From Octopus sinensis (Eukaryota): a DNA stretch of 64,000 nt. The notes beneath the pieces are model-generated. The model was not told the origin of the DNA. It was given only the letters and a program-made list of their open reading frames with translations, and searched no databases. A program made the position numbers and the translations under genes. The stretch covers positions 7,936,001 to 8,000,000 of the forward strand of contig NC_043024.1 of the NCBI RefSeq assembly GCF_006345805.1, read 5' to 3'. This document shows, one piece after another, positions 1-64,000 of this stretch (positions are counted from its first letter, which is position 1; each line of letters begins with the position of its first letter).

Positions 1-106
1 CATGAGGTAGCAGCTCAAGAGAGCTGCTGAAGACATGTCTGTATCATTCAGATGCTAGTGTCAAAAGAGCCCAAGATGGTTGTTATCTAACACGAGATCA
101 TTTCTA

Positions 107-523
107 GGATCTTTGCGGTTTGAACAGCAGTTTTTAAAAATAATTTCTACGTAACTAAACACTTTTAAACTTCGTATACTGGTAGAATATGTTTATAAAA
201 CATCTTTTTCTCTTGGCTTTATTGAGAAAATTCTATAGTTTGTAAGATATTTGTTGTTGTTTTTTTCTTCAATTTATGCAATTTCATCCAATCAATGACG
301 TCTATTGAGGTGAAAACATTCTGTGCCGTATGAATATGTCCCTCGTTTAAGAAACAGATTGGGTTTATTTACATTTGTGAAGAAAAAAGATACTCATCCC
401 CCACCCCTATCCCTAACCCTAAAACAGATTGAAATGCAATAGATCGATACTAGGGTCATAATTATGGGTGACAATTTCATATGACACCGCTAGAAAAAAT
501 TGCCGTTCAAACTGAAAAGATCC
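107..523 (+). mobile_element. Merlin-like MITE family M1, about 417 bp
   Basis: TIRs GGATCTTT(T/G)CGGTTTGAAC...GTTCAAAC(C/T)GAAAAGATCC; 8-bp TSD CATTTCTA at 99-106 and 524-531. GG-starting TIR plus 8-bp TSD fits Merlin (superfamily is inference). Confidence 0.85.
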
Positions 524-823
524 CATTTCTAATATATCTCTCAAACTGAGGATATCAGCTACGCTATACCTGTATCATGATGATTTGTGCTGGATATCAA
601 AATACCGACATCATGATGGCTGCAGAGCCATCTTGAGGCCGTGATTAATCATTTCCAATAGTCAGTGAAAATGTTTTGCAATGGGGAAATATTACCTTAT
701 TTGGAAATAGGTGAGGGTTGGTGGTAGGAAGGGCATCTGGTCATAGAAAATTTGTGCCAATAAACTCTGTCTGATCCATGCAAGCATAGAAAAATGGATG
801 TTATGATGATGATGATGATGATG

Positions 824-1172
824 TAGGCATGTGTATCCATGGCTGTGTGGTAAGTAGCTTGCTTACCAACCACATGGTTCTGGGTTCAGTCCCACTGTGT
901 GGCACCTTGGGCAGGTGTCTTCTGCTATAGCCTTGGGCTGACTAAAGCCTTGTGAGTGGATTTGGTAGACGGAAATTGAAAGAAGCCCGTCGTATATATG
1001 TGTGTGTGTGTCTGTTTGTTCCCCCCCCCCACATCACTTGACAACCAATGCAGGTGTGTTTAGGTCCCCGTAACTTAGCGGTTCGGCAAAAGAGTCCCTA
1101 TAGAATAATTACTAAGCTTACAAAGAATAAGTCCTGGGATCGACTAAAGGCGGTCAAATGACTGAAACAAGT
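824..1172 (+). mobile_element. tRNA-derived SINE family K, diverged copy
   Basis: tRNA-like head (TGGCTGTGTGGTAAG...GGTTCAGTCCC), central (TA)/(GT) tract, tail AATGACTGAAACAAG shared with many copies in the window. Confidence 0.85.
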
Positions 1173-2059
1173 GTGATCTGTGTAGCCACGTGCATGTACG
1201 AGAGTATGTATGTATGTATGTATGTAGCTATGTGTATGTATGAGAGTGCTTGTGTTGTACTTTTTTTGAAAGTCTGGTACTTATTCAATCAGTTACTTTT
1301 GTTGAAACACGTTAATTTACGCTGACATAAACAAACCAACACCGGTTGTAGAGGACAACACAAACACACGTATATGGATACAAAGGAGGATAGGCGAAGA
1401 TACAACACTGAATGCAGACTGAATCCGAAAAATCTACGTAGAGCTCTAAAATCAACAGTAGCAGTCATGCGGCCAACTGTATACGCAAGTTATACAATAC
1501 ATACTCATACATATATACGACGGGCTTCCACACATTTTCCTTCTATCAAATTCTCTCACAAAGTATTGATCACCTGGGGCTATTTATAGTAGAAGCTACT
1601 TGCTCAAGATGCCACGCAGTGGTACTGAACCCGAAACTATGTGGTTGTAAAATGATCTTAAATGGACAGTCATGCCTGCACAGATTTCATAGTTTTCTAT
1701 CTTCTGTCACGAAAATATCCATAAAAAAAAAGTACTGATATAAATCAGTGGCATTTTACGATTAGTGTTTTTGTTGTTGATTTTTGCTCCCAATTATGTT
1801 TAACACTATCACTCAATAGTTATTGTAATTTGTCCGCCATATTGTATACCAACTTCGAAAGATAGTAATTTCTGAGTTCAACCTTATAAAAAACTAATTT
1901 AAAAAGCAAAATTAGCAGTCTTTTAAATATACCATATTTTGGGCAAAGGTGGGAGCGATTGGTTAAGCAAAAAACAAAAAAAAAAAACTTAGGTCTACGG
2001 CAAAAGAATTATGGCTTTTGCCAGGAACATTAGCAATGAGCATAAAATGAATTGATTCC

Positions 2060-2339
2060 AAAGAGGAATTGAAGCTATGTCTTTATTTTAACTCATATGG
2101 GTTTTCGACGATCGCCACGAATGCTTAAAGAATGTCGTTATTGAAAGCAGTCAACTTGAAAATGTCTTATGTCAAGGATTTTTGGCAAGAGGCAAAATCA
2201 AGTATGGAGGATATAATTCAAACTTTTCGAGAAACGTAAGCTAGGTAACAAAGCAGAAGGGGTTTAATGGGAGACTCGAGTCTGGTGGCAAAGTAGATTC
2301 GTTGCGAGATTATCTCTCCAAAAGACATAATTGTTTTAT
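2060..2339 (-). ncRNA. Candidate terminal exon of a divergent antisense transcript
   Basis: Minus-strand acceptor TTTACTTTCTCTTCAG (plus 2340-2355) and AATAAA (plus TTTATT 2082-2087). End is approximate. Confidence 0.35.
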
Positions 2340-2829
2340 CTGAAGAGAAAGTAAATTTGTTTAAAAATGGCGGAATGTAAAAGAGACGGGCATTATGGGT
2401 AGTCATGGACATTAACACAAGATCAACAACCACTTGTGTTTGACTTAGGAATTATGACATATACCATTGGTATATGATATTCTTTATTCGCACGAAGACA
2501 TTTGGTAAATTAGAAAATTAAGCATAATAAATAATTTTCTTTAAAAATTTTAATAGCAAAGTGCTTTTTGGCATTATAAACTATAATGAAAAATAAAAAA
2601 ATAAATACAACATCTATCACATTTATTGCTTTTTCGTGTTTTTTTTAAATTAGATATCTCATTAAAAAAATTCTGAAACTTGGTTTAATTTTAATAAAAC
2701 CTTTTCCTCACACAAACTAAAAAACAAAAATAAAACACAGCAGCCAAGGGAGGTAATAACTATTCCGAGGAGGCTGTGCAGCAAAAATAAAAAAAAACAA
2801 ACAAAACACGAAATATAATTTCAGCTTAC

Positions 2830-3191
2830 TTTTTGATCTAATTTTCATATTCCGACTTTTTAATGTATTTGAACGATAATTTCAAAAAGCACTTCGTGTA
2901 AAATTTCGATTTTATAATTTGTTAAATAATTTAAAAGTGGCTGAAATCGAGGCCCCTATGTCTTATGTGTGGCGGCCATGAGACTTAATACATTCGAATC
3001 CTTACACAGCTTGCTGTGTATTTGCAATATTTGGGAGACATACCGCACATTTTTTGAACCACCCCCTTTTTTTAATGTTGTACAAAGAAAACCCTTCCGC
3101 TATCACCCCCCAGTTGGTTTTATTTAAGTTGTTTTCTCTCGTGTTTCTCTTCCTCTGCTTCGTCTTCAACATCGAACCGTGAATATGTAAT
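2830..3191 (-). ncRNA. Candidate internal exon of a divergent antisense transcript
   Basis: Strong minus acceptor CTTTTTCCTTTTTTCAG (plus 3192-3208) and donor AAA|GTAAGC (plus 2824-2829). Confidence 0.45.
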
Positions 3192-3453
3192 CTGAAAAAA
3201 GGAAAAAGCCAAGAAGAAAAAAAGCATGGTTATGATGGACTTGTATACGCATGCATGCATAGCTCGCTATCTACATATATACACACACATGCCTGCATAA
3301 AATGTGTGGCAGCTGAGCAAGTCGGGAGGAAAATACGTGAAGAAAACAGCAAAAGAAAGCCAAGGAATGAAGGATCTTTAAAGCATACAGAAAAAATGGT
3401 AACAGAGGAAAGCGACCAAAGGAAGAAAAGATATCTGCAGAGTGCTTGCTTAC

Positions 3454-3700
3454 TTTGGTTGCTTGTATGAATGTATGTATGTAAATATAAATACGATTTT
3501 GAGTTTGTTTTTGAGACAGTCGATGCTTCGAAATATGAAGATTACACAGGGAAAACACAGTAGTAGTATTATTATTATGTTTAATGATAACAATAAACGG
3601 AACATTCGTGCTGCGAAGACGACACATAGTGATACGCTGTCGGTTTGCTCTCTCGCTCTGTGGAACCTTTTTTTAAATGGATGGTGCACTGTTTGAGCTT
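3454..3700 (-). ncRNA. Candidate first exon of the divergent antisense transcript
   Basis: Minus donor CAAA|GTAAGC (plus 3448-3453); start site unknown, 3700 is approximate. Confidence 0.35.
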
Positions 3701-3840
3701 TTGCACACTTTTAAACAAACAAACAAGAAAAGAAAGAGAGAAAAAAGCACAGACAAACAACCCCAAACACAAATACACGCAGACTTTATTTAAAGTATCC
3801 ACCACCACAGACAGACAAACCACCCCTTAACATCAGAGGG
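3700..3840 (+). other. Candidate 5' UTR exon of the + strand host gene
   Basis: Donor AGGG|GTGAGA at 3841; downstream branch-like CTAAT near 4027 and AG acceptors at 4053-54 or 4085-86 lead into the ATG-containing exon. Start approximate. Confidence 0.4.
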
Positions 3841-4324
3841 GTGAGAGAAAGAAAAAAAAGGGAAGGTACGTTGTCTGATTAAAAAATACCCCTAAATTAT
3901 ACACATATATATATATATATATATATATATGCATATATATGTGTGCTTGTGTGCACATATATGTATGTGTGTATGTATATATCTGAGATTCTCTCTTGAT
4001 AGTAATAATAATATACCTCTTTAATGCTAATTTGATTAAACTTGAATGCAACAGCCATTTGTTGGTTTGGATATATTTTCACCAAGTGACAACACACGCC
4101 AACATTTAATTTGCTACAAGAACTGTCGAAGAGTTTTCGAGTTATATATATATTCAATTCAAACCAAAACTACAGCAGCATCATCATCATCATCATAAAT
4201 CAGAAAACACCACCACAACCACCACCCTCATCATCATCATCATCGCCATCACCACCACCAAGTACTACTATCATTCATTATTATTGTTTTTAGTAATTAA
4301 TTTTTATCACACTGATTATTACCA

Positions 4325-4534
4325 ATGGATCTAGGAAGTGATGCTGCTACGGTCACTGCTGCACCACCACCGCCGACAACACCATCAGCATCATCCTCCG
4401 CCTCTCCCCCTCTATCATCATCATCATCATCATTAACAACAACAACAACAACACCACCTCCTCCAGCCTCAGGACACGATGAAGGAGGTGATCAACTCCA
4501 CACGACAGACGTAGGATTGAAACCCGAATCAGAG
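4325..4534 (+). CDS. First coding exon of an unidentified gene; low-complexity Pro/Ser/Thr N-terminus (70 aa)
   Basis: ATG with G at +4 and an in-frame upstream TGA (4313-15). Encodes MDLGSDAATVTAAPPPP...GHDEGGDQLHTTDVGLKPESE, then GAG|GTACGG donor (phase 0) followed by T-rich intronic sequence. No domain recognisable. Confidence 0.7.
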
Positions 4535-6379
4535 GTACGGCAACATGTTCTTTTATTTGTTTGTTTATTTATTCTGAAATTTTTAATTATGCTTTATAAA
4601 TTTTCCCCACCTCCACCCCTCCTCATCCTTAGTTTACTACTACTATCACTGCTGCTGCTGCGACTACTACTACTACTATTATAATAATGAAGCAGTGTCG
4701 ATATGGCTTTGGATACAATGCAGTCCTAGAAACACTGAATGAAGTGGCTATCAAACCTGCTAAAAATAGCAGCCATATCTTGAAATCACACCCTGCTGTA
4801 TTAAAAAGGGCGCATTGATGTAGCCTTATGCAGCCCTTCCGAGACACAAACCATTAAAGACGAGATGGTCACTGTGGGAATGCTTTGAAACATAAGGTTG
4901 GATGGCTGGCTGGCTCGCTCACTACGATATTCTGGGGTTAAACTACTACTACTATTACTACTGTTACTACTACTACTACTACAAGACAGTGGCCATGGCG
5001 TTGGGTGGGATCGTTCCTGTTGCCCATCAACGTGTTACCCGTTTTTTTTATAAGGACTTCTGACCCTGTTGGAGGAATTCCTGTGGTTTTTGTGGGTAGA
5101 AGGGATTTCGACCGTTCTTGGAGAAAGTTTATGGGGGAAAGAAAGCAATTTGCACCAGTTATATATTGAGGGTATCGAATCAATCAACCTCGTCTGTAAA
5201 TATTAGCCATGTGCCTAATTAAAATAATAACTATTATTGTTATAATTTAGGTATTTTTCTTTCGAAGTGTGCAACTATAATGTAATAGGATTTGAAGAGC
5301 TACAAAATTTTAAACCTTAAGTCTTCGTGATGCTAATTACTCGACTGATTAATAAATTAATATTTCTTACTTATCCAAATACGTGTAATTATTTACAAAT
5401 TTTACGATTAATAATTCGAGCAATTAGCACATAAGCAGATTCAATTTCTTAAGGGTTACACATTTGAATTGAACATAAAATATTCAGAAAGCTCAACACC
5501 TGATTTGAGAATTAAATATATAAGTATATTATTATTAGGATTTTCATTTCTTTTGGATGGAAGACGGACAAAAGATTGTTGTTGCCGCTCTTGCCGAGCT
5601 GGCCAAAGATTGAAGGCGTTCCAGCCACGACCACCCCATAATGTATATGAGAGGCTAACATTAACTGATGTAATTTAATGCATAAAGGTGTGGTTTTAAG
5701 GGAGCGTTTGGTGCAAGTACTGAGTAGGCCTTGGGGGTTGTGTAAGGTAAAATGATATCCTTAAATCCTTAAAAAATGTTTTAGCACGGAGGCCGCGGCC
5801 ATGCTGGGGCACCACCGCCTGAATAGGTGAATAGATAAATGAATGAAAAGAAAACCTAAATAATAATAATAATAATAATAGTAGGAACAGTAAACCTTTC
5901 AGATATCGACATAAAGCCTGAAATTTTGGGGGGAGGAGTTCGCCGATTACATGGACCCTAGTTTTCAACTGGTACTTATTTCATCGAGCCCCCGAAACGA
6001 TGAAAGGCAAAGTCGACCTGGACGGAATTTGAATTCAGATCGTAATAATAATGATGATAAAAATGATGGTGGTTTCTTTTATTATATATAATAATAATAA
6101 TGGTTTTAAATTTTGGTACAGTGCCAGCAGTTTTTGGGAAGACTGGGAGTCGATTACCTCGCCCCTAGTAGTTGGCTGTTACTTGTTTTATCGACCCTGA
6201 AAGGATCGAAGGCTGAGTCGGCCTCGGCGATATTTGAACTTGGAACTTGAATAATAATAGTTTAAAGCGTTTTGATTTAACGGAAAATTTCCAGTTTCGG
6301 GGGAAGAAAAGAAGAAAAAAGATAAAAAAAACAAACAACAACAACAAAAAGACTCAATATTTTTACCGCCATCAATAAA

Positions 6380-6855
6380 GGGAGGTAATTAATGTTTAGA
6401 GCGAGTGCACGTGGGGAGGAGGAGGAAGTAAATAGGGGGCGGTACCTGTACAAGAGGAAGAGGGAACTGGTGGTGGGGGAGGTGCAGGTGCAGGGACTTG
6501 TAAGCAAAGGGGGAGGGAGGGGGGGCGACGGTGGCGGGGGAATGTCAAGGTAGCTTCCTGGTCTGGTCTACCCAACGCGGTTTCAATTTCCGGTTGTTTT
6601 ACGCGTTGACTCGGCTTCTTGTTTAACCCAAGGCTAAGCCTCGATCGAACAGTCCTATCGTCAAAGGCGTTCCAGTAATTTTTACTCATATCTTCTTGTT
6701 TTCTTCTTTAATATCTCTGATACATTGTGTCTCGACTATTTTATTCAAAGGTGTCCTTACCTTTTCCTCACTCTGTAATACCCTGGATATTTAGCTGTTT
6801 TTAGTATCTGTACACCAAACATTGACAACCCTTTTCAAGAAGCGCGCCGCTTGAG
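6380..6855 (+). promoter_or_regulatory. GC/CpG-rich island with G-quadruplex motif and candidate alternative non-coding first exon
   Basis: G-tracts at 6509-6540, CpG-rich CCGG/ACGCGT stretch, donor GAG|GTATGG at 6856. Confidence 0.35.
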
Positions 6856-6920
6856 GTATGGCTCATCATTAGGCGGGTTACACTACTAAAAAAAATTGAA
6901 GGTAATTTTTTGTTAAGGTC

Positions 6921-7154
6921 TAAGGCGGCGACCTGGCAGAACCGTTAGCACGCCGGGCGAAATGCGTAGCCGTATTTCACCTGCCGTTACGTTCTGGGTT
7001 CAAATTCCGCCGAGGTCCACTTTGCCTTTCATCCTTTCGGGGTCGATAAATTAAGTACCAGTTACGCTCTGGGGTCGATGTAATCGACTTAATACCTGTG
7101 TCTGTCCTTGTTTGTCCCTTCTGTGTTTAGCCCCTTGTGGGCAGTAAAGAAATA
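6921..7154 (+). mobile_element. tRNA-derived SINE family B, full-length
   Basis: Head GGCGGCGA(C/G)CTGGCAGAA.CGTTAGCACG, B-box GGTTCAAATTCC, 3' end TAAAGAAATA. Confidence 0.85.
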
Positions 7155-7244
7155 GCTAATTTTTAAAGTCCTGCAGGTTGCTGAACACAAAGTGGCGAGG
7201 AATTTATTTTTATTTAGTAGCAGAGACAAATTATTAGATGGTGT

Positions 7245-7652
7245 GGATCTTTTCGGTTTGAACGGCAGTTTTTTCTAGCGGTGTCATATGAAATTGTCAC
7301 CCATAATTATGACCCTAGTATCGATCTATTGCATTTCAATCTGTTTTAGGGTTAGGGGTGGGGGAAGGGTATCTTTTTTTCTTCACAAATGTAAATAAAC
7401 CCAATCTGTTTCTTAAACGAGGGACATATTCATGTGACACAGAATGTTTTTTATCTCAATAGACGTCATTGATTGGTTGAAATTGCAGAAATTGAAGAAA
7501 AAACAACAAATATCTTACAAACTATAGAATTTTCTCAATAAAGCCAAGAGAAAAAGATGTTTTATAAACACATTCTACCAGTATACGAAGTTTGAAATTT
7601 TTTAGTTACCTAGAAATTATGTTAAAAACTGCCGTTCAAACCGAAGAGATCC
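7245..7652 (-). mobile_element. Merlin-like MITE M1 with an 18-bp flanking duplication
   Basis: Same TIRs as 107-523, opposite orientation; CAAATTATTAGATGGTGT at 7227-7244 and 7653-7670. Confidence 0.85.
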
Positions 7653-8210
7653 CAAATTATTAGATGGTGTGCATGTGTTAAGAGAAAAATAACGAATTTT
7701 TAATTTTATAAATTGATAGGTAATGAATGACATTGAAATTACTGTTTCTGATCCCTATAGGGGGTAGAAAAAAAGTTTAAGAGGAGAACAGAATGTGGTT
7801 CCAAATTTGAATTTCTGTAAATTTTTTGTCCCACGAGTAAACATGGGGAGGTAACGAGTGGGTTTGTCTTTTAAATTTTATTTAGATTTTTAATAATTTG
7901 GTCGTAGCTCCCTTGATCCTTTTTCTCTTGTATGGCAACGGAAGAAAGTTCAGATGTTGAGAGTAAAAATGTTAAAAAAACTGAACAAGCCTCCACTTAG
8001 CCACTGCTGTTCTCCGGTTTACTCTGACCCAGAGTACTAACACCTATCAGGTTAGTGTCAGGGTATGTAGTAAAAACCACAGGGAGTGAGGGACCCCTAG
8101 ATGTTATCCCAGCATCTTTGGAGAAGGACACTGATGTAAAACCTGCAGTTTTTTCGTGTAATCACAGATCATCTAGCTTTGGCTTGTCACTAACTACTAA
8201 TTAGAGACTC

Positions 8211-8371
8211 AAGAGTGGCTGTGTGGTAAGTAGCTTGTTTACCAACCACATGGTTCCGGGTTCAGTCCCACTGCGTGGCACCTTGGGCAAGTGTCTTCTA
8301 CTATAGCCTCGGGCCGACCAAAGCCTTGTGAGTGGATTTGGTAGACGGAAACTGAAAAGGAGCCCGTCGTA

Positions 8372-8425
<54 letters not shown>

Positions 8426-8636
8426 ATATCTATATGTATGTCCCCCTAGCATTGCTTGACAACTGATGCTGGTGTGTTTTATGTCTCCATTACTTAGCGG
8501 TTCGGCAAAAGAGACCAATAGAATAAGTACTGGGCTTACAAAAGAATAAGTCCCAGGGTCGAGTTGCTCAATAAAAGGCGATGCTCCAGCATGGCCGCAG
8601 TCAAATGACTGAAACAAGTAAAAGAGAGAGAGAGAG
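8211..8636 (+). mobile_element. SINE family K, near full-length
   Basis: Head, (TA)n, body and (GA)n tail match the other K copies. Confidence 0.9.
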
Positions 8637-8699
8637 TGGTACTTGTGTTGTACATGCATTTATTACTATAATCCAATGGCATACAGATGTCTTTTTATG

Positions 8700-8910
8700 G
8701 TGACCGTTTGTCATTCCATCTACTGGTGTTCTACGGTGATGGAAGTGTGGTGACATGTGCCGACCTGACCAGTGGGATGTGCACAGTAAGTTGCAACTTT
8801 CAATTGTCACCTGTGCTTCAAACCATGTAGAACTGCAACTGGACTGAATAGTCATCTGAAAGGTCATGGATGGAAAGTTACAAATGCCATTGACAACGAG
8901 GGAGCAATGA
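8700..8910 (+). mobile_element. RTE-clade LINE 3' remnant with C2H2 zinc finger
   Basis: 8805-8867 translates CHLCFKPCRTATGLNSHLKGH (Cx2Cx12Hx3H), like the C-terminal finger of RTE ORFs; upstream frame has stops. Confidence 0.6.
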
Positions 8911-9158
8911 CCAGGGCACAAACAGTCACACACACACATCTACATGATGGGCTTCTTCCAGTTTCCATCTACCAGATCCGCTCAAGGTTTGGTTGGCCCG
9001 GGGCTATAGTAGAATACATTTGCCCAAGATGTGGGTTGCACATTTATATATGAATGAAAAGAACACAAATGGGGTTTAAAATTTACGACAGCTAGTTTGG
9101 TAGAATTATATTGATGTGTTCATAGATTATATCATACCATGTATATATATATATATAT

Positions 9159-10090
9159 CATCATCATCATCGTTTAACGTCCGCTTTTCATGGCAGAGTT
9201 TCTACAGTTGGATGCCCTTCCTGACGCCAACCACTCCGAGAATGTAGTGGGTGCTTTTTATGTGCCACCGGCACGGGGGCCAGTCAGTTGGTACTGGCAA
9301 TGACCTCACTCGAATCTTTTTACATGTGCCACCGGCACAAGTGCCAGTGAAGCAACGTTGGTAACGATCACGCTCGAATGGTGCCCTTTTACATGCCATG
9401 GATATGAAAGCCAGTTGGCTGCTCTTCCACTTTCCATGCTAGCATGGGTTGGCCGATTTTGACTGAGGGCTGGCGAGCCAGATGGCTGCACCAGGCTCCA
9501 ATCTTGATCTGGCAGTTTCTACAGCTGGATGCCCTTCCTAACGCCAAACACTCCGAGAGTGTAGTGGGTGCTTTTTACGTGCCACCGGCACAGGGGCCAG
9601 TCAGGTGGTACTGACCTTGCTCGAATCTTTTTACTCGTGCCAGTGAAGCAACGTTGGTAACGATCACGCTCGAATGGTGCCCTTTTACATGCCACGGGTA
9701 TGGAAGCAGGTTGGCTGCTCTTCCACTTTCCATGCTGGCATGGGTTGGCCGATTTTGACTGAGGGCTGGCGAGCCAGATGGTTGCACCAGGCTCCAATCT
9801 TGATTTGGCAGAGTTTCTACAGCTCGATGCCCTCCCTAACGCCAACCACTCCGAGAGTGTAGTGGGTGCTTTTTACGTGCCACCGGCATGAGGGCCAGTC
9901 AGGCGGTACTGGCAATGACCTTGCACGAATCTCTTTACATGTGCCACCAGCACAGGTGCCAGTGAAGCGACGTTGGTGACGATCACGCTCGAATGGTGCC
10001 CTTTTATGTGCCACAGGTACGGAAGCCAGTTGGCTGCTCTGGTAACGATCCCGCTCGGATGGTGCTCTTGGCACCCTACTAGCACAGGCA
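9159..10090 (-). repeat. Tandem trimer of SINE/RTE-tail family C (units of about 300-320 bp)
   Basis: GGCAG(AG)TTTCTACAGCTGGATGCC-type starts at 9192, 9511 and 9807; (CAT)n tail at the left. Confidence 0.85.
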
Positions 10091-10519
10091 TATACACACA
10101 TACACGCACACACACACACACACACACACATGTGCACACATTACCAGCAGCATTTTAATATCCACTTTGTTCTTGCATGAGTTGGACAAAATATATAGAG
10201 GTAGATTTACTATGGCCAGGAGCCCTTAATGTTGCCAACACTCACATTTCCAAGCAAGGGGATATTTCCCCAAGGCCAGACATATTATAAGGGGCAAATG
10301 AAAACAAACGACACTACTTGTATGGTGGTGACTCTTGTTTACATCTATTGGTTGTTATGACCAGAAATAAAAAAATGCGAGTGTGTGTGTGTGTGTGTGT
10401 GCGTGCGCGTGCCCCCTCACACACACATACTTGAAGGTTCCTTTCAGTTTCTTTCTATGAAATCCACAGTAGCTTGGTTGCCTTGGGGCTATATTTACAT
10501 GATATTATTTATAGCTTTG

Positions 10520-10740
10520 TGGAGATGCGTGGCTTAGTGGTTAGGGTGTTGGACTCCTGACCATGAGTTTGTGGTTTTGATTCCTGGACTCGGTGATGCA
10601 GTTTGTTCATTTCATGTTGCTGCAGTTCACTCAGCTGGCAAAAATGAATCAGCCTGTGATTGACCGCTGACCTGTCCAGGTGGGGAATATCTATGCCTTG
10701 TAACTGGGAAACCAGGCCTTATGTGTTTGTATGACTCGAA
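10520..10740 (+). mobile_element. tRNA-derived SINE with V-domain-like core (family V)
   Basis: tRNA head GTGGCTTAGTGGTTAGG and CCTGTCCAGGTGGGGAA core shared with 35710-36000 and 52570-52920. Confidence 0.6.
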
Positions 10741-10976
10741 GGTAGCCTTTTTTTTTTGTCTTTTGTTATAGTAAAAGACACTTGCCCAAGTTGTAAAAGG
10801 GTAAGACTGGACAGAAAAGCGAGTGGTTGGCAAGTTAACTTCATGACCACACAATACACTTACTTATAAATGTGCATATATATATGCATGTATATGTATG
10901 TATATACGTATTATGCATGTATTTGTGTGTGTGTATATATATATATATATATAATATACATACGTGTTTGTATGTA

Positions 10977-11303
10977 TCATCATCATCATTTAGCGTCCGC
11001 TTTCCATGCTAGCATGGGTTGGATGGTTCAACTGGGGTCTGGGAAACCAGAAGGCTGCACCAGGCCCAGTCTGATCTGGCAATGTTTCTATGGCTGGATG
11101 CCCTTCCTAACGCCAACCACTCCGTGAGTGTAGTGGGTGCTTTTTACGTGCCAGACGGTGCTGGCAAACGTCCACGGTCGGATGGTGCTTTTTACGTGCC
11201 ACCGGCACGGGGGCCAGGCGAGGCTGGCAACGGCATGTATATATATATATTGGGTCATCCCATAAATAATGCTGTGTTTTTATACTTTTATATGGGATGA
11301 CCC

Positions 11304-11335
<32 letters not shown>

Positions 11336-11503
11336 ATATATCATCATCATCGTTTGATGTCCGTTTTCCATGCTAGCATGGGTTAGATAGTTTGACCGGG
11401 GTCTGGGAAGCCAGGAGGCTGCACCAGGCTCCAGTCTGATCTGGCAGTATTTCTACAACTGGATGCCCTTCCTAAACGCTAACCACTTCGTGAGTGCAGT
11501 GAT
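10977..11503 (-). repeat. Composite: family C SINE + mini mariner-type MITE + family C SINE (left arm of a long inverted repeat)
   Basis: Same composition and order as the reverse complement of about 12250-12770, including the GGGTCATCCCATA...TATGGGATGACCC mini element at 11251-11303. Confidence 0.85.
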
Positions 11504-11514
11504 CAAATCCAAGC

Positions 11515-11682
11515 TTCTCTGCTAGTTCCTCAAGAGTTAGGATTTTATTCCATCAAGGTTTGCAGGATGTCCTCATTGAGCTCTACAAATCTTCCAGGAT
11601 GGGACTCATCTTCTAGGTTGTAGTTTTTGGCTCGGAATTTCTGGAACCACCATTGACACTGTCTTACGCTTGTCTGATCTCC
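11515..11682 (-). mobile_element. Mariner transposase fragment (N-terminal HTH region), dead
   Basis: Translates SVRQCQWWFQKFRAKNYNLEDESHPGRFVELNEDILQTLME, matching the mariner WF.KFR.G...LED..R.GRP motif region. Confidence 0.8.
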
Positions 11683-12224
11683 GAGGCTACTAAAGTTCAG
11701 TGGGATTGAACCCAGAACCATGTGGCTGAGAAGCAAGCTTCTTACCACACAGCCACACCAGCCATATTTATATATGAAATTAGCGCTGATATGACTCAAT
11801 CTCGCTTACCGTAGAGAGCTTGTCTACCTTGTCAGTCATTAGATAAGTGCTCCCATGTGGCTAAGAATTGTTCTGACTCTTATTTCTAGCAAAGCTGGTG
11901 CTGACTAGCACCCTCCCATCAGTGACGACTACACCGGTTGCCTTAATAATTTATGTATGTATATATATTAGGTCATCCCATAAATAATGTTGTTCCAGTT
12001 CACTGGAAAGGGGTTGTGATGTCACTGGTGCCAAGATGTATTGGCCTTTGCGATTTCCCTTGGATAACATCAGTGGTGTAGAGAGGGGAAGCTGGTTTTC
12101 ATTGGTGAGTGGTGGTCTTCCATAAACAACCTTGCTCCCAGACTTGTGCCTTGGAGGGGAACTTTCTAGGTGTAATCCCATAGTCATTCCTGATCGAAGG
12201 ATGACTTTACCCTTTTGTGTATAT

Positions 12225-12770
12225 GTGCCGGTGGCACGTAAAAAGCACCCACTACACTCACGGAGCGGCTGGCGTTAGGAAGGGCATCCAGCTGTAGATA
12301 CACTGCCTGATCAGACTGGTGCCTGGTGCAGCCTCCTGGCTTCCCAGACCCCAGTCAAACCGTCCAACACATGCTAGCATGGAAAACAGACATCAAACAA
12401 TGATGATATATATGTATATATATATATATAGGGTCATCCCATATAAAAGTATAAAAACACAGCATTATTTATGGGATGACCCAATATATATATATACATG
12501 CCGTTGCCAGCCTCGCCTGGCCCCCGTGCCGGTGGCACGTAAAAAGCACCATCCAACCGTGGCCGTTTGCCAGCCTCGTCTGGCACCTGTGCCGGTGGCA
12601 CGTAAAAAGCACCCACTACACTCACGGAGTGGTTGGCGTTAGGAAGGGCATCCAGCCGTAGAAACACTGCCAGATCAGACTGGTGCCTGGTGCAGCCTCC
12701 TGGTTTCCCAGACCCCGGTCGAACCATCCAACCCATGCTAGCATGGAAAGCGGACATTCAACGATGATGA
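12225..12770 (+). repeat. Composite right arm of the long inverted repeat
   Basis: Mini MITE at 12430-12484 flanked by family C SINEs; reverse complement of 10977-11503. Confidence 0.85.
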
Positions 12771-14753
12771 TGTATGTGTGTGTGTGTATTGCATACATAC
12801 ATACAGTACATAATTAGGTAAATGTATCTGCAACTCAGTTTTGAGCAGTGCCATTCAGTGGTGGCTTTTCAATCCTGTTTAGGACCTACTCCCTTTTGCA
12901 CAGATGTGGAAGTGATGTTCACCGCCTGCAGCAAATGTTCAGAGAGCTTACCATCCACTATATATACATTGGTTGGCGTTAGGAAGGGCATCCAGCTGTA
13001 GAAACATTGCCAGATAAGACTGGAGCCTGGTGCAGCCTTCTGGCTTCCCAGATCCCCAGTCGAACCGTCCAACCCATGCTAGCATGGAGAACGGACGTTA
13101 AACGATGATGATGATCATGATGATATGTGTGTGTGTCTGTTTGTTCCCCCATTACCACTTGACAACCGGTGTTGGTGTGTTTGTGTTCCTGTTACTTAGT
13201 GGTTTGGCAAAAGAGACTGATAGAATAAGTACCAGGCTTAGAAAAAAAGTCCTGGGGTTGATTCATTTGATTAAAAATTCAAGGTGGTGCTCTAGCATGG
13301 CTGCAGTCTAGTGACTGAAACAGGTAAAAGATATATATACACACACACACACATGTATGTATATATACAAACATATGCATACATCCCTCCAATCCCTTGA
13401 TAATCTCCTTCAAAATGTTCAAATACCAGTATGTGAAAAACATGAAGAATACCTGAACACCTTCAACCAGTAATGTCCTAAGCATAGCATCTGTTGTGGC
13501 TAAAACAAAAATCTTTGAGAATCTATATTTCATATAATTTAGTATATTTTCAAACTCACCCCTTGTTTAAGGTTTAGGGTTCTTATGAGGTTTAACTGTT
13601 CATTTGCGCCATGTCTTTTTTGTGTATCTCAAGAAATCTAATTTTGTAACACTATATTATTATTATTCTTTCCAACTCTACTAACAAGGCCTGAAATTTT
13701 TGGGGTGGGGATCAGTCGATCAGATTGAGCCCAGTACACAACTGGTACTTAATTTATCGACCCTTAAAGGATGAAGGGCAAAGTCGACCTCGGCGGAATT
13801 TGAACTCTGAATGTAAAGGCAGATGAAACACCGCTAAGCATTTTACCTGGTGTGCTAACATTTCTGCCAGCTCGCTGCCTTAACACTATATTATTATGAT
13901 TACTAAAGTGGTGAGGTGGCAGAATTGTTAGCACGCTGGATGAAATGCTTAGCGGGGTTTTGCCAGTCTCTACATACTGAGTTCAAATTCCACCGAGGTC
14001 GACTTTGCCTTTCATCCTTTTGGGGTCAGTGTAATCAGCTAGTCCCTTCCTCCCAAATTTCAGGCCTTGTGCCTATAGTAGATGACTAAAGCAGGGAGCT
14101 GGCAGAATCATTAGCCTGCTGGACAAAATTTGTAGCGGCATTCTGTCTGTCTGTGTTCAAATTCCACCAAAATCAACTTTGAGCACTGGGGTCAAAGTTC
14201 CATATTTTAACATGTATAAGGAACCCTTTTTTGTCAAAAATTAGGTTAAAAAAATATGGGAGTTTCTTATACATTGATAGTATTATAATCCCTTAGAAAT
14301 TCTTTTTATACATGGATAGTATTATAATCCTTTACAAATCCTTTTTTCCAAATTTTAAGCCCTCCAAATTAGGGGGTTCCTTATGTTAATATACAGTTGT
14401 TGACTTAGCCCCTCCCTTCACTTTGCAGGCCTTGTGCCTATGGTAAAGAAAGGTTTATTGAGGTGGTGAGCCTGTAGAATCATTAGCAGCATTTCGTCTG
14501 TCTTTTTGTTCTGAGTTCAAATTCTACCAAAATTGGCTTTGTCTTTCCTCCCTCCCTTTCAGGGTCGATGAAATAAGCACCAGTTGAGCCCTTGGGGTTG
14601 AAGTAATCAACCAGCCAACTCTCCCACCAAAATTTCATGCCTTATACTTATAACAGAAAGGATTATTATCATGATGACTATAATCACCACCATATTTGGA
14701 TTTGATTGCTGCTTTATTGATATCATTACAGTTAAGAATTGTGTGCATAAGAC

Positions 14754-15102
14754 TATTATTGTGCAACAGTAATAGTATTAAAATCAGCAACCTGTGTATC
14801 ATACTCAGTGCAGAGACATCATGGAAAGCCTAATTTGCTACGATAGTTTTTATTAGACACTACATCTATGACATACCATCTCCTGATGAATATCACAGTT
14901 AATTAATCTTACCATTCTGTATCTGCATTAAGTATGATACTCAGAATATATAAATGTGTATATTTGTCCCCTCTCACTGCTTGTCAACTGTTGATGGTTT
15001 ATTTGCGTCCCTGTAACTTAGCGTTTCAGCAATTGACCGATAAAATAAAATACCAACTTTGGATCTTTTCGGTTTGAATGGCAGTTTTTTAAAATAATTT
15101 TT
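14754..15102 (+). repeat. Local duplication of 16164-16512 (about 350 bp)
   Basis: Near-identical sequence including the CCAACTTT TSD half and the first about 40 bp of MITE M1. Confidence 0.9.
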
Positions 15103-15493
15103 CCCAGTTTGTCAACCTGCGGCCCTGTGCGCACGTGTGTGGTTAAGAAGTTTGATTTGTGAGAACCGAGTGGTTTCTGTTTCAATCCTGGTTTCACTGT
15201 GGTGCACCTTGGGCAAATGTATTTTTTTAGCTCCAGACTGACCAATACTTTGTGAGTGAAGTGAAATCGTAGTCGTGGCCTGTGCCAGTAATATGTGAAG
15301 AGCACTCATACCGGTGCCATGTGAAAGGCACCTGTGGCGGTGACACATAAAAGGGGCCCAATACACTCTCTGGAGCGGTTGGCATTAGGACGGGCATCCA
15401 GCTGTAGAAACCAAGCCAAAGCAGATTGGAGCCTGGTGCAGTTTTGTGGCTTACCTGTTCCAGTCAAACCGTCTAACCCATGTCAGAATGGAG

Positions 15494-15712
15494 CAGTGGT
15501 TTTCAACCAGGGTTCCGCGGAACCTTAGGGTTCCGCCAGTACAGTCCAGGGCTTCCGCAAGAAGTTACAAAACTGCTAAAATCGGCAGTAATTTTTAATT
15601 CTCTTGTGCAGATATGTGTACATAAGACTATTAAATTATTGCACAGGGGTTCCTCGAGCCAGTGGAATGTTTCCTTGGGGTTCCGCTCCAGCAAAAAGTT
15701 TGAAAAGCACCG
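15494..15712 (+). mobile_element. hAT-like MITE inserted in a SINE tail
   Basis: TIR CAGTGGTTTTCAAC / GTTTGAAAAGCACCG; 8-bp TSD GAATGGAG / GCATGGAG. Confidence 0.75.
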
Positions 15713-16469
15713 GCATGGAGAGCAGACGTTAAATGATGATAATGAACATTGCGTGGAAGCCCATTGCATATAAATTCGTTTTGGGCAACAGAAGCGGTTT
15801 TGATTCAAAACAGCAAGCTGACATAATTAGCACGCTGGGCAAAATACTTTGTTGTATTTCGTTGGTCTTTTTATGTTCTTAGTTCAAATACTGCTGAGGT
15901 TGACTTTATCTTTCAGGGTTGATAAAAAAAGCAGCAGTTGAGTATTGGGGTCGATGTAACTGGCTTAATCCTTCCCTCGAAATTGCTTGCCTTGTTGCAA
16001 AATTTGAAACCAGTATTAGTTCAAAACAGTAATCTGTGTATCATACATATTGCAGACACATTTTGGAAAGTTAAATAACACAAAAATACATTACACAAAT
16101 TACCCAGCAGCAGTGATGGTATTACTAGTTGTGCATTTCTGTCTGACCAACTGAATACAAATTTATTATTGTGCAACAGTAATAGTATAAAAATCAGCAA
16201 CCTGTGTATCATACTCAGTGCAGAGACATCATGGAAAACCTAATTTACTACGATATTTGTTATTAGACACTACATCTATGACATACATCTCCTGATGAAT
16301 GGTCACAGTTAATTAATCTTACCATTCTGTATCTGCATAAAGTATGATACTCAGAATATATAAATGTGTATATTTGTCTCCTCTCACTGCTTGTCAACTG
16401 CTGTTGGTTTATTTGCGTCCCTGTAACTTAGCATTTCAGCAATTGACCGATAAAATAAGTACCAACTTT

Positions 16470-16888
16470 GGATCTTTTCGGTTTGAACGGCAGTTTTTTA
16501 AAAATAATTTCCATGTAACTAAACACTTTTAAACTTCGTATACTGGTAGAATGTGTTTATAAAACATCTTTTTCTCTTGGCTTTATTGAGAATATTCTAT
16601 AGTTTGTAAGATATTTGTTATTTTTTTCTCTTCAATTTCTGTAATTTCAACCAATCAGTGACGTCTATTGAGGTAAAAAAAAAAAAAGCAACATTCTGTG
16701 CCGTATGTCCCTCGTTTAAGAAACAGATTGGGTTTATTTACATTTCTGAAGAAAAAAAGATACCTTTCCCCACATACCTAACCCTAAAACAGATTGAAAT
16801 GCAATAGATCGATACTAGGGTTATAATTATGGGTGACAATTTCATATGACACCGCTAGAAAAAACTGCCGTTCAAACCGAAAAGATCC
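16470..16888 (+). mobile_element. Merlin-like MITE M1
   Basis: TIRs as above; 8-bp TSD CCAACTTT (16462-69, 16889-96). Confidence 0.9.
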
Positions 16889-17370
16889 CCAACTTTAAAT
16901 AAGTCACCATCATTATCATTTCCTGCTATTTCCGCCTGCGGCAGAAGGTGCCCTAGCATGGCACAGTTACCTTCTTCATAATATGAATTTATATTATTAA
17001 ACACACCCCATTTTAGTTTCGTCAGCCGTCCTTGGAAGAAAGGAAGTAGGTATTAATTTTGGAGTTTTCCTTCTCTTAGATTGCTTGCTTTCACTGCAGC
17101 TAGGGATCTCTATCTACCCTTAGAAAAATCTATTTAACCCCTAGATGGCACCCTGACCGATACTACCGTTTTGCGTCAGAACAGACCTGGGAGTAATGGT
17201 AAGGGGTCTCCCCAGAGCTCCTGAACTGGAGTTTCACCACCGGATGCAGTTTAATGGCACACCCAGTACTGGGGGTCGAATTGTTCGACTAAGCCCTTTA
17301 GGGTGGTACTCTAGCATGGCCACAGTCCAATGATTGAAAGAAATAAAAGATAAAATATAGAAGCATTTCA

Positions 17371-17785
17371 GGATCTTTTCGGTTTGAACGGCAGTGTTTT
17401 TCTAGCGGTGTCATATGAAATTGTCACCCATAATTATGACCCTAGTATCGATCTATTGCATTTCAATCTGTTTTAGGGTTAGGGGTGGGGGAAAGGGTAT
17501 CTTTTTTTTCTTCACAAATGTAAATAAAGCCAATCTGTTTCTGAAACGAGGGACATATTCATACGGCACAGAATGTTTTTTTTACCTCAATGGACATCAG
17601 TGATTGGTTGAAATTGCAGAAATTGAAGGAAAAAAATAACAAATATCTTAGAAACTATAAAATTTTCTCAATAAAGCCAAGAGAAAAAGATGTTTTATAA
17701 ACACATTCTACCAGTATAGGAAGTTTAAAATTTTTTAGTTACCTAGAAATTATGTTAAAAACTGCCGGTCAAACCGAAAAGATCC
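17371..17785 (-). mobile_element. Merlin-like MITE M1
   Basis: TIRs as above; TSD GCATTTCA / ACATTTCA. Confidence 0.9.
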
Positions 17786-18329
17786 ACATTTCAAAGTGGT
17801 TACTGAAGGAAATGTTCTTGTTTAAGTATATTAGAAGCTCCGTCCTTCATTTTGCGTTTTGAGTCGGATTTAAAATCTTGGTAGCATCGTCGTTGCTTTT
17901 CGTTTTCCGAGAAGTCGATAAAAAGGAAAGAAAAATTCCATGTATGTACTCCGATCGATTTTATCGATTCTCCTCTAGAATACGTGAAAACGGTTGGAAA
18001 AAAAAAACAAAAAAACAATCTAGCAGTATTTAGTATTGTGTGTTTTACATTTGAGTTCGAATTCATCAGTAGCCGATAAAAACGAATGGGAAACATTGGG
18101 GGTATTGATGGTGGTAGTGGATGAGGCGTGAATCATCTGCTTCGATTAGTCTTTGTAATAGAGAGTAGCGATTGGTAATGGTTGCAAATTTTGGCATAAG
18201 GCCAGCAATTTTAGGGAAGCGGTTAAGTCGATTACGCCGACGAGTGTTGGATTGAAATTTTATTTTACTGAACCCCAAAGGCAATGTCGACTTCGGCGAG
18301 ATTTGAACCCAGAGCATAAAAACCCGAAG

Positions 18330-18919
18330 AAATACCTATTTCTTGACTGCCCACAAGGGGCTAAACACAGAGAGGACAAACAAGGACGACAAATGGATTA
18401 AGTCGAGTATATCGACCCCAGTGCGTAACTGGTACTTATTTAATCGACCCCCGAAAGGATGAAAGGCAAAGTGGACCTCGGCCGAATTTGATCTCAGTAC
18501 GTAACGGCAGACGAAATGCCTATTTCTTTACTACCCACAAGGGGCTACACACTGAGGGGACAAACAAGGACAGACAAACGGATTAAGTCTATTATATCAA
18601 CCCCAGTGCGTAACTGGTACTTATTTAATCGACCCCCGAAAGGATGAAAGGCAAAGTCGACCTAGGCGGAATTTGAACTCACAACGTAACGGCAGACGAA
18701 ATACCTATTTCTTTACTACCCACAAGGGGCTACACACAGAGGGGACAAACAAGGACAGACAAACGGATTATGTCGATTATATCGATCCCAGTGCGTAACT
18801 GGTACTTATTTAATCGACCCCCGAAAGGATGAAAGGCAATGTCGACCTCGGCGGAATTTGAACTCAGAACGTAACGGTAGACGAAATACTGCCAAGCATT
18901 CCGCCCGGTGTGCTAACGT
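18330..18919 (-). repeat. SINE B with a triplicated 3' part (about 185-bp units)
   Basis: CCTATTTC junction at 18335, 18519 and 18704; head at about 18918. Confidence 0.9.
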
Positions 18920-19872
18920 TTCTGCCAGCTCGCCGCCTTTCTAATTACAATTCTTTCTAATTTTAGCGACAGTTTTTGAGAATGTGGGGGGGGGGGGTTC
19001 GATTACATCGAACGGTATCATATTTTATCGACCCCCGGTGGAAGAAAAGGCAAAGCTAACACCGGCAGAATTTGAACTCGGAATGTAATATAGTAATGAA
19101 ATGCTTTCGCATTTTGGCACAAAGCCAACAGTGCTAAGGGGAGGGAGCAAGTCGATTACATCGACCCCGGGTCTAACTGGAACTTTTATTTTATCGAACG
19201 CGAAAAAAGATGAAAGGCTAAGTCGACCTCGGGGGAATTTGAAATCTGAAACGTAAAGAGCCGGAAGAAATGCTACTATGCACTTTTTCCGGCGTACTAA
19301 CGATTCTTCTAGCTCGCCGCCTTGGTAATAAAAATAATAATTATTTCTTTACTACCCACAAGGGGCTAAACACAGAGGGGATAAACAAGGACAGATATCG
19401 ACCCCAGTGCGTAACTGGTACTTAATTTATCGACCCCGAAAGGATGAAAGGCAAAGTGGACCTCGGCGGAATTTGAACTCAGAACGTAACGGCAGACGAA
19501 ATACGGCTACGCATTTCGCCCGGCGTGCTACCGTTTCTGCCAGCTCGCCGCCTTAATAATAATAATGATTGCAAATAATTAATAACATAACGATTAATTA
19601 CTATAAATTAAATAATGCGGGCGGTGGGTGTGTGATAAAAATTTTGCTTCCCAACCACATGGTTCTGGGTTCGATCCTACTCCTTGTCACCTTGGGCAAG
19701 TGTGTTCCACTGTGGCCTCAGGGCGACCAAAACCTTCTGATGGAATTTGGTAGGGGAAATTGAAAGCAGCATGTGTGTCTGTGATTGTCCCTCATCACTG
19801 CTTGTCAACCGGTGTTGGTGTGTTTGTCTCTGTAACTTAGCGATTTGGCAGAAGAAACCGATAGAATAAGTG

Positions 19873-20222
19873 GATGGAAGCACTCCGTCGGTTACGACGA
19901 CGAGGGTTCCGGTTGATCCGAATCAACGGAACAGCCTACTCGTGAAATTAACGTGTAAGTGGCTGAGCACTCCACAGACACGCGTACCCTTAACGTAGTT
20001 CTCGGGGATATTCAGCGTGACACAGAGAGTGACAAGGCCGGTCCTTTGAAATACAGGTACAACAGAAACAGGAAATAAGAGTGAGAGAAAGTTGTGGTGA
20101 AAGGGTACAGCAGGGATCACCACCATCCCCTGCCGGAGCCTCGTGGAGCTTTAGGTGTTTTCGCTCAATAAACACTCACAACGCCCGGTCTGGGAATCGA
20201 AACCGCAATCCTATGATCGCGA
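19873..20222 (-). mobile_element. tRNA-derived SINE family D
   Basis: Head at right (GGTTTCGATTCCCAGACC on minus); tail hairpin GGAACCCTCGTCGTCGTAACCGACGGAGTGC; other copies at 25128-25468 and about 59850-60170. Confidence 0.8.
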
Positions 20223-20399
20223 AGTACCAAGCTTAGAAAGAAGTGCTGGGGTCAATTCTTCAAGGCGTTGCCCCATCATGGCCACAATCTAATATCTGAA
20301 ACGGGTAAAAAAACGAAAACGAACTAACGTTTTACTATGCTAATTTTTATCTTTGTATTTTCCGTTGCAATTTATCCATGTTTCTCCGAAAAATTTCGA

Positions 20400-20794
20400 A
20401 ATCTTTGTACGATCGTGATAGCAGAGGCGGAGCAGATATGAAGTGCATATCTGCAGTTTCTGCTACTGCTGTTTGCTTGTTTATTGTCGTTGCTGCATCA
20501 AAGTAGTGCTTTTTTTGCAGCTGCTAACTGCTAGCTGCACACACATAGACCATTATTTACACACCAGTCATGGGTTGCTGCTATAGAATGCCCTTTTCGC
20601 AGCAGAGATAAACATATCGACTTGACGAACGAATAAGATTTCAGCTGTGTATAAAACATGACAGCGCGATGTCGTCGTTGTCATCGTTATGTTTTGACCT
20701 CCGCTTCTTCATCCTAGCGCGGGTTTAGCTTTAATGATATGTAGAACTATAACTTTGTTCGTGTTCGTGTGTGTGTGTATGCGTATACACACAG
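20400..20794 (+). promoter_or_regulatory. CpG-rich non-repetitive island; candidate alternative first exon
   Basis: Strong donor CAG|GTATGT at 20795; ATG at 20734 gives MICRTITLFVFVCVCMRIHT (phase 1); hairpin at 20419-20465. Confidence 0.3.
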
Positions 20795-20832
20795 GTATGT
20801 TTATGGTGTATACTTATTCACGTAGGCATGTT

Positions 20833-20875
20833 TTATTACTTCCGCCTTCGCTAAGGCGGGGGGTATTGTTTTCAG
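20833..20875 (+). mobile_element. Left end of a HINE/Helentron-type non-autonomous element
   Basis: TTATTACTTCCGCC...GGTATTGTTTTCAG resembles the TTATTACCTCCGCC start of this element type (from recall). Confidence 0.5.
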
Positions 20876-21135
20876 CTCTATTCTTTTCTTTTATTCTTTT
20901 ACTTGTTTCAGTCATTTGACTGCGGCCATGCTGGAGCACCGCCTTTAGTCGAGCAAATCGACCCCGGGACTTATTCTTTGTAAGCCCAGTACTTATTCTA
21001 TCGGTCTTTCTTTTGCCGAACCGCTTAGTGACGGGGACGTAAACACACCAGCATCGGTTGTCAAGCAATGCTAGGGGGACAAACACAGACACACAAACAC
21101 ACACACACTCATACACATATATACATATATACGAC

Positions 21136-21645
21136 AGGTCGACTTTGCTTTTCATCCTTTCGGGGTCGATAAATTAAGTACCAGTTACGCACTGGGGTCA
21201 AAATATAATCGACTTAATCCGTTTGTCTGTCCTTGTTTGTCCCTTCTATGTTTAGCCCCTTGTGGGTAGTAAAGAAATAGGTATTTCGTCTGCCGCTACG
21301 TTCTGAGTTCAAATTCCGCCGAGGTCGACTTTGTCTTTCATCCTTTCGGGGTCGATAAATTAAGTACCAGTTACGCACTGGGGTCGAAATATAATCGACT
21401 TAATCCGTTTGTCTGTCCTTGTTTGTCCCTTCTATGTTTAGCCCCTTGTGGGTAGTAAAGAAATAGGTATTTCGTCTGTCGTTACATTCTGAGTTCAAAT
21501 TCCGCCGAGGTCGACTTTGTCTTTCATCCTTTAGGGGTCGATAAATTAAGTACCAGTTACGCACTGGGGTCGATGTAATCGACTTAATACCTATGTCCCT
21601 GTTTGTCCCCTCTATGTTTAGCCCCTTGTGAGTAATAAAGAAATA
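21136..21645 (+). repeat. 3' part of SINE B, triplicated (about 186-bp units)
   Basis: AGGTCGACTTTG recurs three times; junction GAAATAGGTATTTC. Confidence 0.9.
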
Positions 21646-21847
21646 GGTACTACTAGCGAACAGTAGTCCCAGTGCGCGCGCTCGCGTAGTCGCGCTATCA
21701 AGTCATGACTAGTCGATCCTTACTTTGAGTTTTTGTTTTATTTACTTTGCCAGGTAGTCGTTTTAGGATCGACTAGTCACGACTAGCCGGTGCGGATGCG
21801 CAACTGCGCGTGCGCGCGCACCGGGACCACTGTTCGCTAGCAGTACC
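21646..21847. mobile_element. Merlin-like fold-back MITE M2
   Basis: 36-bp TIR GGTACT(A/G)CTAGCGAACAGT(A/G)GTCCC(A/G)GTGCGCGCGC plus an internal 19-bp inverted repeat; 9-bp TSD half CGTAATGTT at 21848-56, partner inverted at 22839-47. Confidence 0.8.
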
Positions 21848-22050
21848 CGTAATGTTTATAACTAAAACCCGCTCAAAAATATTTGCCACGTGACTGTTTA
21901 TGTGTACATGTATATAGATGTATGTATGTGTGTTATACACATATAAACATAAATATATATACATAAAGATACTATTATACGCTCTTTCTAGCACGTATAT
22001 ATAGAGACTAAGGCGGGCAAGCCGAAACTTCGAAGTCACAGTCAGCAAGA

Positions 22051-22207
22051 GCACTCAGAGAGCGCAAACCTCCGCCAAGGTAACACCAACGTCCTCTCAA
22101 CGATTAGCCGGAGATGATTTTTAAAATGAGAATATCTGAAATAAACCCGACTGCTCTCACAAGCGAGAATACTGAAAACGAACCTGGCCGCCCTCGAAAA
22201 TTATCAA
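22051..22207 (-). mobile_element. Right end of the HINE-type element, in inverted orientation
   Basis: Minus strand reads ...CCTTGGCGGAGGTTTGCGCTCTCTGAGTGC. Confidence 0.55.
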
Positions 22208-22305
22208 CTCTCTCTCTCTCTCTTTTACTCTTTTACTTGTTTCAGTCATTTGACTGCGGCCATGCTGGAGCACCGCCTTTAGTCGAGCAAATCGACCCCG
22301 GGACT

Positions 22306-22537
22306 GGTACTTGTCTATTGTCGTGGTCCCGGTTTCGCACACGCGAATTCGCGCGCGCGCGCGCCAGACGTAGACGGGAATTTTTTTTGGGGGGGGGGTT
22401 TAACGCGCATGCGCGAATTCTGCACTGCGCATGCGCAAGTCACCTCGTGGGATCTCGAGTATCGAGTACCTACGTCTGGCGCGCGCGCGCGCGAATTCGC
22501 GTGTGCGAAACCGGGACCACGACAATAGACAAGTACC
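22306..22537. mobile_element. Merlin-like fold-back MITE M3 inserted in a K SINE
   Basis: Perfect 68-bp TIR starting GGTACTTGTCTATTG; 8-bp TSD CCGGGACT (22298-22305, 22538-22545). Confidence 0.9.
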
Positions 22538-23057
22538 CCGGGACTTATTCTTTGTAAGCCCAGTACTTATTCTATCGGTCTCTCTTTTGCCGAACCGCTA
22601 AGTGACGGGGACGTAAACACACCAGCATCGGTTGTCAAGCAATGCTAGGGGGACAAACAGACACACAAACATACACACACACACACACACACAGACACAC
22701 ATATATACGACGGGCTTCTTTCAGTTTCCTCGGCGGAATTTGAACTCAGAACATAACGGCAGACGAAATACCGGTAAGCATTTCGCCCGGCGTGCTAACG
22801 TTTCTGCCAGCTCGCCCGCCTCGTTCGCTAGTAGTACCAACATTACGAACACGCAGAAAATGTCATGAGTGTAACATGTGTGTACACACGTACGCACACG
22901 CGGGTCGTTATTTTGTAAATAGCGGTTACTGTCCAAATATGCTATGGAAGCGCCGAACGACCGGTGCGCGTGTACGCATGTTCGCGCACGCGCACATACA
23001 GGTACACACACACGGATTGACGGAAATAGGTGGGGGCTAATTTTTTATTTTTTTTAA

Positions 23058-23877
23058 ATTTACTTGTTTCAGTCATTTGACTACGGCCATGCTGGAGCAC
23101 CGCCTTTAATCGTGCAACTTCGACCCCCGGGACTTATTCTTTTGTAAGCCCAGTACTTATTCTATCGGCCTCTCTTTTGCCGAACCGCTAAGTGACGGGG
23201 ACGTAAACACACCAGCATCGGTTGTCAAGCTATGCTAGGGGGACAAACACAGACACACACACACACACACACACACACATACTCTTTTACTTGTTTCAGT
23301 CATTTGACTACGGCCATGCTGGAGCACCGCCTTTAATCGTGCAACTTCGACCCCCGGGACTTATTCTTTTGTAAGCCCAGTACTTATTCTATCGGCCTCT
23401 CTTTTGCCGAACCGCTAAGTGACGGGGACGTAAACACACCAGCATCGGTTGTCAAGCTATGCTAGGGGGACAAACACAGACACACACACACACACACACA
23501 CATACTCTTTTACTTGTTTCAGTCATTTGACTACGGCCATGCTGGAGCACCGCCTTTAATCGTGCAACTCGACACCCGGGACTTATTCTTTTGTAAGCCC
23601 AGTACTTATTCTATCGGCCTCTCTTTTGCCGAACCGCTAAGTGACGGGGACGTAAACACACCAGCATCGGTTGTCAAGCGATGTTGGAGACACACACACA
23701 CACATACACACACACACACACATACACATATATATATATACATATATACGACGGGCTTCTTTCAGTTTCCGTCTACCAAATCCACTCACAAGGCATTGGT
23801 CGGCCCGAGGCTATAGCAGAAGACACTTGCCCAAGGTGCCGCTCACGGAACTGAACCCGGAACCATGTGGTTGGTTA
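23058..23877 (-). repeat. SINE K with a triplicated 3' half (223-227-bp units)
   Basis: TACTTGTTTCAGTC at 23061, 23288 and 23511; the third unit continues to the head. Confidence 0.9.
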
Positions 23878-24293
23878 AAATAAGAAAATAGAATCATCTT
23901 TGGTGATAATAGCCGAGGATATGGAGAATATATTTTAAAAAATTATAAAATGTGATATCTGTCTCAAAAACGAGTCTTCGTTTATAATTCGAACTCACTG
24001 TCTTATCCTTCATATTTTAAATTTATTATTATTTATGCCTTTTATTCCTCTTGTTCGGAAAATTCTTGTTGCTTGTGAATATTTGTGGAATCGATAGTTT
24101 GATTTTTATTTCCTTGCATATCGTTTTTACTTTTTTTTTTTTGTGATTGATTGGGTTAGGTGAAACGATCGTCACCTCTCACTTATTTGCAGTGCAATAT
24201 CGACTTCGAATTTTCCTGTAGATAAGAATGAATATATATATATAATAATTCGGTGTGTGGTGAGGCAAATCGTTGCTGAACCCTAATTATTTA

Positions 24294-24351
<58 letters not shown>

Positions 24352-24563
24352 ATATATATATATATATCATCATCATCATCGCCGTCATCGTTTAACGTCC
24401 ATTTTCCGTGCTAGCACGGGTTGGACGGTTCGACTGGAGTCTGGGAAGCCAGGAGGCTGCACCAGGCTCCAGTCTGATCTGGCAGTGTTTCTACAGCTGG
24501 ATGCCCTTCCTAACGCCAACCACTCCATGAGTGTAGTGATATATATATATATAATATATATAT

Positions 24564-24609
<46 letters not shown>

Positions 24610-24698
24610 TGTATGTGTATGTATATATATATAACGGCTGGGCAGTTATTTTTTAATCACTACACGTTTCCATACAACATATTTCTTCATATATACAG

Positions 24699-24740
24699 GA
24701 ATTTGATTATGCAACGGTTTACCTGTATAATGAGATCCAG
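24699..24740 (+). CDS. Candidate 42-nt phase-0/0 exon (EFDYATVYLYNEIQ)
   Basis: TTTCTTCATATATACAG| acceptor and CAG|GTGATA donor; frame-compatible with the 4534 donor. No homology support. Confidence 0.25.
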
Positions 24741-25653
24741 GTGATATTCAGTTGCTGTCTCCGTTAGTTACAAAACCTTCGGCTTCGATGCTAATACATC
24801 CATCTGCCTTGTTTTAATTTTTATTTTCGCACTCGACGGATGCCCAAATCTAGATTTGGAAGCATATCGTAACACTACCGGCTATTTGGTAATTGTAAGG
24901 GTGAACTAGCTCTATTTTGTACTCTGCTACGTTCCTAACGGAATATACCTTTATATATATATATATATATTTATTAATTTATTATATATATATATATAGC
25001 TCAGCTCCGGTGAAGCGATAGGGTGTGCTCAAGCACTCGGCTATTGATTATATTGCATCATATAGCAGAGACAGCTGTAAGCTAGTGAAGTTAATAAGAT
25101 GACCGTTTATTCTTATATATATGTTATGGATGGAAGCACTCCGTCGGTTACGACGACGAGGGTTCCGGTTGAACCGACCAACGTGAAATTAACGTGTAAG
25201 TGGGTGAGCACTCCACAGACACGTGTACCCCTAACGTAGTTCTCGTGGATATTCAGCCGGCCCTTAGGTACAACAGAAACAGGAAGTAAGAGTGAGAGAA
25301 AGTTGTGGTGAAAGAGTACAGCAGGGATCACCACCATCCCTGCCAGAGCCTCGTGGAGCTTTAAGTGTTTTCGCTCAATAAACACTCACAACGCCCGGTC
25401 TGGGAATCGAAACCGCGATCCTACGACCGCGAGTCCGCTGCCCTAACCACTGGGCCATTGCGCCTCCACATATATATTATATATTCTAAGTGTGCCTCCA
25501 TATATTTTCTATAGAATTTAGAGCCAGCAATTTATACACACCCACAGACTTCTAATTGCAATTAACACAGCTTATAATTATGCATTACTTGAATGGAATA
25601 TAATCAACGAATGCTAAAAAGATGATCCATTGCAGAGATAAATAAACAATTAG

Positions 25654-25750
25654 GTTAGATCGATTGGTTAGTACGAGTGGTGGTGGTGGTGGTGGTAGTG
25701 GCGGCGAGGAAACCGAACCATCGATCGAATTTAATCAATCCCATGGACAG
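25654..25750 (+). other. Candidate alternative exon in a CpG island (GGT-repeat leader; ATG GAC AG)
   Basis: Donor CAG|GTACGT at 25751; one frame reads STSGGGGGGSGGEETEPSIEFNQSHGQ, another starts CCATGG at 25743. Left boundary uncertain. Confidence 0.4.
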
Positions 25751-26015
25751 GTACGTTCCAGTGAAGTGGGGGTAGGTTTTTTTTTTCTGTTTACTTTTTT
25801 TTTTTCCTCGGAAATTTTGGAGGGATAACAAAATTCGAACGGGAACACAGTTGGACAAACGAATGCTTTAACATCGCTTTGGTGTTTATAATAAAAAATG
25901 AAGTCTTAACGACCTTCGTTCTTAATACCAGTACTAGGTGTGTGTGTGTGTGTATATATATATTTTACACCACTCTGGTCGAGTAATATATTACTTGTGT
26001 ATGTATATATATATA

Positions 26016-26410
26016 CTAGCAGTATCGCCCGGCGTTGCTCGGATTTGTAAGGGAAATAACTATATAAGCATTTTTAGAGAGTTACAGCCAAAAAATAGCA
26101 AAAAAATGCATTAAAATGGAAAAAAAACGATGGTAAATTTTTTTTTAAATCGTTGACTCATCGTAGACATTTTTAGAGAGTTACTTCCCTTATATAATAG
26201 CGAAAAAATGCATTAAAATGGAAAAAAAATGATGGTAAATTTTTTTTTAAATCGTAGACTCATCGTAGACGCGCGCTAATACCCAGAAGGGCTCGATATG
26301 AATCACAACTATAAGATACCCAGTTTTGGTTAAACTGCACCGCAAAATGTGGGAGTAGTTAGGAATCTAAATCGTAGGAGACAGACACACTTCACTTTTA
26401 TATATAAAGA

Positions 26411-26411
<1 letters not shown>
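26016..26411 (-). mobile_element. Non-autonomous Helitron (DINE/Lep1-like), family H1
   Basis: Minus strand: 5' ATCTTTATATATAAAAG, 3' hairpin CCGAGCAACGCCGGG then CTGCTAG|T; second copy at 34515-34870. Confidence 0.75.
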
Positions 26412-26429
<18 letters not shown>

Positions 26430-26454
<25 letters not shown>

Positions 26455-26977
26455 CGAGTAATATATTACTTGTATATATATATTTATTTTATTTTATTTT
26501 TTATCTAGTTTTCAGCTCACGAGCTGTGGCCATGCTGGGGCACCGCCATTTGGTGTTGCTACATGATTTTTACTTCACGAATGCTTTTTAGCAATTGCCA
26601 TGTGTATGCATATGTATATGTGTGTGTATGTATGTATGTGTGTATATATATGTATATATGTGTATATATATATGTATAAATACATATATATATATACGAG
26701 TAATATATTACTTGTATGTATATATATACATATATATATGTATATATATATATATATACGAGTAATATATTACTTGTATGTATGTATATATATATGTGTA
26801 TGTATGTATGTATATATATATGTGTATGTATGTATGTATATATATATGTGTATGTATGTATGTATATATATGTGTATGTATGTATGTATATATATGTGTA
26901 TATATATATGTGTATATATATATATATATAATATATATATATACACACGAGTTATATATTACTTGTATGTATGTATG

Positions 26978-27005
<28 letters not shown>
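26430..27005. repeat. Compound (TA)/(TATG) microsatellite with an interspersed palindromic motif
   Basis: AGTAATATATTACT at 26457, 26699, 26761 and a variant at 26950. Confidence 0.9.
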
Positions 27006-27008
<3 letters not shown>

Positions 27009-27287
27009 TTACTTGTAATTTTGTAAAATTACTACACATAATGTTTGTGTGTATATATAGACATAACACAAAAAATTAATACATATGCTTTGCTGCTTGC
27101 TATCTTGGGAATCAAAGACTATGACAGATCTTGATGTATATTGGTTTTCATAGATCGTAAGTGTAAGTAGGAAAGAGAGCGTGTGTATATATAAGAGTAC
27201 ATGTGTGTGAGAAAGGGAGAGAACGAGCGAAAGAGAGAATATCAGTGCCCGCTCGGGATTTTATATATGTGTATATATATGTTTGTT

Positions 27288-27321
<34 letters not shown>

Positions 27322-27855
27322 TGAAAATCAGAGGTTGCTATTTAAGTTTGTTAATTTTTAACCCTTCCCCTATCTGAATAATTATTTCAGGTTTTTTTTT
27401 TTTTATAATTAAGTTTATTATATTTTATTATAATAAGGAAATGTAAGTGAATTGTATTTTAATGATATCCAACGATGGTATTATTGGTAATATTTAATAT
27501 CAAAATGGAATTTCTTAAGGAAAATAATAGATAGGATAATTTGAAAATTATATATATATATATTTAAAAAATTTTTTAAATATTTTTATCTAGTTTCAGC
27601 TCACAAGCTGTGGCCATGCTGGGGCACCGCCATTTATATAAAATTTTAATTATTTAAATATAGACTTTTCGTCTTATCTTGTATACAAATGTTGTTTAGC
27701 TGGCCCAAGATCAGGCCTGATCAGATATTTTTGTCAAAGGCTTTCCAGCAGCGACCATCATCTCTTATTTTTCTGGCTGTGTTGTATACACATAGAAGTA
27801 TTATCGGACGTACAGTCCTCTTGTTTGTTTGTGTAGGTATGTTTGTATGCATGTG

Positions 27856-27893
<38 letters not shown>

Positions 27894-27956
27894 AATCCTT
27901 AAAAATGTTTTAGCACGTCATATTTGCTCGTCAGGTTTTTTAATTACATTCAAGTT

Positions 27957-28382
27957 TAAAATAGTGCGACTTCTGCACGACTAAATTCGTGTGTGTGTGT
28001 GTGTATAATGGGCGTCCCTGTAGAATAGCGTCGGAAATTCTCTATTGCACCAAAAGCCATAATTTCTTCGGATATGTAGGTTTAAGCATTGTAGATTATG
28101 ATTCTGCTCTCCTCCTCGAAGTATGTCTTAAGATGGGTGACTTTTGTCCTTCCCCACCATCATGTAAAATGGTGCGACTTATGCACGACTAAATTCGTGT
28201 GTGTGTGTGTGTGTGTGTGTGTATAATGGGCGTCCCTGTAGAATAGCGTCGGAAATTCTCTATTGCATCAAAAGCCATAATTTCTTCGGATGTATAGGTT
28301 TAAGCATTGTAGATTATGATTCTGCTCTCCCCCTCGAAGTATGTCTTACGATGGGTGACTTTTGTCCTTCCTCACCATCATC
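27957..28382. repeat. Direct tandem duplication, about 210-bp unit x2
   Basis: TAAAAT(A/G)GTGCGACTT...CACCATCAT at 27957 and 28165. Confidence 0.9.
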
Positions 28383-29021
28383 TAAATTTTTCAGTTTTGG
28401 CGTTTTTGTGGAACAATTTTGTTTTTCAGATTTATGTTTTAAGTACTTGATGTTATATGGTACTTCAAAAATCTGCGTAATTTTTTAAAAGATAAATTAA
28501 AGAAAAACAAAAAAAATTCTAAAGCAACGTTACTGAAAAAGTGTGCAGTGGGTGGTTGTCAACAATCTGCCCCTGTTTTTGAGAGGAGGGGTTTCACACT
28601 TGACTGTGTGATAAGTTTGTTTCTCAACCACCACATGGTTCTGGGTTCTGTTCCATTCTGTAGCACCTTGGGCAGGTGTCTTCTACTGTAGCACTGGCAA
28701 AAACCAAACTCTTGTGAATAAATTTGGTAGATGGGAACTAAAAATAGCTTGTAATTGTGTATGTATTTATGTGTGTTTGTGTTTGTCCCCACCACTACTT
28801 GGCAACCGGTGTTGGTTTGTTTACACCTGCATAACTTAGCAGTTCAGCTAAAGACACAATAGAATAATTACCAGACACATACTAGGTTTGATTTGTTCGA
28901 CTAACCTGTTCAAGGCAGTGCCCGAGCATGGCTGCAGTCTTTTGACCGAAACAAATAAGATACATAGTAATATAAGTTCTAAGGGATACCAAATATTAAA
29001 TATTATCTGGTCTGGAGCTCA

Positions 29022-29294
29022 ATAGGCGCAGGAGTGGCCGTGTGGTAAGTAGCTTGTTTACCAACCACATGGTTCCGTGTTCAGTCCCACTGCGTGGCAC
29101 CTTGGGCAAGTGTCTTTTACTATAGCCCCGGGCCGACCAAAGCCTTGTGAGTGGATTTGGTAGACGGAAACTGAAAGAAGCCTGTCGTATATATGTATAT
29201 ATATATATGCATGTGTGTTTGTGTGTCTGTGTTTATCCCCCTAGCATTGCATCAGTTGTCAAGCAATGCTAGGGGGACAAACACACACACACGC

Positions 29295-29325
<31 letters not shown>

Positions 29326-29493
29326 TACGACAGGCTTCTTTCAGTTTCCGTCTACCAAATCCACTCACAAGGCATTGGTCGGCCCGGGGCTATAGCAGAA
29401 GACACTTGCCCTAGATGCCACGCAGTGGGACTGAACCCGGAACTATGTGGTTGGTTAGCAAGCTACTTACCACACAGCCACTCCTGCGCCTAT
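29022..29493. repeat. Palindrome of two SINE K 5' halves
   Basis: 29022-29250 (+) and 29262-29493 (-), about 11-12-nt loop. Confidence 0.9.
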
Positions 29494-29949
29494 CTATGCT
29501 TTTCATCCTTTCAGGGTCAATAAAATAAGTACCAGTTTAATGCTGGGGTTGATGGAATTGACCTCCCCTCCTTCACCCAAAATCGCTGACCTTGTTCCAA
29601 AATTTGAAATCAATTATTACAAAGGTGGCATGCTGGCTGAATTTTTAGTGTGTTGGACAAAATACTTTGCGATATTTTTTGTCTGTATGTTCCGAGTTCA
29701 AATTCTGCTGAGGTCACCGTTACCTTTCATCCTCTTTGACCCCTGTGGTCTATGTAATTCACTGTCCCGCCTCTGCAGTTTCGAACCTTGTACCTATACT
29801 AGACAGAATTGCTGTTGTAAAATGGTATTCAATCATGCTTGCTTAGTGTTTTGAGTTCAAATCCCACTGTAGTAATAAACTTTTGCCTTCTAAGTGATTG
29901 AGAGGTGCGGCTGATAAAATAAACTAGAAGTCAAGTTTTGGGGCTAATT

Positions 29950-30660
29950 GCTTTGTGCCTTAGAAATCAGCACTTCTAGTGTTGTTCCTACTACTACTAC
30001 GACTTCAAGTGCTATTGTTATTACTACTTTTACTTTGACTACTGCTTGTACTTTCATTATTACTATGACAAATACTATTGCTACCACCACTACTACTGTC
30101 ACTATAACTACTACCTGTACTTTCATTATTATTACTAATATTTAATTCTTTATTGCCCACAAGGGGCTAAACATACAGGAGACAAACAAGGACAGACAAA
30201 CGGATTTAGTCGATTACATCGACCCCAGTGCATAACTGGTACTTATTTAATCAACCCTGAAAGTATGAAAAGCAAAGTCGACCTCGGTGGAACTCAGAAC
30301 ATAACGACAGACGAAATACGGCTACACATTTTGCCCAGGGTGCTAACGTTTCTGCCAGCTCGCTGCCCTTGTAATACTATTACTAATATTACTACTATTT
30401 TCACTATTACATCACTACCATCACCTTGAGTACTACTCTTACTACTACCACCGTCAACCACAGGTGATACTATTACTACTAGTTTTACTGCAATTACTGC
30501 TTGTACTCACATTATTACTATTACTAATATGACTGCTGCTACTATTACTACAGCTACCACCAGAATTACTACTTGGGTTATGATATTACTTTTATTACTA
30601 CTACTAATATAGCTGCTGCTGCTGCCACCACCACCACTGTTACTACTACTTCTACTATAA
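29950..30660. repeat. Degenerate (ACT/TAC)n tract interrupted by a SINE B copy (about 30146-30368)
   Basis: Direct inspection. Confidence 0.8.
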
Positions 30661-31291
30661 CTGTTTAAATTGTATTATTAGTACTTAGAAGTTAAGGTGG
30701 TGAAATGGCAGAATCGTTAGCACACTGGACAAAATGCTTATGGCTTTTTGCTCATTCTTATGTTCTGTGTTCAAATGCTGCCAAATAAGTACCAGTTGAG
30801 AACTGGGGTCAATATAATCAACTAGCCCCTCCCCATAAAATTTCAGGCCTTATGCCTATGGTCAAAACGTTTATTACAACCACAGGTGCAACACTAACTT
30901 TCCTGGCGCTGACGATCTGCAACCTTGTATAATCTGTACTGATTTCGACTAATGGGGAGCTACCTGTATTTCATTTAATTATTTAAGTAAATTTAATATT
31001 TGTTTAATTCAGAGTGTCTTGACCAAGGTGACTATCCCTGGTTTAGAAAAATCATTAATCCAGAAAGGTTTTGGAATCAAAGGTTCCAAAAAGTTTATGT
31101 TGTACCTGTATTAACATTGCTGGTGGTGGTGGTGGTTGTGGTAGTGGAACTAAACCAGTGGTTCTCAGCCAGGGCCCATATAAGATTTTGTTGTTTGAAT
31201 TTGTGCAATAAATTAGTTATGCTTCTAAAATAAACAAAATATTTAAAGTTTTTTAAAACAATTCCTGATAATTAATTACCATCATCATTGT

Positions 31292-31815
31292 TTAACCCTT
31301 TTGTTACTGTATTTATTTTGAGATGCTCTGTGTTTCTTTCAATTACTTTAAATATAACAAAGGATTTAGTAAAATAACTTAGTTATCATTCAGCTAGTGT
31401 TAGGAACATAAATTGTGACTAAGGTTTGGTGGAAGATTTTAATTCAAAACTTATGAAAACAAGACCAGAGCTAGAGCCGGGTTGGTAATGAAAGGGTTAA
31501 ATCTAACAAAGAATTTAGTAAAATAACTTAGTTATCATTAAGCTAGTGTAAGGAACATAAATTGTGACTAAGGTTTGGTGGAAGATTTTAATTCAAAACT
31601 TATGAAAACAAGACCAGAGCTAGAGCCGGGTTGGTAATGAAAGGGTTAAATCTAACAAAGAATTTAGTAAAATAACTTAGTTATCATTCAGCTAGTGTAA
31701 GGAACATAAATTGTGACTGGTTTGGTGGAAGATTTTAATTCAGAAATTTTGAAAACAAGACATTCGTACTCAGAGCCAGAGCTGGTTTTTGCCAGGTTGG
31801 TAACAAAAGGGTTAA
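31292..31815 (+). mobile_element. piggyBac-like TTAA MITE P1 plus two tandem partial copies
   Basis: TTAA CCCTTT...AAAGGG TTAA; right ends at 31500, 31649 and 31815. Confidence 0.85.
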
Positions 31816-31819
31816 CATC

Positions 31820-32510
31820 CACTTTCCATGCTGGCATGGGTCGGACTGTTTGACATGGAGCTGGCTAGCAGCAAGCTGTCTAGACTCCACCTGTCTGTTG
31901 TGGCATGGTTTTCATGGCTGGATGCCCTTCCTTAACGCCAGTCACTTAACAGAGTGTGCTGGATACTTTTCACATACCACTGGCACCAGCACCTGAAAGG
32001 ACAAGCCTGTATGTATGGAAGACAGCGATTTTACTAAGCTTGACACGTCTTATCAATTACAGCAAATTTCCACGTCTCCTGATCCCTTGTCATTTCCTCA
32101 GTGAGGCCCAGCATCTGAAGATCCTTTCTCATCACTTCTTCCCACATCTTCCTGGGCCTACCCCTTCCATATGTACCTTCCACAATTAAAGCTTGGTACT
32201 TCTTTATGCAGCTGTCCTCATCCATATGCATCACATGACCAAATAAGCACAGTCTTCTCTTTTGCAACATCTGATGCCCCTTATACGCAGCTTTCCTCTT
32301 GAATCATTTACACTCTGTCTTGCATGCACGCTGACATTATCCATCCAGCAGAACATGCTAGCTCCATTTCTTTCAAGCCTTTGCAAGTCCTCTGTAGTCA
32401 AAGACCATGCTTCACTGCCATGTAACATAGCTGTACGTACACAGGCATCATACAATCTGCCTTTCAGTCTGAGGGAGAGGCCCTTAGTTACCGACTAAGG
32501 TAGAAGCTCT
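31820..32510 (-). mobile_element. RTE-clade LINE, 5'-truncated, with 3' UTR related to family C
   Basis: Translates YDACVRTAMLHGSEAWSL...RRLCLFGHVMHM...EGTYGRGRPRKMW...RDQETWK, the canonical RTE RT C-terminus. Confidence 0.9.
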
Positions 32511-32536
32511 CTGAACTTTGCTCAGCCAGTTCTTTT

Positions 32537-32764
32537 TTAACCCTTTAGCATGAAACCCGGCCATATCTGGCCAAAATATTTAACCTGTTTTATATTGAAA
32601 CTGACCAGATCTCGCCTCTCACCTCAGCCCTACCATGTCATTCTAAAACTAAAAAATCACATCACTGAAATCTCTAAACTACAAGATAATGCATGATTAA
32701 TTCAAACCATTTTAAATAAACAAACATCACATTTGACAGAATAATCTGAACACTAAAGGGTTAA
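32537..32764 (+). mobile_element. piggyBac-like TTAA MITE P2
   Basis: TTAA CCCTTTAG...CTAAAGGG TTAA; other copies at 37590-37815, 39474-39711, 42016-42243, 54190-54416 (-) and 54462-55025. Confidence 0.85.
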
Positions 32765-32995
32765 ACATTGATTAACTAGGAGGACCCACCCGAGTAAAAT
32801 AGGAATCAAAGGGTCCAAAGGTAAAGAAATGGTTGAGAAACATTGAACTCAACCAAACATTATTTCATTTCACTGTATCTGTAAAAGATCGGTTTGTTGT
32901 CAGTTCTTATTGGTCAAACATCACATTGGAATATATGTAATGTCTTTTATTTGCAGCCTTCCATCTCATTACCCTCTTTCCCAACCATTCCAATA

Positions 32996-33428
32996 TCTCT
33001 CTATATATAAACGGCAGTTTGTCTGTCTGTGTGTCTGTCAGGTTGTACCCTCACCCTGACCACGGCTTTCAACCGATTCTGATGGAACTTGACACACACA
33101 TAGCCCAATGTCATAATTCAAAACTAACACAGCGAAAATTTTGGAAAGTTCCCCCAGTTCTGAAAAAAATCGATAAATTCGACATTGGCTCGAGAATCTA
33201 AGCTTTTTATATGCAACACATTTTCTCTCTAGGGGACACAACTCGACCATTTTATTGCCCAAAGGGACAGCTAGGAACATCGTATACACAGAAGTATTCG
33301 AGTGAAGAGAAGACATTGCAACCTACACATGCGCCTTCGTTCCCTAGAGGGAAAGGACTAGATTGGGATTAGTCGTTGCCTACTAGGGGCTCTTACAATA
33401 CCCGGGCAACGCCGGGCTATGCTGCTAG
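32996..33428 (+). mobile_element. Non-autonomous Helitron family H2
   Basis: 5' TCTCTATATATAAACGGC, 3' CCCGGGCAACGCCGGG...CTGCTAG|T. Confidence 0.75.
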
Positions 33429-34859
33429 TATTTAACTAAAATAAGTACCAGTTGTATTCTTGGGTCACTTCAATTGAACATAACTCCATTGTGCTGTTTA
33501 ACTCTTTGTCCTGTGTCTCACACGGTATGCAGGACATAATTTCTCTGGTGTCCATGTATATATGATACACATTTCCATTTTTTTCCGACTACCATAATGA
33601 CTTAGGATTTATGAAAGAAAAGTTTTATATTACTCAGAACATATGCACCAAGGACTAACCAAAAGTTTGAAAACTATCATGGATGTTTAGGACAAACGTA
33701 ACATTTTTTGTTACCATATTTGTGTTGAAATACACTGCTGTTGTTTCAATTAACTTTTAAGATAATGGAGAATTCCATAAAATAACTTTGTTACTATTAA
33801 GTTGGTGTTTGGAACATAAATTAAAACCTTCCATCGAAATTTCATGTTGAGTAAGATTCACTTTAAAATAAAACGTTTGTATCACAGATCCAGGAGTTAG
33901 TCTCAGCGGTAGATTGGTATAAAAGGGGTTAACACCCTACTTTGGCATTTTTTATACCTTAGCAAGCATTTGGGCCAGCTTTATACTTGGAGAATATCTT
34001 CCGCCCTGCTTTCAGTCTTGCAGACCCTGTAAAGATTTATGAAAACTACCTTCTTTCCTGAGAAAAATATTAAAAAAAAAGCAACAGTAAATAGCATTAA
34101 AATAAATTGTGTCCTTCAGTCAGAAACAAAGATCTTTTTGAAGCGTAACCTTATTGGAATCATTCCAGATACTACACAACACCGAGCTATTTATACTTAC
34201 CATACACTAGTGCACTATCATCACACTGCTTATAGTACATTACTGCAACTACCATATACTACTATTACACTGTTTTAATACACTAGTATTTAAGTTTCAG
34301 TACATATTTCAATATTGATTGTGGGCGTAGATGACCAAATTATTAAGATAACTGATACACTGGATGGAAGGAGTCGATTACTTTGTATCTGTGATGCTGG
34401 CATTTGACTCAGTTGTTAAAGTCCACTTATTGTAGTGGCAGTAGTGACTCTGTATTTGACTCTAACTCTTCGATTTATCATACCACTGATTCCAGCTCTT
34501 CTGTTTATTATATACTAGCAGTATCGCCCGGCGTTGCTCGGGTTTGTATGGGAAATAACTATAAAGCATTTTTAGAGAGTTATAGCTGAAAAATAGCAAA
34601 AAAATGCATTAAAAATGGAAAAAATATGATGGTAAATTTTTTTTTAACTCGTTGACTCACCGTAGACATTTTTAGAGAGTTACTTCCCTTATATTTATAA
34701 AATATGCATTAAAATGGAAAAAAATGATGGTAAATTATTTTTTAAATCGTAGACTCATCGTAGACGCGCGCTAATACCCAGACGGGCTTAAACTGCACTG
34801 CAAAATGTGGGAGTAGTTAGGAATCTAAATCGGAGTAGACAGACACACAACCTTTCTTT

Positions 34860-34895
<36 letters not shown>

Positions 34896-34968
34896 CCTAG
34901 TTAATCATTGATTCATTTATCATAGATCTTGGATAACATATTATGCTTAATTGTGAACCATGTTATAC

Positions 34969-35167
34969 TCTCTCTCTCTTTTACTCTTTTACTTGTTTCA
35001 GTCATTTGACTGCGGCCATGCTGGAGCACCGCCTTTAGTCAAGCAAATCGACCCCAGGACTTATTCTTTGTAAGCCCAGTACTTATTCTATCGGTCTCTT
35101 TTGCCGAACTGCTAAGTAACGGGGACATAAACACACCAGCATCGGTTGTCAAGCAATGCTAGGGGGA

Positions 35168-35215
<48 letters not shown>

Positions 35216-35389
35216 CACATATATGACGGGCTTCTTTCAGTTTCCGTCTACCAAATCCACTCACAAGGCTTTGGTCGGCCCGAGGCTATAGTAGAAGACA
35301 CTTGCCCAAGGTGCCACGCAGTGGGACTGAACCCGGAACCATGTGGTTGGTAAGCAAGCTACTTACCACACAGCCACTCCTGCGCCTAT
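34969..35389 (-). mobile_element. SINE K, full-length, young
   Basis: Intact head TAGGCGCAGGAGTGG on minus; inverted relative to 36661-37087 (+). Confidence 0.9.
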
Positions 35390-36097
35390 GACCATGGATT
35401 GTTTCGTTATTTTCGTTTATCGTTTAACGTCCGCATTCCATGCTAGCATGGGTTGGACGATTTGACTGAGGTCTGGCAAACCAGATGGCTGCACCAGACT
35501 CCATTCTGATCTGGCAGAGTTTCTACAGCTGGATGCCCTTCCTAACGCCAATTATCAATGTTATCACAGACTGGTATGTGATAACATGGGCTGCTTGTAC
35601 CATTGGCCACCCACAGTGCTCAGCTACCTAGAATGCTTTGGTTATTGCTTGTGTTTACATGACTGTGCTTTGAGGCTGTATGTATGGATTTAGTCATACC
35701 CATCAATGTGGAGGCACATGGACTAGTGGTTAGAGCAGCGGACTCGCGGTCGAGGGATCGCCGGTTCGAATCTCAGACCGGGTGATGTGTGTGTTTATGA
35801 GCGAAACACCTAAGCTCCACGCGGCTCCGGCAGAATGTAATGGCGAAACTTTTGCTGACTCTTTCGCCACAACTTTTTCTCACTCTTTCCTCCTGCACCT
35901 TGCAGCTCACCAGTGTCCTGTCCAGGTGGGGAACCTATACGCCAAGAAACTGGGAAACTGGTCCTTATGAGCCAGGCATGGCTCGAGAAGGAACAAACAA
36001 CAAAAAACAAAATCCCTTCAATATGGAACCAGTGAACGGAAAAAATGCAAAGGCAACTGATCCTAAAAAATGACACACACAAGTGTATTCTCTACAG

Positions 36098-36126
36098 GAA
36101 AAAGTAAAAGATAATCAAGAAAATAG
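36098..36126 (+). other. Candidate 29-nt microexon (EKVKDNQEN) within an old duplication
   Basis: TATTCTCTACAG| and AG|GTAACA; paralogous segment near 36480-36530. Confidence 0.2.
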
Positions 36127-36830
36127 GTAACAGTGGAGGTTTTGCTGTGGGCTGTGAGTTTGGTATTAATTGCCACACGCATAGCGCTGCGTATATGTGC
36201 ATACATTTTTGTAGGCGCGGGCATGGCTGTGTGTTTTGGGAGCTTGCTTCCTAGCTACATGGTTTCGGGTTCAGTCCCACTGCGTGGCTCTTTGTGTAGG
36301 TGTCTTCCACTATAGCCCCGAGCCAACCGAAGTTTTGTGATTGAATTCGGTAGGCGGAGTTACTGCCGTGTGTGTATGTGTGCGTATAGCTGCTCAGTGC
36401 CTCTCCGAAAAAGAAAGAGGGAATCTACCATTCATTCCAATATGTAGGTTCCTGAAGTTAACAAACGATGCAGGTGTATGTATTCTCCACAGAAAAGGCC
36501 GAGATGAACAAGAAAATACGTGTTGGTAAAATCCTTGCTGCTGTGGGGTCTGAAGTTGGTGCCAATGAATCTACCATTTTCCCCATTTACAAAGTCTGTG
36601 GAGATGATACATTTATCACATTTTTTTTTTCTTTTAACCAAACACTGTGATAAGGATAAATATAGGCGCAGGAGTGGCTCTGTGGTAAGTAGCTTGTTTA
36701 CCAACCACATGGTTCCGGGTTCAGCCCCACTGCGTGGCACCTTGGGCAAGTGTCTTCTACTGTAGCCTCAGGCCGACCAATGCCTTGTGAGTGGATTTGG
36801 TAGACGAACACTGAAAAGAAGCCTGTCGTA

Positions 36831-36876
<46 letters not shown>

Positions 36877-37919
36877 TGTGTGTGTGTGTTTGCCCCCCTA
36901 GCATTGCTTGACAACTGATGCCGGTGTGTTTATGTCCCCATTATTTAGGGGTTCGGCAAAAGAGACCGATAGAATAAGTACTGGGCTTACAAAAGAATAA
37001 GTCCCGGGGTCGAGTTGCTTGATTAAAGGCGGTGCTCCAGCATGGCCGCAGTCAAATGACTGAAACAAGTAAAAGAGTAAAGAGTATATCACTAACTCCA
37101 GCTTCTCTAACATACATGCCTTTGTGAAACACCAGATTACCTGAGCCCTAATCTGGTGGGATTTGGGCATAAAGGCTATGTGTATCTATGTTGTTGTCCT
37201 CACTATTTTACATCTATTATTCATGCTGGCATAGGTTAGATGAGTTAACAGATCCTGGCATAGGTTAGATTGGCACGTCAGAGGTCTGCACCAAGTTTGA
37301 ATATCTGCTTTGGCAGGGGTCTACAAATGGATGCCCTTCCTTATGCCGACCAACTTGCGTTGTGTATGAGGTGCTTTTTATGTGGCACCAGCACCAGTAG
37401 TTTATGGAGTAACTTGCAAGACAAGAGCCTACAGCTGAGGGGTCTTGTCTCGCAAGCGACTGAGAAGTGAGGGTGATATTGAGAGAGGTGGTCTTGTGCC
37501 AGGGGAGGAGCGATTAAAGTATGATGAGGACAGGAATAGGTGCTTTGCTGTTACAAAACATTCAGAACTATAAGAAGAGGCTGTTTTTATTAACCCTTTA
37601 GCATTTAAACTGGCCATATCCGGCCAGAAGTATTCTGCCTGTTTTATGTTCAAACTAGTGAGATCTGGTCTCTCACACCAACCCTACAATATCGTTTTAA
37701 AAATTAACAGCTACCTCATCAAAATCTCATAGCTACAAGATAATGCATGATTAGTTCAAAACAACCTGGATAAAAAAAGGATTCATTTTGGCAGAATAAT
37801 GCGAACACTAAAGGAAAATCGGGAATATCTTTTTGTTTACCTGTTAAAAAATATACAAAAGGACTTCTATGTTAAAACTAAAAGATTAAACACCTAAAGC
37901 AACTTAGCAAATGCTTAGC

Positions 37920-38147
37920 TTAACCCTTTCGTTACTGTATTTATTTTGAGATGCTCTGTATTTCTTTCAATTACTTTCTATATAGCAAAGAATTTAGTAA
38001 AATAACTTAGTTATCATTCAGCTAGTGTTAGGAGCATAAATTGTGACTAAGATTTGGTGGAAGATTTTAATTCAAAACTTATGAAAACAAGACGTTTGTA
38101 CTCTGAGCCAGAGCCGGTTTCAGCCAGGTTGGTAACAAAAGGGTTAA
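37920..38147 (+). mobile_element. MITE P1
   Basis: TTAA-bounded CCCTTT/AAAGGG ends. Confidence 0.85.
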
Positions 38148-38512
38148 GCCCTTCAATCCCTATGGAGCATAGGCATATGATTTTTCCCTACTGTTCTTGA
38201 CTCTGGGCTGTCTTTCCTGCTTCCTTCCTATTGGTTCCCTACTCTTTTTGCTCTGTCTTGGTGGTCCCACCTTCTTCTCTCAGGTGTCGTTGGTTTTGAA
38301 TTGGTCATCAGTACTTGTGTAACCATTGCTTTTTTTTCTAAGCAGGATTGGCCTTATGCAAACCTATTTTTACCTCTGGAAAGTAGTAGTCCATATTAAA
38401 TCTGGTCTCTATCCTTTGACCTGTCCAGTATGGGAGGCTCAACCAGGAGCTTGTGCCCTGCTGGCGTAGCTCCCGGGGTCATTGCAGAACACAAGCTACC
38501 ACCCTGGTGAAA
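38148..38512 (-). mobile_element. Short non-autonomous RTE-derived element (5' UTR fused to 3' end); paralog at 45978-46342
   Basis: Shared TATCCTTTGACCTGTC.AG.ATGGGAGGC block and similar tails in both copies; 5' part resembles RTE 5' UTRs (from recall). Confidence 0.55.
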
Positions 38513-38810
38513 CTTACATGACCATTTAAAAATAAGTACATTCTATTAAATTTATGACACTTCTACGTTAAGACTAAAAGCATTGTTTGAATATAAAATG
38601 AAGTGAAAGTAACAAGAAAAATTATGTTAAATGAAATAAAATTATCATTAAGAACTGAAAAGTTTATCCTTATGGCTCTGTGGTTAAGAAGCTTGCTTTG
38701 CAACCCCATGGTTTCAGGTTCAGTGCTGCTGTGTGGCACCTTGGCTAAGTGTCTTCTATCAAAGCCCCAGGCTAACCAATGCCTGAATTTGGTAGACAGA
38801 AGTCTGGTAG

Positions 38811-39801
38811 ATGAAGTTGTCTGTGTGCAGCAGGTTTGGTAGCCTTCAACTAACACTATCTCCTCCGAGACCCTGCGGCGCAAGTTGACCAAAATTATGA
38901 GAGTATGATAGAAGAAGGCTTGCTCTTCCTTCCGTACAAGAAAAAATTCAAATCAGACAATGTTAAGACCAAAAATTATTTACATCAAAAAGGTGTTTTT
39001 TTTCTATGAAAATCCCTATTTTTTACGATTTTTTTACTGCTCTGTCACCATTTTTCAGTGTATTTCAACCAGAAAAATGTTCACTTAAAAAGAGAATAAC
39101 AAGCTACATAATGCAAAATTTTTACTTTTCAAAAATTCCAATTCTAAAGGGTCGAAACAAACCCGAGCAACGCCGGGCGATACTGTTAGTATATATATAA
39201 AGCTGAAGTTGTCTGTGTGTGGCAGGTTTGGTAGCCTTCAACTAACACTATCTCCTCTGAGACCCTGCGGCGCAAGTTGACCAAAATTGAGAGTATGATA
39301 GAAGAAGGCTTGCTCTTCATTTCGTAGAAGAAAAAATTCAAATCGGACCATGTTAACACCAAAAATTATTTACATCAACAAGGTGCTTTTTTTCTATGAA
39401 AATCCCCATTTTTTACGATAATTTACTGCTCTGTCACCATTTTTCGGTGTATTTCAACCAGAAAAATGTTTACTTAACCCTTTAGTGTTTAAACTGGCCA
39501 TATCTGGCTCAAATATTCTACATGTTTTATATTCAAACTGGCGATATCTAGCCTTTCACACCTACCCTACATTGACACTCTAAAAATAAATAGTGACATT
39601 ATTGAAACCTCAAAGCTATAAGATAATGCATGATTAATTCAAGTTGATGATGATGAATTTGAATGAAGAAGTATTACATTTAACAGAATAATTTAAACAC
39701 TAAAGGGTTAAAAAGCTACATAATGCAAAATTTTTACTTTTCAAAAATTCCAATTCTAAAGGGTCGAAACAAACCCGAGCAACGCCAGGCAATACTGCTA
39801 G
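38811..39801 (+). mobile_element. Head-to-tail Helitron H3 dimer; second unit carries a P2 MITE
   Basis: Units 38811-39187 and 39188-39801 end CCGAGCAACGCC(G/A)GGC.ATACTG(T/C)TAG; MITE at 39474-39711. Confidence 0.8.
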
Positions 39802-40193
39802 TTTTAATATATATTGCATTTCATTGGACTCGGCACAACTTCTGTCTCCAACTTCCCAGCTACTTCTGGTTATAATGTACTTTAGAATCTGTGAGACTAC
39901 GTGACTAAGTCTGCTGTGGTTCTTTTGTGACAAAGTAGATTTTTGGGGTTTACCACCACATTGCCTTAGGCACACGCACACACACATGTATGCGTGCATA
40001 CACATACACACAAATGAGCAAGAATCTATATCTGCTGACTGTTAGAACAAGAGCTAAGTCTTTTATCTATCATCTTGCTGCTGTTCAACTGCAACAATAA
40101 TCAGCAGCAGCAGCCTCCGCGCTTAGCACTACACTGACACACAGACTCACACTCTCCTTCTTTAACTGGGAGAGGGTGAGATAAGGGGAGACA

Positions 40194-40244
40194 ATGTCTC
40201 AAGCACCAATTTGCTCTACTACAGCTCTCTTTGTACATATGTGT
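40194..40244 (+). CDS. Candidate alternative first coding exon (MSQAPICSTTALFVHMC, phase 0)
   Basis: ATG followed by a perfect GTAAGT donor at 40245; preceded by non-repetitive UTR-like sequence. Confidence 0.3.
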
Positions 40245-40254
40245 GTAAGTATGT

Positions 40255-40395
40255 GTGTCTGTGCTGAGTATGTGTTTACATATGTGTGTGTATGAGTATA
40301 TGTGTGTAGTTGTGTATATCTTTGTATGTTATGTATATATCTACAATACATGTGAATGTGTGTCCATGTATGTATATTATTATATCTGTGTATGC

Positions 40396-40437
<42 letters not shown>

Positions 40438-40482
40438 ATATATGTGTGTGTGTGTGTATATATGTGTGTGTGTGTGTATATA

Positions 40483-40513
<31 letters not shown>

Positions 40514-40538
40514 GTGTGTGTGTGTGTATATATATGTG

Positions 40539-40573
<35 letters not shown>

Positions 40574-40853
40574 ATATATGTGTGTGTGTGTATATATGTG
40601 TGTGTGTGTGTGTATATATGTGTGTGTGTGTATATATATGTGTGTGTGTGTGTATATATGTGTGTGTCTGTATGTGTGTGTGTGTGTGTGTTGTATATAT
40701 GTGTGTGTGTGTATATATGTGTGTGTGTGTGTGTATATGTGTGTGTCTGTATGTGTGTGTGTGTGTGTGGTGTGTGTATATATATATTTTTTTCTTCTCT
40801 AGTGTCAGCTCAGAGCTGCAGCCATGCTGATGCACCGCTGTTGTATATATATA

Positions 40854-40910
<57 letters not shown>
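40255..40910. repeat. (GT)n/(TA)n compound microsatellite
   Basis: Direct inspection. Confidence 0.95.
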
Positions 40911-41729
40911 TGTTTCAGTCATTTGACTGTGGCCATTCTGGAGCACTGCCTTATAGATGATGTGTGTGTGTGTGTGTGAGTGTAATGTATTCTCCACTGA
41001 AGAGTGCAATGCCAGTGTTGTGGTGGGGCTGTAGTCCTTTAGTGATGCTAGAAGTAGGGTAAAGAATTACACTTATATTCTAATAGCTTGAAGTACATTT
41101 GTATTTCCTTCTCAGAATCTTACTATTCAAGTTAAAGACTAACCAAACAGTTGGTTGTCACAACGGTAAGACATTAGTAGAAAACAATATCGGGCATGGC
41201 TGTGTGGCAAGAAGCTTGCTTCACAACCACATGGTTCCAGGTTCAGTCCCACTGCATGGCACCTTGGGCTAGTGTCTTCTACTATAGTCTCGGGCCTACC
41301 AAAGCCTTGTGAGTGGATTTGGTAGATGGAAACTGAAAGAAGCCCATCATGTGTGAATGTATGTATGTATATATACACATATATATACATATACACACAT
41401 GCATACATATATATATATATGTGTGTGTATTACATATATATAAGAAGGATGACCACTAAGTGGACATCCATATGCTAGAAGTCGACCCCCCCCCCTATGT
41501 TTGTTTGCTAAATTCATTCATAAGGCACTGATTGGTTCAGGGATACAGTAGACGTCTGTCCAGGGCGCTGTGCATCAGGACTGAAACCAAAACTAAATGG
41601 TCTTACCACTAAGAAAGGGATGTTCTCAAGAAAATTTAGATTTTTCTATATGCTAGACCACTGGTTTTAAATTGATATTAATCGAATTAGTATTGAATTT
41701 TTCACCCTTAGTATTTTAAATTTAAATAT

Positions 41730-41773
<44 letters not shown>

Positions 41774-42569
41774 ATATATAGATAGATAGATAGATAGATA
41801 CAGATGTTTGTTGCCCCCACTGCTTGACAACTGGTGTTCTGGTGTTGCTTTGTTTATGTCCCCATAACTTTGTTCCTTCTGTGCCATAAGGCACTTAATT
41901 CCACAATACACCCTCTCCAATCAGCTCAGTTTTTTTTGCCACTGTTGTGGTCTCATTCCAGCTTTTCCACCCTTCTAGTCTCCTTTCCTTGTCAGTAGTT
42001 CTTTGCCATGTGGTTTTAACCCTTCAGCATTCAAACCGGCCGTATCTGGCCGAAATATTTAACCTGTTATATATTGAAACTGACCAGATCTCACCTTTCA
42101 TCTCAGCCCAACCATGTCGTTCTGAAACTAAAAAATCACATCACCGAAATCTCTAAACTACAAGATAATGCATGATTAATTCAAACCATTTTAAATAAAC
42201 AAACATCACATTTGACAGAATAATCTGAACCCTAAAGGGTTAAGGCACGCGCCCTGCTGCTCTTTCCCTCTCAGGCTCCCACTTTAGTGCCACCATGCAA
42301 TCAATCATTATTCTTAATCTTGTCTGAGCACGTGTCCAATCCATTTCCAGCGTCTGAGTCTTATTTCGTCACCTGTCCTGTCAGTACCTGTTGTCGTCTC
42401 AATTGTGTCATTTCAAACTCTTTGAAGCCACTTAATGTCGAGTATTTTCGTTAAGCATGTGGACTGGAAGCTGGCCATTGATTTTTTTTTTTTTTTGTTC
42501 CATTTGTGTCACTTTCCAATTTGAGACTGATAGAATAAATACTGAAGGTGATTTGTTGAACTAAACACT

Positions 42570-43995
42570 TTAACCCTTTCATTACCAACCTGGCTCAAAC
42601 TGGCTCAGGGCTCTGTAGTACGAATGTCTTGTTTTCATAAGTTTTGAACTAAAGCCTTCCACCAAACCTTAGACACAATTTATGTTCCTAACACTAGCTT
42701 AATGATAACTAAGTTATTTAACTAAATTCTTTGTTATATTTAAAATTAATTAAAAGAAACACAGAGCATCTCAACAGAAATATGGTAACAAAAGGGTTAA
42801 CAAATGATTAATTTAACCCTTTCATTACCAACCCGGCTCAAACTGGCTCAGGGCTCTGTAGTACAAATGTCTTGTTTTCATAAGTTTTGAATTAAAATCT
42901 TCCACCAAACCTTAGACACAATTTATGTTCCTGACACTAGCTGAATGATAACTAAGTTATTTTACTAAATTCTCTGTTATATTTAAAATTAATTGAAAGA
43001 AACACAGAGCATCTCAACAGAAATATGGTAACAAAAGGGTTAACAAATGATTAATTTAACCCTTTTGATACCAACCCGGCTCAAACTGGCTCAGGGCTCT
43101 GTAGTACGAATGTCTTGTTTTTGTAAGTTCTGAATTAAAATCTTCCACCAAACCTTAGCCACAATTTATGTTCCTAACACTAGATTAATGATAACTAAGT
43201 TATTTTACTAAATTCTTTGTTATATTTAAAATTAATTGAAAGAAACACAGAGCATCTCAACAGAAATATGGTAACAAAAGGGTTAACAAATGATTAATTT
43301 AACCCTTTCATTACCAACCCGGCTCAAACTGCCTCTGTCTCTGTAGTACGAATGTCTTGTTTTCATAAGTTTTGAACTAAAACCTTCCACCAAACCTTAG
43401 CCACAATTTATGTTCCTAACACTAGCTGAATGATAACTAAGTTATTTTACTAAATTCTTTGTTATATTTAAAATTAATTGAAAGAAACACAGAGCATCTC
43501 AACAGAAATATGGTAACAAAAGGGTTAACAAATGATTAATTTAACCCTTTCGCTACCAACCCGGCTCAAACTGGCTCAGGGCTCTGTAGTACGAATGTCT
43601 TGTTTTCATAAGTTTTGAACTAAAACCTTCCACCAAACCTTAGCCACAATTTATGTTCCTAACACTAGCTTAATGATAACTAAGTTATTTTACTAAATTC
43701 TTTGTTATATTTAAAATTAATTGAAAGAAACACAGAGCATCTCAACAGAAATATGGTAACAAAAGGGTTAACAAATGATTAATTTAACCCTTTCATTACC
43801 AACCCGGCTCAAACTGCCTCTGTCTCTGTAGTACGAATGTCTTGTTTTCATAAGTTTTGAATTCAAATCTTCCACCAAACCTTAGCCACAATTTATGTTC
43901 CTAACACTAGCTTAATGATAACTAAGTTATTTTACTAAATTCTTTGTTATATTTAAAGTGAGAGAAATACAAAGCCTCTCAAAATAAATAAGGTA
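42570..43995 (-). repeat. Satellite-like array of MITE P1: five whole copies plus a truncated sixth, 242-243-bp period
   Basis: TTAACCCTTT at 42570, 42813, 43056, 43299, 43541 and 43784; constant spacer CAAATGATTAAT. Confidence 0.95.
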
Positions 43996-44789
43996 ATGAA
44001 AGTGCCCTAGCTTGACCAAAGTCCAGTGGCTGAAACAGATGAAAGATGTATTTGTGATGTTGAAATGGAACTGTTGTTAAAATTGTAGACTCTCATGGTG
44101 GAGTAGGTTTTCATTTCCTTTTTTCAATCATTAGACTGGCCATGCTGGAGCACTGTCTTGAAAGGTTTAGCGGAACAACTTGACCCCAGTATTTATTCAA
44201 TTGGTCTCTATGGTTGAACTAAACAAACCAACACCGGTCATCAAGTGGTGTGTGTGGGACACACACGTATGATGGTCTTTGAGGTAGTTTCTGTCTTTCA
44301 AACCCCCAAGGCATTGGGCTATAATCGAAGATATTTGTCAAAGGTGCTGTGCAGTAAGACTGAACCTGAAACCTCATGGTTGCAATGTGAGCTTCTTAAC
44401 CACACAGCCATGCCTGTTCCTGTGTTAGAAAAGTAGTTTAATCTAATCTATAGATATGTATAAACATTGGAAAGGCATTGTTGTTAGAATTGTAGACTCT
44501 GATAGTGGAGTATGGTTTGCATAGAACTGTTAAAATGGTAGACTGTTGTGGTGGAATTGGGGTGCCGAAGCTGACTGGTTTCATTTCTTATTGACACAGA
44601 ATAACGAAATCAAAACTTAACTGTAATGGAGTTAAATGCAATTTGTCTGTCTGTTAGGAAAAATGCCAATTTTGAACTGGATTATTTTTGCTATTCTTAC
44701 ATTTTCAATACTTGTTAGAGTTCATTTAGGAATAAGATTAACTACTGAAGGAAGGTAAAATAGTGATTAGTTGTGTTATTTTACGTAAG

Positions 44790-45510
44790 CCCTTCACTCC
44801 CTGCGGAGTAAGTTAAGTTAGTTAATTTTTTGGCTCAAAAAGCAAAAAGCAAGGCCATGTAAGGGGACATGGAGTTATGTACAAGGAGGGGGTTCATGCA
44901 AAGAGTTCAGGCCATTTCTGGTCAAGAGAGACTTTGGAACCGAGCAGTCGTCAGCATCTTCACTATCTCGTCCGGCAGCTTATTCCACGGATCCGCAACC
45001 CGGATGGAGAAAGCCCCTCTCCTTCGATTGAGATGAAATCGTCGCAGATAGAGCTTTTCGGAGTGACCCCGCAGCCGACGCTCTGGAGCAGAGTGAAGAA
45101 CAGCTCTTTCGAGAGGTTACACTTTCCGCTTATGATGTTGTGAGCGAGAATGAGATCACTACGGCGGCTGCGTTTTTTGAGAGAATAAAGGTCGAGTGTC
45201 TTCAGCCTTTCTTCATAAGACAAATGCTTGAGACCAAGAACCATGCGGGTAGCCAGCTTCTGGACTCTTTCGAAATGATGTATGTCTATAAGGAGAAGAG
45301 GCTTGAATCCCGTACTCCAGTATGGGTCTCACCAGCGTGACATAGAGCAGTAGGAATATGGCTGCTGTGAGTATCGGCCGTCAGCAAAATTTCTGCATTG
45401 TTCTCATGTGTAGGATATTTTTTCTGCTTCTCTTCAGTTGGATCCGTGCTTTCTCAGTTCCATCTCAGTATCCTGCTTCATGTGCTTCCCTGAGAGAAGG
45501 CCTTCCTCTC
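44790..45510 (-). mobile_element. CR1-clade LINE 3' fragment
   Basis: ERVQKLATRMVLGLKHLSYEERLKTLDLYSL.KR.R..DLI is a typical CR1 RT C-terminus; (TAACT)-type tail near 44810. Confidence 0.9.
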
Positions 45511-46794
45511 CTGAGTTTTGTTTGTGTTGAATTATCATTAATGATTCTGTAACCTTTTTTTTTCTAGTTAGGTGTTGAGCTCTATGTAAACCCATTTTGC
45601 TTTAAGTGATCATCATCATCATCGTTTAACGTCTGCTTTCCATGCTAGCATGGGTTGGATGAATGACTGAGGGCTGGTGAACCAGATGGCTGCACCAGGC
45701 TTCAATCTTGATCTAGCAGAGTTTCTACAGCTGGATGCCCTTCCTAACGCCAACCACTCCAAGAGTGTAGTGGGTGCTTTTACGTGCCACTGGCATGGGG
45801 CCAGTCAGGCAGTACTGGCAACGACCTCACTCGAATCTTTTACACATGCCACTGGCACAGGTACCAGTAAGGCGATGCTGGTAACGATCACACTCGAATG
45901 GTGTCTTTTACATACCACCGGCACGAAGGCCAGATAGCTGCTCTGTCAAGTGATGAATTTGAATAAGTGTTAGACTTTTACTTAAGCCTTTTGCTACCTA
46001 TGGACCTTTGGCTATTGACAGCCTCTCTCCACTGCTTTGACTCCAGGCTGTCTCCTGGTGGTCAGAAGGGGAGTCAGCCTTGCAGCTTTCTTTTGGATTT
46101 TGTTGCTCTGTATAAGGCCTTCCTCTCTCAGATCTCGGTGCTTTTGAATTGTGATCGATGCTGCTGTAACTTTGCTTTTTTTCAAGATAGCTGTGTTGGC
46201 CTCTTGCAAACCCATTTTTACCTCTGGGAAGTGTGGCATCTATCCTTTGACCTGTCTAGCATGGGAGGCCCTACGAGGGGCCTGCACTCTGCTGGCATAG
46301 CTCTCAAGGTCTTTGAGGCACATAAGCTACTACACCAGGACTAGAGCTTGTGGTGAGATTGCTTGTATAGCATCTGTACTTTTTGTTTCTGCTAATCGAA
46401 GTTTACTTCACAATAAGGTCCTGGGTTCAATCCCACATCAGGGTATCTTTTACCATAGCCTTGCAGCATCCCAGACTGGCAGTGCTTGTGTTTTTAAGCA
46501 AAACACTTCATTTCATGTTGCGCCGGTCCGCTCAACTGTAAATAGATAATGTTGCGATGGATTGGCCTTCTGTTCAGGAGGTTATTAGCGTCCTTGCCTA
46601 ACCAGTGGTGTGGCATCATTTGGAAGCTACAACAATGCAAGGAAGCGCACTGTAACTAGTGGTGTATAACATGGGATAGTCTGGTTGATACAGTGATATA
46701 ATGAAAGTGTGTCTGTGATGTGTGCATGTATGTATGCATGTGTGTGTATGCATGTGTGTGTGCATGTGTGTATGTATGTGTGTATCCAGCATGA

Positions 46795-47010
46795 AGAACT
46801 TAAGCAAGCTGCACGAAAGTGCACGGCTCGTATAGTGAATGAGGAAAGCTTGGTCTGCAATGTTTGCAGTCGTGTGTGCTTGTCAAGAGCAGGGTTCATT
46901 AGCCACCAACAGAGCCGCAAATGCAAAATATAAGTTAGTCCTAGAGCGCACAATGTTCCTGAAGGTCGGCAATGGTCTTCCTCGGTCACGAGTGGACGGC
47001 CATCATATCA
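46795..47010 (+). mobile_element. RTE LINE extreme 3' end with zinc-finger remnant
   Basis: RK...CNVCSRVCLSRAGFISHQQS followed by a short 3' UTR and ATC tail. Confidence 0.7.
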
Positions 47011-47934
47011 TGCATGTGTATGTATGTATGTATGTATGTGTGTGTACCCTTCTCCTTACATTGCATGATGGTTGTAAACAAGCATTATAAGTGATGTTCA
47101 TTTCCAGACTCCTATGGCACTGGGGAAATACTATTTTCTGCTGTAGAAAATCTGCCTCAACCAATTCTATCCAACCCATGCAAGCATGGAAAAGAGGACA
47201 TTGAAGTGATGATTTTCCTCACTCCTTGGTGTCAATCTGACCTCACAGCCGAAAATCTTAGACTGCATTCCCTGCCTACTTCTCTCTCTCGTCTCCATAC
47301 GTCATTGTCTATCACACACAAGTCTCCACACGAAATAGCATGTATAATTTTCATTTTTCTACCTTTCTCTGTAATTCTCTTATGTCGTTTGTTTTTATTT
47401 TTTTTTATTGAATTTATTTTGTAGCATTTCTTTTTTTTTTCTTCTCCTCCTTACACAAGCATAGGGTTGTGTATGTTTGCAAATTTTTAGTAATTTCAGT
47501 AATTATATCAGCATAAATATTTTGGGGGAGATATTTACTACTTGCATATTCCTTTCTATATGTAATCAATCAGCCTTGAAATGATAATCAATTTTTCATC
47601 ATAATTGAACACAAAGCAAGCATAGTAGTAGAATATATTGAGCCCATTCATTACCACATTTCTACTGAAATACACTTCCAATTAATTTTTAAAATAATGA
47701 AGAATTTATTAAATTAACCATTATTAAGTTGCTGTTTCGAACATAAATTAATAAGGAATTTTGATGGAAGGTTTTAACTAAAATTCACTTTTACTCTTTC
47801 GTTGCCATATTTCTACTGAATTACATTGCCCTTATTTTGATTAATTTTGAAAATAATGAAAAATTTATTAAAATAAATTTGTCATGAAGCTGGTGTTTAG
47901 AACAAGGGTACACACTCATGGGCATATATTAGGG

Positions 47935-48345
47935 GGTGCTGGCAGAAACGTTAGCACGCCGGGTGAAATGCGTAGCCGTATTTCGTCTACCGTTACGTTC
48001 TGAGTTCAAATTCCGCCGAGGTCGACTTTGCCTTTCATCCTTTCGGGGTCGATAAATTAAGTACCAGTTGCACGCTGGGGTCGATGTAATCGACTTAATC
48101 CGTTCGTCTGTCCTTGTTTGTCCCCTCTGTGTTTAGCCCCTTGTGGGTAGTAAAGAAATAGGTATTTCGTCTGCCGTTACGTTCTGAGTTCAAATTCCGC
48201 CGAGGTCGACTTTGCCTTTCATCCTTTCGGGGTCGATAAATTAAGTACCAGTTACGCACAAGGGTCCATATAATCGACTTAATCCATCTGTCTGTCCTTG
48301 TTCGTCCCCTCTGTGTTTAGCCCCTTGTGGGTAGTAAAGAAATTT
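47935..48345 (+). repeat. SINE B with a duplicated 3' part
   Basis: Junction GAAATAGGTATTTC near 48155-48168. Confidence 0.9.
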
Positions 48346-49734
48346 ATATGAGGGAGTGCTGAAAATTTCATGACTTTAAGGGTATCACAAAAGCCCTAAT
48401 TGGAGGTCCAACCTTCTGTGTTCTTTTACAGGGTTTAAAAAAACTGAAGGGCTGCTGCAAAAAGTGTGTGAATCTGAGAGGGGAATACGTTAAATAAAAT
48501 AATTAACTGATCCTCCTGTATTTTCTTTTACCGAAAACCAGGAACTTTTCAGCTCCCCACCATGTGCGCGTGTGTGTTTGTGCTTGTGTTTTGACCAACT
48601 GTCTTGATTGTAAATGTGTAATATAGTCATACAAGCAAGTTGTTTGTTTCCAAACTTAGATGAAAACATGTCTAGCCATCATCATCATCATCATCGTTTA
48701 GCATCCGTTTTCCGTGCTAGCATGGGTTGGACGGTTCAACTGGGGTCTGGGAAGCCAGAAGGCTGCACCAGGCCCAGTCTGATCTGGCAGTGTTTCTACG
48801 GCTGGATGCCCTTCCTAACGCCAACCACTCCATGAGTGTAGTGGGAGCTTTTTATGTGCCACCTGCACAGGTGCCAGACGAGGTTGGCAAACGGCCACGG
48901 TCCGATGGTGCTTTTTATGTGCCACCGGCACGGGGGGGGGGGGGGTTAATATTACCTTGCTTGAAAGCAGGTGAGTGTTGGTAATTGGGAGGGTATCCAG
49001 CCATAGAAAATCTACCTCAGCAAATTCTATCTGAGCCATGCAAGCATAGAAAAATGAATGTTAAATGATGATGATTAACTCTTAATGTTGTTGAAGTCTG
49101 AATATTTTATAAGTAGAAATATATTGAAAATAAATAAACGAGACCTAAAATATGGTTGTCTTACATACGTGGTAACTACTGATGAATTTAAGGGTGCGAT
49201 ATAACCAGTTTGGAATAGGGATGTCTGTGTGGTAAGAACTTTGCTTCCCAATTACATGGTTGCAAGTTCAGTCCCACTATGTGATACTTGAGGCAAGTGT
49301 CTTCTACTAGTCCTGGGCCGGCCAATTGCATCTTTCGTTCGTTTTAGTCATTGGCCATGATGGAGTACAGCCTTGAAAAGTTTTATTTGGATAAAAGAAC
49401 CCTGATATTTGTTTTAAAGCGTAGTACCTATTCTATCAGAGCCAAACAGCTATGTGGATGTAAACAAACCAACATTGGTTCTTAAGAGCTGGTGGAGGCA
49501 GATGAAAAGACATACAGATTATATACATGCATGTATGATGGGCTTTTAGTTTCTGTGTATCAAATATCAAATAGCTGGATGCCTTTCCTAACACCAACCA
49601 CACAACAGTGGATTGAGTCCATTTTACGTGGCACAAGCACAGATGAGGTCAGTTTTGGCATGGTTTTTACAGTTGGATGCCCTTCCAAACACCAACCACT
49701 TTACAGTGTGGACTTGATGCCTTTTATCATCTTC

Positions 49735-50222
49735 ATCATCATCATCATCATTGTTTAGCGTCCGCTTTCCATGCTGGCATGGGTTGGACAGTTCAACTGG
49801 GGTCTGGGAAGCCAGAAGGCCGCACCAGGCCCAGTCTGATCTGGCAGTGTTTCTATGGCTGGATGCCCTTCCTAACGCTAACCACTCCATGAGTGTAGTG
49901 GGTGCTTTTTACGTGCCAGACGAGGCTGGCAAACGACCACGATCGGATGGTGCTTTTTACGTGCCACCGGCACGGATGCCAGGCGAGGCTGGCAATGGCC
50001 ACAATCGGATGGTGCTTTTTACGTGCCACCGGCACAGAGGCCAGGCGAGGCTGGCAACGGCCACGATCGGATGGTGCTTTTTACGTGCCACCGGCACACA
50101 GGCCAGGCGAGGCTGGCAACAGCCACGATCGGATGGTGCTTTTTACGTGCCAGTGGCACAGAGGCCAGGCGAGGCTGGCAACGGCCACGATCGGATGGTG
50201 ATTTTTACGTGCCAGTGGCACC
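49735..50222 (-). repeat. Family C element with about six internal 56-bp tandem units
   Basis: Repeats of GGCGAGGCTGGCAAC.GCCACGATCGGATGGTGCTTTTTACGTGCCA. Confidence 0.9.
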
Positions 50223-50979
50223 AAATAACTTATAAGACAAAGATCCCTTGAAAGTGAAGGGTGAATTGGAGGAGGTGATCTTGTGTCAGCTGATGAAAGG
50301 TTAGAGTGTGACAGAGAGACAGAAACAGGTGTGTTGCTGTGGAGGAGTTACATGGTTACTCAGCCAGAGAGAGGGAGCGTGTCTGATGAAGGATGAGGAC
50401 AGAAACAGGTGTGTGCTGCTGTAAAGGAGATAAATGGTTAACTATCCTGAGGGAAGAGTAAGAGAAGGAAAGAGAGAGCAGGAGAGAGAGATGGTGGTGA
50501 ATTAGATTTAAATTGTAGAAAGACTATGTTCTGACATCATTGCAGTAATTTCTCAGTCAGTTAATCAAAGCTGTGGTTATTGTGTGTGTGTGTGTGTAAT
50601 AAATGTTTTGTTAATTATTGCATATTGTGCTTGATGTCAGCACCCAAAAGGGTCATACTGACTATAGAAGTGTACCAACTGTTGATATATTTATTTTTGT
50701 CTGGCAAATACCATTTGATATTCCCTATCACCTCTGCTATTGCTTTTTTCTTTTTTTTGTCTCTCTCTCTCTTGCTGGAGATATTTCACTCTTCTTTCTC
50801 TGTCTGTCTGTCCGTCGCTCTCTCTTGCTCATGAGATTTTCCTTTCTCTTTCACATTCTTTTTACTTGTATGTGTGTATGCATGAATGTGTGTGTATGTC
50901 TGTATGTGTGAATGTATATATAAATGTTTGTGTATGTATGTATATGCATGCTTATGTATGTCTGGATGAACATATATAT

Positions 50980-51298
50980 ATATATATGCAATAGGTGAAT
51001 GATGGTATGTATATATGAATATCTGTGTGTGTGTATATATATATGCAATAGGTGAATGATGGTATGTATATATGAATATCTGTGTGTGTGTATATATATA
51101 TGCAATAGGTGAATGATGGTATGTATATATGAATATCTGTGTGTGTGTATATATATATGCAATAGGTGAATGATGGTATGTATATATGAATATCTGTGTG
51201 TGTGTATATATATATGCAATAGGTGAATGATGGTATGTATATATGAATATCTGTGTGTGTGTGTATATATATATATGCAATACGTGAACGATGGTATG

Positions 51299-51334
<36 letters not shown>

Positions 51335-51370
51335 ATATGGGAATGATGGTATATATATATATATGGATAT

Positions 51371-51411
<41 letters not shown>

Positions 51412-51430
51412 CAATAGGTGAATGATGGCA
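50980..51430. repeat. 57-bp minisatellite, about 8 units
   Basis: GCAATAGGTGAATGATGG at 50988, 51045, 51102, 51159 and 51216; variants at 51277, 51332 and 51411. Confidence 0.95.
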
Positions 51431-51615
51431 TGTATATATGAATATCTGTGTGTGTATGTATGTATATATATATATATATATATCCATTTAACCCTGTATA
51501 TAAACCAGTGAAATAATATTTGTGACTTCACTCGAAAGTTATATTGCTACTGTGCATGGTAATGAAGATAAGGTCGTACTGATAGCCTGGTAACTGGAGT
51601 TGCTGCTCTACTGAC

Positions 51616-51684
<69 letters not shown>

Positions 51685-51727
51685 TTCATCTTTATACATT
51701 GACACAATCTCTAGAATTAAATTACAG

Positions 51728-52125
51728 TGTAAAACAGGGGGTGGGGCGATATGAGCGAAACAGTGCCGGGTCGGGTCACAGTGGGGGGTAAGGTGCTGAG
51801 CTGAAAAAAAGTGACTACCAGCAAAAGAGCTGGAGCTTGTTGGTTGTGGTTGTGTGCGGAGGAGTGAGGTAGTAGCTGTGGCAGAAGTAGGCCAAAGACT
51901 TGGGCGGGCTTGGAGGTAGACTAAGTTAGACCATAGCAGACGAGGAGGACGGCCGACGGAAGGTAGGAGTAGCAGAGCGGTACGAGTTAGACCTCGCTGA
52001 GATGTAATAACAAAGGAAAGACCTTTGACTGCTGTTTGGTATTAAACCCAGGATAGCGCGGAAGGAAGGAATGTTTTGGTCTTAAGAGCGAAGTAAAGCT
52101 AACAAAGGCATGCGTATGTACAAAT
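51728..52125 (+). mobile_element. Possible solo LTR
   Basis: GC-rich unique island starting TGTAA, with ATTAAA near 52041 and ACA ends near 52103-52121; no TSD found. Confidence 0.25.
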
Positions 52126-52569
52126 CCTAAAAGTACAATTGTATTTCCGTTTAAACAATCTTGCTGTGTGTGTCTCCTTTGTGCGTGTGTATATGTTTAA
52201 AGAAACTCAGCCTGTGGTTAGAAGTTTTTGTTTTTTTTTATATATATATATATATATATCTCGTTTCAGTCGTAGGACTGTGGTGGTCATGCTGGAGCAC
52301 CGTGGAAAGTTTTTTAGTCGAACAAATTGACCCCAGTATTTTTTCTTTCACTTTTTTTTTTTTTAGTGTGGTGTTTATTCCTGTTGGTGTTTTGCGTAAC
52401 TGCTAAGGTTAGTCACACGAACATAAACTAACACCTGTTTTCAAGTGGTGGAGGAGAGACACATACAAATACACATAGGAATACCTGCATATACACAAAC
52501 ACACACACACACACACACAAGTGTATATATGTCATCATCATCATCGTGTATATATATATATAATATAGA

Positions 52570-52920
52570 ATAAATGTGCCCTTTTTAAAGCCTAGCCAGG
52601 CTCATGGGCCCGGTTTCCAGGTTTCTGTGGCGTATGTGTTCCCCAGCTGGATGGGACACCAGTCCATCGCAGAAAATTAAATGCACCCTTTTAAAGCCTA
52701 GCCAGGCTCATGGGCCCGGTTTCCCGGTTTCTGTAGCGTATGTGTTCCCCACCTGGACAGGACCCCAGTCCATCGCAGCGTTACTCATTTTTGCCAGCTG
52801 AGTGGACTGGAGCAGTGTGAAATGAAGTGTTTTGCTTGAGAACACGTGCCACCCAGTCCAGGAATCGAAACCACAATCTTACGATCATGATGCTGACACC
52901 CTTACCACTAAGCCACGCGC
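52570..52920 (-). mobile_element. Family V SINE with a duplicated tail (about 106 bp)
   Basis: Two copies of AAATG(T/C)(G/A)CCCTTTT...AGCCAGGCTCATGGGCCCGG. Confidence 0.75.
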
Positions 52921-53246
52921 CTCCACACACACACACACACATCATCATCATCATCATCATCGATGTATATATATATATATATATATATATCTTACAGACT
53001 TATACACACAGTCTATTACCAAATTCAATCTCCTGCATTGTTTACTCATTTGCCGCAGGTGCTGTGCAGTGAGTTTGAACCTGATATCAGACGGTTGCAA
53101 AGTGAGCTTTTGAACCACACAGCCCTGCCTGCTTCTAAACCACATACTTTCCTGCTTTTAAACCTTTTTGCTCTGCCTGTCAAGAGTCTTTCCCCATTGA
53201 TTCCTGTAATTTGATGTGAATCCCGGGAATTTTAAGAGTATAAACA

Positions 53247-53648
53247 TAGGCGCAGGAGTGGCTGTGTGGTAAGTAGCTTGTTTACCAACCTCATGGTTCA
53301 GGGTTCAGTCCCACTGCGTGGCACCTTGGGCAAGTGTCTTCTACTATAGCCTCGGGCCGACCAAAGCCTTGTGAGTGGATTTGGTAGACGGAAACTGAAA
53401 GAAGCCCGTCGTATATATGTATATATATGTGTGCGTGTATGTTTGTGTTTGTCCCTCTAGCATTGCTTGACAACCGATGCTGGTGTGTTTATGTCCCCGT
53501 CACCTAGCGGTTCGGCAAAAGAGACCAATAGAATAAGTACTGGGCTTACAAAAGAATAAGTCCCGGGGTCGAGCTGCTCGATTAAAGGCAGTGCTGCAGC
53601 ATGGCCACAGTCAAATGACTGAAACAAGTAAAAGAGAGTAAAAGAGTA
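53247..53648 (+). mobile_element. SINE K, full-length
   Basis: Intact head and tail; inverted partner at 56618-57030. Confidence 0.9.
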
Positions 53649-55989
53649 TAGGAATGTGATGTTTTCTATTTTTCTGAGGGGGTGGGCAGGTCATTAAATC
53701 GTTTCCATCGTAGTTTTGGGGTGACAAATTTAAGGAGAAAAGTTACATAAATCAATTTCATGTATGTCAGTATTTGACCAGGTGTGAAGGGGCATGGCTC
53801 AGTGGTTAGAGTGTTGGGCTCACAATCAAGAGGTAGTGAGTTCAATTTCTAGGCTGGGCTGTGTGTTGTGTTCTTGAGCAAGACAGGGAGAGGCTCATTG
53901 ATTCCATTGACCCAGTGTTTGATTTATTCTCGATTTTATCAACCTTGGTAGGATGAAAGGCAAAGGCAACAGTTGATTGTATGAGGATTTGAGCTCAAAA
54001 TATGAAACAAGCTGTGGTTAAGAGGCTTGCTTCCCAAACCTGTGATTCTGGGTTCAGTCCTAATGCGAGGCACCTTAGAATCGAACTTTTTTGAGTTGAA
54101 CTGTGTCTGTTAATGTGTTGAAGTTTATTAGTAGGTTGCTCGACCTGCTTGAAATAGCAGCCAAATTCCCCTCATATCACAGTGATGTCTTAGCCCCTTA
54201 GTGTTCAGATTATTCCATCAAACATAATGCTTATTGATTCCCATTGATTTGAATTAATCATGCATTATCTCATATCTTCAAGATCTTGATGGTGTAATTA
54301 CTTAATTTAGAATAGCATTGTAGGGTAGGTGTGAGAGCCTGGATCTGGTCAGTTTGAACATAAAACAGGTTAAATATTTTGGCCGAATATGGCCGGTTTA
54401 GATACTAAAGGGTTAAAAGAAATCTTTGTCTCTGTCACTCAGCCTGCTAGAATATGCTTCCTTAACCCTTTAGCATTTAAACCAGCCATGTCCTACCAAA
54501 ATATTCTACCTTGTTCAAACTGGCCAGATCTAACTTCTTATACCAACTCTACAATATCATTCTAACAAATTAACAGTTACCTCATCAAAATCTCATAACC
54601 ACAAAATAAGGCATGATTAAATCAAAACAATCATCATCATCATCGTTTAACGTCTGCTTTCCATGCTAGCATGGGTTGGACGGTGCAACTGGGGTCTGGG
54701 AAGCCAGAAGGCTGCACCAGGCTCCAATCTTGATCTGGCAATGTTTCTACAGCTGGATGCCCTTCCTAACGCCAACCACTCCGTGAGTGTAGTGGGTGCT
54801 TTTTATGTGCCAGTCGAGGCTGGCAAACGACCACGATCGGATGGTGCTTTTTATGTGCCACCGGCACGGAGGCCAGTCAGGGCGGCGCTGGCTACGGCCA
54901 CGTTCGGATGGTTCTCTAGCTACAAATTCCATTGATGTTGCTCAATTGTGATTTTGATTTTCAACAATGTGAATAAAAAAAAAAGCATTATTTTTGACAG
55001 AATAATGCGACTGCTAAAGAGTTAACCCTTTCGTTACCGTATTTATTTTTGAGATGCTCTGTGTTTCTTTCAATTAATTTTAGATATAACAAAGAATTTA
55101 GTAAAATAACTTAGTTATCATTAAGCTAGTGTTAGGGACATAAATTGTGACTAAGGTTTGGTGGAAGATTTTAATCCAAAACTTATGAAAACAAGACATT
55201 TGTACTCAGAGCCAGAGCCGGGTTAGTAACAAAAGGGTTAAACCAGCCAGATTGAGCTCAAAATGTTCAAACTGATCGGATCTGACCTCTCACACCTACC
55301 CAACAATGTCATTCAAAAAGAAAAGCTGCAAAATAATGCATGATTAACAATGTGAATGAATGGAGATTAATCTGAGGGCTAATGGGTTAATGCCCATCCT
55401 GTTATTTGTGTTGAGCCGGTGACAACCTTCTTTATGATTTATTCAAAGCGTTTAAATATATCTTTGTCACTGATATACCATTATCAATTTGAAGTAAAAG
55501 CCTAGTTTCATAATCGCCTCCTCTCTCCTGCACACCTCCACAAAAGAAAGATTTCTTCACACCCACCTCCTCCAACTCATACCTACTGAGATGGGAGCAG
55601 AAGTGAAGGCTTTAGTGACAGTTTAATTACCCCTTTTATTCAGAATGTTTGGTCAATTGGTAGTTTGATCCCCCTTATCAAGTATGGTATAATTTAGGTA
55701 GAGGGACAGTTAAATTTAGGGGGAAGGGGAAAAGCTTTGCCCTTTAGCACTTGAAAAATATTCGTAGTTGCCTGCCTAATTAGCTATATAAATTATAGCT
55801 TTAAATATGTACCATTTCATTATACAATGTGTGTCTGAGCTATCATGAAAGCCTCTTCTCTGTCTGGTCCAGTGGAACCTGTATTCTCAATGTTTTGTGA
55901 TCTCCTCATTTGCTGTGCTCCTTTCTCGAATTTCCTCACTCCAGATATGCTCCCATAATGATATGCTCCCTAATTCCTAGCATGGACCA

Positions 55990-56196
55990 TTCCATGGCCC
56001 TTTGTGTTGTGACAGTCAAGGCTGATCTGGAACCCGCCCCCATATCTACGGCGTTTGCCGCTGGAATAGGGAGTGGTTGGAGATCACGCGGTCATTAGCC
56101 TCAGATCGGCAGGTTTGGTCAGCGTTTGTGAGAGATGCAGCATTGAGGATGGATGAAACCAGCTCAACCCACCCCGGGTGAATGCTGTCTCAAGTC
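55990..56196 (+). mobile_element. LINE (RTE-like) 3' end with (CAAGT)n tail
   Basis: Reverse complement matches 59265-59420. Confidence 0.7.
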
Positions 56197-57444
56197 AAGT
56201 CAAGATGTCTCACTTGCATATAAAGAGCATGGGTAGGATGGTGCCATTGAAGCCTGCCTAATAGGATAAAGATACAGTCCCCTTACAAAAAGACGGGATG
56301 GTCATGACTGGAATGCCTTTGATTGTAGGTCTGCTTCATGAGGACTGACATGGGTTTAACCAGTAACAACAATACTGTGTTGTACCACGTCCGAGAGAGG
56401 AGGGTACAATTTTCAACTTGTTTACTGCTGGTAATGCTACCTGCAGAATGACTAGGTAATCAAAGCTTTGTGAATGGATTTGGTAGACGGAAACTGAAAG
56501 AAGCCTCTCGTGTGCATGTATGTGTCTGTTTGCCCTTTCCCCCACCATTTGACAACTGGTGTTGGTGTGTTTACATTCACATGATGTAGTGGTTTGGCAA
56601 AAGAGACCAATACAATACTCTTTACTCTTTTACATGTTTCAGTCATTTGACTGCGGCCATGCTGGAGCATCGCCTTTAATCAAGCAACTCGACCCTGGGA
56701 CTTATTCTTTGTAAGCCCAGTACTTATTCTATCGGTCTCTTTTGCTGAACCGCTAAGTGACGGGGACATAAACGCACCACATCGGTTGTCAAGCAATGTT
56801 GGATGGGACCAACACAGACACGCAAACATACACACACACACACGTATATATATATATACATATATACAACGAGCTTCTTTCAGTTTTCGTCTACCAAATC
56901 CACTCACAAGGCTTTGGTCAGCCCGAGGCTATAGTAGAAGACACTTGCTCAAGGTGCCACGCAGTGGGATTGAACCCGGAACCATGTGGTTGGTAAGCAA
57001 GCTACTTACCACACAGCCACTCCTGCGCCTTTTAAGTACCAGGCTTTAAAAAAAAAATCAAAAAATGTACTGCGATTGATTGATTCGATGAATAATTCTT
57101 CAAGGCAGTGCCCCAGCATGGCCACAAGTCAAGGGACAAACAAGTAATAGATAAAAGGTAAAACATATACATATATGCATTAATGTCTTTTTTCTTTTGT
57201 GTTCAATTAATGGTAATTTCCTTAGTCAGCTGACGTAGAATCAAAGAGATTCATCTATGAAGAATGGGTCTGATGGAAAAATTCAGTTCCCAGACAGTAT
57301 ATAACAATAGACACAAAGTAGATAGTAGTCATTACCAAGACCTGTAGTTTCAGCTACCGTTAGCGGTATATCGGTTCTGTATTGGTGTGATATAGGTTTT
57401 AGCGTTAGACTGTTGGAATATGGTGGTTTTGATGTCATCACTGG

Positions 57445-57988
57445 TGGTCATTGTTCACACTGAATTGTATATACGCATGCATACACACGTGTATGCGTGC
57501 GTATATAGGTGTGTTTGTGTGCATGTGTAGGTGTCTATATGCATGCATGTATGTGTGTATAGGTGTGTGTGCACGTGTGTACATACATGCATATGAATAT
57601 ATATGTATATATATGTATATATGTATATGTATGTAGGTATATGTATGTATATATGTATGTATGTATATATGTATGTATGTATATATGTATGTATGTATAT
57701 GTATGTATATATGTATATGTATGTATGTATATATATGTATATGTATATATATATGTGTATGTATGTATGTATGTATGTATGTATGTATGTATATATGTAT
57801 ATATATATGTATGTATGTATAATATATATATATGTATATATATATATGTATGTATGTATAATATATATGTATGTATATATATATATGTATGTATGTATAA
57901 TATATATGTATAATATATATATATGTATGTATAATATATATGTATAATATATATATATGTATGTATAGTATATATATATGTATGTATA

Positions 57989-58064
<76 letters not shown>

Positions 58065-58085
58065 GTCTCTATATGTCTCTATATA
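57445..58085. repeat. (TATG)/(TA)/(GT) compound microsatellite
   Basis: Direct inspection. Confidence 0.95.
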
Positions 58086-58567
58086 CACACATAGAAATCA
58101 ATAATGTCAGTCTTATCACCACCTTCGATCCCCACACCCACCCTCTGCTCTATTCTCTTCTATTAGCAATGTCGTACTATAAGCATTAGAATGTTCTATA
58201 TATTCAACAGCAGTGTAGTCGTAGCTGACACATAGTAATCATGCATTACTGATTTTTACCATTCCAATCTATTCAGTTCTTAGCAGTCTTTTTCATTCTA
58301 GCCATTTTAACGAGCCATTTACATTTTACTGATGGCATCACAATGGTCTGTTGACAACATAGCTGTTGAGCTGTTGTTGTTATTGTTGTTGTTGGTGTTG
58401 TTATATATAGCCCCTATTTTAGCACTGTTGAGCACACAATCCTATAATTAAAGGGTTTTTTTATTTGTGTTTTTTTCTTTTTTTGGGAGGTGGTATAATG
58501 TATCCAGAACTAAATTAGCCAGTGTGTGCCCCGCCCCTTAAAAAAAAAAAACAGTATCTTTTATTTT

Positions 58568-59223
58568 TTAACCCTTTCGTTACTGTATTTATTTTGAGAT
58601 GCTCCGTGTTTCTTTAAATTATTTAAAATATAACAATGAATTTAGTAGAATAACTTATCATTAAGCTAGTGTTAGGAACATAAATTGTGACAAAGGTTTG
58701 GTGGAAGATTTTAATTCAGAACTTTTGAAAACAAGACATTTGTACTACAGAGCCAGAGACCGTTTCAGCCAGGTTGGTATCAAAAGGGTTAAATATAATA
58801 AAGAATTTAGTAAAATAACTTAGTTATCGTTAGCTAGTGTTAGGAACATAAATTGCAACTAAGGTTTGGTGGTATATTTTAATGAAAAACTTATGAAAAC
58901 AAGACATTTATACTACAGAGCCAGAGCTGGTTTTGGCCGGGTTGGTAACGAAAGGGTTAATTGTTTCAGCTGTTGGTTTGTGGCCATGCTGAGGTACTGC
59001 CTTAACCCTTTTGTTACTGTATTTATTTTGAGATGCTCTGTATTTCTTTCAATTACTTCAAATATAACAAAGAATTTAGTAAAATAACTTAGTTATCATT
59101 CAGCTAGTGTTAGGAACATAAATTGTGACTAAGGTTTGGTGGAAGATTTTAATTCAAAACTTATGAAAACAAGACATTTGTAGCCAGAGCCAGTTTCAGC
59201 CGGGTTGGTAACAAAGGAGTTAA
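58568..59223 (+). mobile_element. MITE P1 cluster: full copy, partial tandem copy, second full copy
   Basis: TTAA ends at 58568-58792, 58960 and 59002-59223. Confidence 0.85.
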
Positions 59224-59264
59224 AGAGTTTTAGTTGTACAAATTAAACCTTCTTCTTCTTCTTA

Positions 59265-59700
59265 CAGCATTCACCCGGGGTGGGTTGAGCTGGCTTCATT
59301 CATCCTCAATGCTGCATCTCTCACAAACGCCGACCAGGCCTGGCGATTTGAGGTTAACGACTGCGTGATCTCCAACCACTCCTTATTCCAGCGGTGAACG
59401 CCGTAGATATGGGGGCCTAGGTTGGGTTCCAGGTCAGCCTTGACTGTCATCAGCCAGGTTTTTCGTTGTCCACCACATCGCTTTCGCCAACCCTGAAGGG
59501 GAGCTGGGGCAATTGCTTCATAGGTTGGGTTCCAGATCAGCCTTGACCATCATCAGCCAGGTTTTTCGTTGTCCACCACATCACTTTCACCAACCCTGAA
59601 GGGGAGCTGGGGCAATTGCTTGGTAGATGAATTCCCCTGGTTGACGACAGAGGGCATGACCCCAGCCAACGCAGACATCTTGTTAGGATGACTTGTCACA
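59265..59700 (-). mobile_element. LINE (RTE-like) 3' end with an internal about 103-bp duplication
   Basis: TAGGTTGGGTTCCAG.TCAGCCTTGAC... occurs at about 59418 and 59521. Confidence 0.7.
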
Positions 59701-60417
59701 CATGTACAAATTAACCCTAGTACTTATTTTTCTGTTTTTAAACTGTGGTACTTGCCAATCACTGTTGCTTACAGGGGTGCAAACAAACAAACATCAGTTG
59801 TCAAGTGGTTGTGAGTCGGGGAGAAACAACGCATAATGCATATATAACTGGTGCTCTTTCACTTATAATGATGAGTGTTACAGGTGATCCAATTAATGCA
59901 ACACCCTGCATGTGAAATTAACATGCAGGTGGTTGAGTACTCCACGAACATGCATGCCCTTAATGTAGTTCTCGGAGAGATTCAGTTTGACACAGAATGT
60001 GACAAGGCTGGGCCTTTAAAATACAGGTACAACCCTTTTTTGCCTGCTTAGTGGACTGGAGCAATGTGAAATAAAGTGTCTTGCTCAAGGACACGCCATG
60101 CTGCCAGGAATCAAACTCACAACCTTACAATCCTGAGCTGAATACCCTAACCACTACGCCATGCACCTTCACTGCAAATTCTACCAAAATCGCTCAAAAG
60201 GTATTGTTAAACCAGGGGTTATAGTTGAAGATGCCCAAGGTGCCATGCTGTGGGACTGAACCTGAAACCAGGTGGTTGCAAAGTGAGTTTCTAAACCACA
60301 CGACCATGCCTGCATCTAACCCTTTTTTTTTTGCTTTGTTTTCTAAGGTGGCATAATATACCCAGGACTACATTAGCCAATATGAACTCACTTTTTTTTT
60401 TTAAAGCCAGTTATTTT

Positions 60418-60629
60418 CAGGGCTATGGAGTCAGTCGGGAACAAGTAAGGGGTAGTTGGAGTCAGTAAAACTATACTGACTCCGACTCACAATATCTTTA
60501 TTCTTTAATATAAACCAGTTATAACATATAGGGCCTTCTCAAAGAGATATGTAAACCACAATGACTGAGTCAGAGGTGTCAATAGTAGAGCAATCGGAGT
60601 CAGTGTTTTGTTTCGACTTCACAGCCCTC
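60418..60629 (+). mobile_element. Degenerate hAT-like MITE
   Basis: TIR CAGGGCTATGGAGTC / GACTTCACAGCCCT; no TSD visible. Confidence 0.45.
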
Positions 60630-60905
60630 TGGTTGAGTCAAAAGTGCTTTGGCTGCTATTTCTAGCAATTCAAGTAGCCACATAGGCTCCCTCATTGGTT
60701 TGCAGTTTCCATAGTTATGAATGGTGTGTAACTATATTTAACCATCACAATGATTTGAGGTCAGTGTACTTCTATCATAAAATAGGTCTGCTAGCATTTA
60801 GATGTTTTGTGTCATTCTAACTATTGGAATGGAATAGTGCATTGCCACCTTATCATTGTGTTGGTACTGTTTTATTTTTTTTTCCTCTTTTTAACCATCA
60901 AAACA

Positions 60906-60973
60906 ATGCTGTCAAATCATCAGAATGGTTCCAATTATCTTAATGGTGTTGTTATAATTGTTTTAGCCATCAG
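60906..60973 (+). CDS. Candidate alternative first coding exon (MLSNHQNGSNYLNGVVIIVLAI, phase 2)
   Basis: AAACAATG context, open frame, CAG|GTCAGT donor at 60974. Confidence 0.25.
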
Positions 60974-61431
60974 GTCAGTGTAGTAATGTTTTTTAAAATT
61001 GGGTCAAGTTTTTTGGTTTCACAATCGCCATCATTAATGCCTACTGCTTGATGCTTGCATGGCTCAGATAGAATTTGTTGACGTAGATTTTTCTGTGACA
61101 TGATGCCTTTCCTGTTGCTGACCACCACCCCCTGTTTGCATTGACTAATGTTTCTCCATGGTCAGACATACTATCACAGAATATTGGAAATGAATGATAC
61201 TGCTTGTATAACAGTAACACTCATATCTATCACATGATGTCATGGTAAGGAGAAAACACTCACACACACACACACACACACACACAGAGTTTTCAGTTTC
61301 TTTCTATAATATGTACCCCACAAGGCTTTGGCTTGACTGGGGCTATAGTAGAAAACACTTGCCCAAGGTGGGACTGAACCTGAAACCACATGGTTGCAAT
61401 ATTAACATCTTAACCACATAGGCATGCCTAC

Positions 61432-61802
61432 ATCTCTATATATATAAACGGCTATATGTCTGTCTGTGTGTGTGTCCTTTATACAAATCCACAATTTTTC
61501 AGTTAGAGGGCTCGCACTTTCTATGGTCATTCAAAACCGTCCAAGGGTGGTCGTGCACATCTTTACATTTCCCCAGTCACCCCGCAAAGCAATTAAAAAA
61601 ACTCATTAGAAGTGACTTTTTTGTGAATTTTCTATCCAAAACCCAATCAAAATGTCTGAAACTTGATACGCCAATTGAATGCTAGCTAGCTGTATGTGAT
61701 TGGTCAGAGATTTGGACAGTACTTGCATGTATGTGCGCACGCACACAGCTGTATATGCATGCACTAGCACTATGACCCGGTGTTGCTTGGTCATAGTGCT
61801 AG
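61432..61802 (+). mobile_element. Non-autonomous Helitron family H4
   Basis: 5' ATCTCTATATATAAACGGC, 3' GACCCGG...GGTC hairpin and GCTAG|T. Confidence 0.7.
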
Positions 61803-62579
61803 TATATATATAAATAAATAAACATAAGCACCCACTACACTCACGGAGTGGTTGGCGTTAGGAAGGGCATCCAGCCGTAGAAACACTGCCAGATTTGACT
61901 GGGCCCGATGAAGCCTTCTGGCTTCACAGACCCCAGTAGAACCGTCCAACCCATGCTAGCATGGAAAACGGACGCTAAATGATGATGATGATGATGATGA
62001 TCATTTCTGTTTTCTATGCTGGTATGGGTTGGATGGTTCGATATGAGCTGGCAAGCTGAAAGGCCACATCAAGCTCCAGTTGTCAGCTTTGGCATGGTTT
62101 CTGCGGCTGGGTGCCTTTTCTAACCCTAATCACTTTACTGAGTGTACTAGGTGCTTTTTATGTGACACCAGCTTCAGTGCTTTCTATGTGTAACAAAGAC
62201 AGGTGCTTCTTAGGTGGTACATGCATTGGTTGTTTGGTTGTTATTATATAGATAAGAATACATACAGATATAGTGCTGTGATTAATGTTAAGGTTGTCTG
62301 TGTATCATTCAGACTGGCTACACAGCCAAGGGTAATAGATTTTTTCTCTCTAGGAAAATCATAGATTTAATTAACCAAGAGGTGGTGCTAGTTGATGATG
62401 TTTATAAGCAATATTAGAAGTAATAGTGAAGTGTGTGTTTGTGGGAATTCAGCGTCGTGTAGAATGCAGTCTGGTAAGGATTGGACTGGCATGAAAGACA
62501 ACACAGTGAATCAGTCTCACACTTTGTATAAACTAGGATTAACCAAGTAATGTACATGTAATGTCCTGGATTTGTGTGT

Positions 62580-62805
62580 GTGTGTATATAGATTTATATA
62601 TATGTATATATATATTATATAATATTATAATATATATATATATATATATATATGATAGATTGCTAGCCACTACACTTTCTTTATTTTCTCTCCTTGTTTC
62701 TTTCTGTGACCGTTATACTAATACATCTGTTTGATTTACACCACCTGTCTTTGTCTTTTGTTTTTTTGTGAATTCTCACTATATACACACACACACACAT
62801 AACAC

Positions 62806-62838
<33 letters not shown>

Positions 62839-63350
62839 TATATATATACACACATATATATATACACACACATATATATATATATACACACACACACATA
62901 TATACACACACACACACATATATATACACATATGTATATATACACACACACACACATATATATACATATATATACACACACACACATATATACACACACA
63001 CACATATATACACACACACACATATATACACACACATATATATACACACACACATATGCACACACATATATATACACACACACATATATATACACACACA
63101 CATATATATACACACATATATATATACACATATATATATACACATATATATACACACACATATATATATACACACACACACATATATATACACACACACA
63201 TATACACACACACATATATATATACACATATATATACACATATATATATATATACCACACACACACATATATATACACACACACACACACATATACACAT
63301 ATATATATATATACACACATATATATATATACACACACACACATATATAC
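62580..63350. repeat. (CA)/(TA) compound microsatellite
   Basis: Direct inspection. Confidence 0.95.
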
Positions 63351-64000
63351 TACAGCAAACTATCGAACAAACAAAACACATACGTTGAGTATGCGCGATC
63401 GATAATGTTTATATATGTATATAAAATATAGATCCCAACAACTTGTCTACTTAACTAGCAATTCTGACTCCCTGATGTTATTTCTTTTACTCTATAATAT
63501 TACTATTTAATATCATTGTATTATTTGACATTTAAAATTTATGTAAGCATTTATGTATGCATCCCTTCTTAAGAGGAAAACATGTTTTATGCCTAAGGAA
63601 GCCTATTTGTGTTTCCATGCATCTGTTGTCGAAGTGAATCTGGTATTTTTGGTCTGTGTCCAACTTAGCCTCTGTCGTCTTCCACACAAGACCTTTCCCA
63701 CAAAATCTGATCTCTCCGCAGAGTTCCTACCACTAGGATTTGAGCTAAGCCGATTAAGAGGGATGAGAATAGCTTAGGAGGAATGTTGGTTCCTTAACGT
63801 TCCTTTGTATATTTCCAGCAAGACATGGGAAGGAATGGTGTGTCTGTTGTATATATAAGCCAAGCGTTAGAACACATTGTATTCTGGAATTCTTCAGATT
63901 TCCTTCTGCTTTGTTTCTGTAATTCCATCTCCTCCTAGTCTTTTTCCATCAGATATTCTTTGGTTGTCTATCTGGAAATATTATATAACTCTCAGTGTGT

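What the first reader, a model, noticed from the sequence alone, without database searches (positions are those of the whole stretch)
20833..22847. A 1.6-kb inversion readable from split TSDs, with K SINEs at both breakpoints
Flipping about 21136-22730 repairs four independent features. (1) The 9-bp TSD of MITE M2, CGTAATGTT (21848-56) and its reverse complement (22839-47), becomes direct. (2) The 16-bp GGTACTACTAGCGAAC (21646-61) and GTTCGCTAGTAGTACC (22823-38) become a direct TSD around a SINE B inserted in the M2 TIR. (3) The SINE B halves rejoin exactly as AAAGTCGACCTCGGCGGAATTTG. (4) The HINE subterminal motifs ACTTCCGCC (20838) and ACCTCCGCC (22068) return to inverted orientation. Same-orientation K SINE 3' halves (20881-21135 and 22208-22729) sit at the two breakpoints, so simple recombination between inverted copies does not explain it. 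Either both ends of a break primed SINE reverse transcription (dual TPRT) or a K/K palindrome broke at its centre. Both would be unusual routes to an inversion inside a promoter-rich region.
Basis: partly seen in the sequence, partly recalled or inferred. Interest (0 to 1): 0.7.

Follow-up and report, generated by a model that had tools for sequence, protein, structure and literature searches.

The report
Small inversion capped by two SINEs
About 1.1 kb of repeat-filled animal DNA has been flipped, and each of the two new joints is filled by a shortened copy of the same short retroposon (SINE) pointing the same way, which suggests the flip happened while a chromosome break was patched by reverse transcription, a route so far described mainly for human L1 elements in tumours and cultured cells.

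Summary
The core observation holds. A MITE (M2) carries a SINE B insertion in its left terminal repeat. SINE B is now split at one point: its body, M2 and one 9-bp TSD lie on the + strand (21136-21856), and its head, the 16-bp TSD and the other 9-bp TSD lie on the - strand (22730-22847). Flipping in silico rebuilds a nested structure with direct TSDs. The rebuilt SINE B aligns without indels to five other window copies.

Both new joints carry a 5'-truncated K SINE on the same strand. The K tails touch the left flank (~20879) and the far end of the flipped piece (22207). The truncated K 5' ends touch the two sides of the SINE B break. K1 and K2 are each other's closest relatives (2/190 differences).

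The fourth claimed feature, the "HINE" motifs, is at chance level. Whether the flipped piece is 1.07 or 1.6 kb cannot be told.

Best reading (about 0.45): both 3' ends of one break primed K reverse transcription, and the two cDNAs were joined to the ends of a second break 1.07 kb away. Rivals are a K/K palindrome that later broke, a pre-existing K2, and mis-assembly (unlikely).

No outside sequence for this locus could be found, so the ancestral state is untested. I rate it a new variant of a known kind, of moderate interest.

The parts
20700..20878 (.). Left flank L, unique in the window. Its 3' end (...GTTTTCAGCTC) is the primer end next to the K1 tail, on the left side of breakpoint J1. The boundary is uncertain by about 5 bp.
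   Evidence: No other copy in the window. The K tail starts at ~20879-20881.
20879..21135 (-). K1, a 5'-truncated K SINE covering K consensus positions ~166-414. Its simple-repeat 3' tail is at the low-coordinate end next to L. Its truncated 5' end (GTCGTATAT...) is fused to the SINE B body.
   Evidence: Alignment to full-length K copies.
21136..21645 (+). SINE B body and 3' end, with 2.8 tandem units of 186 bp. It starts at AGGTCGAC, immediately after the break (J2, body side).
   Evidence: TRF. Alignment to other one-, two- and three-unit SINE B copies.
21646..21661 (+). 16-bp GGTACTACTAGCGAAC. This is the terminal part of the M2 left inverted repeat and one copy of the SINE B target-site duplication.
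21646..21847 (+). MITE M2: 202 bp, with 50-nt terminal inverted repeats 88% complementary.
   Evidence: repeat I2. It is the only copy of its family in the window.
21848..21856 (+). 9-bp M2 target-site duplication CGTAATGTT (right copy).
21857..22207 (+). Unique DNA originally to the right of M2. Its end at 22207 (...AAAATTATCAA) is the second primer end, next to the K2 tail (right side of J1 before the flip).
   Evidence: Only low-complexity matches elsewhere in the window. The K2 tail begins at 22208.
22208..22729 (-). K2, a 5'-truncated K SINE covering K positions 146-423 (282 bp without the nested MITE). Its tail is at 22208 and its truncated 5' end (GGAAACTG...) is fused to the SINE B head.
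22306..22537 (.). MITE M3 nested in K2. It has 68-nt perfect inverted repeats and the TSD CCGGGACT (22298-22305 and 22538-22545). It inserted after the inversion.
   Evidence: repeat I1. Sequence read.
22730..22822 (-). SINE B head, 93 nt (J2, head side). Bases 22728-22729 (CC) fit both SINE B and the K2 5' end.
22823..22847 (-). Second copy of the 16-bp SINE B TSD (M2 left-end variant) followed by the left copy of the 9-bp M2 TSD.
22848..23056 (.). Unique flank originally to the left of M2.

Best explanation
This is a real, balanced inversion of about 1.07 kb (21136-22207), made in one repair event coupled to SINE retrotransposition.

**History before the event (shown by nesting).** M2 inserted with a 9-bp TSD. 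SINE B then inserted into M2's left terminal repeat with a 16-bp TSD.

**The event (inferred).**
1. A double-strand break opened at J1, between what is now ~20878 and 22207.
2. Both of its 3'-OH ends primed reverse transcription on the simple-repeat tails of two K SINE RNAs.
3. Both cDNAs stopped just past the internal microsatellite, at K positions ~166 and 146.
4. The two cDNA ends were joined by end joining, with 0-2 nt of microhomology, to the two ends of a second break (J2) inside SINE B, 1072 bp away.
5. The ends were paired the wrong way round, so the intervening piece was reinserted flipped.

This gives L-K1-[flipped piece]-K2-T, with both K copies on one strand. Whether J1 was cut by the partner LINE's endonuclease or was a pre-existing break that captured K cDNA cannot be told.

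**After the event.** MITE M3 inserted into K2.

No function is implied. The structure is a scar that records a mechanism.
For: **Shown**
- The split, inverted SINE B and both TSD pairs are exact, and the flip restores a colinear nest.
- Both joints are filled by K copies. The variable (GTAAAAGA)n(GA)n tails abut L and 22207, and the truncated 5' ends abut the two sides of one SINE B position.
- Reverse transcription starts at the RNA 3' end, so the two primers were the two ends of J1.
- With about 36 K fragments in 64 kb, a K end falling on both joints by chance is of order 1e-5.
- K1 and K2 differ by 2 of 190 bases with no indel in the non-microsatellite body. The nine other window copies differ from them by at least 6 substitutions plus indels.
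- Their tails and microsatellites differ markedly. They are therefore two cDNAs from closely related templates, not a DNA duplication.
- The truncation points are 20 nt apart.
- No SINE B base is lost at J2, and 1-3 nt may be duplicated, as expected for one clean break.

**Precedent**
- In human tumours, the two cDNA ends of one L1 event can engage two distant break ends and form two retroelement bridges. Extension lengths from the two primers correlate (bioRxiv 10.1101/2024.08.27.596794).
- L1 breaks give local inversions of about 1 kb (10.1101/2024.12.14.628481).
Against: - No target-site duplication or inverted overlap is detectable at J1. The best shared 8-mer has a 6.5% chance level and the local alignment gives p of about 0.2.
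- The ancestral adjacency of L and 22207 is unverified. A deletion at J1 cannot be excluded.
- Tail priming by both ends needs two RNA molecules, or re-use of one. This is not the classic twin-priming pattern.
- K sense orientation rests on A/B-box-like motifs, a common 5' start and variable tails. ARAGORN and Rfam did not recognise a tRNA.
- Only 11 K copies were available to judge that K1 and K2 are sisters. Gene conversion between nearby copies could mimic it.
- No reads, haplotypes or sister genomes could be examined.
Confidence: 0.45

Rival explanations
1. Two steps via a palindrome. Both ends of the J1 break primed K cDNAs, or two K copies inserted head to head and lost the DNA between them. 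The cDNAs were first joined to each other, giving a tails-outward K1/K2 palindrome with a ~21-nt spacer. Later this unstable palindrome was cut at the stem-loop border and, together with a second break in SINE B, resolved as a 1595-bp inversion (21136-22730). That turned the inverted K pair into a direct pair.
For: - Flipping 21136-22730 gives arms that start at GTCGTATAT on both sides, with K2's extra 20 nt as the loop. The break lies exactly at the arm/loop border, where hairpin nucleases cut.
- Long near-perfect palindromes are known fragile sites (established knowledge).
- The window holds another K/K palindrome at 29022-29493.
Against: - It needs two events and a second, unrelated break.
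- It still needs double priming, or two coincident insertions, to build the palindrome.
- The other palindrome in the window is heads-outward, so it arose differently and is no direct precedent.
- Nothing in the sequence requires an intermediate.
Confidence: 0.2
2. K2 was there first. K2 was an ordinary 5'-truncated insertion into SINE B, with a TSD of up to 4 bp (GAGG). Later a single K1 retrotransposition at J1 went wrong: the resected reciprocal end folded back and was remodelled. This inverted the 1072 bp between J1 and the K2 tail, as in the 'L1 insertion with local inversion of the reciprocal end' class.
For: - 1-3 bases (A, or AGG) are present on both sides of J2 and could be a short K TSD.
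- K TSDs in the window are short, e.g. 6 bp at 34968-35390.
- Local inversions of about 0.9 kb next to a single L1 insertion are documented (10.1101/2024.12.14.628481).
- The (GA)n tail offers microhomology with ...CAACTC at the end of the flipped piece.
Against: - The distal fold-back point and the flap cut would both have to fall exactly at the old K2-tail/SINE B boundary. No (GA)n remnant is left at 21136.
- K1 and K2 would be of different ages, yet they are nearest relatives.
- In six other K copies with tails the base after the tail is T, usually TAT. In this reading it would have been AGGTCG; in the present arrangement it is TTGATA. This is weak evidence.
- The shared orientation of the two K copies would be a coincidence.
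Confidence: 0.12
3. Assembly artefact: the true genome has the uninverted order.
For: - The region is dense in repeats.
- No reads could be examined.
Against: - Assemblers flip segments between long inverted repeats. Here the flanking K copies are direct, and the only inverted repeats across the segment are 45 nt (I3 and I4).
- Both joints are unique fusions of differently truncated K ends to the two sides of a single SINE B position.
- K1 and K2 have different tails and microsatellites, so they are not a collapsed repeat.
- A chimeric read would not create two reciprocal, K-filled joints.
Confidence: 0.06
4. Ectopic recombination between inverted repeats (K/K or SINE B/SINE B) produced the inversion.
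For: This is the commonest TE-linked route to inversions, e.g. Galileo in Drosophila (PMC2775673, listed).
Against: - K1 and K2 are direct, not inverted.
- Recombination would leave full-length chimeric elements. Here truncated K ends are fused to SINE B.
- Both halves of SINE B carry the same TSD, so they come from one element.
Confidence: 0.01

Closest known systems
L1-mediated reciprocal inversions and rearrangements with two retroelement 'bridges' in human tumours (Zumalave et al., bioRxiv 10.1101/2024.08.27.596794)
   Same: - There is a retroelement insertion at both junctions of a balanced rearrangement.
- One described variant has the two growing cDNA ends of a single insertion site engaging the ends of distant breaks.
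- The cDNA lengths from the two primers correlate.
   Different: - There the element is the autonomous L1, in somatic tumour cells, and events are kb to Mb in size.
- The second cDNA is primed internally on the same RNA (twin priming), or two separate insertion sites take part, giving bridges of opposite orientation.
- Here two non-autonomous SINE cDNAs both start at the RNA tail and lie in the same orientation.
- The inversion is 1 kb and is present in a genome assembly of an invertebrate, so presumably germline.
L1 insertions with local inversion or inverted duplication of adjacent genomic DNA (Mendez-Dorantes et al., bioRxiv 10.1101/2024.12.14.628481)
   Same: - The size class matches (917 bp in their example against 1072 bp here).
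- One breakpoint lies at the retrotransposition target.
- Junctions are end-joined with little or no homology.
   Different: Their events carry one insertion at one junction, and the other junction is a direct DNA-DNA joint with microhomology. Here both junctions carry a K copy.
Twin priming (Ostertag and Kazazian 2001, Genome Res 11:2059; cited)
   Same: Both 3' ends of the target break act as primers for reverse transcription.
   Different: Twin priming inverts the 5' part of the inserted element, not host DNA. Its second primer anneals inside the same RNA, so only one tail is present. Here there are two tails and the host DNA is inverted.
Endonuclease-independent LINE-1 insertion at pre-existing breaks (Morrish et al. 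2002, Nat Genet 31:159; cited)
   Same: Retroelement cDNA is used as a patch in double-strand break repair. There is no clear TSD and no recognisable endonuclease site.
   Different: Those insertions are often 3'-truncated and fill one break. Here both copies keep tails, and two joints of one rearrangement are filled.
Inversions by ectopic recombination between inverted transposon copies (e.g. Galileo, PMC2775673)
   Same: Transposable elements sit at both breakpoints.
   Different: That route needs inverted copies and leaves chimeric full-length elements with exchanged TSDs. Neither holds here.

Membership tests
Simple two-break inversion | A single flip restores colinearity of features that span a breakpoint | tested here: met
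   The flip makes the 9-bp and 16-bp TSD pairs direct and rebuilds SINE B with no indel against five copies.
Simple two-break inversion | The second breakpoint is also restored to a verifiable ancestral sequence | tested here: inconclusive
   The DNA on both sides of J1 is unique in the window. The 'HINE' motifs are at chance level. No outgroup was found.
Inversion by recombination between inverted repeats | Homologous copies in inverted orientation at the two breakpoints | tested here: not met
   K1 and K2 lie on the same strand.
Twin priming (classic) | One RNA: the first primer anneals at the tail, the second inside the RNA, and the inverted part is element sequence | tested here: not met
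   Both K copies carry a 3' tail and overlap over K positions ~166-414. The inverted part is host DNA.
Retroelement-bridged (two-bridge) inversion | A retroelement cDNA at each of the two inversion junctions | tested here: met
   K1 lies at L/21136 and K2 at 22207/22730.
Retroelement-bridged (two-bridge) inversion | The tail of each bridge abuts a primer end that shows the endonuclease target motif | not testable with these tools
   The tails abut L and 22207. The partner LINE and its cleavage preference are unknown, and too few K copies are available.
Retroelement-bridged (two-bridge) inversion | TSD-like duplication shared by the two ends of the cut site | tested here: inconclusive
   Nothing above chance at J1. 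1-3 nt are possibly duplicated at J2.
tRNA-derived SINE (K and SINE B) | The 5' head is recognisable as a tRNA | tested here: not met
   ARAGORN found 0 genes. Rfam gave no tRNA match on a K head or on the SINE B head. Only A/B-box-like motifs are seen by eye.
SINE (retroposon) in general | Many dispersed copies with a common 5' start, a variable simple-repeat 3' tail, 5' truncations and TSDs | tested here: met
   K. SINE B TSDs of about 9-16 bp are visible in the flanks of the alignment.
MITE (M2) | Terminal inverted repeats flanked by a direct TSD | tested here: met
   50-nt TIRs, 88% complementary. The 9-bp TSD becomes direct after the flip.
MITE (M2) | Multiple copies in the genome | tested here: not met
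   No second copy in the 64-kb window. The rest of the genome was not available.

The most novel reading that the evidence does not exclude
A germline, naturally fixed example in an invertebrate (probably a cephalopod) of a balanced inversion made in one step. Both ends of a single chromosomal break each primed reverse transcription on the tail of a non-autonomous SINE RNA, and the two cDNAs bridged to a second break. This would be 'double tail priming', distinct from classic twin priming. It would show that SINEs, not only L1, can sculpt small inversions during evolution.
Probability: 0.35. Interest if true: 0.6.

Novelty: new variant of a known kind. Interest (0 to 1): 0.42.

Why it matters
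Small inversions are hard to detect and their origins are mostly unknown. Retroelement-bridged inversions have so far been shown for human L1 in tumours and in over-expression models. A sequence-resolved scar in a SINE-rich invertebrate genome would extend this in two ways. It would show that the same class of accident happens in the germline with non-autonomous SINEs. It would also show that both ends of a break can start cDNA synthesis at an RNA tail.

The locus also gives a clear, searchable signature for genome-wide surveys: an element split into oppositely oriented halves, with same-strand 5'-truncated SINE copies at both joints. There is no sign of any functional consequence at this locus.

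Tried and rejected
- **TSD or inverted overlap at J1.** The 8-mer GTTTTCAG / CTGAAAAC (20868-75 and 22170-77) looked promising. An 8-mer or longer is shared by 6.5% of random window pairs, and the ~30-nt local alignment has p of about 0.2. Rejected.
- **'HINE' element.** The unique DNA has no second copy, the motif match is at chance level, and ACTTCCGCC and ACCTCCGCC each occur only once, at the stated positions. TAAGGCGG at 20852 and 22009 resembles the 5' start of SINE B copies, but nothing more aligns.
- **Staggered-break duplication and replicative template switching from a single K.** These predict inverted K copies or identical tails. The K copies are direct, and their tails and microsatellites differ.
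- **Two synchronous insertions, one at J1 and one at J2.** This predicts either both K copies in one junction or opposite orientations with tails at L and T. Neither is seen.
- **Link to the K/K palindrome at 29.0-29.5 kb as the 'missing 5' halves'.** Rejected. The palindrome arms overlap K1 and K2 by 65-106 nt of K sequence, including unique bases.
- **Outside evidence.** Exact look-ups of three junction-spanning ORFs found nothing. A protein homology search with the ORF over 22724-23011 gave no hit. A metagenome scan with a locus-specific 24-mer gave no match. A full-text search for three SINE sequence strings found 0 papers.
- **Rfam and ARAGORN.** Only sub-threshold microsatellite 'miRNA' hits and no tRNA.
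- **Organism.** Not established. The K element looks to me like an octopus SINE, but that is recollection, not a test.
Full report
**What the window is.** It is AT-rich eukaryotic DNA packed with short interspersed repeats, microsatellites and MITEs. I found no convincing protein-coding gene. I could not establish the organism. The K element resembles octopus SINEs as I remember them, which is a lead and not a test.

**The repeat families involved**
- **K SINE.** K is about 420 bp.
  - Full-length copies such as 34968-35390 start at (CAT)AGGCGCAGGAGTGGCTG, with A/B-box-like motifs.
  - They carry an internal (TA/TG)n microsatellite and end in ...ACTGAAACAAGTAAAAG followed by a variable (AGTAAAAG)n(AG)n tail.
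- **SINE B.** Its sense strand starts (A/G)AGGCGG(G)CGAGCTGGCAGAAACG and ends ...GTAAAGAAATA.
  - It occurs as one-, two- and three-unit forms with a 186-bp internal period.
  - Its copies have TSDs of about 9-16 bp, visible in the flanks.
- **tRNA origin.** Neither ARAGORN nor Rfam recognises a tRNA in the heads. The sense assignment therefore rests on promoter-like motifs, the shared 5' start and the variable simple-repeat tail.

**Checking the observation**
- The 25-mer CGTAATGTT+GGTACTACTAGCGAAC occurs once, on the minus strand at 22823-22847, against zero matches in 100 shuffles.
- The 16-mer is the outermost part of the left terminal inverted repeat of MITE M2 (21646-21847; 50-nt TIRs).
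- M2's right repeat has G at position 7, while both other copies have A. The copy at 22823-38 is therefore a duplicate of the left end, as expected if SINE B inserted 16 bp inside that end and duplicated it.
- After removing K1 and K2 and flipping 21136-22207, the order becomes: 9-bp TSD, M2, 16-mer, SINE B, 16-mer, 9-bp TSD.
- The rebuilt SINE B aligns to five other copies without any gap at the joint. The rejoined 23-mer is found in five other SINE B units.
- A scan of the window for SINE halves that are complementary in consensus coordinates but opposite in strand found only this case.
- Features 1-3 are therefore real and far beyond chance, although they are facets of one nested structure.
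- Feature 4 (the HINE motifs) is not evidence. 9-mers sharing at least 8 of 9 bases between these stretches occur in 75% of shuffles, and there is no second copy of the surrounding DNA.

**The two joints**
- K1 (~20879-21135) and K2 (22208-22305 plus 22546-22729, interrupted by MITE M3) lie on the same strand.
- Both keep their 3' tails and both are 5'-truncated, at K positions ~166 and 146.
- The tails abut the left flank L and base 22207.
- The truncated ends abut AGGTCGAC... (SINE B body, 21136) and ...TCGGCGG (SINE B head, 22730).
- No SINE B base is missing. One base (A/T), or up to three (AGG/CCT), is present on both sides, and the CC at 22728-9 fits K as well.

**What follows from the geometry**
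- A cDNA is attached to its primer by the complement of the RNA's 3' end. The two primers were therefore the + strand 3' end of L and the + strand 3' end at 22207.
- In the unflipped arrangement these are the two 3' ends of one double-strand break, J1. The two acceptor ends are the two sides of another break, J2, in SINE B.
- The geometry excludes recombination between inverted repeats, because the copies are direct and truncated.
- It excludes staggered-break duplication, which would give inverted copies.
- It excludes two independent insertion sites exchanging ends. That would put both K copies in one joint, or give opposite orientations.

**Relationship of K1 and K2**
- Over 190 non-microsatellite bases they differ at 2 positions with no indel. 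They share a combination of variants that no other window copy has; the nearest others differ by at least 6 substitutions plus indels.
- Their tails (GTAAAAGAATAAAAGAAAAGAATAGAG against GTAAAAGAGTAAAAGAGAGAGAGAGAGAG) and their microsatellites differ substantially.
- This fits two cDNAs made from closely related templates at about the same time. It does not fit a DNA-level duplication.
- Eleven copies is a small sample, so this evidence is supportive and not decisive.

**Most likely mechanism (confidence about 0.45)**
1. A break opened at J1.
2. Both 3' ends primed K reverse transcription at the RNA tail.
3. Both cDNAs stopped shortly after the microsatellite.
4. They were end-joined to the two ends of a second break 1072 bp away, with the intervening piece flipped.

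The structure and the order of the nested events are shown: M2, then SINE B, then the inversion with K1 and K2, then M3. The simultaneity, the origin of the breaks and the repair pathway are inferred. I cannot tell whether a LINE endonuclease made J1 or a pre-existing break captured K cDNA. No TSD or overlap is detectable at J1, and the partner LINE is unknown.

**Rivals**
- **(a) Palindrome first (0.2).**
  - Joining the two cDNAs to each other would give a tails-outward K/K palindrome with a 21-nt loop.
  - The observed break is exactly at the arm/loop border, which a hairpin nuclease would favour.
  - This reading needs two events.
- **(b) K2 already in SINE B, followed by a K1 insertion with fold-back remodelling of the reciprocal end (0.12).**
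  - It matches the published L1 class with about 0.9-kb local inversions.
  - It needs both distal processing points to fall exactly on the old K2 boundary.
  - It also leaves the K1/K2 similarity and the shared orientation as coincidences.
- **(c) Mis-assembly (0.06).**
  - This is unlikely, because the flanking repeats are direct and both joints are unique fusions.
  - The two K copies are also clearly distinct.
  - No reads were available to test it.

**Comparison with what is known**
- Retrotransposition-linked inversions are established for human L1.
  - Local inversions occur next to an insertion (10.1101/2024.12.14.628481).
  - Balanced inversions with two L1 bridges are described. One case has the two cDNA ends of one twin-primed event engaging two distant break ends (10.1101/2024.08.27.596794).
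- The present locus works like that class but differs in four respects.
  - The elements are non-autonomous SINEs.
  - Both cDNAs start at a tail, whereas in classic twin priming the second primer anneals internally and only element sequence is inverted.
  - The event is about 1 kb in size.
  - It sits in a genome assembly of an invertebrate, so it is presumably germline.
- A large human long-read survey lists twin-priming inversions inside L1 inserts. In the passages I searched it does not list this configuration (PMC12350158).
- I therefore file it as a new variant of a known kind, not as a member of classic twin priming.

**Limits**
- Everything rests on one 64-kb window.
- Attempts to find the locus elsewhere failed, so the ancestral state, the J1 joint and the polymorphism status remain untested. 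These attempts were exact ORF look-ups, a protein homology search and a metagenome scan.
- The steps that would decide between the readings are listed under next steps.

Noticed in passing
window 29022-29493: There is a heads-outward K/K palindrome here. K positions 2-238 (+) and 2-252 (-) meet at 29249/50. The arms are about 95% alike and share variants that other copies lack. The flanks beyond the heads are unrelated, and the right arm abuts a 5'-truncated SINE B body at 29494. Priming from both ends of a break cannot produce this arrangement, and its origin is unexplained.
   Followed up: partly
window 23059-23875: Three tandem copies of the K 3' part (period 227, 95% matches) are joined tail to microsatellite. 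They lie on the same strand as K1 and K2 but belong to a different K subfamily.
   Followed up: partly
window 21136-21649, 18277-18938, 47932-48343: SINE B exists as multi-unit forms with a 186-bp internal tandem period. Each extra unit begins with the last ~45 nt of the head. It is unclear whether they transpose in this form or expand in place.
   Followed up: partly
window 22306-22537: MITE M3 is nested in K2, with 68-nt perfectly complementary terminal repeats and the TSD CCGGGACT. It is very young. Its ends (GGTACT...GTCCCGG) resemble those of M2, which suggests one DNA-transposon superfamily that was recently active.
   Followed up: partly
window ~22888-22975: There is a small GC-rich inverted-repeat structure here (GTACGCACACGCGGGTCGTT ... 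AACGACCGGTGCGCGTGTAC) in the flank next to the M2 site. It may be a decayed MITE.
   Followed up: no
window 44963-45244 (-): A 93-aa ORF (MVLGLKHLSYEERLKTLDLYSLKKRSRR...) looks like the C-terminal part of a LINE reverse transcriptase. It could be a remnant of a partner LINE for one of the SINEs. It was not searched.
   Followed up: no
window 11019-11300, 12434-12757, 49751-50251, 54663-54935: Recurrent ORF-like translations (...LDALPNANHSVSVVGAFYVP...) mark another interspersed repeat family, present in both orientations.
   Followed up: no
window 20852 and 22009: The motif CTAAGGCGG, which is the usual 5' start of SINE B copies, occurs in the unique DNA on both sides of the presumed J1. At 22010-22079 it is followed about 60 nt later by CCTCCGCCAAGG, which resembles the end of the SINE B head. 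This may be a decayed tRNA-like head, but nothing aligns significantly.
   Followed up: partly
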